Assembly (NCBI GenBank): GCA_002385415.1 | Contig: DGDL01000041.1 | Coordinates: 23,345 to 81,000 of the forward strand | Direction of reading: 5' to 3' | From: Clostridiales bacterium UBA3953 | GTDB lineage: Bacteria; Bacillota; Clostridia; Oscillospirales; CAG-272 | Length of the DNA: 57,656 nucleotides | Part shown: positions 1 to 57,656 of the stretch, piece after piece | Layout: every line of letters begins with the position of its first letter | How positions within the stretch are numbered: the first letter of the stretch is position 1 | Made by a program: the position numbers and the translations under genes | The notes under the pieces: generated by a model | What the model saw: only the letters and a program-made list of their open reading frames with translations | The model's database searches: none | What the model was told of the DNA's origin: nothing

Positions 1-203
1 GCAAAAACATCATGCTCTCCGGCGACACGCTTTTCAGGGAGAGCATAGGCCGGTATGACCTTGCGGGCGGAGGTTTTGCGACGCTCAAACGGTCGCTTGC
101 TAAAATATCCGGGCTTGAAGGCGACTGGCGCGTATATCCCGGTCACGGCCCGTCCACGACCTTGTCACACGAACGCAAGGCGAACATGTACTTAAAGTGG
201 TAA
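1..203 (+). CDS. MBL-fold metallo-hydrolase, C-terminal fragment (5' end outside window)
   Basis: The ORF is open to the window edge. Its C-terminal ...YPGHGPSTTLSHERKAN... resembles the end of hydroxyacylglutathione-hydrolase-like MBL proteins. Confidence 0.55.
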   Translation, partial: KNIMLSGDTLFRESIGRYDLAGGGFATLKRSLAKISGLEGDWRVYPGHGPSTTLSHERKANMYLKW

Positions 204-254
204 TTTTCACATGCGGAAAGTCACTCCGCAAAGCACAATAACCGGAGGATTGAA

Positions 255-1919
255 ATGGCTGACGATAAAAATCTCGAACTTGCGGAGCTGCTGTATCCGC
301 ACATAAAAACCCTGCCGGAGGACATGGAGAAGCGCTATCCTCCGCGCAATCTGCCCGAGGGGGCGAAAGTGACCCGATTTGCGCCGTCGCCCACGGGATT
401 TATACATCTGGGCAACATATACAGCGCGCTGATTGACGAGCGACTTGCGCATCAATCGGACGGAGTGTTTTATCTCCGCATTGAGGATACCGACTCGAAA
501 CGCGAGGTCGAAGGCGGCACGGAGCTTATAATCGACATGCTCGCAAAATACGGCATCCATTTCGACGAGGGCGCCACAAAAGACGGCGACAAAGGCGATT
601 ATGGCCCCTACAGGCAGTCGCAGCGCCGCGAAATATACCAGACATACGCAAAGCAGCTTGTGCGCGAGGGCAAGGCATATCCGTGCTTTTGCACACACGA
701 GGAGCTTGACCGCATACGCGAGGAGCAAACAGCGCAAAAGCTGACTCCCGGCTACTACGGCAAATGGGCAAAATGGCGCGATGCCGACATCGAGCAGATA
801 AAAGCGGAGCTGGCGAAGGGCACGCCGTTTGTGCTGCGCCTGCGATCCGAGGGCGTTGAGGGCAAAAGCTTTAAATTCACCGACCTCGTCAAGGGCACAA
901 TCGACGTGTCCGAGAACTTTATCGACCACGTCATATTGAAGTCAAACGGCATCCCCGACTACCATTTCGCGCATGCCGTCGACGACCATCTGATGCGCAC
1001 CACCCACGTCGTGCGCGACGAGAGCTGGCTGCCCAGCCTGCCCCTGCACATCGAGCTGTTCCGTGCGCTCGGACATAAGATGCCGAAATACGTTCACACC
1101 GCGCAGGTGCTCAAAATCGACGAGGAAACGGGCAAAAAGCGCAAGCTGTCCAAACGCAAAGACCCCGAGTTCGGACTTGAGTATTTTTACCGGAGCGGTT
1201 ATCCTGTCATTGTGACAATTGAATACCTGATGACGCTGCTCAACTCGAATTACGAGGAGTGGCGGATGAAACACCCGGACAGTCACTACACGGAATTCCC
1301 GTTCAGCATAAAGAAGCTCAGCCCGTCTGGTTGTCTGTTCGATTTCGACAAGCTCAACGACATCGGACGCGAGATAATATCCCGCATGACAGCCGACGAG
1401 GTTTACAAAGAGGTCACCGATTGGGCAGCCGACCATGACCGCGAGCTTTATGAGGAGCTTGCCCGCGACCCGGATTATGCAAAAGCGATATTTGCCATCG
1501 GCCGCGGCGGCAAAAAGCCCCGCAAGGATTTTGCAAAATGGTCGGATGTAAAACCTTATCTGTCGTTTTTCTATGACCGGTTCTTTAACGTCGAGGAAAA
1601 AATAGAAGGCTCGTTTGAAACTGCGGACATCCGACGAGCGCTCGAGCGCTTTATGGAGAGCTATGACGAGTCGGACGACCGGACGGTTTGGTTTGACAAG
1701 CTCAAAGTTATTGCCTCGGAGCTGGGCTATGCACCCGAAGTCAAACTCTACAGGCAGTCGCCCGAAAGCTATGGCGGTCATGTGGGCGACATAGCGATGT
1801 TTTTACGCGTTGCCGTAACCGGCAGGGTGAACTCCCCCGATTTATACGATATAATGCAGCTGCTCGGCAAAGAAAGGGTTATAGCACGCGTGCGGGAGTT
1901 TGTTTCGTCGCTTGATTGA
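255..1919 (+). CDS. gltX: glutamate--tRNA ligase
   Basis: Class I aaRS motifs are present: PSPTGFIHLGN (HIGH-type) and KLSKRK (KMSKS-type). A GGAGGA RBS sits 5 nt upstream of the ATG. Confidence 0.9.
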   Translation: MADDKNLELAELLYPHIKTLPEDMEKRYPPRNLPEGAKVTRFAPSPTGFIHLGNIYSALIDERLAHQSDGVFYLRIEDTDSKREVEGGTELIIDMLAKYGIHFDEGATKDGDKGDYGPYRQSQRREIYQTYAKQLVREGKAYPCFCTHEELDRIREEQTAQKLTPGYYGKWAKWRDADIEQIKAELAKGTPFVLRLRSEGVEGKSFKFTDLVKGTIDVSENFIDHVILKSNGIPDYHFAHAVDDHLMRTTHVVRDESWLPSLPLHIELFRALGHKMPKYVHTAQVLKIDEETGKKRKLSKRKDPEFGLEYFYRSGYPVIVTIEYLMTLLNSNYEEWRMKHPDSHYTEFPFSIKKLSPSGCLFDFDKLNDIGREIISRMTADEVYKEVTDWAADHDRELYEELARDPDYAKAIFAIGRGGKKPRKDFAKWSDVKPYLSFFYDRFFNVEEKIEGSFETADIRRALERFMESYDESDDRTVWFDKLKVIASELGYAPEVKLYRQSPESYGGHVGDIAMFLRVAVTGRVNSPDLYDIMQLLGKERVIARVREFVSSLD

Positions 1920-1946
1920 AGGGCGGGAAGCCCGAAAACTTAAAAT

Positions 1947-2537
1947 ATGTATATAATCAATGCGTATATTCTCCCCGTCGCCAGCGGGATGATTATGGCC
2001 TTGCCGCTTGCACTTTTTGTGCGGGGATTTGCGTCGCTGCGGCACAGAAAGCTGAATCTTACCACGACGCGGGCACATGAAATCGGCGCCTCGCTGTTTA
2101 TCATGTACTGCGGAGGTATAGCCTCCGTAACGGTGCTCGGCACGCCGGCGGCATCCGAACAGCTCACCGAAACCGTAAATTTAATACCGTTTAGATTTGC
2201 ATACGATATGTTTTACGGCTGTTTTGCGGGCAAGCCCGCGGCGGCATGGATAAACATACTCGGTAACATAGCGCTGTTTGTGCCGTTCGGGTTTCTATTG
2301 TCGCTGCTGTGGCGGGGTGCATCATGGCAAAAAGCCGTGCTTTTATCGGCCGGTTTTTCGGCTGCGGTCGAGCTTTGCCAGCTTACGCAGCCCGCCCGCA
2401 TGACCGATGTGGACGACGTTTTACTCAACTCGCTCGGCGGCTTTGTCGGTTATCTGCTTTTCAGGCTCATAAAAGCGGGGACTGCCGAGACATTTCGCGT
2501 GACAGAAATTAAAACGTATACAAGTGAACAGGAGTAA
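1947..2537 (+). CDS. VanZ family membrane protein
   Basis: Multi-TM protein of 196 aa with a VanZ-like C-terminal pattern (DVDDVLLNSLGGFVGYLLF). Confidence 0.7.
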   Translation: MYIINAYILPVASGMIMALPLALFVRGFASLRHRKLNLTTTRAHEIGASLFIMYCGGIASVTVLGTPAASEQLTETVNLIPFRFAYDMFYGCFAGKPAAAWINILGNIALFVPFGFLLSLLWRGASWQKAVLLSAGFSAAVELCQLTQPARMTDVDDVLLNSLGGFVGYLLFRLIKAGTAETFRVTEIKTYTSEQE

Positions 2538-2548
2538 ATGAGTTTGCT

Positions 2549-4237
2549 ATGGAAGAGATTGCCTCCAACTTTATACACGATATAATCGACGCCGAACTTG
2601 CCGCCGGCCCCTCAGAAGAAAACGGCTGGCGTGACTATGTTCACACGCGCTTTCCGCCGGAGCCGAACGGATACCTGCACATCGGCTCCGCAAAGGCGAT
2701 TTATATAAACTACATGACCGCCAAAAAGTACGGCGGAAAGTTCAACCTTCGCTATGACGACACCAACCCCGAAAAAGAGGACCCCGAATATGTCGAGGCA
2801 ATTTACCGCGACCTGTGCTGGCTGGGCGCCTGCCCCGACGAGGAATCGGAGTACGGTGGGGGAGTATATTACGGCTCCGACTATTTCGACAAGTGCTATG
2901 AATATGCGGTGCTTCTTATAAAGAAAGGGCTTGCGTATGTTTGCGACCTTTCGCCGGAGGAGATAAGCGAGTATCGCGGCACGCTCACCACGCCGGGCCG
3001 CGAAAGCCCGTGGCGCAACCGCTCGGTTGAGGAAAACCTCGACCTGTTCGAGCGCATGAAAAACGGCGAGTTCCCCGAGGGTTCGCGCACTCTGCGCGCC
3101 AAGATAGACATGGCGTCGCCCAATCTCTGCCTGCGCGACCCCGCCATATACCGCATCAAAAACACGCCTCACTACAGACAGGGCACAAAGTGGCACATTT
3201 ACCCGCTATATGACTATGCCCACCCCATTCAGGACGCGATGGAGGGGATTACCTACTCGCTTTGCTCGCTCGAGTTTGAAAACAACCGCCCTCTCTACAA
3301 CTGGGTGATAAAAAACATAGGAGTTTTCCGGCCGGAGCCACGTCAGATAGAGTTTGCGCGGCTCAATATGACCTATACGGTGATGAGCAAGCGCTACCTG
3401 CGCAGGCTGGTGTTCGAAGGCCATGTCGACGGATGGGACGACCCGCGCATGCCGACGCTGTGCGCGCTGCGCCGCAGGGGCTATACACCGTCGGCGATAT
3501 TCGAGTTTATACGCCGCGCCGGAATTTCCAAAACCAACAGCATAGTCGATATTGAGCTGCTCGAGCACTGTATCCGCGAGGAACTAAACGCCACGGCGCC
3601 CCGCCGCATAGCGGTGCTCGACCCGATTAAAGTGACGGTTATAAACTATCCGGAGGACAAGGTCGAGTATTTCAGCCTGCCGAACAATCCGGGCGACCCC
3701 GACGCCGGTACAAGAGAGCTGCCGTTTACACGCGAGCTTTATATCGAGCGCGACGACTTTTCAGAAAACCCGCCGCCAAAGTACCATCGTCTCAAGCCCG
3801 GCGGCGAGGTGCGCCTGATGGGTGCGTATATAGTCAAGTTTGAAGACATCAAAAGAAATCCTGACGGCAGCATAGCCGAGGTGCTCGTATCCGCAGACCT
3901 TGAGACAGGCAACGGCATGCCCGCCGACGGGCGCAAAGTGAGGGGCACAATACATTGGCTGTCTACAAAACACGCAGCGTCGGTCGATGTTATGCTTTAC
4001 GACAAGCTCTTCACTGTCCCGAACGTGGGAGATATTCCGGAAGGCAAGGATTTCACAGATTATATAAATCCCGACTCGCTCGTCAAGATAGCCGACGCCA
4101 AGGTCGAACCGTCGCTGGCGGACTGTGAGCCGGGCGACAAGTTCCAGTTCGTCCGGACGGGCTATTTCTGCCGCGACACCAAACATCCCAACACATTCAA
4201 CCGCATAGTGACGCTGAAGGACAGCTATAAATTCTAA
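2549..4237 (+). CDS. glnS: glutamine--tRNA ligase
   Basis: RFPPEPNGYLHIGSAKA (HIGH) and VMSKR (KMSKS) are present. The length of 562 aa and the overall pattern are typical of GlnRS. Confidence 0.9.
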   Translation: MEEIASNFIHDIIDAELAAGPSEENGWRDYVHTRFPPEPNGYLHIGSAKAIYINYMTAKKYGGKFNLRYDDTNPEKEDPEYVEAIYRDLCWLGACPDEESEYGGGVYYGSDYFDKCYEYAVLLIKKGLAYVCDLSPEEISEYRGTLTTPGRESPWRNRSVEENLDLFERMKNGEFPEGSRTLRAKIDMASPNLCLRDPAIYRIKNTPHYRQGTKWHIYPLYDYAHPIQDAMEGITYSLCSLEFENNRPLYNWVIKNIGVFRPEPRQIEFARLNMTYTVMSKRYLRRLVFEGHVDGWDDPRMPTLCALRRRGYTPSAIFEFIRRAGISKTNSIVDIELLEHCIREELNATAPRRIAVLDPIKVTVINYPEDKVEYFSLPNNPGDPDAGTRELPFTRELYIERDDFSENPPPKYHRLKPGGEVRLMGAYIVKFEDIKRNPDGSIAEVLVSADLETGNGMPADGRKVRGTIHWLSTKHAASVDVMLYDKLFTVPNVGDIPEGKDFTDYINPDSLVKIADAKVEPSLADCEPGDKFQFVRTGYFCRDTKHPNTFNRIVTLKDSYKF

Positions 4238-4387
4238 GTTTCCAGGGGCAGACGGCGCATTTTGATTGCGCCTTAACCCGGGGGAACGGACGAGATGTTT
4301 AGATCGCGCCCTCGGTGCCCCTCCGAAATAAAAAACAAGCTGGGGCGGGTGCAATACCCGCCCGGCTGCACTGAAAGGCGAGAGCAA

Positions 4388-5662
4388 ATGAGTAAAATTG
4401 AAACAAAATGCCTGCATGCAGGCTACACGCCGGGAAACGGCGAGCCGCGCCAGCTCCCTATATATCAGTCTATTACATTTAAATACTCGAGTTCCGAGCA
4501 GATGGGCGCGATATTCGACCTCAAGTCGCCGGGGTATATATACACGCGCCTGCAAAACCCCACAAACGACGCGGTCGCGGCAAAAATCGCGGCGCTTGAG
4601 GGCGGATGTGCCGGCATGCTCACCTCGTCCGGACAGGCCGCGAACTTTTTTGCGCTGTTCAATATCGCATGCGCAGGTGACCACATAGTGTCAGCCACTG
4701 CAATCTACGGCGGTACGTACAACCTGCTCAATGTAACGATGCGCCGAATGGGTATAGACATCACATTCGTCGATCCCGACGCCTCGGAGGAGGAGATAGC
4801 GGCGGCTTTTAAGCCCAACACCAAAGCTGTGTTTGCCGAGAGCCTCTCGAACCCCTCTCTTGTCGTGCTCGATATTGAAAAGTTTGCGCGTATCGCCCAT
4901 GCGCAGGGCGTGCCGCTTATAATCGACAACACTTTCCCGACGCCCATAAACTGCCGGCCCATCGAATGGGGCGCCGATATTGTCACCCACTCGACCACCA
5001 AATACATGGACGGGCATGCGGTCGCGGTCGGCGGCGCTATTGTCGACAGCGGCAACTTTGACTGGGAGGCGCAGGGCGATAAATTCGCCTGCCTTGTCGA
5101 GCCCGACCCGTCCTATCACGGCGTTAGCTATACAAAGGAATTCGGCAAAGCGGCTTTTATAACCAAAGCGGTCGCCCAGCTCATGCGCGACCTCGGCTCC
5201 ATCCCGTCGCCGCAGAACGCGTTTTATCTCAACCTCGGGCTTGAATCGCTGCATGTGCGCGTGCCACGCCATTGCGAGAACGCGCTCGCCGTCGCGAGAT
5301 TCCTCGAGGGCCACAAAAAGGTCTCGTGGATAAACTATCCCGGACTTGAGAGCAGCAAATATTACACGCTTGCGAAAAAGTATATGCCGACAGGAACCTC
5401 GGGCGTTATGGCGTTCGGAGTGCGCGGCGGCCGCGAGGCGGCTACAAGGTTTATGGAAGGCCTTAAGCTCGCCTCGATCGAAACGCATGTCGCCGACTCG
5501 TATACCTGCGTGCTGCATCCGGCAAGCTCGACCCACAGGCAGCTTACCGACGAGCAGCTCGTCGCAGCCGGTGTGGGTCCCGATCTCATCCGATTGTCGG
5601 TGGGCATTGAAAATGTGGAGGACATCATCGCAGACATTGCACAGGCGCTTGAAAAGGCATAA
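4388..5662 (+). CDS. metY: O-acetylhomoserine aminocarboxypropyltransferase / sulfhydrylase (PLP-dependent)
   Basis: The N-terminus MSKIETKCLHAGY and the PLP-lysine motif HSTTKYMDGH are present. The start is moved to the internal ATG at 4388 because the upstream track extension is Arg/Pro-rich and not enzyme-like. Confidence 0.85.
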   Translation: MSKIETKCLHAGYTPGNGEPRQLPIYQSITFKYSSSEQMGAIFDLKSPGYIYTRLQNPTNDAVAAKIAALEGGCAGMLTSSGQAANFFALFNIACAGDHIVSATAIYGGTYNLLNVTMRRMGIDITFVDPDASEEEIAAAFKPNTKAVFAESLSNPSLVVLDIEKFARIAHAQGVPLIIDNTFPTPINCRPIEWGADIVTHSTTKYMDGHAVAVGGAIVDSGNFDWEAQGDKFACLVEPDPSYHGVSYTKEFGKAAFITKAVAQLMRDLGSIPSPQNAFYLNLGLESLHVRVPRHCENALAVARFLEGHKKVSWINYPGLESSKYYTLAKKYMPTGTSGVMAFGVRGGREAATRFMEGLKLASIETHVADSYTCVLHPASSTHRQLTDEQLVAAGVGPDLIRLSVGIENVEDIIADIAQALEKA

Positions 5663-5673
5663 AACATAAAAAA

Positions 5674-5715
5674 GGGCAAACGGAAGCGGCGGTTTCCGTT
5701 TGCCTTGTTATTTTT
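5674..5715 (+). terminator. intrinsic terminator after metY
   Basis: Stem GGGCAAACGGAA / TTCCGTTTGCC(T) is followed by a TTGTTATTTTT tract. Confidence 0.75.
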
Positions 5716-5754
5716 CGGCCGTTTTCGGCGCAAAGGTTTGTATTTCTTGCTGCG

Positions 5755-5784
5755 TTGACAAAGTCGCGCGCGCAGTGGTATAAT
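5755..5784 (+). promoter_or_regulatory. sigma-A-type promoter for purC
   Basis: TTGACA at 5755-5760, an 18-nt spacer, then the extended -10 TGgTATAAT with TATAAT at 5779-5784. Confidence 0.5.
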
Positions 5785-5843
5785 AACAAGGTAAAGATGT
5801 TAAAAATTATCTTATATCTGTAAATGACGGGGGCAATCACAGC

Positions 5844-6548
5844 ATGAATCTGCTCTACGAGGGCAAATCTAAACAGGTGTACGAGAGCGGCTCGCCCGAC
5901 ACCTATATAATCAAGTTCAAAAACACCGCCACGGCACTCAACGGTCTTAAAAAAGAGGAGTTTGAAGGGAAAGGCGAGCTAAACTGCGCCATCTCCAACC
6001 TCATTTATGACTATCTTGAGAAAAACGGCGTTAAAACCCATCTTGTCCGCGTAATCGACCCGACTACAATTGAGGTAAAGCGTGTCGAGATCGTGCCGGT
6101 CGAGGTCATAGTACGCAATATCGCTGCCGGCAGCTTTTCAAAAAAGTACGGTGTCGAGGAGGGCACGCCGCTGCGTAATACCACAACCGAGTTTTCGCTG
6201 AAAAGCGACGAGCTGGGCGACCCGATGATAAACGACAGCCAGATAACCGCGCTCGGGCTTGCGACGCAGGACGAGCTTGACTATATGCGTTCGGTAGCCC
6301 TGCGCGTAAACGAGCTGCTTTGCGAGCTGTTTGCAAAATGCGGGATTAAGCTCGTCGACTACAAGCTTGAATTCGGGCGCTCGGGAGACGGCATAATATT
6401 ATGCGACGAAATATCCCCCGATTCATGCCGGCTGTGGGATGCGGAAACAAACAGCAAACTTGACAAAGACCGTTTCCGCCGAGATATGGGCGATATGCTT
6501 GGCGCATATCGCGAGGTTTTGCGGAGGTTGCAAAGTGTCCTTGCATGA
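5844..6548 (+). CDS. purC: phosphoribosylaminoimidazole-succinocarboxamide (SAICAR) synthase
   Basis: The N-terminus LYEGKSKQVYE is typical of PurC, and the length is 234 aa. Confidence 0.9.
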   Translation: MNLLYEGKSKQVYESGSPDTYIIKFKNTATALNGLKKEEFEGKGELNCAISNLIYDYLEKNGVKTHLVRVIDPTTIEVKRVEIVPVEVIVRNIAAGSFSKKYGVEEGTPLRNTTTEFSLKSDELGDPMINDSQITALGLATQDELDYMRSVALRVNELLCELFAKCGIKLVDYKLEFGRSGDGIILCDEISPDSCRLWDAETNSKLDKDRFRRDMGDMLGAYREVLRRLQSVLA

Positions 6549-7974
6549 CAAATATTCAAGTTACGTCAGTCCGCTTTCGGAGCGCTATGCGAGCCGGGAG
6601 ATGCAGCGCCTTTTCTCGCAGGATATAAAGTTTTCGACTTGGCGCAAGCTGTGGGTCGCGCTTGCAGAAAGCGAGAAAGAGCTGGGGCTTGACATTACAC
6701 AGGAGCAGATTGACGAGCTTAAAGCTCATATATACGATATAAACTACGACGTCGCCGAGGCGCGCGAGCGCGAGGTGCGCCATGACGTGATGGCGCATAT
6801 CTATGCCTATGGCGTGCAGTGCCCGAAAGCAAAGCCTATCATACACCTTGGCGCGACTTCCTGCTTTGTGGGAGACAACACCGATATAATCATAATGCGC
6901 GATGCGCTGAACCGCGTGCGTGCGCTTCTTGTTTCGGTGATGCGCTCGCTTTGCGATTTTGCCGAAAAATACAAGGGGCTGCCGACGCTTGCCTTCACGC
7001 ATTTCCAGCCTGCCCAGCCCACAACGGTGGGCAAACGCGCGGCACTGTGGCTGCAGGACCTTGCATTTGACCTTGAGGAGGCTGACCGTGCCGTAAAGAG
7101 CCTAAAATTGCTCGGCTGCCGCGGCGCGACGGGTACGGCAGCCAGCTTTCGCGAGCTGTTTGGCGGCGACATTGAAAAAGTCTGCGAGCTTGACCGCAAG
7201 ATAGCCGAGAAAATGGGCTTTGACGGAGTATACGACGTCAGCGGTCAGACCTATCCGCGCAAAGTCGACTACATGGTAATGACTGTGCTGTCCGGCATAG
7301 CCCAGAGCGCATATAAGTTCTCGAGCGATATAAGACTGCTGTCGCATCTTAAAGAAGTCGACGAGCCTTTTGAAGAAAAGCAGGTCGGCTCGTCGGCGAT
7401 GGCATACAAACGCAATCCAATGCGCAGCGAGCGCATAGCGTCACTTTCGCGCTATGTGATTGTAAACGCGCTTAACCCCGCGATGACAGCGTCGTCACAG
7501 TGGTTTGAGCGCACGCTCGACGACTCGGCAAACAAGCGCATCAGCATTCCCGAGGCTTTTCTCGCGGTCGACGCAATACTGGGTCTTTACAAGAGTGTAA
7601 TTTCGGGCCTGACGGTCTATCCTAAAATGATAGAGCGCCATCTCAATGAAGAGTTGCCGTTTATCGCAACCGAAAACATCCTGATGTACTGCGTCAAAAA
7701 GGGCGGCGACCGGCAGATGCTGCACGAGGCTATCCGCGAGCATGCGGTCGCGGCCGGTCGAGCCGCAAAAGCCGAGGGTACACCGAATGACCTTATCGCA
7801 CGTATCGCAGCCGACAGCCGGTTCGGGCTCACCGAAAGCGAGCTTTCAGAGCTGCTTGACCCCGAAAAATACACGGGCTTTGCGCGCGAGCAGACCGAGG
7901 AATATGTGAAAAAGATTCGAGCAAAACTATCGGAGTACGACCTGCCCGAAGCGGAAACCGAAGTCAGGGTTTAG
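6535..7974 (+). CDS. purB: adenylosuccinate lyase
   Basis: Fumarate-lyase signature SSAMAYKRNP. The start is placed at the in-frame GTG at 6535, overlapping the purC stop, which gives about 479 aa. The track ORF from 6439 would overlap purC by more than 100 nt. Confidence 0.85.
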   Translation: MSLHDKYSSYVSPLSERYASREMQRLFSQDIKFSTWRKLWVALAESEKELGLDITQEQIDELKAHIYDINYDVAEAREREVRHDVMAHIYAYGVQCPKAKPIIHLGATSCFVGDNTDIIIMRDALNRVRALLVSVMRSLCDFAEKYKGLPTLAFTHFQPAQPTTVGKRAALWLQDLAFDLEEADRAVKSLKLLGCRGATGTAASFRELFGGDIEKVCELDRKIAEKMGFDGVYDVSGQTYPRKVDYMVMTVLSGIAQSAYKFSSDIRLLSHLKEVDEPFEEKQVGSSAMAYKRNPMRSERIASLSRYVIVNALNPAMTASSQWFERTLDDSANKRISIPEAFLAVDAILGLYKSVISGLTVYPKMIERHLNEELPFIATENILMYCVKKGGDRQMLHEAIREHAVAAGRAAKAEGTPNDLIARIAADSRFGLTESELSELLDPEKYTGFAREQTEEYVKKIRAKLSEYDLPEAETEVRV

Positions 7975-8011
7975 CTTGTTTTCAGCCTTTTAGTATTGCG
8001 AGGGAAAATTA

Positions 8012-9283
8012 ATGCTTTGCGCAATTGTCGGCATTAACTGGGGCGATGAAGGAAAGGGCCGCATGGTCGACCTGCTCGGCAGCCGCTATGATATTATAGT
8101 CCGCTATCAGGGAGGCAACAACGCCGGTCATACTGTCATAAACGAAAAGGGCAAGTTTATACTGAATCTGCTGCCCTCGGGCATTCTGCGGGAGGAAACT
8201 GTGAATGTCATGGGGGGCGGCATGGTGATTGACATCCAGCACCTCGGCGAGGAGATGGAAAGGCTGGCTTCGGCGGGCATCAAAATCGCGCCGGACAATC
8301 TCAAAATCAGCGACAGAGCAACAATCTGCTTTCCCTTCCACAGGCTGCTTGATATCCTCGAGGAAGAGCGGCTCGCCGAAAGGCAGTACGGCTCGACAAG
8401 GCGGGGTATAGCCCCCGTCTATTCCGACAAATATATGAAAAAGGGCATCCGCATGGGCGACCTCCTTTCGCCCGGTACGCTGCGCGACAAGATTACGGCG
8501 CTGCTTGAATGGAAGAACCTTACTGTTGCGGGTGCATACAAAGCCGAGCCTGTCTCGGTCGACGAGACGATGGAATGGCTCGAGCGCTGGGGAAATCCGC
8601 TGCTGCCGTTTATTTGCGATACGGGCAAATATCTGTACGAGTCGGCAAAGGGCGGGCGCGACATACTGTTTGAGGCGCAGCTTGGCGCGCTGCGCGACAT
8701 CGACTTCGGTATCTATCCCTACACATCGTCGTCGAACAACATCGCCGCCTATGCGCCAATCGGCGCCGGTGTGCCGGCTTTAAGGCCGGACAAGGTCATA
8801 GGCATCATGAAAGCCTACTCTACCTGTGTGGGCGGCGGCCCGTTTACTGCCGAGTTGTTCGGTGCGGAGGCGGAGACGCTCCGCAAGGCAGGCGGCGAGT
8901 ATGGTGCGGCTACCGGACGTCCGCGCAGGGTCGGCGCATTTGACGTGCCTGCCTCGAAATACGGTGTAAAAGTCCAAGGCGCCGGCGAGCTTGCGCTGAC
9001 AAAACTTGACGTGCTCTCATACATGGACGAGATTCCGGTCTGCGTCGCATATAACATCGACGGCGAGATAACGGACGAGTTTCCGGCCGGCGACAGACTG
9101 GTGAGAGCAAAGCCGGTTTTCAGATATTTCAAAGGTTTTAAAACCGATATATCGGGATGTCGCAAGCTGTCCGAGCTGCCGGCCGAGGCGCGTGAGTATG
9201 TGGATTTTATCGAGCGCGCCGTCGAGTGTCCTATTAAATACATTTCGGTCGGCGCCGAGCGCGACGCGATAATAGAGCTTTAA
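8012..9283 (+). CDS. purA: adenylosuccinate synthase
   Basis: GDEGKGRMVD P-loop and GGNNAGHT motifs; 423 aa. Confidence 0.92.
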   Translation: MLCAIVGINWGDEGKGRMVDLLGSRYDIIVRYQGGNNAGHTVINEKGKFILNLLPSGILREETVNVMGGGMVIDIQHLGEEMERLASAGIKIAPDNLKISDRATICFPFHRLLDILEEERLAERQYGSTRRGIAPVYSDKYMKKGIRMGDLLSPGTLRDKITALLEWKNLTVAGAYKAEPVSVDETMEWLERWGNPLLPFICDTGKYLYESAKGGRDILFEAQLGALRDIDFGIYPYTSSSNNIAAYAPIGAGVPALRPDKVIGIMKAYSTCVGGGPFTAELFGAEAETLRKAGGEYGAATGRPRRVGAFDVPASKYGVKVQGAGELALTKLDVLSYMDEIPVCVAYNIDGEITDEFPAGDRLVRAKPVFRYFKGFKTDISGCRKLSELPAEAREYVDFIERAVECPIKYISVGAERDAIIEL

Positions 9284-9412
9284 TCAAAAGACAATTGCGG
9301 ACAGAATTGGGGCTGCCCATGCCCATTCATTTATGCTTTTTTGTAAAATCGCGGTGGATAGGGTATGTTGACGTGCCCGACCACCGCTCCGGATTTTAAA
9401 GTTATTTCGCTC

Positions 9413-9445
9413 CCCGCTTCGGCAAAGCGGGTTTAATTTGGTTTT
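9413..9445 (+). terminator. intrinsic terminator / attenuator immediately upstream of the guaA RBS
   Basis: Stem CCCGCTT / AAGCGGG with a 5-nt loop is followed by TTTAATTTGGTTTT and ends about 2 nt before the AGGGAG RBS. Confidence 0.55.
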
Positions 9446-9457
9446 AGGGAGAAACTT

Positions 9458-10990
9458 ATGACAGGTCACAAGCAAACCGTAGTGGTGCTCGATTTCGGCG
9501 GGCAGTATAAAGAACTTATCGCACAGAGCATACGCAAGCTCGGCGTATATTCCGAAATTTTGCCGGGCAACGCAACACTTGACGAAATTACAGCGTCCCG
9601 CCCCATTGGCATAATAATGACGGGTGGGCCGAGCAGCGTCGATGAAGATGACGCACTGACAGCCGACCCGAGGCTGTTTGAGCTGGGCATACCGGTGCTC
9701 GGCATTTGTTACGGTATGCAGCTCATGTGTCACATGCTGGGCGGCGAGGTCACCCGCGGCGAGCAGGGCGAATATGGGCGCGTCAAGGCGGAGCTTGACG
9801 ATAATTGTGTGCTGTTTAGGGGTATAGATACCCGACCGATGGTGCTAATGAGCCATCACGACCGTGTGAAAACCCTGCCGGAGGGATTTGAATGCTTCGG
9901 CAAGACCAAAACCTGCCCTATTGCGGCTTGTGGAAACGTGGAGAGAAAGCTCTATGCGCTGCAGTTTCATCCCGAGGTCAAAAACACCGACGAAGGTCAG
10001 GAGATTTTGCGCAATTTCCTTTTCGATGTCTGCGGCGCGACGGGCGACTACAGCATCGACGACTATATAGAGCAGTCAGTTTCCGAGATTCGCGAGCGGG
10101 TTGGGGACAAGCGTGTGCTGCTCGCGCTGTCGGGCGGAGTGGACTCGTCGGTCTGCGCGGCGCTTTTGTCGCGAGCGGTGCCCGGCCAGCTCACCTGCAT
10201 TTTCGTTGACCACGGTTTCATGCGCAAAAACGAGTCTGACGAGGTCGAGGCCGCGTTTTCCGGCCGTGATCTGCACTTTATACGCGTTGACGCCGCCGAC
10301 CGCTTCCTTGCAAAGCTTGCAGGCGTGACCGACCCTGAACAGAAGCGCAAGCTAATCGGCGCGGAGTTTGTGGCGGTGTTCGAGGAAGAGGCGAAACGAC
10401 TTGGCGAGATACACTTCCTTGCGCAGGGCACAATTTACTCGGACGTTGTCGAGTCGGGCGTCGGCAAATCGGCGAAAATAAAAAGCCACCACAATGTCGG
10501 CGGCCTGCCCGAGGAGATAGGATTCGAGGGCATCATAGAGCCGCTGAGAGGGCTGTTTAAAGACGAGGTACGCGAGCTGGGCCGCAGGCTCGGTTTGCCC
10601 GATGCGTTTGTCGAGCGCCAGCCATTCCCCGGCCCGGGGCTTGCAATCCGCATAATCGGCGAGGTGACGCGCGAAAAACTCGATATTTTGCGCGAGGCCG
10701 ACTATATATGCCGCACCGAGTTCGACAAGTTGAAAAAGAAGCCCGACCAGTATTTCGCGGTGCTTACCAACACCCGTTCGGTAGGCGTTATGGGGGACGG
10801 GCGCACTTATGCGTATGTGCTTGCTCTGCGCGCGGTTACAACTACCGATTTTATGACCTGTGACTATACGCGCATCCCGCACGCCACGCTTGCGCGCACC
10901 GCATCACGTATCGTAAACGAGGTGAGGGGAATCAGCCGCGTCGTGTTCGACATCACCGGCAAGCCGCCGGCAACAATTGAATGGGAATGA
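9458..10990 (+). CDS. guaA: GMP synthase (glutamine-hydrolysing)
   Basis: N-terminal GATase (ICYGMQ) and the ATP-pyrophosphatase motif SGGVDSSV. The C-terminus ends PPATIEWE. Confidence 0.92.
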   Translation: MTGHKQTVVVLDFGGQYKELIAQSIRKLGVYSEILPGNATLDEITASRPIGIIMTGGPSSVDEDDALTADPRLFELGIPVLGICYGMQLMCHMLGGEVTRGEQGEYGRVKAELDDNCVLFRGIDTRPMVLMSHHDRVKTLPEGFECFGKTKTCPIAACGNVERKLYALQFHPEVKNTDEGQEILRNFLFDVCGATGDYSIDDYIEQSVSEIRERVGDKRVLLALSGGVDSSVCAALLSRAVPGQLTCIFVDHGFMRKNESDEVEAAFSGRDLHFIRVDAADRFLAKLAGVTDPEQKRKLIGAEFVAVFEEEAKRLGEIHFLAQGTIYSDVVESGVGKSAKIKSHHNVGGLPEEIGFEGIIEPLRGLFKDEVRELGRRLGLPDAFVERQPFPGPGLAIRIIGEVTREKLDILREADYICRTEFDKLKKKPDQYFAVLTNTRSVGVMGDGRTYAYVLALRAVTTTDFMTCDYTRIPHATLARTASRIVNEVRGISRVVFDITGKPPATIEWE

Positions 10991-11006
10991 TAAAGTGAAA
11001 TTATAG

Positions 11007-11042
11007 GCCGCAAACCGAGAAACAACCGGTTTGCGGCTTTTC
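11007..11042 (+). terminator. intrinsic terminator after guaA
   Basis: Perfect 11-bp stem GCCGCAAACCG / CGGTTTGCGGC followed by TTTT. Confidence 0.8.
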
Positions 11043-11243
11043 AGTGTTTCCGGCGTATTATCAGACCGCGTTCAAAATCAATTACACGCGCAGCGCAGAT
11101 GAAAGACATTATTTATGACAACGTCGGCAATGCGTTTACGCTTGCCTGCGACTTGTCGTTGAGTGAATATCTACTACGGTTGCCTTGAAAAGGCAGGAGC
11201 AATATGCTCACTGCTTGAAAAACCCGCATATCAAAATTTTGAA

Positions 11244-11268
11244 GGCTGCGAAAGCAGCCCTTTATTTT
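11244..11268 (+). terminator. terminator-like GAAA-tetraloop hairpin in the guaA-cas3 spacer
   Basis: GGCTGC-GAAA-GCAGCC followed by CTTTATTTT. No gene was identified that it would terminate. Confidence 0.35.
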
Positions 11269-11295
11269 ACAAAACATTTCGGACCCTGACAACTA

Positions 11296-11324
11296 TTGAC
11301 ATGTATGTACATCGTTGGTATCAT
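11296..11324 (+). promoter_or_regulatory. sigma-A-type promoter upstream of the cas3 remnant
   Basis: TTGACA at 11296-11301, a 17-nt spacer, then TATCAT at 11319-11324. Confidence 0.45.
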
Positions 11325-11368
11325 TATGTATAAATTAAAATTTGTAAAGAGGGTGTTGGTGATGCAAA

Positions 11369-12160
11369 ATGACATATTACGCTCGCAAGTCTGAAGACGG
11401 CAGAAAACAAAGCATGAAAGAGCACGCGATGGGCGTAGCGGAGCGTGCAGGGCAATTTGCCGGCGCTTTCGGGTTTTCAGAGTACGGCAGGACAATTGGA
11501 CTGCATCACGACGACGGAAAATACACAAGCACGTTTCAGGCGCGGCTGGACGGCAGCGGCATTCAGTACGAGCACTCGTCTGCCGGCGCATACCTGCTTG
11601 CCAAAAAAGGATTTGAGACACGCGACCCTGTATATATAATGCTCGCCCATGCGATAGCGGGACATCACAGCGGGCTTCCAGACACCGGCTCGCGTAATTC
11701 GCCTGAAGACAGCGGTACTTTTTTCGGCAAGTACAACCGCCGGGAAAAGATGGTATTTGATTTCGGCGCTTATGAAAGTGAGCTTGGGCCGATAGGCACT
11801 CAAGCGGCGCTGCCGAAGGAGTTCAAAAATAATTACAGCCTGCAGTTTCTCGGGCGCATGTTGTTTTCGGCGCTCGTGGACGCGGATTTCCTCGATACCG
11901 AGCATTTTATGTCGGACGGCAAGATCAGCCGCATAAGTGGGGAGGATATTCCGACGCTCAAAGCGCGGTTTGACGCGCACATGCGGTCGAAATTTGCCGG
12001 TGCCGCCGGCCCGATAAACCAAAAACGCGCCGAAATTCTCGCCGCTTGCCGCGCGGCGGCGGAGGGTGAGCGGGGAATATACAGACTCACCGTCCCGACC
12101 GGTGGGGGAAAGACGCTGTCGTCGCTTGCATTTGCGCACCACACGGGGGACGTGGGTTGA
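11369..12160 (+). pseudogene. cas3: truncated CRISPR-associated helicase/nuclease Cas3 (HD domain plus helicase motif I only), fused in frame to a CRISPR repeat
   Basis: HD-domain motifs (GLHHDDGKY, HAIAGHHSGLPD) and Walker A/motif I (VPTGGGKTLSSLAFA) are present. The last 7 codons (HHTGDVG) and the TGA stop are encoded by CRISPR repeat sequence, so roughly two thirds of a normal Cas3 is missing. Confidence 0.8.
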
Positions 12161-12299
12161 AATCATACGCGTCCGATTTTGTTTGGCTAAAGGATAGCGT
12201 CGTCCCCCACACGGGGGACGTGGGTTGAAATTATTACGCCATCGGAAAAAGTACCAGCAGGCACGTGTCGTCCCCCACACGGGGGACGTGGGATAGGGG
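12139..12299 (+). CRISPR. residual type I-C-like CRISPR array: one 5'-truncated repeat, one full repeat, one repeat intact for 26 nt, and two 35-nt spacers
   Basis: The 33-nt repeat GTCGTCCCCCACACGGGGGACGTGGGTTGAAAT is full length at 12199-12231. Its positions 9-33 occur at 12139-12163 and positions 1-26 at 12267-12292. The spacers lie at 12164-12198 and 12232-12266. A palindromic core with a ...TTGAAAT tail is typical of I-C repeats. Confidence 0.85.
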
Positions 12300-12322
12300 A
12301 AATATTTTCGGAGGATGTTACA

Positions 12323-12955
12323 ATGCATAAAAAGATAATTGCGATTTTAATAATTTTATTTAATGTTTCATTACATACTTCGTGTAGAATAGTTGTTTTT
12401 CCTGAAAAATTGCCGAGCTTTTATTTAGATATCAATCAAAAAACAAACAACAATGAAAAAACAAGTGATAATGAAACCAATGAAAAAAGTATTACTCCAT
12501 ATTTGCTGCAATCAGGAGATGTTATTAAGGATAATGGTTTCTTTCAAGTAGGCGAAGTAACATTTCTGTATTCAAATGACATCTTTAAAGTAACAAACAA
12601 TAGCGAAAGTATTGTTAGAGTAACATGTATGGTCATTGGTACTAAAGTTGATGGGACTTATGAAATATTGCAGTATGCAGGATTTGGCGGAATTGATCAG
12701 ACAAAATACAAAAAAGATCTCGAAGAAAACGGATGGGCTGTTGAACATTATACAAATATGATAAGGCCTGGGGAAACGCTGTATGCAACATTATCGATTA
12801 GCGATTTCCAATATGAAGGAGTTCCCAAGCCTGACATTGACAATGACGGATTTTATGAGTTAAAGTTTATGATTAGTCCACAAAGTAACGAGGATGTAAT
12901 TGAAATTTCATTAAATGATCCCGTATCAGATATGTATAAACTTCCAGTTGATTGA
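12323..12955 (+). CDS. hypothetical secreted/lipoprotein-like protein on an AT-rich insertion
   Basis: A GGAGGA RBS lies 8 nt upstream. The N-terminus MHKKIIAILIILFNVSLHTSC has a signal-peptide shape with a Cys at the end, an Asn/Lys-rich linker, then a beta-rich domain. Lines counted by hand gave about 30-32% G+C, against about 63% in the flanking cas3 DNA. Confidence 0.6.
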   Translation: MHKKIIAILIILFNVSLHTSCRIVVFPEKLPSFYLDINQKTNNNEKTSDNETNEKSITPYLLQSGDVIKDNGFFQVGEVTFLYSNDIFKVTNNSESIVRVTCMVIGTKVDGTYEILQYAGFGGIDQTKYKKDLEENGWAVEHYTNMIRPGETLYATLSISDFQYEGVPKPDIDNDGFYELKFMISPQSNEDVIEISLNDPVSDMYKLPVD

Positions 12956-13046
12956 TTATGCCTATTTGCATTTGATAATGTATTTTAATATAAAATTTTG
13001 TTGTTTTCCATGGTGTCTCTTGTTGCCTCTATCGCGTTGAGATAGA

Positions 13047-13073
13047 TTGAAATAGCGTCCCCCACGCGGGGAC
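13047..13073 (+). repeat. CRISPR repeat relics: repeat tail TTGAAAT followed after 1 nt by a degenerate repeat head
   Basis: 13047-13053 is TTGAAAT, which equals repeat positions 27-33. 13055-13073 is GCGTCCCCCACGCGGGGAC, compared with repeat positions 2-21 TCGTCCCCCACACGGGGGAC. Confidence 0.6.
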
Positions 13074-13082
13074 TTTTCTTTT
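13057..13082 (+). terminator. intrinsic terminator built from the repeat-like palindrome
   Basis: Stem GTCCCC / GGGGAC with a 5-nt loop, followed by TTTTCTTTT. Confidence 0.5.
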
Positions 13083-13093
13083 ACTCCCCCTTG

Positions 13094-13109
13094 AATTTGC
13101 CGGCAAATT
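13094..13109. promoter_or_regulatory. perfect 16-bp palindrome (candidate operator) overlapping a -35-like TTGAAT upstream of the MFS gene
   Basis: AATTTGCCGGCAAATT. The half-site GGCAAATT recurs near 13226. Confidence 0.35.
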
Positions 13110-13269
13110 ATTGCATAATATATTAATCAACCCAAATTGCAAAGCGGAGCTGTAAAATGACAGACAAAAACAAAGCAGCGCAGTCTCGCGCGGATGCCCG
13201 ACGCTGTAATATTCCGACTTTTCCGGTGGCAAATTTTGTGTTAAACCGAGCGCCCAGACAGGAGCTTTT

Positions 13270-14583
13270 ATGAGAAAACCGGTGTTTTCCAGGGAATCCC
13301 GGCGACTGTTTTTGCTCTGTTTTTTTGCTTACTCGGCAATATACATCGGGCGTAAAAACTTTTCGGTCTGCATGCCGGGCATGATAGAGGCGGGGGTAAT
13401 CGACAAGGTGCTCGGCGGCACGACGGGGACGGCATTCCTTGCGGCTTACGCTTGCGGCCAGCTTATAAACGGGCTGCTCGGCGACCGCATAAACCCCAAA
13501 TATATGATAGCCGGCGGACTGATGGGCGCCGCCGCCGCCAATATAGCCATGGGTGCAAACAGCACGCCCGCATTCTTCCCGATAATATGGGGTATAAACG
13601 GGTTTTTCTGTTCGATGATATGGGCGCCGACTATACGCATCCTTTCGGAAGGGTTAAGCGAAAAGGAGCGTCAGTCGGGCGGGGTCGCAATCTCGGTCTC
13701 TATACCGACCGGTACTGTGCTGTCATATTTGGTTTGTGCCGCCGTGCTCGGATTTGCCGATTGGCGCGCCGCCTTTTTCGGCTGCGGCGTTATTCTTGCC
13801 GCCGCGTCAACTATATTTTATATCAATATGACCGCGCTTTCGCGCCAAAAAGCGACCGAGGGCGCGCAAAGTACGCCCGAGCGTACTGATACACCGGACG
13901 CGGTGCAGAGCGCCCCGCTTCCCGAACATCTTGCAAAGCTTAAAAAAGCAAGTCTACCGGTATTAATACTCTATACGGGTCTTTGTTTTGCAATCGGTGG
14001 TATTCTTTTTAACGGGATACTCAAGGACGGGCTCGACCTTTGGGTTCCATCATATATAAGCGAGTATTTCGGCATGGACGATGCGGCTGTGGCGGCGCTT
14101 TCGACCGTGCTTCCCATAGTAAATATAACCGGCATTTATTTCGCGCGCATGATAAACGTGCGCTATATACGCAACGAGCTTGGCACCTGCGCCCTGCTGT
14201 TCGGTATCAGCGCAATTTCGTTTATCCCTCTTGTGTTCATCTCGCTAGCCGGTGTGCGCGGCATAGTGCCCGCTATATTTGCGGTGCTTTTGATTTCGAT
14301 AACCAGCGGGACGATGCTGGGTATAAACTCGATGCTGTTGACCTTTATCCCGTTCAGGTTCGCCCGGCTCAACCGCTCCTCGTCGGTGACGGGATTTTTA
14401 AACTTCTGCTCGTATGCGGCTGCCTCACTTTCTGGTGTGACAATCGGGCTGATTTCGTCATCGTTCGGCTGGACTGTAACCGTAATCTCGTTTATGGCAG
14501 TGTCGCTTTCGGGCGCCGCCGTCTGTGCTGCCGGACTGAAAATTTGGAGGCGCAGCGCAGATATGCTCAGTGACGAGCCGTAA
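13270..14583 (+). CDS. MFS transporter (organophosphate/sugar-phosphate antiporter-like)
   Basis: 437 aa with about 12 predicted TM segments and an MFS-like loop pattern (GQLINGLLGDRINPK). A CAGGAG RBS is present. Confidence 0.8.
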   Translation: MRKPVFSRESRRLFLLCFFAYSAIYIGRKNFSVCMPGMIEAGVIDKVLGGTTGTAFLAAYACGQLINGLLGDRINPKYMIAGGLMGAAAANIAMGANSTPAFFPIIWGINGFFCSMIWAPTIRILSEGLSEKERQSGGVAISVSIPTGTVLSYLVCAAVLGFADWRAAFFGCGVILAAASTIFYINMTALSRQKATEGAQSTPERTDTPDAVQSAPLPEHLAKLKKASLPVLILYTGLCFAIGGILFNGILKDGLDLWVPSYISEYFGMDDAAVAALSTVLPIVNITGIYFARMINVRYIRNELGTCALLFGISAISFIPLVFISLAGVRGIVPAIFAVLLISITSGTMLGINSMLLTFIPFRFARLNRSSSVTGFLNFCSYAAASLSGVTIGLISSSFGWTVTVISFMAVSLSGAAVCAAGLKIWRRSADMLSDEP

Positions 14584-14601
14584 AACCGCACATCGTAAAA
14601 C

Positions 14602-14648
14602 AAAAAAGTCGGAGTGCACGAAAATGTGTACTCCGACTTTGGATTTTT
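14602..14648. terminator. bidirectional terminator between the convergent MFS and GH76 genes
   Basis: Stem AAAGTCGGAGT / ACTCCGACTTT is flanked by an A-run on one side and a T-run on the other. Confidence 0.7.
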
Positions 14649-14650
14649 GC

Positions 14651-15676
14651 TTATTTTATGCAATTGAACATGAGCGCGACCGCGGTGCTCATGCCGAACA
14701 CGTCATACTCAGAAATATCGTCGCTCGTCTTGTCGCCCCATGCCGTCCATATAAGACCGTCTTTGTTGCGGTTCGACCAGGCCGCCGCCGCGTTGAGCCG
14801 CAGCCAGTCGATATACTCGTGACTGTCGGTCTTTAGCGCAAACTTGCGCAGCCAGCGGGTAAGTATTCCCTTGAAACCGATGAGGTCGCCGCCGGCCGTC
14901 TCGTTGTTCATGACACCGCCCGCATACATCTCGTTTAGCGCGAAATCGGCGGCTTTCTTTGCGTAATTTAGGTATTTTTCGTCGCCGGTATGCTCCCAGA
15001 GCAGAGTGCATGCACCGATGAATGTACCTTGGTTGTAGGTCGAGGCCCACCTGTTTATCGAGCCGTCGATGTTGATGCAGTCGTACACCCGGCCGGTGTC
15101 GGGTTCAAACAGGGTTTTGAACACCCAGTCCATGACCGACGCTGCACCCTCGAAATACCGCTCGTCGCCGGTCACTTTGCCGAGCAGGCAAGCCGCAATC
15201 GAGCCGGGGCCGCAGATGCAGGCGTTTTTGCACTGCCGGTCGGTGCGCCACCACAGCCCGCCGCCGAGTGCGTCGTCATAGGAGCGCTCCCACGCAACGT
15301 GAAAATTCTCTTTGGCATAATCGAGGAATTCGCCTATGCCGGTGAGCATATAGGCACGCGTATAGGCGATAACCAGCCACATAATATCATCGTTGTAGAT
15401 GTTGTGCGCCCAGTTATTGCCGTTTTTCTTTATCGTGGCTGCCGAAATCTCGCGAATGTGAGCGAGAAATTTCTCGTCACCGGTGCGCTCAAACGCGTCG
15501 ACCACTGTTTCAAAAATTTCGGCGTTGTCCCAAAAATCGGCGTTTGTAAACTCGCCGTCCCGATAGTATTCAGCTATAAATGCGTCATAGGTCGCATACG
15601 CCATGTCGCGGTACGAAAGGCCCGTAGCCTCGCACACCTCGGCAAGCGTTGCGCTCGAACTTGCAAAATCAGCCAT
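14651..15676 (-). CDS. glycoside hydrolase family 76-like protein (alpha-1,6-mannanase fold), no signal peptide
   Basis: GH76-like motifs are present (FWDNAEIFETVVDAFERTGD, GGLWWRTD, CINIDGSINRWASTYNQG). The start is set at MADFASS, which has an AAGGAGA RBS. The upstream 35 codons of the track ORF lack an RBS. Confidence 0.75.
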   Translation of the reverse strand: MADFASSSATLAEVCEATGLSYRDMAYATYDAFIAEYYRDGEFTNADFWDNAEIFETVVDAFERTGDEKFLAHIREISAATIKKNGNNWAHNIYNDDIMWLVIAYTRAYMLTGIGEFLDYAKENFHVAWERSYDDALGGGLWWRTDRQCKNACICGPGSIAACLLGKVTGDERYFEGAASVMDWVFKTLFEPDTGRVYDCINIDGSINRWASTYNQGTFIGACTLLWEHTGDEKYLNYAKKAADFALNEMYAGGVMNNETAGGDLIGFKGILTRWLRKFALKTDSHEYIDWLRLNAAAAWSNRNKDGLIWTAWGDKTSDDISEYDVFGMSTAVALMFNCIK

Positions 15677-15866
15677 TTTTATCTCCTTGAGCCTGTTTAT
15701 TGTTTTGTGCAGTGATTGCTTGTCCGATATTGTCGCATAATTATAACACTGCAGCGCAAACTTGTCAACGAGCGCGGGCACATAAATCGCGGTGCAGGAA
15801 ATTAAAGTACCGACTTGCGCTGCAAGCGGTAAAATGGTATAATATTATAGGAAGCTGGATAGCAGG

Positions 15867-16367
15867 CTACCATTTTCGGACATGCGTGATGTGCAAAAAG
15901 CGCACCCGCTGGTAAATATATGTGTCGAGCGGACGGTAGTCGCAGTCTATCTCGTGAGCGGCGACAAGCACCGTGCCCGGTGTGGGCGGGCTGCCTGACA
16001 CAGCCACGATTATGGCGGTGTGCGCGAAGCGGCTGCCGTCAAACGAAAGCTGCACCACGTCGCCGGGCTCGACAGTGCCGAGGTCTGCGGTGACGGCGAC
16101 CGGCCCGACGCCTTTGTTTGTTGTTAGAAAATTATAAAGATACTGCACGCCCGTCCAGGCCGGCGCTCGGTCGTTTATATTGCGATAATACCAGCCGAAG
16201 GTCGGCGTGTAGTTCATTATGCCCGAGCCTGCATATAGTGCCTGGGACACAAAATTTGTGCAGTCGCCCCCCATACCGGCAAAATCGGCATAGCGGGGAT
16301 TGCGCTTGTATGCCCAGGTATGGGCATAACTGACCGCTGCATCGCGGTTATACTCTACGTCACGCAT
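15867..16367 (-). CDS. putative amidase-domain protein (cysteine peptidase/amidase-like)
   Basis: GGDCTNFVSQALYAGSG and a later ...FAHTAIIV... match the Cys/His pattern of the 'putative amidase domain' family. The ATG at 16367 has an AAGGTG RBS. Confidence 0.65.
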   Translation of the reverse strand: MRDVEYNRDAAVSYAHTWAYKRNPRYADFAGMGGDCTNFVSQALYAGSGIMNYTPTFGWYYRNINDRAPAWTGVQYLYNFLTTNKGVGPVAVTADLGTVEPGDVVQLSFDGSRFAHTAIIVAVSGSPPTPGTVLVAAHEIDCDYRPLDTYIYQRVRFLHITHVRKW

Positions 16368-16415
16368 AACACACCTTGAAACATTAATATAGCCGTTTCC
16401 CAAAAGGGTTTAAAA

Positions 16416-17624
16416 GTGGAGCAAACAGGATTGACCCAAACAGTTACGAATTTTTTGGCAGGTACCGGTATGGATGAAACCGCGGCAGCGGGTTTGGCAG
16501 GTGCCGGTGTTGCTTTTGCTGCGATATTATGCTGCGCGCTGGCTTATTTTGTCGTAAAAAAGCCTCTGCTCATGTTGATTGGCACCGCAACAAAGAAAAG
16601 CAAAGTCAAGTGGGCCGGCGTATTTCATGCACGCGGCGTTTTCGACCGGCTGGTGCTGCTTATACCGGCGCTGATGCTGTATTTCTTTTCGCCGGCTTTC
16701 GGGCCGGGCGAGGCATTTGTGCGCGGACTTGCGGGCTTCGTTTGCGTGCTTGCGTCGCTGCTTGCCTTCGGGCGGCTGCTCGACGCGGTAGACGACATCT
16801 ATCGCACCTATGAAATGTCAAAGCTGCGCCCGATTAAAGGCTATCTTCAGGTTATCAAAATCGCCTCATATATAATTGCCGCGGTGCTCGGTATAAGCGC
16901 GCTGCTCGACAAGTCGCCGGCGTGGATACTCGGCGGAATAGGTGCGGCGACCGCAGTGCTGATGCTGATATTTCAAAACACCATTTTAGGTTTTGTCGCA
17001 AGCATTCAGCTTACCGAAAACGACATGCTGCATATCGGCGACTGGATAGAGATGCCGACCCGGGACGCAAACGGGTTTGTTGTCGATATATCCCTGCACA
17101 CCGTCAAGGTGCAAAACTGGGACAAATCTATCACCACGGTTCCTACACACGCGCTTATGAGCGAGTCGTTTCACAACTGGCGCGGCATGTGGGAGATAGG
17201 CGGCCGGCGAATCAAGCGCGCCGTAAATATCGACATGCGCAGCGTGCGATTTGTGGACGACGAGCTGGCTGTGCGGCTCGGGAAAATGCCGTATGTCAAA
17301 GAGTACTTAAGCGTAGCGGGCTCGCAGGGCGGGCCGCCGCCGACAAATCTCGGCGCGCTGCGCGCCTATCTTACCGGATTTCTGCAAAATAACCCCGATA
17401 TACGGGGCGACATGCTCCTAAAAGTCAGGTATCTCGACCCGACAGAGCACGGCATCCCGCTTGAAATATATGCTTTTGCCGCCGCCACTAATTTTGACAG
17501 GTTCGAGGACATCCAATCGGAAATATTTGAGCATGTTATAACGGTAATCCCGCAGTTTGGGCTGCGGATATACCAGAACATTTCCGGCTCCGACCTTGCA
17601 GAGGTAGCGGAGCGGTGCAATTAG
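16416..17624 (+). CDS. mechanosensitive ion channel family protein (MscS-like)
   Basis: N-terminal TM helices followed by the MscS beta-domain pattern (IGDWIEM...GFVVDISLHTVKVQNWDKSITTVP). The GTG start is uncertain. Confidence 0.8.
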   Translation: MEQTGLTQTVTNFLAGTGMDETAAAGLAGAGVAFAAILCCALAYFVVKKPLLMLIGTATKKSKVKWAGVFHARGVFDRLVLLIPALMLYFFSPAFGPGEAFVRGLAGFVCVLASLLAFGRLLDAVDDIYRTYEMSKLRPIKGYLQVIKIASYIIAAVLGISALLDKSPAWILGGIGAATAVLMLIFQNTILGFVASIQLTENDMLHIGDWIEMPTRDANGFVVDISLHTVKVQNWDKSITTVPTHALMSESFHNWRGMWEIGGRRIKRAVNIDMRSVRFVDDELAVRLGKMPYVKEYLSVAGSQGGPPPTNLGALRAYLTGFLQNNPDIRGDMLLKVRYLDPTEHGIPLEIYAFAAATNFDRFEDIQSEIFEHVITVIPQFGLRIYQNISGSDLAEVAERCN

Positions 17625-17666
17625 ATATAAGCAGGAAGGGAGAGAAGTGATAAATACTGTCGTTTT

Positions 17667-18629
17667 ATGAAGCAAATTGACGGAATTATAACCGCCGCCG
17701 TCGGCGGTCTTTACACTGTACGCTGTGACGACGGAGAGGTGCTGCGTTGTCCGGCAAGAGGCGTATTCAGGCATCAGGGCGTCACACCGCTGGTCGGCGA
17801 CAGGGTGACGGTCGAATATGACCCCGCGAGTTTGGCCGAAAAGCGCGTCGCGGAAAAAAGCACAGCGGCCACGCGCGGTTCGGCGTCCGACGGGTTTATT
17901 GCCGCAGTTCATCCCCGCCGGTCGGAGCTGGTCAGGCCGCCGGTCGCAAACATCGACCTGCTCTATATTACCGCGGCGGCCGCAAAGCCCGATCCCCAGC
18001 CGATCAGCATCGACAAAATGACCTGTGTCGCCGAACACAACGGAATCGAGCCGGTGATAATAGTGACAAAGCGTGACCTTGCGCCCGAGCGGGCGGACGA
18101 GCTTGCCGCCATATACAGGCTCGCGGGCTACACGGCTTTTGCGGTGTCGGTTACCGAAGGCAGCGGCGATATTGACGCTCTCCACAATTTTGTCAAAAAC
18201 GACGGCGCGGGCAAAATATCGGCGTTTGCGGGGGTTTCCGGCGCGGGCAAATCCACGGTGCTCGGTCATATCTATCCGCATTTTGCGCCCGAGGTCGGCG
18301 AGGTCAGCCGCAAACTGGGCAGGGGAAGGCATACGACGCGCACCGTCACCCTTTATGAAATCGAAGGCGGCGGATATATAGCCGATACGCCCGGCTTCAG
18401 TCTGCTGGATTTTATCCGTTACGATTTCATGGAAGTGGATGACTTGGATTATGCCTTCCGCGAGTTTCAGCCCTATCTCGGCCGGTGCCGATACAACGAC
18501 TGCTCGCACACGAAAGAGGAGGGCTGCGTCATTATCGAAGCGATCGAGGAGGGCAAAGTCGCGCGCACGCGCCACGAAAGCTATGTGACACTGTACGCCG
18601 AGCTGAAGTCCAAAAAACCGTGGAAATAA
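17667..18629 (+). CDS. rsgA: ribosome small-subunit-dependent GTPase A
   Basis: GVSGAGKST P-loop and the C-terminal zinc cluster CRYNDCSHTKEEGC. Confidence 0.9.
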   Translation: MKQIDGIITAAVGGLYTVRCDDGEVLRCPARGVFRHQGVTPLVGDRVTVEYDPASLAEKRVAEKSTAATRGSASDGFIAAVHPRRSELVRPPVANIDLLYITAAAAKPDPQPISIDKMTCVAEHNGIEPVIIVTKRDLAPERADELAAIYRLAGYTAFAVSVTEGSGDIDALHNFVKNDGAGKISAFAGVSGAGKSTVLGHIYPHFAPEVGEVSRKLGRGRHTTRTVTLYEIEGGGYIADTPGFSLLDFIRYDFMEVDDLDYAFREFQPYLGRCRYNDCSHTKEEGCVIIEAIEEGKVARTRHESYVTLYAELKSKKPWK

Positions 18630-18793
18630 ACCGCGGATGTGAGCGTGCCGGTCGCTCGTCCGCGGCTGAAAGTTCTTTGATAGACAAAGGTTTGCCGTGC
18701 GCTGTGGTGCGACGGGAATAGTTTTGCGGCATTTGCCTAAAATACATGCAGATGCCCAAAGCCGCGGTATAAGAGGGCGCGGCCCGGCGACAT

Positions 18794-18871
18794 CTACTTC
18801 TTTTTCCGCATAAAAAGTCTGCGGAGAAGCGGCCTTAAAATTCTCGGTGATTTCAAAACTATAATTTTCAT
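18794..18871 (-). CDS. spoVM: SpoVM-like sporulation micro-protein (25 aa), absent from the ORF track
   Basis: It translates to MKIIVLKSPRILRPLLRRLFMRKKK. B. subtilis SpoVM, recalled from memory, is MKFYTIKLPKFLGGIVRAMLGSFRKD. It lies near rsgA, as spoVM does in B. subtilis. The SD is weak. Confidence 0.5.
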   Translation of the reverse strand: MKIIVLKSPRILRPLLRRLFMRKKK

Positions 18872-18943
18872 GGCGCTATGTACGCTCGCTTTCTGCGGCA
18901 GGTTGCCGCGCAGTTGTTTGGAAGGTAAATTGCTTATTGCCTG

Positions 18944-19099
18944 TCAGCGAAAAAGAAAGATCAAAAGCCCAGCCGCGACCAAAGCTGCCGATTCCACAAT
19001 TATAAGCAGATGTACGGGCAGAAAGAAAGTGAGAAGTATCCCGCCGCCGAATGCTATTACCACCACACCCGCCGCCCGGCACAGATTTTTTGCTCTCAT
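18944..19099 (-). CDS. hypothetical 51-aa membrane micro-protein, absent from the ORF track
   Basis: A GGGAGG RBS lies 7 nt upstream of the ATG. The product is MRAKNLCRAAGVVVIAFGGGILLTFFLPVHLLIIVESAALVAAGLLIFLFR, with two hydrophobic helices. Confidence 0.45.
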   Translation of the reverse strand: MRAKNLCRAAGVVVIAFGGGILLTFFLPVHLLIIVESAALVAAGLLIFLFR

Positions 19100-19245
19100 C
19101 GCCACGCCTCCCGGTTACGGATTGTTTGTTATCAGTTTATGCCGCAGTGCCGATAGGGTGAAAAAATCGGCTACAGTGACACGAATTTTTTGAAAAACGC
19201 CCTTTTCTTGCAGAAAATCGGCAGAATACAAATATAAAGGTTTTT

Positions 19246-19845
19246 ATGAGATATATACCACCGAAACTAAACAATTCCGCCGGTGTGCTGTCGGGTCTGC
19301 TTGTTTTTTCGACAGCCGTCTGCCTGCTGCTTGCGGGCACGCCGAATATGCCGCGCGGAATACTTCATATATTTGCAGTAGGTTTTGCCGTTGCGGGCAT
19401 ACAAATTACGCAGCGCTTTGTTTTAACATACTTTGAATACGAGCTGCTAACCCGCAGTGTGCCGGGTAGCGGCACATACCATAACGATGGCATAGCCGTA
19501 GCGGCCGGAGCGGACGAGCAGCCGTTTGACGGAAGATACGATTTTTCGGTCGTGCGCGTTCAGGGCATGCGCCGCAAAACGGTTTGCAGCCTGTCCTGCA
19601 CGACACTCATTGACGTGTATGCCGGCGACAAAAAATCGCGCGAGGAAGCCGAGAAAAAACACGGTAAGCCGGCGATGGTCTATAATTTCAAGCGCAACCT
19701 GTTCGGCGCGCGGGTCGTATGCGCCCTATTCGAGTTCAACGACAAGCTCGTTGAGATAAGGCTTGAATGCAGCGAATCGTTTGAAAGCATGCTGCGCTCT
19801 CGGATTGGCGGCGCGACCCCGCGGCCGACCGAAAGGCTGGATTAG
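19246..19845 (+). CDS. hypothetical membrane protein
   Basis: 199 aa with two N-terminal hydrophobic segments and no recognisable motif. A hairpin terminator lies downstream. Confidence 0.5.
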   Translation: MRYIPPKLNNSAGVLSGLLVFSTAVCLLLAGTPNMPRGILHIFAVGFAVAGIQITQRFVLTYFEYELLTRSVPGSGTYHNDGIAVAAGADEQPFDGRYDFSVVRVQGMRRKTVCSLSCTTLIDVYAGDKKSREEAEKKHGKPAMVYNFKRNLFGARVVCALFEFNDKLVEIRLECSESFESMLRSRIGGATPRPTERLD

Positions 19846-19896
19846 CAGCGGATAAAAAGTCACGGACAGAGCGGAGACCCTCCGCTTCAGGAGAAT

Positions 19897-19928
19897 AACC
19901 CCTGTCGAGTTTATGCTCGACAGGGGTT
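19897..19928. terminator. bidirectional terminator between the convergent hypothetical gene and birA
   Basis: Perfect 13-bp stem AACCCCTGTCGAG / CTCGACAGGGGTT. Confidence 0.7.
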
Positions 19929-20793
19929 ATTTGCTTTCGGTATCTGTCTGTTTGTCGTCCGGTCGGATGCTGATTTCGCCGAAGGCGAGCGCCTCTTCCT
20001 CGCCGTCGTCATAGCGCACCAGAAGATGCAGCGAGTCGTCCAGCCCCAGCGCCAGTGCCGGCCTGCGACTGCTGCCGCAAATAACCGTTATGTGCTTGCC
20101 CGGTGTGGTGCAATACGATTTATACAGCCGCACAATCTCGGAGGGGTCGGCAGAGGGCAGCACATAAAGCTTTGCAAAGTTGCTCAGAACCGCGGCTGCG
20201 ACGCGGTCAGGCAGGTCGGCAGGCGGCACCTCGCCTTTAAAAAGCGCGCCGGCGGTGCCGGCGATATCGGCGGGAAAGCCGCCCTTAGGCCAGACAAGGT
20301 TAATGCCGATCCCGAGCACCGCAAAATCCAGACCGCCCGCCCGCGAGGCCGACCCTTCGGTGAGTATGCCGCAGACTTTTCGGTCGCCTATCAGCACATC
20401 GTTTACCCACTTTATGGCGGGACGGGTTGCAGCTGTGCTTTCAATGGCGCGGCAAACCGCTACCGCCGCCGCGGTGGTGATAAACTCTGGCTTTGCAAGC
20501 TCGTCCTGTGGGCGCAGCACAACGCTGAGATAAAGCCCCGTACCGCGCGGGGAATGAAACGCCCGTCCGAGCCGCCCTCTCCCCGCGGTTTGTCCGTCGG
20601 CGACAATCACTTTACCGGCGGCACAGCCTTCCGCCGCCATGCGTTTGGCTATCGTATTTGTAGAGTCAACCACACCGACGCACTCGACGGAGTAAAACTC
20701 TGCCGCGGGCGCGCAGAGCCGCGCGACTATGCCCGCCTCCGACGGTGGATGCAGCGTGGTATCCGATATGACGGGCTTTTCCGGGTTTTTCAT
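19927..20793 (-). CDS. birA: biotin--[acetyl-CoA-carboxylase] ligase (no obvious N-terminal HTH)
   Basis: The GRGRLGRAFHSPRGTGLYLS motif and KWVNDV are present; 288 aa. Confidence 0.85.
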   Translation of the reverse strand: MKNPEKPVISDTTLHPPSEAGIVARLCAPAAEFYSVECVGVVDSTNTIAKRMAAEGCAAGKVIVADGQTAGRGRLGRAFHSPRGTGLYLSVVLRPQDELAKPEFITTAAAVAVCRAIESTAATRPAIKWVNDVLIGDRKVCGILTEGSASRAGGLDFAVLGIGINLVWPKGGFPADIAGTAGALFKGEVPPADLPDRVAAAVLSNFAKLYVLPSADPSEIVRLYKSYCTTPGKHITVICGSSRRPALALGLDDSLHLLVRYDDGEEEALAFGEISIRPDDKQTDTESK

Positions 20794-21020
20794 AGTTTAC
20801 GCTCCGAAAAACGACATTTTACAGCGATTATACCATCTCCGTGATGTTGCGGTCAAGCAAAATGCCGCCTTAAAAGACATTCAGCTTGCTTGACTTGGGT
20901 CCGGCGTTGTGTTATAATGTTAATATAAACGTTACAATGGCTATTTTTGCGCTTAAAAAATGTGCATGTGAAGAATGCCGTACGCGGCGTTCTTCTGCTT
21001 TGACGGATAGGGAGCGGAAC

Positions 21021-23429
21021 ATGGATAAAACCGAGAATTTAACGGATTTGGGCGGGCTCGGACAGAGGTTTCTTGCCTTTAAACGAAAACTTTTCGACAA
21101 ACTTTATGAGTCGCTGAACGAAAGACAGCGGGAAGCGGTTTTCACCGTAAACGGGCCTCTGCTTGTGCTGGCAGGCGCTGGCAGCGGAAAGACGACAGTG
21201 CTTGTTCAGCGCATTGCATACATGATAAAGTACGGAAACTCGTATTTTTCCGACCGTTTGCCCGCAAGTCTTTCACAAGCCGATGTCGAGCGCCTTCAGA
21301 CCGCGCTTTCGTACGACCGAGAGGGCATGGAAGCCGTGCTCAGCGAGTACATCGAAAATCCATGCCCGCCGTGGTCAGTTTTGGCGATTACATTCACAAA
21401 CAAAGCCGCGGGCGAGATGAAAGAACGGCTTGCGGGGCAGCTGGGCGAAGATATTGCTTCCGATTTGTGGACCGGAACGTTTCACTCTGTCTGCCTGCGC
21501 ATGCTGCGCAAATATACCGAGCAGGCCGGCTATAAACCCGGGTTTACGATATGCGATACGGAAGACTCGAAACGCGTCTTTTCGCAGTGCTTTAAGGAGC
21601 TGAATATAGACGAAAAGCTGCTCCCCATCAAAACGGTGCAAAATACTGTAAGTCGCGCAAAGGACAAGCTGATAACACCGGCAGAATTTGCGGCTCAGGC
21701 AGGAAATGACCATAGGATGCGCCAAATGGCGGCGCTTTATACGCTTTACCAGCGCAAACTGCTCGAGTCTAACCTGCTTGACTTCGACGACATCATAATG
21801 AGCACCGTAATGCTGCTCAGAAACTGTGATGAGGCGCGCGAGTATTATCAAAACAAATTCCGGTATATATGTGTAGACGAATATCAGGACACAAACGTCG
21901 CCCAGCTTGAGCTTGTCCTGCTTTTGGCGGGCAAGCACCGCAATCTCATGGTTGTCGGCGACGACGACCAAAGCATCTACAAGTTCAGGGGCGCGACGAT
22001 TGAAAATATATTGACGTTCGACTCGCAGTTTCCGGACGCAAAGGTCGTTAAACTTGAGCAGAATTACCGTTCGACACAGAACATATTGACGGCTGCAAAC
22101 GCTGTGATTCGCAACAACATCGGCCGCCGCGGGAAAGAGCTGTGGACGGATGCGGGCTCAGGCGACCCGATTGTGGTCCGTAAACTGTCAAACCAGGTCG
22201 ATGAGGCGAAATTTATTATAAACAAAATCATGGAGCTGGTTATCCGCGAAAAGCGGAAATTCAGCGATTTTGCGGTGCTTTACCGCGTGAACGCACAGTC
22301 GAACAGCCTTGAACAGGTGTTTGCGCGCAGCGGCGTTGCCTATCGCATGATAGGCGGCACGCGGTTTTACGAGCGCAAAGAGATAAAGGACATCATAGCA
22401 TATCTCAGTGTTATAAATAATACCAGCGACGATTTGCGCTTGCGCCGGATTATAAACGAGCCGAAACGCAAGATAGGCGAGACCACCGTAAATCATTTAA
22501 TGGAGCTTGCCGACATACACAGGGTCCCGATGTTCGAGATCATGGAAAATGCGTCGGAATATCCGCAGATTTCAAAATCGGCATACAAGCTGCGCGATTT
22601 TGTGGAGATGATTAGAAAGCTGCAGACGCTCGAGGGAGAAGTGCCGCTGCACGAGCTTGTCGAGCAGACGGTAGAGGTAACAGGCTATCGCGCCATGCTC
22701 GAAGCCGGCGGCGAAGCGGAAGCCGAGCGGCTTGAGAACGTCAAAGAGCTTATCTCGAACGTCATTGCCTACGAGCAGTCGCACGACGAGCCGACCCTTT
22801 CCGGTTTCCTCGAGGAAACAGCGCTGGTTGCGGACATCGACAACTATGATAAAGATGCGGACGCCGTGGTGCTCATGACAATCCACAGCGCAAAAGGATT
22901 GGAGTTTCCGGTCGTGTTCATACCCGGGTTCGAGGAGGGGATATTCCCCGGAATCCAGTCGATTACCAATCCCGAGGAGCTGGAGGAAGAGCGCCGGCTG
23001 GCTTATGTGGCGATCACCCGCGCGCGTGAAAAGCTGTTTTGCCTGCATGTTAAGGAAAGGCTTTTATACGGTCATACCCAATATAACCAGCCCTCGCGGT
23101 TCATTTCGGAGATGCCGGATGAGGTTGTCGACCGCGAGACACCGCCCGATGTGGTCGAGAAAGCAAACGAGCAGCCGACCTCCTCACGCCAGCGAAAAAA
23201 TGTCATCTCAAAGGAATTTTTCCGCAAAACAGCGGTTGCCGGCGGCATAGGTCGTGCGTCATCCATCGAAAGGTTCGAGGCGGGCGACGAAGTGCAGCAC
23301 CTGACGTTCGGTCACGGCACTGTTATATCAGTGCAGGAGATGGGCGCCGATTTGCTGTACGAGATAGCATTTGACAACTTCGGCACGAAAAAACTGATGG
23401 CAACTTACGCCAAACTTAAGCGAGTTTAG
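21021..23429 (+). CDS. pcrA: ATP-dependent DNA helicase PcrA/UvrD family
   Basis: GAGSGKTT, DEYQDTN, QNYRST and VMTIHSAKGLEF motifs. The start is set at MDKTENL (21021), and the upstream track extension is Cys/Arg-rich. Confidence 0.88.
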   Translation: MDKTENLTDLGGLGQRFLAFKRKLFDKLYESLNERQREAVFTVNGPLLVLAGAGSGKTTVLVQRIAYMIKYGNSYFSDRLPASLSQADVERLQTALSYDREGMEAVLSEYIENPCPPWSVLAITFTNKAAGEMKERLAGQLGEDIASDLWTGTFHSVCLRMLRKYTEQAGYKPGFTICDTEDSKRVFSQCFKELNIDEKLLPIKTVQNTVSRAKDKLITPAEFAAQAGNDHRMRQMAALYTLYQRKLLESNLLDFDDIIMSTVMLLRNCDEAREYYQNKFRYICVDEYQDTNVAQLELVLLLAGKHRNLMVVGDDDQSIYKFRGATIENILTFDSQFPDAKVVKLEQNYRSTQNILTAANAVIRNNIGRRGKELWTDAGSGDPIVVRKLSNQVDEAKFIINKIMELVIREKRKFSDFAVLYRVNAQSNSLEQVFARSGVAYRMIGGTRFYERKEIKDIIAYLSVINNTSDDLRLRRIINEPKRKIGETTVNHLMELADIHRVPMFEIMENASEYPQISKSAYKLRDFVEMIRKLQTLEGEVPLHELVEQTVEVTGYRAMLEAGGEAEAERLENVKELISNVIAYEQSHDEPTLSGFLEETALVADIDNYDKDADAVVLMTIHSAKGLEFPVVFIPGFEEGIFPGIQSITNPEELEEERRLAYVAITRAREKLFCLHVKERLLYGHTQYNQPSRFISEMPDEVVDRETPPDVVEKANEQPTSSRQRKNVISKEFFRKTAVAGGIGRASSIERFEAGDEVQHLTFGHGTVISVQEMGADLLYEIAFDNFGTKKLMATYAKLKRV

Positions 23430-23500
23430 TTTTTGTTGCATTTTTTTCATGAGTTTTCTAAAAAAATTCAAAAAAACTTTATATTTCCAAAATAATCAAA

Positions 23501-23509
23501 TGATATAAT
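23501..23509 (+). promoter_or_regulatory. extended -10 promoter element in an AT-rich tract
   Basis: TGATATAAT is preceded by about 60 nt of A/T-rich DNA, and no coding gene follows on this strand. Confidence 0.4.
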
Positions 23510-23514
23510 ATATC

Positions 23515-23700
23515 GCGCGTGACTTGCAGCCGCCTGTTCGTCGATTTAAAACGAATGGGCGGCGCAAACGGTGAAAAGCGGAGTTTTATGGCACGGGCAA
23601 GTAAACCGGCCCGGCGCAGCGGTATAAAACCCCAAACAAAGCGCCGGTTGGCGACAAGGCAAGGGAGCGGCCGCAAACCGCGGCTACTACAATCTGCTCT
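23515..23700 (+). ncRNA. candidate stand-alone structured RNA of unknown class
   Basis: GC-rich and hairpin-rich: a 12-bp stem at 23529-23563 and a 7-bp stem at 23611-23647. It has no credible ORF and lies downstream of the orphan promoter. Confidence 0.3.
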
Positions 23701-23704
23701 CTGT

Positions 23705-24238
23705 CTACGTCATCAGCCAGCGCACAATGGCGCAGGCAAGCACCGCACACAGCGCGGTCACACAAAGGGCGGCAGGCAATGCGTGTCGCGCCTTTTTTGC
23801 CCCCACCGCGGAGAAATAAAGCGCGACAATGTAAACTGCCGTATCCGAGCTGCCCAAAATCACTGAAGCACAGCGTCCCGCATAGCTGTCAGGCGACACG
23901 CGCGACAGCAGTTCAGCGGCAAGCGCAGACGACGCGCTGCCCGATACCGGCCTGACCAAAAGCAATGTCGCAAGCTCGGAAGGTATGCCGAGTGCGGAAA
24001 GCACCGGCGTCGCTATCTTTGCAAGCAGTTCGGTCGCGCCGCTTGCATTGAACATTGCCACCGCGCACAACAGGGCTACGAGTGTGGGAAACAGCTTTAC
24101 AGCGGTCTCGATACCTTCGCGCGCACCCGAGACAAACGCATCAAAGTAAAGCTGTGACTTTTCGCGCCTGGAGAAAAGCAAAAGTGCCCCTACCCCCGCA
24201 AATACAAGCGGAACTACAACTCCTGCCGCAAAATTCAT
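23705..24238 (-). CDS. spmB: spore maturation protein B (nucleoside-recognition/GATE domain)
   Basis: 177-aa polytopic membrane protein that overlaps the stop of spmA by 4 nt, as in spmA-spmB pairs. Confidence 0.8.
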   Translation of the reverse strand: MNFAAGVVVPLVFAGVGALLLFSRREKSQLYFDAFVSGAREGIETAVKLFPTLVALLCAVAMFNASGATELLAKIATPVLSALGIPSELATLLLVRPVSGSASSALAAELLSRVSPDSYAGRCASVILGSSDTAVYIVALYFSAVGAKKARHALPAALCVTALCAVLACAIVRWLMT

Positions 24239-25068
24239 GGTTTGGCACTCCGTTTTGCTCGCGCATTGGTATAGCCGCCGGGCATACCCGCATCGCGCGC
24301 CGCGCCAAATATGTTTGCCGCGTCAGTGCCGTTTGATTTGGCGGTACTGTCCGCCGCGGCAGCCATAGTGGCCGCGCCCGATTTGTTTGGCGGTGCAGCT
24401 CCGTTTGCTGCGGCAAATTTTGCCGTGGCAACATTTCCGCTTTTTTTACCGGATAGCGTTTCTTTCATTTTATTAATATGCTTTTCCAATATTGTCGGCA
24501 AGCGTGCAAAAAGCACTGCCGCGACGGCGCAAATGCCCGAACAAATCCAAACGGGCACAAGAATCTCGTCGGGAGCTGCAGACCCGGCAGCCGTGCGCAG
24601 TGCAAGCAGGGTTGTCGGAATAATGTCAAGCGAAGCGGTTGAAAGTACGGCAAATGTCACCATTTCGTCGGTTGCCCGACCGCTTGCGGCAAACTCCTCA
24701 CCGCCGTTTTTCGCAAGCGCTTTCACCGCCGCGATGGAAAGCGGTGTAGCGGCGTTGCCAAGCCCCAGCATATTGGCAGTTACCGCCGCAGTGATCTCGG
24801 ATATGCCGTTTTGCTTGCGATAAGCGTCGGGGAAGACAAGCCGTAACAAAGGTGCCGCGAGCGCACCGAGCGCTCGAGTTGCGCCCGCCGCGTCGAGCAC
24901 GCGAATAATCCCATTCCAGAGCGCCATCGTGCCGAGCAGTCCCAGCGATACGGTAACGGCCGATGAGGCACCGGTCGCCACTGCCGCGCCGAGCTCTGCT
25001 ATTCTGCCTGTCGCCGCCGCGCAGATAAAAGACAACACACAAAGCACGCCGAAAACTTTACTTAACAT
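24235..25068 (-). CDS. spmA: spore maturation protein A with an ~80-aa Ala/Gly/Lys-rich C-terminal extension
   Basis: The first ~195 aa are SpmA-like (GLLGTMALWNGI..., ANMLGLGNAATPL). The rest is a low-complexity tail. Confidence 0.8.
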   Translation of the reverse strand: MLSKVFGVLCVLSFICAAATGRIAELGAAVATGASSAVTVSLGLLGTMALWNGIIRVLDAAGATRALGALAAPLLRLVFPDAYRKQNGISEITAAVTANMLGLGNAATPLSIAAVKALAKNGGEEFAASGRATDEMVTFAVLSTASLDIIPTTLLALRTAAGSAAPDEILVPVWICSGICAVAAVLFARLPTILEKHINKMKETLSGKKSGNVATAKFAAANGAAPPNKSGAATMAAAADSTAKSNGTDAANIFGAARDAGMPGGYTNARAKRSAKP

Positions 25069-25141
25069 GTTACAAATTACCGTCCAAATGTGAATTATAT
25101 ATTAAAATTGTAAAATATATATAAAAAAACAGCGTTATTGC

Positions 25142-25170
25142 TTGACTAAAATCCAAATAAATGGTAAAAT
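25142..25170 (+). promoter_or_regulatory. sigma-A-type promoter of abrB
   Basis: TTGACT at 25142-25147, a 17-nt spacer, then the extended -10 TGgTAAAAT with TAAAAT at 25165-25170. Confidence 0.55.
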
Positions 25171-25210
25171 TGGAAAAGCATGAATTGTGTAGAAAAATTG
25201 CATAAATTAC

Positions 25211-25217
25211 TGTCGAA
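25211..25217 (+). promoter_or_regulatory. Spo0A-box-like site (TGTCGAA) between the abrB promoter and start codon
   Basis: Exact match to the TGNCGAA 0A-box core. It lies within the near-tandem TTACTGTCGAAA / TTACTGTAAAC. Confidence 0.45.
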
Positions 25218-25251
25218 ATTTACTGTAAACATCTAAAGGAGAAAGCAATTA

Positions 25252-25500
25252 ATGAAATCCACCGGAATAGTCAGGAAGATTGACGAGCTTGGCCGTATCG
25301 TTCTTCCAATTGAGATTCGCAATACTATGGACATCAAGGCACGCGACGCTATTGAGATTTTCACCGACGATGATAAAATAATATTGAAGAAATACGAGCC
25401 GGCTTGTATTTTCTGCGGCAATGCGGACAATGTCACGTTTTTCCGCGGAAAACTTATCTGCCGTGAATGCCTGGAAAGTTTGCGCAGCACGATGGTGTAA
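25252..25500 (+). CDS. abrB: AbrB/SpoVT-family transition-state regulator
   Basis: The N-terminus MKSTGIVRKIDELGRIVLPIEIR matches the swapped-hairpin AbrB domain. An AAAGGAG RBS is present. Confidence 0.88.
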   Translation: MKSTGIVRKIDELGRIVLPIEIRNTMDIKARDAIEIFTDDDKIILKKYEPACIFCGNADNVTFFRGKLICRECLESLRSTMV

Positions 25501-25524
25501 GATTCCTGGATATACATAACGGTG

Positions 25525-25552
25525 GGCGCAACTGTAAAATTGCGCCTTTTTT
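25525..25552 (+). terminator. intrinsic terminator after abrB
   Basis: GGCGCAA / TTGCGCC stem followed by TTTTTT. Confidence 0.75.
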
Positions 25553-25616
25553 GATGCCGTATGCAAAGCTTATGATGGGACGCTTATGCTGCTGCTGCAG
25601 GCACCAATTCAAATCG

Positions 25617-25660
25617 AATTCCTCCGTTCGGATATGTATTCGAACGGAGGAATTTTTATG
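25617..25660 (+). terminator. second strong hairpin/terminator 65 nt downstream of the first
   Basis: 14-bp stem AATTCCTCCGTTCG / CGAACGGAGGAATT followed by a T-rich tract. Confidence 0.55.
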
Positions 25661-25744
25661 CGTTTTTGTATTTTTTACTGAATAAAACGTGTTTTGGTTG
25701 AGCATTATATATTCAGCAGGAATTAGGAAGGATGGGAATATTTA

Positions 25745-26677
25745 ATGGATAAGGAAAAAGGCGGCGCCGGACGTGGCAATCGCCGCGACGTCAGCAGGTC
25801 GGCGCTGATTATACTGGGCATAGTCGTTGTTGTGCTGATAGGCGTAACTGTTGTAACCCTCGTAAACATGGGCAAGCGCATCTGGGGCGATGTTACCGGA
25901 GCCGATGAGGGAGGTGGCGGCGCGGTATCCGATATCGTAAGACAGGGCTCTAACGAGACGATGCCGATACTCGGCAACACGTCGCCCGAAAGCGTAACTC
26001 CCTCCACCGGCAGCGGTGGACAGGGCGCAGAAGCCCCTAACCCCGGCAACATCTTGAGCGGTGCGGACGATGCGCCCGACGCCAAGGAGGCCTCGGCAGA
26101 CAATGATGAGGCAGAGGCTTCGGCCGACGCGGAGGCGCCCGCTGAAGAAGTCGTAGCGAACGACGAAAATGAAGGCGAAGCGTCGGAGGTCGGCGCAGAG
26201 CCGGCCGAACCGGTCAAAAAGGATTCGACACCGGTTTTCAACGCGCCGGTCCATGGTGCTATACTCAAAGGGCATGACGAGAATATCGCCGTCTACTCGC
26301 TTACGATGGGTGACTACAGGGTGCACCTCGGAGTGGACATTGAAGCCAATCTCGGTGACCCGGTATACAGCTGCGCCGACGGTGTTGTCTCGCAGATAAC
26401 CGAAGACCCCTTTATGGGCGTCAGTGTTGCCATATCTCACAGCAACGGATATGTGTCTTTTTACAAAAACCTCGCACCCGAACTTGCCCCGGGTATTAAA
26501 GAGGGAATGGCTGTGACAGCCGGTCAGATCATCGGAACGGTGGGTGAAACGGCGGCAGTGGAGATTGCCGACTCATCGCACCTGCATTTCGAGCTGACCG
26601 TTGACGGAGTCTGTGTCAACCCTGAGGATTATATCGATTTTCCGCAGGCGACGGCCCAGACTTTCGGCAGCGAATAA
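25745..26677 (+). CDS. M23 family metallopeptidase with an N-terminal membrane anchor (SpoIIQ-like architecture)
   Basis: A TM segment after a basic N-terminus, an acidic low-complexity linker, and M23 motifs HLGVDI and SHLHFEL. Confidence 0.8.
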   Translation: MDKEKGGAGRGNRRDVSRSALIILGIVVVVLIGVTVVTLVNMGKRIWGDVTGADEGGGGAVSDIVRQGSNETMPILGNTSPESVTPSTGSGGQGAEAPNPGNILSGADDAPDAKEASADNDEAEASADAEAPAEEVVANDENEGEASEVGAEPAEPVKKDSTPVFNAPVHGAILKGHDENIAVYSLTMGDYRVHLGVDIEANLGDPVYSCADGVVSQITEDPFMGVSVAISHSNGYVSFYKNLAPELAPGIKEGMAVTAGQIIGTVGETAAVEIADSSHLHFELTVDGVCVNPEDYIDFPQATAQTFGSE

Positions 26678-26696
26678 TCCGGCTGCATAAACAAAA

Positions 26697-26745
26697 GCGG
26701 GGACAGGCAGGCTCTGCTACTCCGGCCTGCTGCCCCCGCATTTTT
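26697..26745. terminator. bidirectional terminator at the left edge of the prophage remnant
   Basis: Long imperfect stem GCGGGGACAGGCAGG / CCTGCTGCCCCCGC with a T-run on the plus strand and TTTTGTTT on the minus strand. Confidence 0.65.
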
Positions 26746-26907
26746 CTATTCTTCGGATTCGGGCTGTTGTATCTCTACGGTATCGCCAATCGCCAGCCCC
26801 TCGCCGTCTATGCAAACGGCATCCGGCAAAAGCTGCTGCGCTATCTCCACGCTTTCACATACAATAAGGTTTGTCACTTTCCCGTCAACTATGACCGCAA
26901 CAATCAT
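26746..26907 (-). CDS. small phage protein (53 aa), absent from the ORF track
   Basis: An AAGGGGG RBS lies 7 nt upstream. The product is MIVAVIVDGKVTNLIVCESVEIAQQLLPDAVCIDGEGLAIGDTVEIQQPESEE. It follows the fibre gene, as small XkdX-type ORFs often do. Confidence 0.45.
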   Translation of the reverse strand: MIVAVIVDGKVTNLIVCESVEIAQQLLPDAVCIDGEGLAIGDTVEIQQPESEE

Positions 26908-26919
26908 GCTACCGCCCCC

Positions 26920-28092
26920 TTATTCGACATAACCGTATATGACGCATAAGCCGTCGCCGCCGACCTTGTCCCTCCAAGAGCCTCCGCCGCGACCGGCGCT
27001 TGAGCTTGACGACGCGCCCCTGCCATACAGCGTATTGCCGCCATAGTCACCTGTCCCGCGTTCGCCGGTAAACGAGCCTGCCTGACCTCCTTGTCCATAC
27101 TGAGCATAGCTCGTCGCTTTTTTGCCGCCGGGTGCCTGCCAGCACCAGAAAGATGTAGTGCCGCCGTCCGAGTTAAGTGACGCCGCGCCGATTACGACGG
27201 GAAATGAAGTCACGGGAGAGTTCGGCGGTAAGTAGAGGTCTATAAACTGCATTGCGCCGGCGCCTCCTGAAGCAAAATAGTCTGTGGAAGTATCGGATTT
27301 ATAGCTGCCGCCGCCGGCGCCGAGTATCATGATAAGATAGCGGTTGCCCGCCGACGGATAATCGGCAGGGTTGAACGTGCCGGAGCTTGTAAAACGCACA
27401 AGCTCAACAAGCCGAGGCGCGCGGCTGTCGACATACTGCTTCGTGGCTGCGTGCAGCGGGCTTGCCGGGTCGCCATGCAGAGTAAGCGGGCCGGTCATAA
27501 TGCTGCCGGCGCGCTGCACAAGCTGCGCCATAGCACCTTCGGCGAGCGTGCCCGCGACGTCGGCGTACGCTACGTTCTGCCCAATCCCGTCGACGAGTGA
27601 CTTGACGCGCCCGCAAAGTTCAGCGTTGTCTCTGTAGTCGGTTATCATCATCTCGGTAATCGCGCTGACCCCCGCCCCGACGTCAACCCGAGCTACGACA
27701 AGGTCATATATATCGCCCTCGCGGACCGGCAGCTCGCCTGGCGCCGGGTCGGTTAGCCAGACCTTCTTAATCGAGCCGCCGTCAAGGTCGAGCCTAAGCA
27801 CAAGCCAATAGGAGTGCGCAACCACATCCGGTTCGAACGTGTGCTCCTCGGGCTCACTATCCCAGCCGAAGTAGCCGTTTATGAAGCACCTGCCCGGCGC
27901 AATGCGGACTGTAAGCCCGGAAACCGGGCTGACCTTAAAGCTGTCGGGCGGGTTTATGTGCACGCCGTTGCCTACAAAACTAGCAAAATACGCGGCAAAA
28001 AAGTCGGCCGTTTCCGCTTTGTCGCCGCGCGGAAAGCCGCCTACCATCTCGACCGTCTCGGTCGAGTCGAAAAGTCCAGATCTCATTGCCAT
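26920..28092 (-). CDS. phage tail fibre / receptor-binding-like protein with a Gly-rich C-terminal domain
   Basis: It sits after the Dit and Gp37-like genes. The start is set at MAMRSG, which has an AAGGAGAG RBS. The C-terminus carries GGxG/GAGG-rich repeats. Confidence 0.6.
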   Translation of the reverse strand: MAMRSGLFDSTETVEMVGGFPRGDKAETADFFAAYFASFVGNGVHINPPDSFKVSPVSGLTVRIAPGRCFINGYFGWDSEPEEHTFEPDVVAHSYWLVLRLDLDGGSIKKVWLTDPAPGELPVREGDIYDLVVARVDVGAGVSAITEMMITDYRDNAELCGRVKSLVDGIGQNVAYADVAGTLAEGAMAQLVQRAGSIMTGPLTLHGDPASPLHAATKQYVDSRAPRLVELVRFTSSGTFNPADYPSAGNRYLIMILGAGGGSYKSDTSTDYFASGGAGAMQFIDLYLPPNSPVTSFPVVIGAASLNSDGGTTSFWCWQAPGGKKATSYAQYGQGGQAGSFTGERGTGDYGGNTLYGRGASSSSSAGRGGGSWRDKVGGDGLCVIYGYVE

Positions 28093-28112
28093 AGCGTGTA
28101 CTCTCCTTGCAT

Positions 28113-29195
28113 TTAATATGTCAAATACCGCTTGTCCGAAAGCTTGAGGTGAACCGAAAACATGCCGCCCGAGCGCAGCTCGGTAATCTCTGCGATGCGC
28201 ATGGAGCGCTGAATGCCAAGCGAGGTGTCGGTGTAATCGCACAGGTCGCCGAGGTCATAGTCCTCGCGGTAAACGGGCGGCACGCCGTCCGCGACGGTGC
28301 CGACGGTAAGCTCAATGGCGGCATGTTCAGCGGCGACTTCGCGCCCCCGGCCCCGAAGCATCTCGGCGTATTCAAATTCGGTGGCAACATGTGTTACTCC
28401 GTTTTCGTCCTTGTATCTGCGGCGAACCGATCGCGCGTCGACGAACAGCTCGCGCCGCTCGCCACCGTCCGACAGGTCAAGCGTTACGATTTTGCGGGAG
28501 TCGTCGTCCTCAATCTCGCCCGCAATGTAGAAGAAGTTGCGCAGGTCGCGGTCACAGCGCCAGTACAGCGATGAGCGCACGTTTTCAAATTCGGACGAGA
28601 AAATAGCCCATGAGTTTTCGTTTTGTTGCTGCGTCCTGTCAAGCCCGCTTTCAACCGTGAATATAAGCGCCGAGCTTTCGTAGTCATAGGTCAGCTTGGG
28701 TGACAGCCCGACGCTGCCGAGCATACTGTAAATCGCGTCCCCGAGGCTGATGCCGGAGTACTGAACCGCCACCTCCTCGGGGTGTCCTTTTGCCTCGCCG
28801 AGCATGAGCTTAGGTATAGCGCGCTCTCCCACAGTCGCATGGGCGGCGACAAGCGAGCGAGCCGCAGCTTCGGCGTTGCCGCCAATGTTCGCGGTGCCGT
28901 ATATAACGCGCAAAAAAAGCAGCGACTCGAGCATCCTGCCCGAGAGCACGAGCGAGCGGGAGCCGGCGGCGTCGACTGTTATTTTCAGCTCCTCGATTAC
29001 CGCCGTCTCGCCGTTTGACGGGTTATAAATGTACCGTGCGCCGGCCGCAAGCTCCCTGCTCCCGGGTGGTAAGGTGAGCAAAAACTCGCCGCACGCAAAA
29101 TAGCGCCGCACCCAGCGCAGCTCGGAGTAATCCTCCAAGATGCCGCAAATCTGAAAGTCTTTGTCAAGCAAAATAAGGTCGGATGTGGCTGTCAT
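28113..29195 (-). CDS. siphovirus Gp37-like tail-associated protein
   Basis: The N-terminal pattern LDKDFQICGILEDYSELRWVRRYFACGEFLL is typical of the ReqiPepy6 Gp37-like family. It has an ATGA overlap with the upstream Dit gene. Confidence 0.7.
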   Translation of the reverse strand: MTATSDLILLDKDFQICGILEDYSELRWVRRYFACGEFLLTLPPGSRELAAGARYIYNPSNGETAVIEELKITVDAAGSRSLVLSGRMLESLLFLRVIYGTANIGGNAEAAARSLVAAHATVGERAIPKLMLGEAKGHPEEVAVQYSGISLGDAIYSMLGSVGLSPKLTYDYESSALIFTVESGLDRTQQQNENSWAIFSSEFENVRSSLYWRCDRDLRNFFYIAGEIEDDDSRKIVTLDLSDGGERRELFVDARSVRRRYKDENGVTHVATEFEYAEMLRGRGREVAAEHAAIELTVGTVADGVPPVYREDYDLGDLCDYTDTSLGIQRSMRIAEITELRSGGMFSVHLKLSDKRYLTY

Positions 29196-30040
29196 ATCCC
29201 GTTATACCTCAACAGATACGAAAATGAAGCGTTTGCATAGGTTTTGCCGGCGTCGGCAGATACGGTTATGGTGTTTTCGCCCGGCGGAAGCTGGAAAAAC
29301 ACGCTGCGCCGGTCGAAAATAAAGCGCTTTTCACCGTTTACCGTAACCGACTTTTCGCCGCGGCGCGTGTTAATGGTAACCTCGCCGCCATCCTCAAGCA
29401 CGGTATAGAGCTTTACAAAGCCCGAGCCGGCAAGCTCGACGGAGGGGTTTATGACCGTACCGCCCGAGGCTTTTATGGTGCAGACGATGCCGATATCGGT
29501 GTCGCCGGTGTTGACGATTTTTGCGGTGTCAGATATGCGCCAGATACCGGACGAGATGCCGGCACCCTTAAACGAGTTAAAAGGGAAGGTGAGCAGCGGC
29601 GCGGTTTTGCGGAATACAACGCTTGTCTCCTCAGGATCGGTGAAGAACGGGTCTGGGCAGAGAAGGGTCAGCCTGATTTTGGCGGGTGTAAAGAGGTTCG
29701 GTTGCACAAACTGGGCGGAGGCGAGCACAAACGAGATTTTGCGCTTGACCCCGCGCCGTGTAACGAGCAGGGTACCGGTATTTTTAGGCGAGAGCGCCGA
29801 TATAAGCGCGGCGCGGGACGCCTCCGCATCGCCCACCGGCTCAATCTCGAGCGTAATCTCCCGCGGCCCGAATCGCACTCCCGCCACATAGCCGCCGTCG
29901 AATGTACTCTCGTCGGCGACGGTCAGCTTATATTCGGCCACCTCCAGCCCCGAGACTGAAATCAGCCTGAAGTCACCGCCCCTGCCGACATAAAAACTGT
30001 GGCCGCCAAGCTGCATTTCAATGGAAAATTCGTTTTTCAT
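29192..30040 (-). CDS. phage distal tail protein (Dit / siphovirus tail component)
   Basis: About 280 aa and positioned immediately before the Gp37-like gene, with the beta-rich pattern typical of Dit. The start is either ATG 30040 or GTG 30046. Confidence 0.65.
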   Translation of the reverse strand: MKNEFSIEMQLGGHSFYVGRGGDFRLISVSGLEVAEYKLTVADESTFDGGYVAGVRFGPREITLEIEPVGDAEASRAALISALSPKNTGTLLVTRRGVKRKISFVLASAQFVQPNLFTPAKIRLTLLCPDPFFTDPEETSVVFRKTAPLLTFPFNSFKGAGISSGIWRISDTAKIVNTGDTDIGIVCTIKASGGTVINPSVELAGSGFVKLYTVLEDGGEVTINTRRGEKSVTVNGEKRFIFDRRSVFFQLPPGENTITVSADAGKTYANASFSYLLRYNGI

Positions 30041-30259
30041 GTACACTGTTACCTGTTTGTATTTATTGGCGCTATGTAAACTCCATATTTTGCGGGGAAT
30101 TTCCCGCAGCCCTTTTTATTATTTCGGCATGGTGTGGTGATTTTGCTGGGCTAAAAGCTTCCGCAGGGAGAGCTGCCGGCGCTCTGGTCCCCGCGAATTT
30201 GCCCTTTGACATTGCAGTGCCACGCGATGAGGCGCACCCGCAGGTTTCAAAAAACCCCC

Positions 30260-30526
30260 CTAATTTTCGGCTTCTTTTGCCTTTGCATACTTTGCGCAGA
30301 TGTAAACCGCCAGCGTTATCAAATCGAAAATATCAACCCTGCGCCCTTTTTTGATGCGCTCAAATGCGCCTTCCCCCAAAACGGAATCCACAGCATTGTG
30401 GAGACGGCCTGCGCGGGCAAACGCCTGCCCCGACGCGAGAAAGCGCACCGCCTCGTCGCGTTCGGGGCAGATTGCCACTTCAAATAAAGTGCCGTTTATG
30501 CGCATTTTGACACTGCCGCCGGTCAT
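30260..30526 (-). CDS. small phage protein, possibly a tail assembly chaperone
   Basis: It has an ATGA overlap with the upstream gene. The product begins MTGGSVKMRINGTLFEVAICPERDEAVRFL..., which is a weak resemblance to TAC N-termini. Confidence 0.45.
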   Translation of the reverse strand: MTGGSVKMRINGTLFEVAICPERDEAVRFLASGQAFARAGRLHNAVDSVLGEGAFERIKKGRRVDIFDLITLAVYICAKYAKAKEAEN

Positions 30527-30930
30527 TGAAGGGTAACCTTGAAGTGGCGCAAGAGCCGCCTGCCGCCGCTCGGTCGCTCCACGGATGTAATCCGATATGC
30601 GCTGTCCGGCGGTGCGGTAAAGCCCCGCGCGTCGCCCTCGCATACAAAGCATCCGCCCGAAGCGTCAAATGTGAAAAACTCCTCGCGGTTTTGCAGGCTT
30701 TCCCACTCGTCAGGGGGAAGGTAGCCGCAGATGCGCCCTTCTTTGCCGGTGCAGCGCGAGCGCGCATCGAAAAAGTACAAAATCCCGCGCCGCATGGGCG
30801 CAGCGTCACCGCCGGAAATGCCGAGCGAAGCCGAAAACATCACGCCCGAGAGCAGCCGCACCTCAAACCCGCCGTCGAGGACGGGGATAAAAAGCGTTAC
30901 GGTATCGTCAAGAAAACCAACTCCGCTCAC
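30523..30930 (-). CDS. phage head-closure / head-tail joining-like protein
   Basis: GTGA overlap with the upstream gene and a GGGGGAGG RBS. 135 aa, with the assignment made from position and weak pattern only. Confidence 0.5.
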   Translation of the reverse strand: MSGVGFLDDTVTLFIPVLDGGFEVRLLSGVMFSASLGISGGDAAPMRRGILYFFDARSRCTGKEGRICGYLPPDEWESLQNREEFFTFDASGGCFVCEGDARGFTAPPDSAYRITSVERPSGGRRLLRHFKVTLQ

Positions 30931-31328
30931 GGCGCCTCCCCCCTGCTATAAACCGCTCGGCAGGTCAGCCCTTCGGCGCGCAATAGTGCGTATGTGACAG
31001 ACGAGACCGGTAACCCGCCATAGCTGAACATGCGCGTTGAGCTCGCCGAATAAGGTGAGTTTGAATATAGCAGGTCGCCGACCCTTTCAACCACGCCCGG
31101 CGTCGTGATTGCCAGCCCTGTGTAAGCCTCGACCCCGCCCTGCCGGTGAAAAAGCTCGATTTGATAGCAAACCGCACGTTTGATGTTTTCGGTGACGGTT
31201 TTTATCGGCACTGTGACAATGGCGTCGCACAGGTCGCTTGCCGCGCGCGCCAGCATTTTAAACTCCGCCTCATCGATTGGCTCGCCGCCAAACTCTGTGT
31301 CATAGTAGTTTTTGTCTACATAAGCCAT
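30927..31328 (-). CDS. phage head-tail connector (gp6/YqbG-like)
   Basis: The N-terminus AYVDKNYYDTEFGGEPIDEAEFKMLARAASDLCDAIV resembles DNA-packaging/connector proteins. The ATG at 31328 has an AAGGGG RBS. Confidence 0.55.
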   Translation of the reverse strand: MAYVDKNYYDTEFGGEPIDEAEFKMLARAASDLCDAIVTVPIKTVTENIKRAVCYQIELFHRQGGVEAYTGLAITTPGVVERVGDLLYSNSPYSASSTRMFSYGGLPVSSVTYALLRAEGLTCRAVYSRGEAP

Positions 31329-31340
31329 GCCCGTCACCCC

Positions 31341-32048
31341 TTACCGCAGCTTTTTCAGCATGGAGGAAAGCAGCCCGCCGCCCGGCAAATCGCCGTCTTC
31401 GGACGGCGGCGTCTCGACCGTAAAATGCGGCATATCTTTGGGCGGGCTGTGCTGCATGAAGACCGAAGGTTCGATTTCGCGCAGTTTTGTGAGCCACTCG
31501 CCGGCGGTCTCCGGCGTGCCGCCATCCGCGATGAAACGTTCGACGGCAGCCTCCAGCGCAAGTGTGCTGCCGAAACCCGCCTTTGTAAAAATATGCTCGA
31601 TTTGCGCGCGCAGCCTTTCTTTTTCAAACTCGGCTTTTTGGGCGGCAAGCGCTTCATCGAGCCTTTTTTGTGCCTCCTGCTCGGCTTCCGCAAGCGCTTT
31701 TTCAAACCGGGCTTTTTCTTCCTCGCGCTTTTTCTGCAGTTTTGCCTCCACAGCTTTAAGCGATTCGTCAAACTCGGACTTCCGGCGAGCAAGCGACCGC
31801 TCGTATTCGGCTAATAGAGCTTCAAGCGCCATATCGAACGCCTTTTTTGCAATGTCAAACCCGCCTTCGGTTTTCAGCTTTTCAATCTCGTTTTCAAGCA
31901 GTGCACAGCGCTTGCTCGCGTCCTCGAGTTTTGCGGCCAGCTCCTCACGCTCGGCGGCAAGTTCCTGCTGGCGGCGCTCACATTCGACTAAAATCAGCTC
32001 GATAGCCCGGCTGTCAAGCCCAAGATTTTCAAGAAAATCGCGTTTCAT
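31341..32048 (-). CDS. phage scaffolding / GP20-family minor structural protein
   Basis: The start MKRDFLENLGLD... is followed by a long Glu/Lys/Ala coiled coil. It has an ATGA overlap with the portal gene stop. Confidence 0.7.
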   Translation of the reverse strand: MKRDFLENLGLDSRAIELILVECERRQQELAAEREELAAKLEDASKRCALLENEIEKLKTEGGFDIAKKAFDMALEALLAEYERSLARRKSEFDESLKAVEAKLQKKREEEKARFEKALAEAEQEAQKRLDEALAAQKAEFEKERLRAQIEHIFTKAGFGSTLALEAAVERFIADGGTPETAGEWLTKLREIEPSVFMQHSPPKDMPHFTVETPPSEDGDLPGGGLLSSMLKKLR

Positions 32049-33376
32049 ATACTCTGTTCCTTTCCGTTTACTGCACAGGCGTGCCATTTTGCGCGGTATT
32101 CGTCCGGCGTAAGCAACCCCGCCTTCACGTCCTCAAGATCAAGAGCGCGCGAGCTTTCGCTGTCGGAAAGCACGCTGTCCCCGAAATTGCAAACCAGCTT
32201 CACCTCGCCCGCCGGCGCAAGCCCATAGAGAGTGCACAGTGCATCTGCCGCGCAGGTTAGACCCTCGAGCGCGGTTTTTGCGCAGTTTTGCAGGTCACGC
32301 ACAGCCGCGTAGGTGCGCTGGCGCATCATTTTGATTTCGGTTGCGGTGCGAGCCGTCAGTTGCGGGTCGGAGAAAGTGCCGCGCGCCAGCCCCACGGTGT
32401 CTTCAATGCGCATGATAATCTGATTAAGCCCGTTTATAAGTGACTTGTCACGCAGAGCGGGCGAGAATGTGCGCAACGGGTCGGTTGACGAGCCGTATGT
32501 GTAGTCGAGCTTGTTGGGGCGGAACAGCCGCTCTCTTCCGGCGGGAAGTATCGGCTTGCCGTGCCGGTCGAGTAAAAACGCATCCTCACTTGCGTCAATG
32601 GCGAGTTCGCCGCCCTCAAACTCCCATAAAAGCCGCCCAAACTGCGCATCGGCTTCCCGTATCAAACCGACGGCACGCGCAAACACAGAGACGCCATAAG
32701 GCGACCGCTCGCGCGTGCCGACGCGGTAATAAGAAAAAAGTGGAGCTTGCAGCCCGCTTATAGTCACGCTGCCCGAAAGATGTGCCCACTCGGGCACTGC
32801 CGACGCGGCCTCGTCCTGCGAAATCTCCCTGCCGGTATCATAGTGCGAGGTTGCCCGACAATAGCGGTTTGATATGCGCCAGCCCCAGCCGGTCTTCTCG
32901 TGGAGCTCGCGGCGGAAATAAAGTGCCGAGCCTCGCCGGCAGCGCGTGACAAACTCAGCTCCGGCTATTTCGCCGCCTTCGGCTGCCGTGATTTCAAAAT
33001 CGCCGGGCAGAAAGGTCTCGACGACAATTTTTCCTGATTCAGTCGTCGCCGGTTTGAGCATGACACCGCCACATGCGAATGCCAGCTCCGAGACATTTTT
33101 AAACCGCGCAAAAAATGGGTCAAGCGCGGCGGCTAAAAACTCGGCGCGCCCGCCGTCATAGCCGCAAACAAGCCCGCTACCGGAGGGAACAAGTTTAAAC
33201 TCGGCTTCCGCGGCGACAAGACGCGCAAATTCTGCGCAAATGGCGGAGGGAAGCTCGAGCGACGGCGAGCCGCGCTCGCTGCCGGCCTGCTGCCAGGGCG
33301 CATAACCTGCAAACGTGCGCTCCCCGCCGTACAGCCGCAGCCACTCCATGGCTTCAAGTTTTTCGGTTTCGTACAT
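32045..33376 (-). CDS. phage portal protein
   Basis: 443 aa with a portal-like C-terminal half (...RTATEIKMMRQRTYAAVRDLQ...). A scaffold gene lies immediately downstream. Confidence 0.75.
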   Translation of the reverse strand: MYETEKLEAMEWLRLYGGERTFAGYAPWQQAGSERGSPSLELPSAICAEFARLVAAEAEFKLVPSGSGLVCGYDGGRAEFLAAALDPFFARFKNVSELAFACGGVMLKPATTESGKIVVETFLPGDFEITAAEGGEIAGAEFVTRCRRGSALYFRRELHEKTGWGWRISNRYCRATSHYDTGREISQDEAASAVPEWAHLSGSVTISGLQAPLFSYYRVGTRERSPYGVSVFARAVGLIREADAQFGRLLWEFEGGELAIDASEDAFLLDRHGKPILPAGRERLFRPNKLDYTYGSSTDPLRTFSPALRDKSLINGLNQIIMRIEDTVGLARGTFSDPQLTARTATEIKMMRQRTYAAVRDLQNCAKTALEGLTCAADALCTLYGLAPAGEVKLVCNFGDSVLSDSESSRALDLEDVKAGLLTPDEYRAKWHACAVNGKEQSI

Positions 33377-33507
33377 AACAGTGCATCACCGCGGCTTCGT
33401 TGCCGCGATTCCTTTCGTAGTATTGGTGACGTACTAAAGACAAAGCACCCGCAGTCCGGCTACATTTAAAACCGATACTTTCGCCGGGTAAAGCTAAAGC
33501 CCTCTCT

Positions 33508-34026
33508 CTAACTGTCGGGCGCGCCGTAAAAATTCATCGTTTGCCCGTCCGGCGAGAGGGCGGCGGCTCCGCACTCCGCCAGGCTCCGTGCTTTAAACTC
33601 ACAGGCAAGCGTATAGGCGGGAAGGCCGGCGCCCATGCTTCCTGCGCACAGCGTCCGCGGTATAAACGAATACTGCCGCCGCCGGCAGGGATAGGGAGAG
33701 GAGCCGGCCGATATGTCGACAATATAAAGCTCAACCTCCACCGCGTCACCCGCAGAGCCGCTTTTTATCATGCCTAAAAGATATTCATGCGCCGGCTCCC
33801 CCGAAAGAAGCTCAATTTCGCACTCGATGCGGGAATGGATGCCCACAAGGTCGGCCGTAGCCTCGACCTCGTCAAAATAGCGGCGGACATGTTCGACCGG
33901 TGAAAATTCGATTTTCAGCGACGATATGCCCCGCAACAGTGTTATCCCGCCGGGCGTGCCCAGATACAGCAGCAGGTCACCTGACTTTGAAGGATTGAAA
34001 GTGAAAATGTCGCCCACCTCCTTCAC
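33508..34026 (-). CDS. phage structural protein, possibly the major tail (tube) protein; start codon uncertain
   Basis: About 170 aa. ...SKSGDLLLYLGTPGGITLLRGISSLKIEFS... resembles TP901-1-type major tail proteins. A strong AAGGAGG lies inside the first codons (see findings). Confidence 0.45.
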   Translation of the reverse strand: MKEVGDIFTFNPSKSGDLLLYLGTPGGITLLRGISSLKIEFSPVEHVRRYFDEVEATADLVGIHSRIECEIELLSGEPAHEYLLGMIKSGSAGDAVEVELYIVDISAGSSPYPCRRRQYSFIPRTLCAGSMGAGLPAYTLACEFKARSLAECGAAALSPDGQTMNFYGAPDS

Positions 34027-34433
34027 TCGAACCGTGGCGAGATGGCGTATATAAGTGACAGCGGCAGCGAGTACTCGGCTAGCCCCGACACGTCCGAGCC
34101 GGTACGCTGCGGCGGCTCGCAAAGCTCAACAGCAAGCGCGCACAATCCTTCGCCAAGATAAGGCGGCCCGGTTTTTTGTATATATCCCGCAAGTGCGTCG
34201 AGCGATGCAATCGGAGATCCGCCCCGCGCTCTCAGCGAAACCGTAAACGGGAGGCTTAATATAACCGTCCCGTCGGCATAGCGTTTCAGCACCTGTGCGC
34301 CCGATGAAGGCAAAAGCCGCAGCGCGGGCAGCCCCTCGCCGTAGCTGCCGAGCCGCGCCTGTGCCGGCCGATCCGGCCAGTCGTTTATATAATCGAGCAA
34401 AGCAGCGGCAGTCCGGTATGTGTATATTGGCAT
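34023..34433 (-). CDS. phage minor structural / tail-completion-like protein
   Basis: A GGAGG RBS lies 6 nt before the ATG at 34433; 136 aa. The function is inferred from position only. Confidence 0.5.
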   Translation of the reverse strand: MPIYTYRTAAALLDYINDWPDRPAQARLGSYGEGLPALRLLPSSGAQVLKRYADGTVILSLPFTVSLRARGGSPIASLDALAGYIQKTGPPYLGEGLCALAVELCEPPQRTGSDVSGLAEYSLPLSLIYAISPRFE

Positions 34434-34453
34434 TGGAACCTCCAAAACGGCCT

Positions 34454-34482
34454 GCGCCCCGTACCGCAGAGGTACGGAGCGC
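34454..34482 (-). terminator. strong hairpin just downstream of the capsid gene (possible partial terminator)
   Basis: 12-bp stem GCGCTCCGTACC / GGTACGGGGCGC with one mismatch, and only a weak U-tract. Confidence 0.35.
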
Positions 34483-34497
34483 AGGTATGCTTGCCTT

Positions 34498-35388
34498 TTA
34501 CGGCTCAACTACAAACGCAATGCCGTCTATTTTCTTTTTCAGAATGAAAACGTCCTCGAAGCTCTCCTCGTAATAGACATATTTGCCGCCAGTAATGGCT
34601 GACGGCGGGTCAAGCCGCGCGAACTGATAGCTTACCGGCGTGACAACCGCCTCAGGATGAATGAGCAGCATGTGAATCTGCTTTGCGTCGCCGGCGACGC
34701 TCCAGCCCTCGGTAAAATTGTATTTGGTTTTCATGAGAAGCGACGGCACCTCGACAACCGAAACCCCGTCGAGCACCGTAACGGTGCGGTTAAGTGACGA
34801 GCTTGCGGAGTGAACAGACAGCGTGCGTGTCATGTCCTCCACAGTTTTCAGCGCCGTCATGACCGCGGGCGTCACATACAGCACTCGGCCGGCCGCGGGC
34901 ACACGCGCCTCGCTCATCTGCTGCATCAGCGAGTCGAAAACAGCCAGCACATTTTCGGAGGTGACGGCTGACTCGACGGGCGATTTGCCTTCTGCCGTCC
35001 AGTCTGCGTAAATTTTCGAGACGGTATATGCGTCCATTTCGGGAAACTTCTGCTCGCTGTTGTAAACCGCAGTGATGTTTGCGATTGAGGCGGCGAGGTT
35101 GGTCTCGTCGATGTCTTTGGGATGCACGAGCGTGCTCCAGCAGCGCTGGTTTGAGAGTGTTTTCTCCTCCCACGCGTTTTCAAAGTTGCGCGTGACGGTA
35201 TCGATACCGTCGCGGTTTACATCCACGCGCCCGCCGACCTCCAGAGTGGGCAGCTCGACAGTCCTGCCGCCGGTGAAGCGGTAGCGGCCGTTGTTGGGCG
35301 ATGCGTAGAGCGCGCCGAAATGCAGCGAAGTCGGAAACGACTCTACAAGCGCCGAACCGTAAACTTTTGCGTAGTTGAGTTCTGCCAT
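34498..35388 (-). CDS. phage major capsid protein (P22-coat/'phage capsid' type, ~296 aa)
   Basis: An AGGAGA RBS is present. The N-terminus MAELNYAKVYGSALVESFP... and the size are typical of Firmicute siphophage capsid proteins, and this is the only capsid-sized structural ORF in the block. Confidence 0.65.
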   Translation of the reverse strand: MAELNYAKVYGSALVESFPTSLHFGALYASPNNGRYRFTGGRTVELPTLEVGGRVDVNRDGIDTVTRNFENAWEEKTLSNQRCWSTLVHPKDIDETNLAASIANITAVYNSEQKFPEMDAYTVSKIYADWTAEGKSPVESAVTSENVLAVFDSLMQQMSEARVPAAGRVLYVTPAVMTALKTVEDMTRTLSVHSASSSLNRTVTVLDGVSVVEVPSLLMKTKYNFTEGWSVAGDAKQIHMLLIHPEAVVTPVSYQFARLDPPSAITGGKYVYYEESFEDVFILKKKIDGIAFVVEP

Positions 35389-35677
35389 AGTTTTTCTCCT
35401 TTTTATTCATTTTCCCGTCGCGCTGTTGCGCGGCGGGTATTGGGCAAAAAAGCAGTTTTATGCTACGGATTTGCTTGAGTGCCTGAACGTGTAAAGCAGC
35501 GGCAAAGGTGCATGCAAAATTAAGGCAGCCGCATGTTTGGGTAAAGGGCGCCCAAATATGCGGCGGAATAAGGGGTATTCATAAGTGACACTACAAGCTC
35601 TCGGTGCAATACAGACGCCATAAAGGCAAAGTCTGCGTGGGGGGGCTCTATCACATTCCAAAATATCTACAGCACCC

Positions 35678-36949
35678 TTACACATACCGGCTCATCTCTC
35701 GTTCGATGGCGTACTCGAGCGCGTCGAGGGTGTCGATGTCGCTTGAGCCGTCGTCCAGCCGAACATCGCGCCCCGCGTCGGTTTTGTCGCTCCAGCGCGC
35801 GTCGCAAAGCGCTTCGGAGACCGTGTCGGCGTGCTCGGTAAGCATTAGCCTGCCCGAGGCAAGCAGCCGCAGCGTAAAGCGTATGCGGTCGGTCACCGGC
35901 AGCTTTAGCGCCGGTCGCACCGATACAAACGGAGCCGCCTCGCGCGCCGCGGCTTTAAGCGAGCGCATCAGCACCGGCTCGGCATTGTCGCAGTATGCCG
36001 TTATCTCACATCCATAGTGCTCGAGCCTCGCGCAGAACTCGCAGAACCGCGCGCTAAGCTCGCCGCTGTCAAGCTCGCCGGAGTGCCGCTCGGAGGCAAG
36101 CACAAGCAAGCGTCTGCCGCCCGAGTTGGCTTTCTCGGCACCGTCCGGCAAATACGGCTCGAGTATTTCTTCGCCGACGGCGACAAAGGCGGTCGCCGAG
36201 CGGTTTCCGCCAAAGTCCACACCGACCGCTATGCGCGAAACAGCGGACGGATCATAGCCGGCGGGCAGGGTGTAGTCCCCGGGGCTGTCGGCAAACCGAC
36301 GGTAAATTGCGCCTTCTGCCGCGACCCAGCGACCGAGGATATAGCGGTCATACCACACTGTGCCTGCATACTCCTCTTTGAGCGCGCGCACAAACTCGGG
36401 CGGCAGCATGGGATTGTCGTCAATGGTATAGGTTTGACAGTATATATCGCCGCCGCTGTCGAGGAACTTTTTGAACCAGTGACGTGGGCCGGCGGGGTTG
36501 CAGGTACCGTCGAACACCGAGCAAGGGCGGTCAAGCCGCGACTGGAGCATTGAAAATAAATCGGGCGACCAGGTCGTGACCTCGTCGCCGTAGCAGTATT
36601 TGACGCTTGCGCCCTGAATTTTCGCCACCTGCCCGCTGTTTGACGCGCCGACAATAACGCACTTTTCGCCGAACATTGTGACGGAGCCGCCGTCGGACGA
36701 CGGCCTGCCCACGAGCGCCTCGCCCCAGATTTTGCGCATGGGGTCGAGTATGTTGCGCGCCACCGTCGCCGTTGTCGCGCCGACCAGCAGCACGATGCCG
36801 CCGGACGATGTACGCGCCGGGTCGCGGATTCGGTGGGGTATGAGAAAATAGTCGCCGTAGGTTTTGCCCGAGCGCACAGCGCCGACCTTGACGTTCCAGC
36901 GGTGATTTGCCCTCGCGATGAACTCGCGCTGCTTTTCGGTAAGCGGCAC
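35678..36949 (-). CDS. phage terminase large subunit (PBSX family)
   Basis: Walker A GAVRSGKTY near the N-terminus and a nuclease-half pattern; 423 aa with a GTG start. Confidence 0.88.
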   Translation of the reverse strand: MPLTEKQREFIARANHRWNVKVGAVRSGKTYGDYFLIPHRIRDPARTSSGGIVLLVGATTATVARNILDPMRKIWGEALVGRPSSDGGSVTMFGEKCVIVGASNSGQVAKIQGASVKYCYGDEVTTWSPDLFSMLQSRLDRPCSVFDGTCNPAGPRHWFKKFLDSGGDIYCQTYTIDDNPMLPPEFVRALKEEYAGTVWYDRYILGRWVAAEGAIYRRFADSPGDYTLPAGYDPSAVSRIAVGVDFGGNRSATAFVAVGEEILEPYLPDGAEKANSGGRRLLVLASERHSGELDSGELSARFCEFCARLEHYGCEITAYCDNAEPVLMRSLKAAAREAAPFVSVRPALKLPVTDRIRFTLRLLASGRLMLTEHADTVSEALCDARWSDKTDAGRDVRLDDGSSDIDTLDALEYAIEREMSRYV

Positions 36950-36951
36950 GG

Positions 36952-37143
36952 CTACTTCCTCAGCTCGGCAAGCACTTCATCGAGCTTGCGCAGCACTGCG
37001 TCTTCGGAATTTTTGCGCTCCAGCCTGGCGGCCAGCCACTCGAGCGCCCGCATGCGTTCGGAGTCCTTTTCGCCGGAGAACGCAATCCTTTTAAACTCGT
37101 CGACAATCTTTCGTTCATCAATATCCATGCTGCTATTGTCCAT
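36952..37143 (-). pseudogene. terminase small subunit, C-terminal fragment only
   Basis: ...KIVDEFKRIAFSGEKDSERMRALEWLAARLE... matches the conserved C-terminal part of Terminase_2-type TerS. The N-terminal DNA-binding part is absent. A GGAGGTG precedes the internal ATG at 37143. Confidence 0.5.
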
Positions 37144-37358
37144 GCATTTTTGCACCTCCACAGCAATATTGCATGATACCATAATAGCACAAAAAAACCG
37201 GGGAGTCGTCCCGAGTTTGTCCCATCTTTGCCCGCGGGGTCGCAGCAAAATATCAGCCTCCTGGATCTGTAAAATCGGCATGACGGTTTAAAAAATTCCT
37301 TTTTTCAAAAAACGGCGTTGCCGCCCGCCAAAACGGGCGAAATCCTGGGCATGGGGCA

Positions 37359-37391
37359 CAAAAAAAGAGCAGGCCAAATCATGACCTGCTC
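37359..37391 (-). terminator. intrinsic terminator after the GH55-like gene
   Basis: On the minus strand, GAGCAGG / CCTGCTC stem followed by TTTTTTT. Confidence 0.75.
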
Positions 37392-37407
37392 AATCTGCTG
37401 CTGTCTT

Positions 37408-39981
37408 TTATCCCGCGACGTTCGGCTCGTGCTTGTTGCCGATGGTCAGGCGGTTGAACATGGAAAGCCGCACACCTTCCTCGCCGGCAAAATACGACCT
37501 GCCGTTGTAGCGCAGTGCGTTTATAAGCACGCACTCACCAGACTGGACAATTGTCTGCGGCCCACCGATGTTGTCGGAGCCGACGTTGGCAACGAGAAGA
37601 TTTTTACATTCCGCCGCCTCGACAAATGTGCGAACCCCGTAGGCGAAGCTGTTAAAGAGTATTTGGTTTCGGGTGTTGTAGAAGTAGAAAAGAGTTGTGC
37701 GCAATTGCGTGTAGCCGTTGACATCCGGCCACGCCGAGAAATCGTAACCGGCCATCGCGTTGCGCGCTGCAACCGTGCCGTTTTGCAGGCAGCCCTCTAT
37801 GATGCCGCCCTCGCAGTTTGCGGCGCGCACGGCGTATTTATAGCAGTAGGCGATGAGCTTTTTCACATAGTGGCCGTTTGCGCCGTTGAAATCGACACCT
37901 CCGTATGCACCCACAACTGCGCAGTTGACGACATAGGCGCCGTCGTCGGTCGAGCGGATAGCAAACGCGCATTCGGGGTTGCCTGTGCCCGACTTGTTTT
38001 CAGGATAAAGCACGCGAATGTTGCGCACGCCGCTGCTGCGGCCGAGAGTTATAAGCGCCTGGTCGTATAGCGGATCGGATGCGCCCATGCCGTAGTACGA
38101 GAGAAGCGCGGTGCCGAGGCTGCTTACATGCTGGTCGCGTACGGGCACCGAGCCGACGCCGCGCAGCTCCATGCCGTCGGGCACAACTATGGGCGAGTCG
38201 AGCCTGTAGAGCCCTGCGGGGAGATATACAATGCCTCCACCCTGCTTTTGTGCCGCCAAAATGAACTTTGCAAGCTCAGCCGACACGTCTGTCGCGCCTG
38301 TGTTGTCGCCCTCAAACACGAAAAGCCGGCGTGCGGCAGGCTTGGGCGGCGCGGCATTGTAGTTGAGGCTGTATGCCGAAAGGTCGGATTCGTCCACCAT
38401 ATACTCGCCGTCGCCCGCAAGATTGCCGGTGTAATTTACTCCGGTGAGTTTTACAATGCCTTTCGAGTCGTTTTTCACCGGAATCTCGCAGCCGGTGATG
38501 CTGCTGCGCGCCACGACCATGCCCCAGCGGCTGTCGATGGAGTCAATTTGTATGCCGGTTTCACAGTTTTCGATGTAAAAGTCGTACAGTGCGCCGGCGA
38601 ACTCAATACGCTTGCCTTTGACGATATGTACGCCTACCTTGTAGTCTTTCACGCGGATATTAGCAAACTGCGTCCACTCGAGATCGCCCAAAATAAGGCC
38701 CTCGCCGTGCGTGCTCGTGTATGCTTTTATATCGTCATAGCTTGGCGCATTGTATGCGGGCGTGGCGTTTGCCCAGTATTCGGGGCTGATAAAAAAGTTC
38801 TTCCATGTGCCGACATCGGCTTGGTTGTATGCCGTCGCGGCGCAATAGAGGAATGTGCCGTAAACGCTTTCGATGGTCATCATCTCGTGCGCGTTTTCCT
38901 CGACAACGCACGCGCCGATACCGCGGTAGCCGTTGAGCACAGTGACGTTCATTATAGTCTGCAGCATGTAGCCGTCGCCCTGGCCGTCTATATAGAAGGT
39001 GTAGGGATAAGGCTTGACATCGCTTATGTCCTGCTGGGGATACCAGACCGTAAGCCCGTATACGCCCGCGCTGCCTTTGATAGTAAACAGCGCCGGCGTG
39101 GGATTGTCGACCGAGGGTACGTCCGCAACAATAACGGTGCCGTATTCGCCGTCTGTGACACTATCCGGGCTATGCCAGTCGCCGCGCAGTGTCACAAATG
39201 CGGGAATTGTGATAGGCTTTGTGATGCGGTATTTTCCCGCCGGCAGCCAAAGCGTACCGCCGCCCGCCGACGCAAGGTCGCCGAGCGCTTTTTGCAGCAG
39301 TGACGAGACGTCCTCTGCGCCGGTGCTGTCGGCGCCGTAATCGAGCGTGAAAATCTTATCGGCAACGACAATGTCGCCTGACGGATATAAAGTGTCCACA
39401 ATGCAAGGCCTGCTGTCCGGGGTTTGAGGTGTTACTACCATTTCGTATACTCCTTTATAACTATATCCTCGCTCAATCGAAAGCGTAGATACCTCTTTCA
39501 TTTCGCCGCCCGGGTCATAGCCTATATACAGGCAGAAATGCTCGGCGGCGGATTTCAGCGCGCGCTCGGAGTTTGCCGCAATAACCAGCTTGTGGCCGAT
39601 TGTCTCGATTATAAATTCGTCATCGCCGACAAGCTTTTCCTTTGCCTGCTTGCTTTCGGCGCGGTTTGTGTCGCCGACCAGGATTTCATAGCGCGAAGAC
39701 AGCTCCTGTTGCGAGGGCATGGGCTTTTCCCAGTCGGTTTTAATCGCAAATTTCGCGCCGGTGACCGACTCGAGCGCCTCGCGCACCAAAACCGCGGGTC
39801 TTGCCTGCTCGGAGGTCGCAAGGTCGGAGCGCACGATAGTGAAATTTGCCACGCCGCCCTCGGCAAGCGGAGGAAGCGGCTCGGTTTGACCCAAATCCGC
39901 CTCGCCGCCAGCCGAGTTGCAGGATGCAAGTGCTGTCATCAGTGCCAGCAGGGCAACTGCTGCCGCCAAAATCCGTTTCAT
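37408..39981 (-). CDS. secreted lipoprotein with two pectate-lyase-superfamily beta-helix domains (GH55-like architecture)
   Basis: Signal peptide with lipobox (LMTALASC). Two copies of the Pectate_lyase_3-type opening motif are present: DYGADSTGAEDVSSLLQKAL...GGGTLWLPAGKYRI and GDNTGATDVSAELAKFIL...GGGIVYLPAGLYRL. Confidence 0.7.
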   Translation of the reverse strand: MKRILAAAVALLALMTALASCNSAGGEADLGQTEPLPPLAEGGVANFTIVRSDLATSEQARPAVLVREALESVTGAKFAIKTDWEKPMPSQQELSSRYEILVGDTNRAESKQAKEKLVGDDEFIIETIGHKLVIAANSERALKSAAEHFCLYIGYDPGGEMKEVSTLSIERGYSYKGVYEMVVTPQTPDSRPCIVDTLYPSGDIVVADKIFTLDYGADSTGAEDVSSLLQKALGDLASAGGGTLWLPAGKYRITKPITIPAFVTLRGDWHSPDSVTDGEYGTVIVADVPSVDNPTPALFTIKGSAGVYGLTVWYPQQDISDVKPYPYTFYIDGQGDGYMLQTIMNVTVLNGYRGIGACVVEENAHEMMTIESVYGTFLYCAATAYNQADVGTWKNFFISPEYWANATPAYNAPSYDDIKAYTSTHGEGLILGDLEWTQFANIRVKDYKVGVHIVKGKRIEFAGALYDFYIENCETGIQIDSIDSRWGMVVARSSITGCEIPVKNDSKGIVKLTGVNYTGNLAGDGEYMVDESDLSAYSLNYNAAPPKPAARRLFVFEGDNTGATDVSAELAKFILAAQKQGGGIVYLPAGLYRLDSPIVVPDGMELRGVGSVPVRDQHVSSLGTALLSYYGMGASDPLYDQALITLGRSSGVRNIRVLYPENKSGTGNPECAFAIRSTDDGAYVVNCAVVGAYGGVDFNGANGHYVKKLIAYCYKYAVRAANCEGGIIEGCLQNGTVAARNAMAGYDFSAWPDVNGYTQLRTTLFYFYNTRNQILFNSFAYGVRTFVEAAECKNLLVANVGSDNIGGPQTIVQSGECVLINALRYNGRSYFAGEEGVRLSMFNRLTIGNKHEPNVAG

Positions 39982-40005
39982 TATGCGGATACCCCATGAA
40001 AACCT

Positions 40006-40932
40006 TTATTTTTCGTTTCGCCGCTGTGCAGCCGCAAGCGACCTGGTCGCGCCAAGCCCGGCTGCAACGAGCGCGACCGCCGCGAGATATTGCCATTTGA
40101 ATCCGGCGGAACCGCCGGAGGCGGTCTGCGCGCCGCTGCCCGATTTCGACTGTGAAAACATCCAGCCGAGCAGGTCGGGTTCGGAGTAGGCCTCGTCCCA
40201 ACAGTTGTGCCCGACGCCGGAATACTCAGTATAAGTATAAACCTTGCCGCCCGCTTTTTCAAGTGCCGATGCCATATCGCGCGAGCCTGATACCGGCACC
40301 ACCTCGTCGAGCGAGCCGTGGAAAAACCACACCGGAAGCTCTGCAATGACATCGGCTTTCGAGGGGTCGCCCGCGCCGCAAATCGGAACCGCCGCAGCGA
40401 AAAGCTCGGGATGGCGCAGGATAATATCCCATGTGCCGTACCCGCCCATCGACAGGCCGGTTACATATATCCGGTCGGAGTCGACAGGCTCGCTTTTGAT
40501 AAGCGAGAGAAGCAGCTCATAGGTTGCGCCGAGACTGCGCGACATGGGGACACTGTCCAAACTGTATGAGCCGGCCTCCCATGGAGTGTCCACCCACTGC
40601 ATTTCGTCGGGACATTGTGGTGCGACGAGTATGCAGTTTTTGTATTCCGACCGCAGCACGCGCGAGAGAATCCCCGGCTCGAAGTAAACCTGCGTCGTGT
40701 TGTCGTCGCCGCGGTGCCCGGCACCGTGCAGATAAAGCAGCAGCGGCAGCTTTTCGCCTTCTCCCGCCTCGGGCGGGATATATATACGATATGGCAGGCT
40801 TGTCCCGGCCGAATCTGTAAACGTGCGCATTTCCATAATGTTTGCGGCAGGTGACATACCGAACGAACAGGCGTAAACCGATAGCAGGGCCGCAGCCGCA
40901 AAAATAAAAAACAGTTTTATCGGGGTTTTCAT
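40006..40932 (-). CDS. secreted alpha/beta-hydrolase (esterase/peptidase S9-like)
   Basis: N-terminal signal/lipobox (LSVYAC), nucleophile elbow GLSMGGYG, and a C-terminal hydrophobic segment followed by basic residues. Confidence 0.7.
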   Translation of the reverse strand: MKTPIKLFFIFAAAALLSVYACSFGMSPAANIMEMRTFTDSAGTSLPYRIYIPPEAGEGEKLPLLLYLHGAGHRGDDNTTQVYFEPGILSRVLRSEYKNCILVAPQCPDEMQWVDTPWEAGSYSLDSVPMSRSLGATYELLLSLIKSEPVDSDRIYVTGLSMGGYGTWDIILRHPELFAAAVPICGAGDPSKADVIAELPVWFFHGSLDEVVPVSGSRDMASALEKAGGKVYTYTEYSGVGHNCWDEAYSEPDLLGWMFSQSKSGSGAQTASGGSAGFKWQYLAAVALVAAGLGATRSLAAAQRRNEK

Positions 40933-41825
40933 ATATCAAAAAATTCGGCAAGCAATGAATTGTAGTCAACTTCCCCTGCGCCGTGTGCCGCAAACACAAA
41001 GTCCCGCTCGGGCACAACGCGAACAATCTGACCGTTTGTACCAGTGCAGGCAAAGCCGCGGTCACGCAGCCAGAAGCTGTATCCATAGCGCGGAGCACTC
41101 TCAATTTTCACCTGGTCGGAGGTTGCGGCTCGCACCCATTCTTCGTCGAGCAGCCGGCGCCCGTCTGGGGTGAGTCCGCCGCTCATATAGACATAGCCCA
41201 GCTTCCACATGTCGTGGGTATAGGTGAATAAGCCGGTCGCCCCCATTATATCGCCCGCGTGGCTGCGTTCGAACGCGCAGGGACCGAACCCGAGCGGCTC
41301 AAGCAGCCGCCGGCGCAGATAAAGCTCGACGTCCTCGCCGACTGCGCGGCTCGCGACCGCCGCGGCGAGATAGTAATTTGTGTTGCTGTAAACATAATGT
41401 GTCCCGGGCTCTTTTTTTATTTTTATGGCAAAGCAGCGCCGGAGCCAGTTTCGCTCGCGCGCTGGGTCATAACGGTCACTTTCAAACAGCGTGACATCGC
41501 GCTGACCGGTGGTATGCGTCAAAATGTGGTGGACGGTGACGTCCTGCCATCCGTCGGAGATTTTTTCCGGCAGCTCGTCCCGCCCAAAAAAATCAATAAC
41601 GCGGTCGGATAAGCGCAGTTTGCCGTCACAGACGGCAAGCCCGACCGCGGTTGCTGTGAAATTTTTGGTTATGGAATAGCAGTTTAAAGCGCCGGCACTG
41701 AAATTTACCTGGCGCATGGCAAAATCGCCGTCCGAGTAGACAGCCATGTTTATAACCGGTATGTCCGCAGACTTTATCTTCTCCGTTAAAGCGTCAAGTC
41801 TTTCCTCGAGGTTCAATTTTATCAC
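40929..41825 (-). CDS. serine hydrolase, beta-lactamase (class C-related) family
   Basis: SxxK motif (YSITKNF) and 298 aa. It has 4-nt overlaps with both neighbours. Confidence 0.75.
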   Translation of the reverse strand: MIKLNLEERLDALTEKIKSADIPVINMAVYSDGDFAMRQVNFSAGALNCYSITKNFTATAVGLAVCDGKLRLSDRVIDFFGRDELPEKISDGWQDVTVHHILTHTTGQRDVTLFESDRYDPARERNWLRRCFAIKIKKEPGTHYVYSNTNYYLAAAVASRAVGEDVELYLRRRLLEPLGFGPCAFERSHAGDIMGATGLFTYTHDMWKLGYVYMSGGLTPDGRRLLDEEWVRAATSDQVKIESAPRYGYSFWLRDRGFACTGTNGQIVRVVPERDFVFAAHGAGEVDYNSLLAEFFDI

Positions 41826-43042
41826 ATCCCTTGAATAAGAAGTTTAAATCCTGCAAAAAGGCCGGCAAGCCATTCCCAAATGGTTTTTTCGCGCTGCCGG
41901 GGTATGTCAAACGATGCGGTAAGTTCGCATTCGGCAATAGTGTTGCCGTCACAGTGCCAAACCGCCTTGCCCAGCGGCTGGGATTTGAGCACCGGCGCAT
42001 AATAAAAGTTTTTGAGTCGCAGCTCACATGTAATCTCGCCGCGTTCCTTGGGTAGTACGGCTGTGACGGTACGCAGGTTGTTGACGAAAACATAGGGCGA
42101 GGTGCCGCCCACAACGGGCAGTGCATACGAAAGTGTACCCGCCTCGGCAAGCGTCACGCACTCCAGCTGCGAAAAGCCGTACTCGAGCATAGCGGTGTGG
42201 TCGTTCCAGTCGTCCGACGCGTTGAGCGTCACCGCGACAAGCTCGACCCCGTCGCGCTCGGCGGCTGAAACAAGGCAGCGCCCGCTCCTTTTGGTAAAGC
42301 CGGTTTTAACACCTATTGCGTAAGGGTAAAGCCGCAGCAGCCTGTTGTGGTTGAGCAACAGCCGCACTCCGCCCCCGTCACGCAGCGGTATGGTTTTACG
42401 CCGCGTCGCACAAATCTCGCGAAAGATAGGGTTTTGCATCGCGTAACGGGTGAGTGTAGCCAGATCACGCGCAGTTGTGTAGTGGTTTTCATGGTCGAGC
42501 CCGTGAGGGTTGGCAAAACAGGTGTTTGCCATCCCCAGCTCGGCCGCTTTCCTGTTCATCAGCTCGGCAAAAGCCGCGACGCTGCCCGCAATTTCTATTG
42601 CAACAGCGGTCGCCGCATCGTTTGCGCTTTCGAGCATAACGGCATAGAGAAGCTCCCCGAGCGTGAGCTCCTCGTCGGTGTAAAGATAAATGGACGAGCC
42701 CTCGATTCCCACCGCGGTAGAGGGGATTACAACCCTTTCGTTTAAGTCGCCGTTTTCAAGAGCCACGACGGTTGTCATTATCTTGGTCGTGGACGCCATG
42801 GGACGGCGGGTATCGGCGTCTTTTTCAAACAGTACGCGACCCGTCGACGTCTCAATTAAAATCGCCGATCTTGCCGAAACCGACGGCGGAGAAGTCTCCG
42901 CATGCGCGCATACGGTAGCCGGCAGCGCAGCGGCGACGGCAAGCAGCATGTATACCGCAAAAACGCCGAGTTTTCTCAGTTTGCCCTGCAAATTTACAGT
43001 TACCGGTTTTGACAAAGCACGCCTCCGGATGTTTGCTCTCAT
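41822..43042 (-). CDS. dacB: D-alanyl-D-alanine carboxypeptidase (PBP5/DacB-like)
   Basis: SxxK (ASTTKIMT), SxN (SANDAA) and KTG (KTGFT) motifs, plus an N-terminal signal/anchor. Confidence 0.82.
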   Translation of the reverse strand: MRANIRRRALSKPVTVNLQGKLRKLGVFAVYMLLAVAAALPATVCAHAETSPPSVSARSAILIETSTGRVLFEKDADTRRPMASTTKIMTTVVALENGDLNERVVIPSTAVGIEGSSIYLYTDEELTLGELLYAVMLESANDAATAVAIEIAGSVAAFAELMNRKAAELGMANTCFANPHGLDHENHYTTARDLATLTRYAMQNPIFREICATRRKTIPLRDGGGVRLLLNHNRLLRLYPYAIGVKTGFTKRSGRCLVSAAERDGVELVAVTLNASDDWNDHTAMLEYGFSQLECVTLAEAGTLSYALPVVGGTSPYVFVNNLRTVTAVLPKERGEITCELRLKNFYYAPVLKSQPLGKAVWHCDGNTIAECELTASFDIPRQREKTIWEWLAGLFAGFKLLIQGM

Positions 43043-43098
43043 ATTAAATGCTTACATGCATTTATATGAGGGCACAGAGGCGCATATTCACAGTGCGG

Positions 43099-43581
43099 CT
43101 AAATAGACGCGGCTGGATCGTCCGTGGTATCGTCGTCTTTGGACAGCGCTTTTTTCAGCTTTGACACAATCTCGGGCGAACGGTCGATAAGCGAGCCTAT
43201 TGCCTCGATTATACCGGCGGCGCCGGGCGAATGAGGCTCTGAAATGTTGAGAAGCTCCACACCGTCCTCTTTGATTATAAGAAAGCAGATCGGAGTAACG
43301 GTCAGCCCGGTTCCGCCGCCTCCGCCGAAGTTTTGCTGGGGGGGCTTGCCGTTTCCGTTTCTGCCATTATTGCTTCCGTTCGCCGACTGCTGCGATGTTT
43401 TTGCGTTTTTGCCGAAGTAATCGACTCCGCCGGACGCAAAGCCGACCGAAACGCGGGAAACGGGTATAATTGTAGTTTTTCCGGCAACAATCGGCTGGCC
43501 GATTATTGTGTTTGTATCGGCAAGCTCTTTAATATTGGAAAGGGAAGTGGCTATAATGTCGCTGAGTTTGCTTTCGGGCAT
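43099..43581 (-). CDS. ytfJ: GerW/YtfJ family sporulation protein
   Basis: ...TIIGQPIVAGKTTIIPVSRVSVGFASGG... is the characteristic YtfJ core. Confidence 0.82.
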   Translation of the reverse strand: MPESKLSDIIATSLSNIKELADTNTIIGQPIVAGKTTIIPVSRVSVGFASGGVDYFGKNAKTSQQSANGSNNGRNGNGKPPQQNFGGGGGTGLTVTPICFLIIKEDGVELLNISEPHSPGAAGIIEAIGSLIDRSPEIVSKLKKALSKDDDTTDDPAASI

Positions 43582-43629
43582 TGCGATGACCTCCGTATAT
43601 TCAAATTACAGGATAAAGTCCGGGCTGTG

Positions 43630-44313
43630 TCAATCCTGTGGCGCTTTGCCTCCGGTGAAAAGATTGGCGCCGAAATCACCGAGCCGGGGAATATCTATAA
43701 CCCGCACCCGGAACGTAAAATCGGCGGAAAACTCGGGCTCCTCGACGCTGAAATCGGGATAAACCCCGAACTCGGCATCCTTTTTCACATCGAAGTTGGT
43801 CTCGCTCATAAGCAGCTCGGTGAGATATGCCACAAGCTGCGAGGTCGCCGAGTAAAGGTATGCTGTTTTGGCAGCGTCGTCCGATGCAACTTTTATATAA
43901 AGCTTTGACACGTCGATGTGAAGATAACGCGCAAAGCGGCGGATTATCCTTCCGACAAGCCGCGTTATAAACGAAATCTTCTGGGTAAGCGGAAGCTCCC
44001 GGGAAACAATTCCTTCTTCCTTCTTTTCGAGCTGTTGCTTTTCCTTTTTCAGGCGCTCTTTTTCAGCCTTTTTCGCCCGCTTTCGCTCAAGACGCCGAAA
44101 GCGCTTTATTTTATAGTCGCGCAGTTTAACTTTTTCCTTTTTGCGGGGCAGTATGCGATACCTGAAAAAGAGAATCTCAAGCCAAACCCGCAGCCCCTCA
44201 TCGTCATCATAGACGACTCGCAGGCGTACCCATGTAAAATATAGAAGCAAAGCCAAAGCAGCGAGTATGGCAAAAACGATTAAAACAGCGATCAATACTT
44301 TCATGGCGGTCAT
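43630..44313 (-). CDS. DUF2953-like (YtfI-like) sporulation-associated membrane protein
   Basis: N-terminal TM segment, a Lys/Arg/Glu-rich stretch, and a position upstream of ytfJ. The start is at an ATGA overlap with the scpB stop. Confidence 0.6.
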   Translation of the reverse strand: MTAMKVLIAVLIVFAILAALALLLYFTWVRLRVVYDDDEGLRVWLEILFFRYRILPRKKEKVKLRDYKIKRFRRLERKRAKKAEKERLKKEKQQLEKKEEGIVSRELPLTQKISFITRLVGRIIRRFARYLHIDVSKLYIKVASDDAAKTAYLYSATSQLVAYLTELLMSETNFDVKKDAEFGVYPDFSVEEPEFSADFTFRVRVIDIPRLGDFGANLFTGGKAPQD

Positions 44314-44975
44314 AAAGGCTCGTCCGGCGAGCCCGCCTCGTCCGTTACACGCAGAGCGTCGATGTCGGGAAGCTCGTCGAGCGACGATATGCCGAAACAG
44401 CGCAAAAAGTCGGGCGTCGTGGCGTATAGATTGGGCTTGCCGGGCACATCGAGCTTGCCGACGCACTCGATAAGCCCGCGTTCGATCAGGGTGTTTAACG
44501 CATACGAGCTGTCGGTGCCGCGTACCTGTTCAATGAAAACACGCGTCGTGGGCTGATTATAGGCTATGATGGCAAGCACTTCAAGCGCCGATTGCGAAAG
44601 ACCGCCGGGCGTTCGCATGCCGAGTGCCGCTTTGATATACGGCTCAAACTCCTCTTTCGTGCAAAGCTGGCGCCGGTCGCCGAGCGACAGAAGCTGAATC
44701 CCCCGCGTCTCGCAGTCGCGGGCAAGCTCGTCGCAAAGGTTTTCTACAGTATTAATATCCAGCCCGAGCGCATCCGCAAGCTTGCCAACGGGCACAGGCG
44801 TTCCTGCCGCAAATAAAATTGCCTCTATAGCGCGTTTGGCGAATCCCGGCTCAAAATTCGGGCTGTTGAGGGTGTTATCATGGCTTTGCACAGCCGTATC
44901 CGATGCGGTCTTGTCCGGGCATGTGTCCGTGGAAAATTCCAGGCTTTTTTGAGTGTCGTCTGTCACTTTTATCAA
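44310..44975 (-). CDS. scpB: SMC-Scp complex subunit ScpB
   Basis: ...AIEAILFAAGTPVPVGKLADAL... and a second winged-helix repeat. The start is non-ATG (TTG or GTG) and uncertain. Confidence 0.82.
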   Translation of the reverse strand: MIKVTDDTQKSLEFSTDTCPDKTASDTAVQSHDNTLNSPNFEPGFAKRAIEAILFAAGTPVPVGKLADALGLDINTVENLCDELARDCETRGIQLLSLGDRRQLCTKEEFEPYIKAALGMRTPGGLSQSALEVLAIIAYNQPTTRVFIEQVRGTDSSYALNTLIERGLIECVGKLDVPGKPNLYATTPDFLRCFGISSLDELPDIDALRVTDEAGSPDEPL

Positions 44976-45048
44976 ATCCGTTTACGGTAAATTAAATCAT
45001 GGCTTTGAGTGGCGCCGGCTGCATGCAGGCTGACGCTTAATTTGCAAA

Positions 45049-45831
45049 TTAGCTGTCCGTGCTTATTTCATCCGAGGTCGGCCTGCTCCTGTGGGTGGTA
45101 TCAAGCGTGAGCAGCAGCTCGCCGTCCTCGTTGCAAAGCCTCACGCGCTGTGCGCGCAACAGCTCGAGCAGCGCCAAAAACGTCGCCACCAGCTCCGACC
45201 GCGACCTGCACTCGTAAAGCAGATCGTCGAAGTCGGTCCCGGGCTCTCCGTACAGCCTGCGCATCAGCCAAAGTATGCGCTCGGCTACCGGAACAGTGCG
45301 GCCGGCAAGCAGCTTTTCAAGCGTCCGTTCCGAGCGCAGCACAAGCCGGGGAAGCTCGCGCTTCCTCTCGAGAATTCTGGCAAACGCACGGCTTACAAGG
45401 GACACGTCGAGGCCCGCCGGCGGCTCGGCGCTCGGTGGGAGCGCGTCGGGTTCGCGGGTATATCTGCCTGCATGCTTTTCGTAAAGCTCGGCGAGCTTTG
45501 TGGCGGCGGCTTTTGCGCGCCGGTACTCCACAAGCGCAGCCGAAAGCGCCGCTCTGGGGTCCTCCTCGTCGTCCGAAGACGATTTGGGGAGCAGCATGCG
45601 GCTTTTTATCAGCATCAGCTCGGCCGCGCAGACGATAAACTCGCCGGCAATCTCCATATCGAGCGCGCGCATTGCGTCGAGATACTCCATATACTGCTCC
45701 AAAATCAGAGCGATGGGTATATCGAAAATATCGACCTTGTTTTTTTCAATAAGCGAAAGCAGCAGGTCGAGCGGCCCTTCAAAGACCTCAAGCTTAAAGC
45801 TCGGGGTTTGCGGCTCGTGACTTGCATTCAC
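45049..45831 (-). CDS. scpA: segregation and condensation protein A
   Basis: FEGPLDLLLSLIEKNKVDIFDIPIA is typical of ScpA. The GTG start has a GAGGT RBS. Confidence 0.85.
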   Translation of the reverse strand: MNASHEPQTPSFKLEVFEGPLDLLLSLIEKNKVDIFDIPIALILEQYMEYLDAMRALDMEIAGEFIVCAAELMLIKSRMLLPKSSSDDEEDPRAALSAALVEYRRAKAAATKLAELYEKHAGRYTREPDALPPSAEPPAGLDVSLVSRAFARILERKRELPRLVLRSERTLEKLLAGRTVPVAERILWLMRRLYGEPGTDFDDLLYECRSRSELVATFLALLELLRAQRVRLCNEDGELLLTLDTTHRSRPTSDEISTDS

Positions 45832-45842
45832 GGCGGTTTACC

Positions 45843-46526
45843 TCACAATCCGTTCAGACCGAGCAGTGTCCCCATGCCATTCAGCGTTTGGCTTATCAAA
45901 AAGGACAGCGGTCTGTCAAGCAGTCCGGTAAAAAGCAAAATCATTATCCCGAAGGCGATGTAGCGCTCGTATTTCATTATACCGAAATACAGTTTGTCGG
46001 GCAGGAAACTAAACAAAATCCTCGAGCCGTCGAGAGGGGGCATGGGCAACAGGTTGAAAATCGCCAGCGCCGTGTTCATCGAAGCAAACAAATAAAGAAA
46101 CATTATGGTATAGGCGGCAAGGTAAAACGCAAACCCCGGCGCGATGTACTCGGGCAGGAAAAAGTACAATATGCGCAAAAGCAGCAGGCCGAAAAAAGCC
46201 AGCAAAAGGTTTGACACCGGCCCCGCGAGCGCCGACAGCGCCATCCCGATCTTTGGATTTTTGAACCGGCGCGCGTTTATAGGAACGGGCTTTGCCCAGC
46301 CGAACCCAAAAATCAGCATCACAATCGCGCCGAGCGGGTCAAGATGGTGCAGCGGGTTGAGCGACAGGCGCCCCATATCGCGTGCGGTTGTGTCGCCCAG
46401 CCATAATGCAACGCGCCCGTGTGACGTTTCGTGTACGGTCAGCGCGATGAGAATGATGGGTATGCGCAATAGCAGAAGCGGTATGTCCTGGACGGTCAAG
46501 TTGCCGGACAAAATGTTTGAAAGCAT
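45843..46526 (-). CDS. site-2 protease family (M50) membrane metalloprotease
   Basis: HExxH motif (HETSHG) in a TM helix, in a polytopic protein of 227 aa. Confidence 0.78.
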   Translation of the reverse strand: MLSNILSGNLTVQDIPLLLLRIPIILIALTVHETSHGRVALWLGDTTARDMGRLSLNPLHHLDPLGAIVMLIFGFGWAKPVPINARRFKNPKIGMALSALAGPVSNLLLAFFGLLLLRILYFFLPEYIAPGFAFYLAAYTIMFLYLFASMNTALAIFNLLPMPPLDGSRILFSFLPDKLYFGIMKYERYIAFGIMILLFTGLLDRPLSFLISQTLNGMGTLLGLNGL

Positions 46527-46635
46527 GGCAGAGTTTCCTTATACAATCGGGCGCAATCGAGCGCGGTGCTCTATTGATTTTTGACGCGCTGCGGGGATTT
46601 CACACGCTTTTTTGCGCGCCGCGCGAAAAATTCCT

Positions 46636-47937
46636 TCAGCGAACGTTGTCCAGCTTGACAATATCGCTGTTTGTCTCGCGCTCGACCGCCACATAGTCGC
46701 CGTTTGGCGAAAGCACAATGATGGGGGGGCGGGGAATACGGTTGTAATTTGACGCCATTGAGTAGTTATAGGCGCCGGTGCAGCAGACGGCAAGGATGTC
46801 GCCGCGCTCACACCTCTGAATTTTGATGCCTTCCGCGAGCAGGTCGCCGCTTTCACAGCAGCGGCCGGCAACGGTACACTCGAAATCGGCGGGCTCGGCC
46901 GCGCGGTTTGCCACAATTATCGTATAGGGGGAGGAGTAAAGCGCATAGCGCGGGTTGTCTGTCATGCCGCCGTCCACCGAAACATAGCTTTTATAGCCCG
47001 TAATGTGTTTTACACTGCCCACGGTGTACAGCGTCACGCCCGCGTTTGCCACAATCGAGCGGCCCGGTTCGAGTAGAATCCTTGGAACAGGCAGCCCCGT
47101 CTCGGCACACGACGAGGTGACCGCTTCGCAGACGGCTTTAACATTTGCTTCAATATCTATATGCGGATGGTCGTCTATATAGCGCACCGCAAACCCGCCG
47201 CCGAGATTGAGCACCTGTGGCGCCCAGCCGAGCGTATCCACACACTCCTTAGCAAACGCAACCATTATCTCTGCCGCGTCGACGAACGGGTCGGGCTCGA
47301 AAATCTGCGAGCCGATGTGACAGTGCAGTCCGTCGAGCTGCAAATTCTTTTTGGCAAGCGCAAGTTGAGCAAACTTGATAGCCTGTCCCGTCTCGATAGC
47401 CACGCCGAACTTGGAATCGACGCTGCCGGTTATGATTTTTCGGTGGGTCTGCGGGTCAATGCCGGGCGACAGGCGCAAAAGTATCCGCTGCCGCACACCA
47501 AGCTCGCCGGCGATGCGGTCCAGCGCCTCAAGCTCGTCAAAATTATCGACTACAAACGTACCGACACCGACCTCAATAGCATAGCGTATATCCGCGTCGG
47601 TTTTACTGTTGCCGTGAAAATAGGCACGCTCCATGGGAAAGCCTGCTTTTACCGCGGTGGCTATCTCGCCGGGCGACACCACGTCGGCGCCCAGCCCTTC
47701 CTCGGCAACAATTCTGTATATGGAGGCACAGCACAGTGCCTTGCCGGCGTAAAGGGGAAACGAGCCGGACGGCGCATATTTTGCGAGTGCGGATTTGTAG
47801 ATGCGGCAGTTTCGGCGCACGGTTTCCTCGTCGATAAAATATGCCGGAGTGCCGTATTTTTCGGCAAGAGAAACGGCGTCGCGCCCCGCAACGGTAAGCC
47901 GGCCGTCAGCATTTATACCAAGACAGGGTTGGATCAT
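46636..47937 (-). CDS. lysA: diaminopimelate decarboxylase
   Basis: PLP-fold motifs (YAGKAL, HCHIGSQI, GGGFAV) and CESGD. The start is at MIQPCLG, which has a CAGGAGA RBS. Confidence 0.88.
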   Translation of the reverse strand: MIQPCLGINADGRLTVAGRDAVSLAEKYGTPAYFIDEETVRRNCRIYKSALAKYAPSGSFPLYAGKALCCASIYRIVAEEGLGADVVSPGEIATAVKAGFPMERAYFHGNSKTDADIRYAIEVGVGTFVVDNFDELEALDRIAGELGVRQRILLRLSPGIDPQTHRKIITGSVDSKFGVAIETGQAIKFAQLALAKKNLQLDGLHCHIGSQIFEPDPFVDAAEIMVAFAKECVDTLGWAPQVLNLGGGFAVRYIDDHPHIDIEANVKAVCEAVTSSCAETGLPVPRILLEPGRSIVANAGVTLYTVGSVKHITGYKSYVSVDGGMTDNPRYALYSSPYTIIVANRAAEPADFECTVAGRCCESGDLLAEGIKIQRCERGDILAVCCTGAYNYSMASNYNRIPRPPIIVLSPNGDYVAVERETNSDIVKLDNVR

Positions 47938-48041
47938 CTGGTTTTCTCCTGAACTTGAAAAATAAGTCAATTTTAGTTTAGGTAAAAATATGCCGGGCGG
48001 CGGCACGCAAGGCAAAAACCGACCGCCCCGCCCGGCCTTTT

Positions 48042-48905
48042 TTATTTCATGTCGCGTACAAGATAGCGCCCGACGGTCGCCATGAATTTCGAGGCCTCAA
48101 ACGACAGCTCGGGCGGAAAGCCGGATATGAAATTGTCAGCTTCAAACGTAAACACGCCCGAGTAACCTATCTCTATGAGCGCGTCTATTATCTCGCGCCA
48201 CCTGATGGAGCGAGTGAAGGGCAATGTATGCAGGTCACTTGTCTTATCATTGTCGTGGACATGCAGCGCGCGCAAGCGTTTTCCGCCGAGCGCACGGATC
48301 ATGGAAACCGCGGAGAATGCGCCCGCACCTCTCAGTTCGGCGTGGCCGATGTCGAGGCATGCGCAGAAATATCTTTCATCGAGCGAGTCTATGTAGTCCA
48401 CAAACTCGGCTTCGGTGGAGCAGACCGCGGGCGTGACATGCCCGTCTGCGAATCCGAACATGTTTTCAACGGCAACAATGACTCCGAACTGCTCGCAATA
48501 GGGCTTGAGCCGGTTGTAAAACGCCATGTTGACCGCTTTGCGCTCGCAGTAAGTCTCGCCGTGCGTGATCGGATGCACAATGATGGTTTCGGCACCGAGT
48601 ATGCCCGCAATCTCCATGGAGCGCACAATGAGATCGAATATCATGGCATTGTATTCTTCGTTGCCGTGCCTGTACGAGGGGAACGGGGCGTGCGCCTGGT
48701 TAAACCGCACGCCGTGTTTTTCGGCGGTCTCACGCAGCAGTCGCGCGTGTTCGCGATAGTCGCTGCGCGTCAGAACCGATGTTGTGGGGTTAATGTCGAA
48801 CATCGAATAATCGAGTGCGTCCCAGCCGGCCTCCGCGAGCAGCCGAATGGCTTCGGTTTCACCGAACCTGCGGGACATGACTTCGGTTTGAGTTGAAATC
48901 TGCAA
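48042..48905 (-). CDS. sugar phosphate isomerase/epimerase (xylose isomerase-like TIM barrel)
   Basis: 287 aa with the AP-endonuclease-2/TIM-barrel pattern (...VHPI..., ...VENM..., ...DIGHA..., ...HVHDN...). Confidence 0.7.
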   Translation of the reverse strand: MQISTQTEVMSRRFGETEAIRLLAEAGWDALDYSMFDINPTTSVLTRSDYREHARLLRETAEKHGVRFNQAHAPFPSYRHGNEEYNAMIFDLIVRSMEIAGILGAETIIVHPITHGETYCERKAVNMAFYNRLKPYCEQFGVIVAVENMFGFADGHVTPAVCSTEAEFVDYIDSLDERYFCACLDIGHAELRGAGAFSAVSMIRALGGKRLRALHVHDNDKTSDLHTLPFTRSIRWREIIDALIEIGYSGVFTFEADNFISGFPPELSFEASKFMATVGRYLVRDMK

Positions 48906-48920
48906 TGCTTCCTACCTGCC

Positions 48921-49499
48921 TTACCCTAAAAATTTATTTATCTCCGCCCAAAGCTCAGCCCGACCTTCGCCGGTCAGCGAGGAAAAGGGAATTACCGTAG
49001 CGCCGGCTGACCTCATCTCGGCAAGCCGTGCTTCGCGTGCGGTTTTAATCAACTTGTCGATTTTGGTGGCAGCGTATACAAAGGGAACGCGCGCGGCATT
49101 CATCCATTCCGACATCGCATGGTCGTCGGCGGAAGCGCCTGCTTTGGCGTCGATAAGCTGAATGAAGAAGCGCGGGCCGGGATACGGCGAGCGCAGAAAC
49201 TCGTCGGTCAGCGCCGACCAGCGTTTTTGCTCCTCGCGGGAGCGCCTGGCAAATCCGTAACCGGGCAGGTCGACGAACCACAGCTTGCCGTCGACATCGT
49301 AGAAATTGACGGTTATGGTCTTGCCAGGCATCGAGCTGACGCGCGCCAGCCCCTTGCGCCCGAGAAGGGTGTTTATAAGCGAGCTTTTGCCCACATTGGA
49401 GCGCCCGGAAAATATTATCTGCGGCCGCCCGTCGCGCGGAAACTGATCCGGGCGCCCGGCAGACACATACAATGCGACATTGTTTAAGTTAAGTTTCAT
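48921..49499 (-). CDS. engB: ribosome biogenesis GTP-binding protein YsxC/EngB
   Basis: GRSNVGKSSLIN P-loop, DLPGYG, and a position directly downstream of lon. Confidence 0.9.
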   Translation of the reverse strand: MKLNLNNVALYVSAGRPDQFPRDGRPQIIFSGRSNVGKSSLINTLLGRKGLARVSSMPGKTITVNFYDVDGKLWFVDLPGYGFARRSREEQKRWSALTDEFLRSPYPGPRFFIQLIDAKAGASADDHAMSEWMNAARVPFVYAATKIDKLIKTAREARLAEMRSAGATVIPFSSLTGEGRAELWAEINKFLG

Positions 49500-49611
49500 T
49501 ACAGCTCCTTTGGAAACTGCTATCTTTATTTATCGGCAAAATGCGGCTTGGCGGCACGAGCACGCAGCAAATAATTGCCGTCACATCTTCCGCCGGAGAG
49601 CGCTGCGCAAG

Positions 49612-52026
49612 TTACGGCTGCGCATCTTGATTGTCCCTGCGAACCAGTGCGGTTTTCAGCACCTCGCTTATTTCGCGGCAGTGCACAAATTTGATTGCCT
49701 CGCGAACGGTCGGGTCAATATCTTCAAGGTCGCGCGTGTTGTCCTCGGGTATGCAGACCTCGGTTACGCCTGCTTTATAGGCAGCCATGGACTTTTCACG
49801 CAGGCCTCCGACGGGTAGCACATGGCCCCGCAGCGTTATCTCGCCGGTCATCGCGACGTCGCGGCGTACCGGTATGCCTGAAAGTTCGCTGACCAGTGCG
49901 GTTGCTATTGTGATCCCTGCAGAGGGGCCGTCTTTGGGTATTGCGCCTTCCGGGACATGGATATGTATGTCCCGGGTCTTGTAAAAGTCGGCATCAACCC
50001 CCAGCGCCTCGGAGTTGGCGCGGATGTAGCTGACCGCAGCGCGCGCCGACTCTTTCATCACGTCGCCGAGCGAGCCCGTCAGCTCGAGCTTGCCGGTGCC
50101 GGGCATGGAAACTGCCTCGACACGCAAAAGCTCGCCGCCCATCTCGGTGTATGCAAGGCCGTTGACGACACCGATCGCGTCGTTTGCAATGACGGTTTCG
50201 GGTCTGACTTTGCGTACCCCGAGGTATTTGCTTATTTCTTCTGCGGTAATTTTCACCGATTTAGCACCTGTTTCGACAATCTCCATCGCGGCCTTGCGGC
50301 AAAGTTTCGCAATTTCGCGCTCGAGATTGCGAACACCGGCTTCTTGGGTATAAAAGTCTATAACTTCAAGTATGGCGTCGTCGGAAATGCGCAGCATGCG
50401 CTTGTTTAAACCGTGACGCTTCAGCTGTTTCGGTATAAGATGGTTTTTCGCTATCCCCAGCTTTTCGTGGCGGGTGTAGGTTTGAAGCTCGATGACCTCC
50501 ATACGGTCGACAAGCGGACGCGGTATGGTCGAAAGCGTGTTTGCTGTGGCGATGAAAAGGCAGTCGGAAAGATCCATCGGCATCTCGACAAAATGGTCGC
50601 GGAAGGTTTTGTTCTGTTCCGCGTCCAGCACTTCGAGCAGCGCCGATGCCGGGTCGCCGTGCGCATCCCGGGTAAGCTTGTCAATCTCGTCAAGCAGTAT
50701 AAGAGGGTTGCGCGTGCCGGCCTGACGCAAAGCGTTTATAATCCGGCCGGGCATGGCGCCTACATAAGTCTTGCGGTGGCCGCGGATGTCGGCTTCGTCG
50801 CGGATGCCGCCGAGCGACACGCGCACATACTTGCGCCCCGTCGCTTTTGCAATCGAAGCGGCGATGGACGTTTTTCCCGTGCCGGGCGGGCCGACAAGGC
50901 ACAGTATCTGGTTGCGCAGCTCGGGGTTGAGCTGCTTTACTGCGATGTATTCGAGGATGCGCTCTTTGACTTTTTCAAGTCCGTCGTGGTCTCGCTCGAG
51001 CACCTTGCGTGCAGCGGCAACATTGGCGCGCTCTTTGGACAGTTTTGTCCACGGCAGCTCGAGGCAAAGATCAAGGTAGTTGCGCAACACGCTCGCCTCA
51101 GCCGAGTTATAGGGCGTTTTGGCAAGCTTTTTTACCTCGCGCACCAGCTTTTCGTTGATTTCCTTCGGCAGCTTTGCGGCTTCGATTTTCTGGTAATACT
51201 CATCGATTTCATCGTCCTCGTCGTCGGTGTAACCAAGCTCGTTCTTTATAGCCTTTAGCTGCTCTTTAAGATAATACTCGCGTTGGTTGCTTTCGATCTG
51301 GCGGCGCACGCGGCGGTGGATGTCAAGCTCGGTCGAAAGAATGTCGCGCTCCCGCTCCATTATGACGGCAAGCAGCTCGAGCCGGCGCAGAGGGTTGAAC
51401 TCCTCGAGCACCTGTTGTTTGTCGAGTGGATTTATAAGAACATTGCTTGCCACAAAATCGGCGAGCAGACCGGGGTTGCGTATCGATTTAACCGCCGTGA
51501 TAAGCTCGTTTGAAAGGCGCGGCAAAAATTTTACAAATTCGTCAAACGCGGTGTTAATCTCATGTATAAGCGCTTCGCCTTTTATACCGCCGTTGTCTTC
51601 AACCCTGATGGTTTTGGCGATAACGTCGGCAACGAGGCCGGAAGCCGTGTCATAGCAGCGGCTGAGCGTCGCGCGCGAGGTTCCTTCAAGAAACACGCGC
51701 AGCGTACCCTCGGGCAGCTTGACGGACTGGCGTATTTTTGCCACTGTTCCGACCGAAAAGACCTGACTTATGATGCTCGAAGCATCGTCGCCCTCTGTCT
51801 CGCCGCCGGGAGCATCTTTCACCGACTCAAGCTGTTCCTCGCTTTCGATGGGGCGGCGCTGAACAGCGAAAAGCATGCCGTCCGCCGCTTCCGCGCGTTC
51901 GCAGGCTGATATCGCAGCCTCGCTCGAAACCTCAAAACTGATGGGTATGAGCGGGAATACCGTTATTGAATCAAGTATGAGCACCGGAAGGGTCATCGGC
52001 TCGACTTTTTCGATGTATCTCTGCAT
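49612..52026 (-). CDS. lon: endopeptidase La (Lon protease)
   Basis: AAA+ motif GPPGTGKTS and the catalytic PKDGPSAG; 804 aa. Confidence 0.93.
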
Positions 52027-52300
52027 AGTGTACTTTACCTGTTATTTGACAGCCTCGTGCGGCAGAGCCGACGGGCATAGTTTTATTTCAATTTTATTAA
52101 TTAACATTGCTGCTACAATTATAACAGTATACCATGAATTCGGTGATTAAATCAAGAGCTAATAAAGAGCAATTTATGAACTCTGCCAGGTCGGCGGCGC
52201 CAGCAGTATAATTACGGCCGTCATGCAATATAATTTATACCGTACGGGCAGCGCCGGCAACAGTATTTAATACGGGTCGCGCAAAGTCTTTTAAAATCTA

Positions 52301-52329
52301 TTGACAAAGCAGATTAAAAATGATACAAT
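52301..52329 (+). promoter_or_regulatory. near-consensus sigma-A promoter for the riboswitch/ATPase transcript
   Basis: TTGACA at 52301-52306, a 17-nt spacer, then TACAAT at 52324-52329. Confidence 0.65.
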
Positions 52330-52337
52330 AATTGTCA

Positions 52338-52532
52338 GCATAAGGGAGTAGTTTGCGCGGCGATATTTTTTGCAGCTCAATAATAGAATACCCGCCGCGT
52401 TGTTTAAAGTCAACATCATGATCGGAACAATGAAGCTTTATTCCGGTCTGGCTTTAAACACGCACCCTATATAGAGTGCCGATAAACGAGACTTATGTAT
52501 GGCAAGCTGCTGTACATGATGTCTCGTTTTTT
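52338..52532 (+). promoter_or_regulatory. yybP-ykoY (Mn2+) riboswitch-like leader with its terminator expression platform
   Basis: P1 pairs CATAAG with CTTATG. The conserved GGAGTAG follows the 5' P1 strand and ...AAACGAGAC precedes the 3' P1 strand. Internal stems are GCGCGGCG/CGCCGCG(T), TGTTTAAAG/CTTTAAACA and GCAC/GTGC. The terminator at 52484-52532 shares the 3' P1 strand. Confidence 0.6.
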
Positions 52533-52565
52533 AATAAACTCATAAAAAGGAAAGGGAGCTAAACC

Positions 52566-55229
52566 TTGAAACACTATCTCAGGACCGCCGCCGATACGGT
52601 ATCGGAGCTGGAATCGCAGCTCACAGGACTTTCGGCTGCGGAGGCGGCAAAGCGGCTCGCCCGCGACGGCCGCAATAAGCTGGACGAGGGTAAAAAGATC
52701 ACACTCGTGCAGCGCTTTATCGAACAGCTCGTCAACCCCATGGTTTTGGTGCTTATTGCAGCCGCCGCTATATCGGCGCTGACGTCGGCGATATCAAAAG
52801 AAGCTCCGACCGACGTTTTCGTTATCATGGCAGTCGTGCTGCTCAACACCATACTGGGCGTTGTGCAGGAAAGCAAGGCTGAAAAGGCTATCGAGGCACT
52901 GCGCGAGCTTGCGTCGCCCACCTCCAAGGTAATACGGGACGGCAAACTTACGGTTGTAAAAACCGAGGAGATAGTTGTAGGAGACATTGTCGTGCTCGAC
53001 ACCGGCGACTCGGTTCCTGCCGACGGCCGTATAATAGAGTGCGCGAGCATGAAATGCGACGAAGCCGCGCTGACCGGAGAGTCGGTGCCGGTCGAAAAGA
53101 CATCCGACCCGCTCGAGTCGAAGGGAAGCGGCGATGTGCCGCTCGGCGACCGCGTCAACATGGTCTATATGGGCAGCACGGTCGTTTATGGCCGCGGCCG
53201 CTTTGTAGTCACCGCGACCGGCATGAATACCGAGATGGGCAAGATAGCGGACGTGCTCACCCGCACGGTCGAGGACGACACGCCGCTGCAAAAGAAACTT
53301 TCCTCACTAAGCAAAATACTCACATATCTCGTGCTCGGCATCTGCCTTTTCATATTTGTCATTGGAATGTTTAAAACCGGCGGGTTTACGCTCGATTCGA
53401 TGCTTCAGTCGTTTATGCTCGCCGTTTCGCTGGCCGTCGCCGCAATACCGGAGGGACTTGCCGCCGTCGTTACCATAGTGCTGTCGATGGGCGTGACCAA
53501 AATGTCGCGCCGCAACGCTATTATACGCAAGCTGACGGCGGTCGAAACGCTCGGCTGTACGCAGGTAATCTGCTCGGACAAAACCGGCACGCTTACCCAA
53601 AATAAAATGACCGTTGTCGAGCATGTTTCCTCCGATGAAAAGCTGCTTGCCACATCACTTGCGCTGTGCTCGGACTCGGAGCTGAACGAGCAGGGCATAG
53701 CCGAAGGCGACCCCACACAGAATGCGTGTGTCAACTTTGCAATGACGCTTGGCATGCCCAAACCGCAGCTGAAAGCCGAGTTTCCGCGTGTGGCCGAGAT
53801 ACCGTTCGACTCGATGCGCAAGATGATGACAACCGTCCACAAAACATCGGGCGGCAAGGTTATACAGCATACGACCGGCGCGCCCGACGTGATAATCGAC
53901 CGCTGCAACCGGTATCTTGAGGGCGGGAAAATCATGCCCATGACGGAGGAAAAGCGCGCCTACTTTAAATCCGAAAACAAGCGCATGGCAAGCAAGGCGC
54001 TGCGCGTGCTCGCCGCATCGTATACCGAGCTGCCTTCGGCGCCCCCAAAGCTCGAGCCGCAGGAGATGGAGCGTGACCTTATCTTCATAGGCCTTGTCGG
54101 CATGATGGACCCTGTGCGCGAGGAAGTGCCCGCCGCTATCCAGCGCTGCCGCGAAGCCGGCATCCGCCCGATAATGATTACGGGAGACCACCGCGACACC
54201 GCCGCCGCCATAGCAAAGCAGCTTGGCATAATAGCAAATGACGACGAGGCTATCACCGGCACCGAGCTCGACGCCATATCCGACGAGGACTTCCGGGAAC
54301 TTGTTACCCACTACTCGGTTTACGCGCGCGTCAAGCCCGAGCATAAGGTGCGCATAGTCAACGCATGGCGCGCCCGCGGCATGGTGACCGCAATGACAGG
54401 TGACGGCGTAAACGACGCTCCCTCGATTAAAAGCGCCGACATAGGCGTCGGCATGGGCATCACCGGCACCGACGTCACAAAAAACGTCGCCGACATGATA
54501 CTTGCCGACGACAACTTTGCAACCATTGTCACCGCCGTTGAAGAAGGCCGCCGCGTCTATGACAACATACGCAAAGCAATACAGTTTTTGCTTTCGTCCA
54601 ACCTCAGCGAGGTAATAGGAATATTTGTCGCCACTTTGATGGGTTTCATGCTTCTCCGGCCCATCCACATCCTGTTTATAAATCTTATCACAGACTCGCT
54701 GCCGGCGCTTGCGCTTGGAATGGAAAAAAGCGAGCCCGACATCATGCGCCGCCCGCCCCGCGATTCAAACGAAGGGATATTTGCGCACGGTGTGGGAATA
54801 AGCGTGATGTATCAGGGCATAGCCGTTTCGATACTGACACTCGTTGCATATTTCGTCGGCCACTATATCGAAAGCGGTGTTTGGGAGATTGCAAACAGCG
54901 CAGACGGTATGACAATGGCGTTTCTCACAATGTCGATGGCCGAAATCTTTCACTCTTACAATATGCGCTCGCATAAAAATTCAATATTCACGCTCGGCAC
55001 GCACAACTACTATCTGTTCGGCGCCATGGCAATGTCGCTCGTTTTGACGACGACGGTTATCTATGTGCCTTTCCTGCGCGAGCTTTTCTCGTTTGAGTTT
55101 ATAGATGCTCGTGAATACTTCATAGCGCTTGGTCTCGCCTTCCTTATAATCCCGATTGTTGAGATAGTCAAGATATTCCACCGCCTTTATGACCGCCGAG
55201 CTGCGCAAAAGTCAAAAAAATCAGCCTAA
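52566..55229 (+). CDS. cation-translocating P-type ATPase (Ca2+/Mn2+, P2A-like)
   Basis: CSDKTGTLT phosphorylation site, TGES, TGDGVNDAP, and 10 TM-like segments. It has a TTG start. Confidence 0.88.
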   Translation: MKHYLRTAADTVSELESQLTGLSAAEAAKRLARDGRNKLDEGKKITLVQRFIEQLVNPMVLVLIAAAAISALTSAISKEAPTDVFVIMAVVLLNTILGVVQESKAEKAIEALRELASPTSKVIRDGKLTVVKTEEIVVGDIVVLDTGDSVPADGRIIECASMKCDEAALTGESVPVEKTSDPLESKGSGDVPLGDRVNMVYMGSTVVYGRGRFVVTATGMNTEMGKIADVLTRTVEDDTPLQKKLSSLSKILTYLVLGICLFIFVIGMFKTGGFTLDSMLQSFMLAVSLAVAAIPEGLAAVVTIVLSMGVTKMSRRNAIIRKLTAVETLGCTQVICSDKTGTLTQNKMTVVEHVSSDEKLLATSLALCSDSELNEQGIAEGDPTQNACVNFAMTLGMPKPQLKAEFPRVAEIPFDSMRKMMTTVHKTSGGKVIQHTTGAPDVIIDRCNRYLEGGKIMPMTEEKRAYFKSENKRMASKALRVLAASYTELPSAPPKLEPQEMERDLIFIGLVGMMDPVREEVPAAIQRCREAGIRPIMITGDHRDTAAAIAKQLGIIANDDEAITGTELDAISDEDFRELVTHYSVYARVKPEHKVRIVNAWRARGMVTAMTGDGVNDAPSIKSADIGVGMGITGTDVTKNVADMILADDNFATIVTAVEEGRRVYDNIRKAIQFLLSSNLSEVIGIFVATLMGFMLLRPIHILFINLITDSLPALALGMEKSEPDIMRRPPRDSNEGIFAHGVGISVMYQGIAVSILTLVAYFVGHYIESGVWEIANSADGMTMAFLTMSMAEIFHSYNMRSHKNSIFTLGTHNYYLFGAMAMSLVLTTTVIYVPFLRELFSFEFIDAREYFIALGLAFLIIPIVEIVKIFHRLYDRRAAQKSKKSA

Positions 55230-55248
55230 TATACGCTAATTGTAAAAT

Positions 55249-55283
55249 TGCACAGCCCGATCGGTTTGGGCTGTGCATATTTT
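55249..55283 (+). terminator. intrinsic terminator after the ATPase gene
   Basis: TGCACAGCCC / GGGCTGTGCA stem followed by TATTTT. Confidence 0.75.
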
Positions 55284-55377
55284 GTGATTATGTATAGTTG
55301 ACTTTACCGCGGATTTAGCGCATAATGACAACAGTGTTACGACAATATTAATAATCCGGGAAAGGCGGTAGCAAATC

Positions 55378-56472
55378 ATGAGTGAGAAAATCAAAATTGG
55401 CTTGTGTGGCACGGGCGGTATCGCTCACGCTCACATGGACAGGTATATGAAATTTGACGACGTCGAGATAGTCGGCGCATGCGACATAGTCCCCGGCAAG
55501 GCGAGAGCGTTCCTTGACAGATATGGGCTTACGGATGTGCCCGCTTTTGAGAGCGTGCACGAGATGGTAAAGCATGTGCAGATGGACGGCGCGAGCGTTT
55601 GCACCTATAACACCACTCACGCCGAGTGCAGCATTGCGCTGATGGAGGCGGGCGCACATGTGCTTTGCGAAAAGCCCATGTCATTTACGCTGCAGGAAGC
55701 TGTCGAGATGGTGCGCGCCTCGCACAAGACCGGCAAGTTCCTCTCTATCGGATTCCAGCCGCGATTCGACTTTATGCGCCAGCGCGTAGACAGCATTATA
55801 CAGTCAGGCGCGTTAGGGAAGGTCTACTATGTGCAGAGCGGCGGCGGGCGCCGCAGAGGCATCCCCGGCGGAACCTTTATAGAGTCCAGCAAAGCGGGTT
55901 TCGGCTGCCTCGGCGACATCGGCTGCTACTCGATTGACGAGTGCATGCATGCTATTGGCTATCCAAAGCCGCTCACCGTTTCGGCAATCGCGACCGACTA
56001 TTTCGGCAAGAACCCCAAATATTGGCCCGATACCGATAAGTTTGACGTTGACGACTTTTCGGTTGCGCTCGTGCGTCTTGAGGGTGACGTGACGTTTGTA
56101 TTCAAACAGTCGTGGGCAATGCATGCCGACACGCTGGGCGACACGCTGTGGCTGGGCACCGAGGGCGCGATAAAAATTCTCAACGGATTTGACGAGCACA
56201 GACGCCCCTCGCGCGTCATGTACTTCACCGACATAAACGGTCAGCACCTTGACTCTTACATCGAAGCTAACGTTCCCTTCGACGCGTACACAACAGTGCG
56301 CCCGCGCGACATGTGGGACGGCAAGATGCGCACCTTTGTCGACGCCGTCAAGACAAACGGCCCCGCCCCCGTTCCGTGCGAGGAAATCCTCTACAACCAG
56401 GCGATATTGGACGGCATCTACCGCTCTGCAAAACTCCGCAGAGAAGTAGAAATCGAGATTCCCGAAATTTAA
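55378..56472 (+). CDS. Gfo/Idh/MocA family oxidoreductase
   Basis: N-terminal Rossmann motif IGLCGTGGIA and the EKP motif (LCEKPMS). Confidence 0.82.
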   Translation: MSEKIKIGLCGTGGIAHAHMDRYMKFDDVEIVGACDIVPGKARAFLDRYGLTDVPAFESVHEMVKHVQMDGASVCTYNTTHAECSIALMEAGAHVLCEKPMSFTLQEAVEMVRASHKTGKFLSIGFQPRFDFMRQRVDSIIQSGALGKVYYVQSGGGRRRGIPGGTFIESSKAGFGCLGDIGCYSIDECMHAIGYPKPLTVSAIATDYFGKNPKYWPDTDKFDVDDFSVALVRLEGDVTFVFKQSWAMHADTLGDTLWLGTEGAIKILNGFDEHRRPSRVMYFTDINGQHLDSYIEANVPFDAYTTVRPRDMWDGKMRTFVDAVKTNGPAPVPCEEILYNQAILDGIYRSAKLRREVEIEIPEI

Positions 56473-56480
56473 CAGATAAC

Positions 56481-56516
56481 AAGCCGCTCTCGGAGCAGTC
56501 CGAGGGCGGCTTTTTT
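56481..56516 (+). terminator. intrinsic terminator after the oxidoreductase gene
   Basis: 13-bp stem AAGCCGCTCTCGG / CCGAGGGCGGCTT followed by TTTT. Confidence 0.75.
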
Positions 56517-56621
56517 GCACCAAAACCAGACTTGGCGAAAACACTCGGCGAGCAAAAGCTGTTTTGCGCCTATAATATCAGTTTGAATTTGTTATTGCTT
56601 CTGCAGTGCTTACAAATGCAA

Positions 56622-57107
56622 CTATATAGGGCATTTAAGTTTCAGTTCGAAGGCAGGCTTTGTAACGTATGCAAGATATGTGGGCCTTCTGCTGTATTCG
56701 AGAAATGCCTTAAAACGCTCGGCATGCGCGGGCGAGCCGAGCAGTCTGTCCAGTACCCGGTCGCGCGGGACAAATGCAGACTCCGAATTTTCCTCGGACG
56801 GACGCGGCACGCCGTCTTTTACCCGGCATATAAAGTCAAACATGACTTTTGTGGGCACCTCGCCGCTTTCTATCGCATATTTACCAACGTTTGAGGACAC
56901 GCAAAACAGCTCGCCGACCTCAACGTCGACGCCGGTCTCCTCCATTATCTCCCTTTTCACTGCTTCGATAAGGTTCTCACCGACTTCAACCTGGCCGCCG
57001 GGGAAACCCCAGCCCGATTTATAGGTCTTAACGAGCAGTATATCGCCGTCGCCGTTGACCACCACGCCTGCCGCCGCAACGATATGTGTGGGTATAACGA
57101 AGCTCAT
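56622..57107 (-). CDS. NUDIX hydrolase
   Basis: Nudix box GGQVEVGENLIEAVKREIMEETG. The start is at MSFVIPT with a GAGGT RBS. The upstream 61 codons of the track ORF are not Nudix-like. Confidence 0.8.
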   Translation of the reverse strand: MSFVIPTHIVAAAGVVVNGDGDILLVKTYKSGWGFPGGQVEVGENLIEAVKREIMEETGVDVEVGELFCVSSNVGKYAIESGEVPTKVMFDFICRVKDGVPRPSEENSESAFVPRDRVLDRLLGSPAHAERFKAFLEYSRRPTYLAYVTKPAFELKLKCPI

Positions 57108-57265
57108 AAAACTACCTCGCTTTTCGGGAGTGTTGCTAAGATTGTAATCCTGCGCTGCGAATTTTGCAATATCGGGAGGCAAAAAAGCGATTAGCGAGGC
57201 AAAGGTTTCAAATGAAAAGCACTGTATAGGCGGCACAAGGCACATATCCCCAGGACGGGCAGGCG

Positions 57266-57627
57266 TTAATCCTTTCTGCATTCGGGGCAATAGCCGTATA
57301 CGTTGAGTCTGTGCCCGGTTATCTCATACCCAGTCTCGCCTTCAAGCGCCTGTTCGTATTCGGCGAGCGGGCAGGACGAGATGGGGGTTATTTTTTTGCA
57401 GCCGACGCACACGAGATGGTGGCGGTGCGTGCTGTCGCTGTACTCGTACAGTGCCTTTCCGCTCTCCTCGAACACAACTTTGTTAGCAAGCCCTGCCTCA
57501 CAAAGCGACTCGAGCGTGCGGTAGACAGTCGATAGATTTACGGAGGATCCTCTTTCCTTCAGTTCGGTGTAAATCTGCTCTGCGTGGGCAGGCTGCTCGG
57601 CCGACTTCAAATAGATAAGTATAACCT
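57266..57627 (-). CDS. Fur family transcriptional regulator, N-terminus cut by the contig end/adapter
   Basis: ...AEQIYTELKERGSSVNLSTVYRTLESL... forms the winged helix, with HHLVCVGCKK and CPEC metal sites. The reading frame stays open upstream of the track start until the adapter junction. Confidence 0.8.
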
Positions 57628-57656
57628 CTGTCTCTTATATACATCTCCTATCCCAC
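57628..57656. other. sequencing adapter read-through (Tn5 mosaic end plus Nextera i7-side sequence), not genomic
   Basis: CTGTCTCTTATATACATCT matches CTGTCTCTTATACACATCT at 18 of 19 positions. The following CCTATCCCAC matches CCGAGCCCAC at 8 of 10. Confidence 0.85.

Follow-up and report, generated by a model that had tools for sequence, protein, structure and literature searches.

Between guaA and an MFS transporter gene, the 57.6-kb window (the whole stretch of DNA analyzed here, 57,656 nt) carries the remains of a type I-C CRISPR-Cas locus. The last canonical repeat of this locus is interrupted by an AT-rich segment that holds one gene. The features are as follows, with positions counted from the first nucleotide of the window.

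11296-11324, + strand: promoter-like site (TTGACA-17-TATCAT, with TG) upstream of the cas3 remnant, by sequence match
11369-12160, + strand: truncated cas3, with HD domain and Walker A (PTGGGKT), by TIGR01596 cas3_HD and Pfam HD
12139-12163, + strand: R1, repeat nt 9-33 only, fused to cas3 (deletion junction), by direct reading
12164-12198, + strand: spacer S1, 35 nt, by direct reading
12199-12231, + strand: R2, the sole complete repeat, 33 nt, GTCGTCCCCCACACGGGGGACGTGGGTTGAAAT, type I-C style, by direct reading
12232-12266, + strand: spacer S2, 35 nt, by direct reading
12267-12292, + strand: R3, repeat nt 1-26 (left junction), by direct reading, the same in all strains
12293-13046, + strand: AT-rich insert, by composition, search for terminal inverted repeats and target duplication, and copy search in the window
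12323-12955, + strand: 210-aa ORF with the RBS GGAGGA at 12310-12315, by ORF reading
13047-13053, + strand: TTGAAAT, repeat tail nt 27-33 (right junction), by direct reading and Markov statistics
13055-13082, + strand: R4', degenerate repeat head GCGTCCCCCACGCGGGGAC (13055-13073) with a hairpin at 13057-13073, plus TTTTCTTTT, by terminator scoring
13091-13119, + strand: native promoter-like site of the MFS gene and end of the variable region, where homology with L037 and L041 starts
13270-14583, + strand: MFS transporter gene, the conserved right flank, by synteny and protein look-ups

The relic locus and its relatives

The cas3 remnant matched TIGR01596 with 89 bits, against a cut-off of 43. 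The gene is cut just past Walker A, and its last 7 codons and stop come from R1. It was 55% identical to cas3 of a complete I-C operon (cas3-cas5d-csd1-cas7-cas4-cas1-cas2), and it is frameshifted in L001 and L006. A tblastn search with the Cas proteins of L016 found no cas gene besides cas3 in the window. Since the HD part of cas3 is the only cas remnant, and the full operon is seen solely in the relative with 55% identity, the locus is a dead, decayed type I-C system and a relic rather than a working system. The promoter-like site at 11296-11324 would drive transcription of the entire relic, the inserted ORF included. On the + strand between 11640 and the start of the ORF, no further promoter-like site was found. 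An earlier note on this DNA had missed the truncation of cas3, its fusion to a repeat, and the relic state of the array.

R1, R2, and R3 are spaced at 68 nt, with spacers of 35 nt. Type I-C repeats are about 32-33 nt long, with a GC-rich hairpin, a ...TTGAAAT/C tail, and spacers of about 34-36 nt, and the repeat of this locus is of that style; its 33-nt "consensus" consists of one full repeat (R2) and two partial repeats. Near-identical repeats build arrays of 17-71 units in L029-L035. Protospacers were searched for in IMG/VR with the first 23 nt of S1 and the first 24 nt of S2, and none was found. In strain L004, the locus has an aberrant unit of 60 nt. The array is a relic with several illegitimate junctions besides those of the insert. 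Like degenerate or orphan CRISPR loci left after cas loss, it has a truncated cas3, no effector or adaptation genes, 2-3 spacers, and aberrant repeats. Unlike them, it holds an intact foreign gene in the remnant, which apparently uses the transcription signals of the locus.

We then compared the right flank with relatives obtained through protein look-ups (L036, L037, and L041). In the sister species L036, the synteny of the right flank is the same, and a CRISPR array ends about 30 nt from the MFS start. Because an array lies at the same site in L036, the array is ancestral. R4' is similar to the degenerate terminal repeat of L036 and lacks the repeat tail, and its hairpin together with TTTTCTTTT scored as an intrinsic terminator. 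L037 and L041 have no array at the site. A GTDB genome scan with the MFS protein gave one relative with 52% identity, uninformative for synteny. In L041, another AT-rich gene, different from the one studied here, occupies the same boundary, which suggests that the boundary by the MFS gene is a recurrent landing place.

The AT-rich insert and its junctions

The insert spans 754 bp at 12293-13046 of the + strand and has a G+C content of 31.7%; the values are 0.32 for the window copy and 0.55 for the flanking genome. The GC3 of its ORF was 0.25, compared to 0.61-0.69 in the neighboring genes. Therefore, the segment is compositionally foreign, as the earlier note had concluded from hand counts, and the codon-usage check that it proposed agreed, with the ORF well below its neighbors. 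Within the insert, a single ORF of 60 aa or more shows coding character. This is the 210-aa gene already recognized in the note, and its RBS lies 7 nt before the ATG.

Direct reading of the two junctions reproduced the earlier description. R3 matches R2 over nt 1-26 and then diverges (ATAGGGG...). ATAG stands at 12293-12296, GATAG at 13041-13045, and TTGAAAT at 13047-13053. The left junction reads GTGGG|ATAGGGG and the right junction GATAGA|TTGAAAT, so that the repeat tail is present on the right side only. A 6-bp hairpin (TCTATC-N7-GATAGA) lies just before the right junction.

The note had further stated that the rejoined halves give a perfect repeat. The sequences do match, but R4' follows TTGAAAT with no spacer, and therefore rejoining the halves of R3 does not restore a normal array. 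As evidence of a split repeat, the 7-mer match taken alone is weak. A second TTGAAAT is present inside the insert at 12900, and the probability that the word occurs somewhere in the insert was 0.37 under a Markov model of the insert. The probability that it ends 1 nt before R4' was about 0.002. The 7-mer is meaningful only because 1 nt separates its end from another repeat-derived piece, and this position, being unlikely by chance, indicates that the right-hand tail is probably repeat-derived.

The arrangement and both junctions were identical in at least 22 independent contigs (ENA, Logan, JGI, and NCBI assemblies). These contigs, of up to 462 kb, come from different samples, assemblers, and archives. 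An abrupt step in G+C at a repeat might point to a low-GC contig wrongly joined into the array, as repeats often break assemblies, and L028 and L036 end inside arrays. However, identical junctions in contigs of such different origin exclude an assembly artifact, and a chimera, which the earlier note had asked to be checked, has practically no chance of being correct. The note also called for a comparison with an uninterrupted repeat, but JGI metagenomes gave no empty-site allele, in which a full repeat would come after S2. The arrangement is fixed in the species.

Terminal inverted repeats and a target duplication were searched for at the insert, and none was found. No further copies of the insert and no repeated ends were detected within the window, and the ORF list contains no integrase, TnpA, or other recombinase nearby; the earlier note had likewise seen neither recombinase nor inverted repeats. 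An Rfam search of 10900-13400 gave no relevant match. A candidate foreign CRISPR repeat at the right end of the insert (GTTGCC...GATAGATTGAAAT) was rejected. By hand count it agrees with the I-C consensus at 17/33 positions, and at 10/26 outside the tail; it had no match in IMG/VR and was treated as a chance resemblance.

The 210-aa protein and its phage relatives

The protein has an N-terminal signal or anchor helix, a disordered Asn/Lys-rich linker (residues 17-54), and a β-sandwich domain (residues 60-210). The fold check proposed in the earlier note gave a confident predicted structure for the β-sandwich domain, but searches of PDB and BFVD found no significant match (best E-value 1.5e-3, TM below 0.35). 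The note had called the N-terminus lipoprotein-like. A lipobox has the form [LVI][ASTVI][GAS]C at the end of the signal peptide, and His at -3 is against the usual rule (PROSITE PS51257). The ORF reads SLHTS-C, so that the Cys is present (Cys21) but with His at -3, and the homologues have a transmembrane-helix anchor without Cys. The assignment as a lipoprotein is thus doubtful.

A search of 5.8 billion proteins found five relatives with 43-49% identity and no protein more than about 50% identical outside this locus. IMG/VR contained two relatives with 44-46% identity. GenBank phages gave no match by DNA or protein, and plasmids gave no match. The database comparison suggested by the earlier note revealed phage homologues, but no close copy. 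The family comprises 69 clusters among 1.84 billion representatives and is unannotated; Pfam, NCBIfam, PHROGs, and PADLOC gave no family match for the protein.

The detectable homologues lie in phage contexts only, and the gene family is accordingly affiliated with phages. In L012, L013, and L018, the homologue lies between tail genes on the opposite strand, and in L019 it adjoins Ant and a tape-measure gene. In L011, it is found in the lysogeny module of a prophage, upstream of Bro-N and the integrase and beside the lysis module, and its distance to the integrase end is about 2 kb. Every homologue has a G+C content 2-11 points below that of its own phage. A hairpin-T-run terminator was found directly 3' of the homologue in three of the four phages inspected (L012, L018, and L019), and a recognizable promoter in L012. 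The window copy has just 30 nt of insert upstream of the ORF. We found no promoter or terminator of its own within the insert, and no terminator before R4'.

Phage morons are independent, usually AT-rich single-gene units of temperate phage genomes. The window gene resembles them in that it is one ORF, has an RBS of its own, and lies far below its surroundings in G+C content, and its relatives are extra phage genes between conserved modules. It differs in lying in a bacterial chromosome with no surrounding prophage, stripped of its own promoter and terminator. The protein likely has a cell-surface function of the kind that prophages give their hosts, such as blocking a superinfecting phage. 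Ltp, the lipoprotein of Streptococcus thermophilus phage TP-J34, is a superinfection-exclusion surface protein of a prophage. Like such proteins, the product of the ORF is small and predicted to be exported or membrane-tethered, and the L011 homologue lies in a lysogeny module; in contrast to them, no sequence or fold similarity to any characterized protein was found for it. Members of this small uncharacterized phage-borne family, with their predicted exported β-sandwich, are candidate superinfection-exclusion proteins of clostridial phages.

Origin of the insert

The earlier note had offered three readings: a repeat-targeting mobile cassette, the footprint of an aberrant integration, or a recombination product. 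The evidence favors the latter two. Against a repeat-targeting cassette, the insertion is known once, from a single species; the window has no second copy of it, element ends and an attC are lacking, and the junction bases do not suit an integron. There is also no relative above about 50% identity outside this locus among the 5.8 billion proteins and no match in GenBank phages or plasmids. A new kind of mobile element is therefore disfavored, and the insert seems to be foreign DNA that was captured a single time. A one-off event is favored by the single context in the 22 or more contigs, the lack of close homologues elsewhere, and the lack of terminal inverted repeats, target duplication, and repeated ends.

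The explanation we favor is a single illegitimate capture of phage DNA in the dead type I-C locus, with the gene read through from the relic cas3 promoter, and we give it about an even chance. One large deletion would have joined cas3, just after Walker A, to the middle of a repeat. Lost with it would have been the leader, the helicase portion of cas3, every other cas gene, and the larger share of the array. In the proposed order, a phage fragment of roughly 0.75 kb would then have been joined in the remnant in one step, through non-homologous or microhomology joining that needed no dedicated recombinase. The left joint would lie after repeat nt 26, and the right joint at the repeat tail abutting the degenerate terminal repeat. 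The fragment would have carried one moron gene, for a predicted exported and membrane-tethered β-sandwich protein, which would have lost its own promoter and terminator during capture. The ORF is most likely transcribed from the relic cas3 promoter by read-through, and the transcript most likely ends at the hairpin of R4'. Several points count against this capture. A repeat split exactly, with zero nt lost or gained, points more to site-specific recombination or transposition than to illegitimate joining. The position of TTGAAAT next to R4' is unlikely by chance, and the tail is therefore probably repeat-derived. A further deletion, itself unexplained, would be required to account for the absence of a spacer between the tail and R4'. 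No donor phage was found in IMG/VR, GenBank phages, or the 5.8 billion proteins, and no empty-site allele in JGI metagenomes.

The exact split is better suited to a relic of a temperate phage that integrated site-specifically into repeats and was later deleted down to one useful gene, with erosion of the array as a by-product of integration and excision cycles; this is unlikely, although it has a real minor chance. There is a precedent in AP1.1, whose attP has 8 bp in common with the repeat; every repeat can serve as its integration site, and arrays are erased over repeated cycles (Varble et al., bioRxiv 10.1101/2020.10.09.333658). As with AP1.1 in the type II-A system of Streptococcus pyogenes, phage-type DNA here splits a repeat at a defined position, and the array is down to a few units. 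The right junction, with phage DNA followed by (A)TTGAAAT and host DNA, is attR-like, and the L011 homologue lies near an integrase end. However, the integrase and other phage remnants are absent between the repeat halves; the left junction lacks the duplicated core expected of a tyrosine integrase, and no shared dinucleotide would suit a serine integrase. This origin further requires a minimum of one deletion, and probably two, with end points no farther than 30 nt and 91 nt from the att junctions. The repeat head and the junction sequence were found in none of the IMG/VR phages, and no free phage with an attP matching the repeat was found in IMG/VR or GenBank phages, so that the donor would be an unsampled phage. 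The case also departs from AP1.1 in its length (0.75 kb versus about 40 kb), in its type I-C repeat, and in its host, a clostridial digester organism. A more specific form of this proposal, to which we give a slightly smaller chance, is that a temperate phage with type I-C repeats as its att site left the insert as its last remnant. Its promoterless surface gene, placed beside the junction, would be expressed from array or cas transcription only when integrated. The later destruction of the locus would be due to cycles of integration and excision or to selection against self-targeting.

A different route is an exchange with foreign DNA carrying a repeat-like sequence, such as a solitary repeat or mini-array of a phage or the array of another strain, with one side anchored by repeat homology and the other joined at the ATTGAAAT microhomology (homology-facilitated illegitimate recombination). 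Solitary CRISPR repeats are documented in phages (PMC10651486). The viral contig L040 has a solitary I-C-like repeat of the same family, ending in GGGGGACGTGGATTGAAAT, and the right junction corresponds to 9 nt (GATTGAAAT) of the family consensus tail in L029-L035. This is improbable, as it only shifts the origin of the junctions to a donor that has not been seen. Scans of IMG/VR with exact words from the repeat head, the repeat tail, and the right-end 20-mer were empty, and no phage has a close copy of the gene. Words from the repeat, junctions, and spacers matched nothing in IMG/VR except the solitary repeat of L040, which is unrelated to the insert.

The hairpin part of the repeat lies on both sides of the insert (12270-12287 and 13057-13073), and GAAAT is present at 12299-12303. 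From this, one could read the 0.75 kb as an aberrant "giant spacer" acquired by Cas1-Cas2 in the slot bounded by R4' and by an R3 that is mutated yet complete (GTGGG-ATAGGG-GAAAT). Cas1-Cas2 insert new spacers of about 35 nt at the leader end of an array, and the insert is at the trailer end. R4' has no tail, and the adaptation genes are gone. In addition, AAAT or GAAAT near the start of an AT-rich segment is expected by chance (estimate about 0.1), which is not so for TTGAAAT abutting R4'. We consider acquisition of this kind very improbable.

A shade less probable is a non-autonomous cassette that targets repeat hairpins, either integron-like (G|TT) or of the IS200/IS605 single-strand type. 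Its attraction is that, as in integron gene cassettes, a lone ORF that has a short 5' leader but neither a promoter nor a recombinase of its own splits the target at G|TT, and that a hairpin precedes the right junction. However, the junctions are G|AT and A|TT rather than G|TT twice, and no RYYYAAC...GTTRRRY attC structure and no integron platform are present. The hairpin has no partner at the left end, integrase and TnpA are absent nearby, and the insert has a single copy in a single context in one species. An integron cassette was largely refuted by the junction bases and the missing attC, and an IS200/IS605-like element by the missing left-end partner and the single copy. Transposable elements (IS, MITE, and Tn7-like) were rejected because no terminal inverted repeats, paired hairpins, target duplication, transposase, or second copy in the window was found. 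Tn7-like elements of cyanobacteria insert at a fixed position within spacers (PMC11837452). Foreign DNA interrupts a CRISPR array in those cases and in those of IS elements, as it does here, but such transposons have transposition genes and defined ends, neither of which occurs in this insert.

If the favored capture took place, the locus would be a natural example of illegitimate CRISPR-Cas decay meeting the domestication of a phage moron by its host, in which the moron borrows the promoter of a dead locus and uses a repeat hairpin as its terminator. To our knowledge, repeat-targeted prophage integration is so far known solely from Streptococcus pyogenes. If the insert is instead the footprint of such a prophage in a type I-C system, this counter-defense strategy of phages would extend beyond that species, and I-C repeats serving as a phage attachment site would be the first case outside streptococcal type II-A. 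Apart from these questions, comparable decay of a CRISPR-Cas system was also observed in another lineage, L015.

The interrupted repeat and its junctions

Direct reading of 11700-14200 showed that the 33-nt CRISPR repeat is interrupted in its third copy, R3. As the earlier note described, R3 matches the repeat over 26 nt (12267-12292) before running into ATAGGGG..., and the missing tail, TTGAAAT, is present at 13047-13053. The reference copy and the gene fragment preceding the array remnant are as follows.

12199-12231, R2, the sole perfect 33-nt repeat: GTCGTCCCCCACACGGGGGACGTGGGTTGAAAT
11369-12160, cas3', HD domain of Cas3 (TIGR01596, 89 bits against a cut-off of 43; Pfam HD)

The 754-bp insert is compositionally foreign, with 31.7% G+C against a window mean of 54.7%. 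It holds a single gene (12323-12955, 210 aa, GGAGGA 7 nt upstream), whose third-position G+C is 0.25 versus 0.61-0.69 in seven neighbouring genes. Terminal inverted repeats and a target duplication were searched for and none was found, and no part of the insert has a second copy within the window. The only other clearly low-G+C stretch of the window, 25000-25700 (30-45%), comprises an AT-rich intergenic region and an AbrB/SpoVT-like regulator ORF (25252-25500). It is flanked by spore-maturation-like membrane protein and M23-peptidase-like genes and looks ordinary.

In the assembly collection, 67 indexed blocks contained the exact 210-aa protein and 47 contained cas3'. The contigs that were read, 23 and 22 in number, reached 462 kb in length and came for the most part from anaerobic digesters or biogas reactors; all had the order guaA, cas3', array remnant, ORF and the MFS transporter gene. 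Both junctions recurred across contigs of ENA, Logan, JGI and NCBI, and their sequences were unchanged even in L039, the most divergent strain. An assembly chimera is therefore ruled out, and the arrangement is fixed. An allele with the second spacer followed by an intact repeat was not found in JGI metagenomes.

By itself, regardless of position, TTGAAAT is not more than chance. The window has 16 copies where 9.8 would be expected, one of them within the insert at 12900, and 37% of the sequences simulated with a first-order Markov model of the insert contain the 7-mer somewhere. The right-junction copy ends one base ahead of R4', a degenerate copy of repeat nt 3-21 at 13055-13073 (GCGTCCCCCACGCGGGGAC), and the 7-mer fell within 3 nt of that landmark in only 0.2% of simulations. 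Because this adjoining position is rare, we accepted the tail at 13047-13053 as repeat-derived. The earlier proposal that the rejoined halves recreate the repeat thus holds for the origin of the tail; excision, on the other hand, would leave no normal array, since no spacer separates TTGAAAT from R4' and R4' is itself tailless. These results indicate that at least one additional rearrangement occurred at the right junction.

Decay and ancestry of the CRISPR locus

Past the Walker A motif (PTGGGKTLSSLAFA), the reading frame of cas3' goes straight into repeat nt 9-33 at 12139-12163, which supplies its stop codon. The fusion has at most 1 nt of microhomology. In relatives, Cas3 reads on as ...AFALEHA... 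or ...AFALDHL..., and the genes after it are cas5d, csd1, cas7, cas4, cas1 and cas2, none of which is in the 57.6-kb window, where cas3' is the only cas gene. Thus, cas3 was fused to the interior of a repeat by a single deletion, which removed at least 6 kb and used little or no microhomology. Among strains with the same locus, cas3' is frameshifted in L001 and L006, and L004 carries an extra aberrant 60-nt unit between the window's two spacers (~9800-9870 of L004). This unit consists of a repeat cut after nt 25 plus 35 nt, and the repeat after it ends TTAAAAT; the other strains lost it through repeat-repeat recombination. The locus is decaying, and the insert is one among several illegitimate junctions in it.

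The L004 unit is also the second loss of a tail by a repeat at this locus, at almost the same position (nt 25/26). Another I-C locus minus its effector genes was seen in an unrelated lineage (L015, 4943-7049), where an HD-only cas3 ORF (256 aa) is directly followed by cas1 and cas2 and has a WYL-domain gene upstream.

The sister species L036 shares the genes downstream of MFS (GH76, amidase, MscS, RsgA), and its MFS protein is 69% identical. Directly upstream of its MFS gene (1-130) are a repeat (GTCGTCCCCCTCGCGGGGGACGTGGGTTAATAT), a 35-nt spacer and a degenerate terminal repeat (tCGTCCCCATCGCGGGGATGTGGGTTAAAAT) ending ~30 nt before the start codon. Since this terminal repeat and R4' both lack the initial GT and have a G-run shorter by one G, R4' may tentatively be taken as its counterpart. 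With an array at this place in the sister species, the CRISPR array is ancestral at the window's site. The last 'spacer' of L036 contains an extended -10-like element, TTGTGATATAAT, which may drive the MFS gene.

No array is present in two further relatives, whose MFS is 74% identical, and in L037 and L038 a GNAT gene lies upstream of MFS. L041 carries a different AT-rich segment there (1-420, 22-38% G+C) with an unrelated leftward ORF (MKYEQKGVELRNQF...). That segment abuts the conserved MFS promoter, and its boundary aligns with R4' and the T-run of the window. The MFS promoter and leader are common to all these relatives and the window from about 13085 onward. The space upstream of them is therefore a variable region, which foreign AT-rich DNA seems to have entered on more than one occasion, whether or not repeats were present. 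L037 and L041 also conserve the ~150-nt leader between the promoter-like site and the MFS start (13120-13269). It gave no match in Rfam and holds a short ORF starting ATGACA at 13157; it may be a regulatory leader.

A near-identical repeat with the tail ATTGAAAT instead of GTTGAAAT forms arrays with unrelated trailers in seven JGI contigs of another organism. No active array with the window's own tail was found in JGI contigs, though the scan pattern accepted it.

The 210-aa protein and its predicted expression

The protein had no Pfam, NCBIfam or PADLOC match and no significant PHROG match. Among 5.8 billion proteins, its relatives were only variants from its own species and five at 43-49% identity, and a profile search gave 69 family matches among 1.84 billion cluster representatives. 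All homologues with readable context are in phages.

Phage contexts of homologues of the 210-aa protein
L011: upstream of Bro-N and a tyrosine integrase, which converges on a holin-endolysin module
L012, L013, L018: opposite strand, between a Gp15-like gene and the tape-measure gene
L019: between the major tail protein gene and the Ant and tape-measure genes

In each phage the G+C of the homologue is 2-11 points below its surroundings. A hairpin-T-run terminator immediately follows it in L012, L018 and L019, and L012 has a recognisable promoter. These phage genes are textbook morons.

The AlphaFold model was confident (pLDDT above 90, residues 60-210). In it, an N-terminal helix and a disordered linker lead into a beta-sandwich that includes one helix; it had no significant structural match in PDB or BFVD. 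In the homologues a transmembrane helix serves as the tether, in two cases behind a zinc ribbon. The window copy has SLHTS-C, a non-canonical lipobox with His at -3, so the label 'lipoprotein' is doubtful. A predicted exported, membrane-tethered protein from temperate phages suggests a surface function, which might be superinfection exclusion.

The insert contributes only 30 nt 5' of the ATG, and these hold no promoter-like site. The nearest strong + strand promoter-like site, TTGACA-17-TATCAT (11296-11324), lies ahead of cas3'. The 91-nt AT-rich stretch 3' of the ORF has no terminator, and the first one predicted is the R4' hairpin with TTTTCTTTT (13057-13082). One transcript would span cas3', the array remnant and the ORF and terminate at the former CRISPR repeat. 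Such read-through is the simplest reading of how the ORF would be expressed.

Origin of the insert

The earlier note raised a repeat-targeting mobile cassette. Insertion into a repeat is real, though within a wrecked locus; the idea of a mobile cassette was not borne out, as the segment has no ends, no duplication, no second copy in the window and no attC. The repeat is split at G|TT, as by an integron cassette, yet the junctions here are G|AT and A|TT. A transposon, MITE or IS200/IS605-type element was likewise rejected, there being no partner hairpin either. Two repeat hairpins flank the insert as they might a 'giant spacer' made by Cas1-Cas2; this was rejected on the non-significant left GAAAT, the trailer-end position and the tailless R4'. 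Because the tested models that rely on a dedicated recombinase or transposase all fall short on features that define them, we favour, with roughly even confidence, the capture of a phage DNA fragment by one illegitimate event. End-joining or microhomology would have joined it into an already unstable, hairpin-rich relic CRISPR locus. We would class the insert as a phage moron that was captured by a type I-C CRISPR locus in decay, both of known kinds.

That the insert is the relic of a prophage targeting CRISPR repeats appears unlikely. Phage AP1.1 is a real precedent: its attP shares 8 bp with a type II-A repeat, whereas the window repeat is type I-C, and its integration-excision cycles erode arrays. 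A prophage would account for the clean split and the eroded array. However, an integrase remnant is absent, as is a core at the left junction, and deletions would have had to stop no more than 30 nt and 91 nt away from the junctions. Repeat-targeted prophage integration in type I-C systems keeps a small residual probability.

Exchange with foreign DNA bearing repeats is a further alternative, which we regard as improbable. Such DNA does exist: the IMG/VR viral contig L040 has a solitary type I-C-like repeat at 11724-11756 (CAGCTCCCCTCACGGGGGACGTGGATTGAAAT). It follows a terminator-like hairpin and lies 22 nt upstream of a nucleotidyltransferase-like ORF (11778-12446). This repeat may be a phage-borne repeat mimic or a regulatory RNA.
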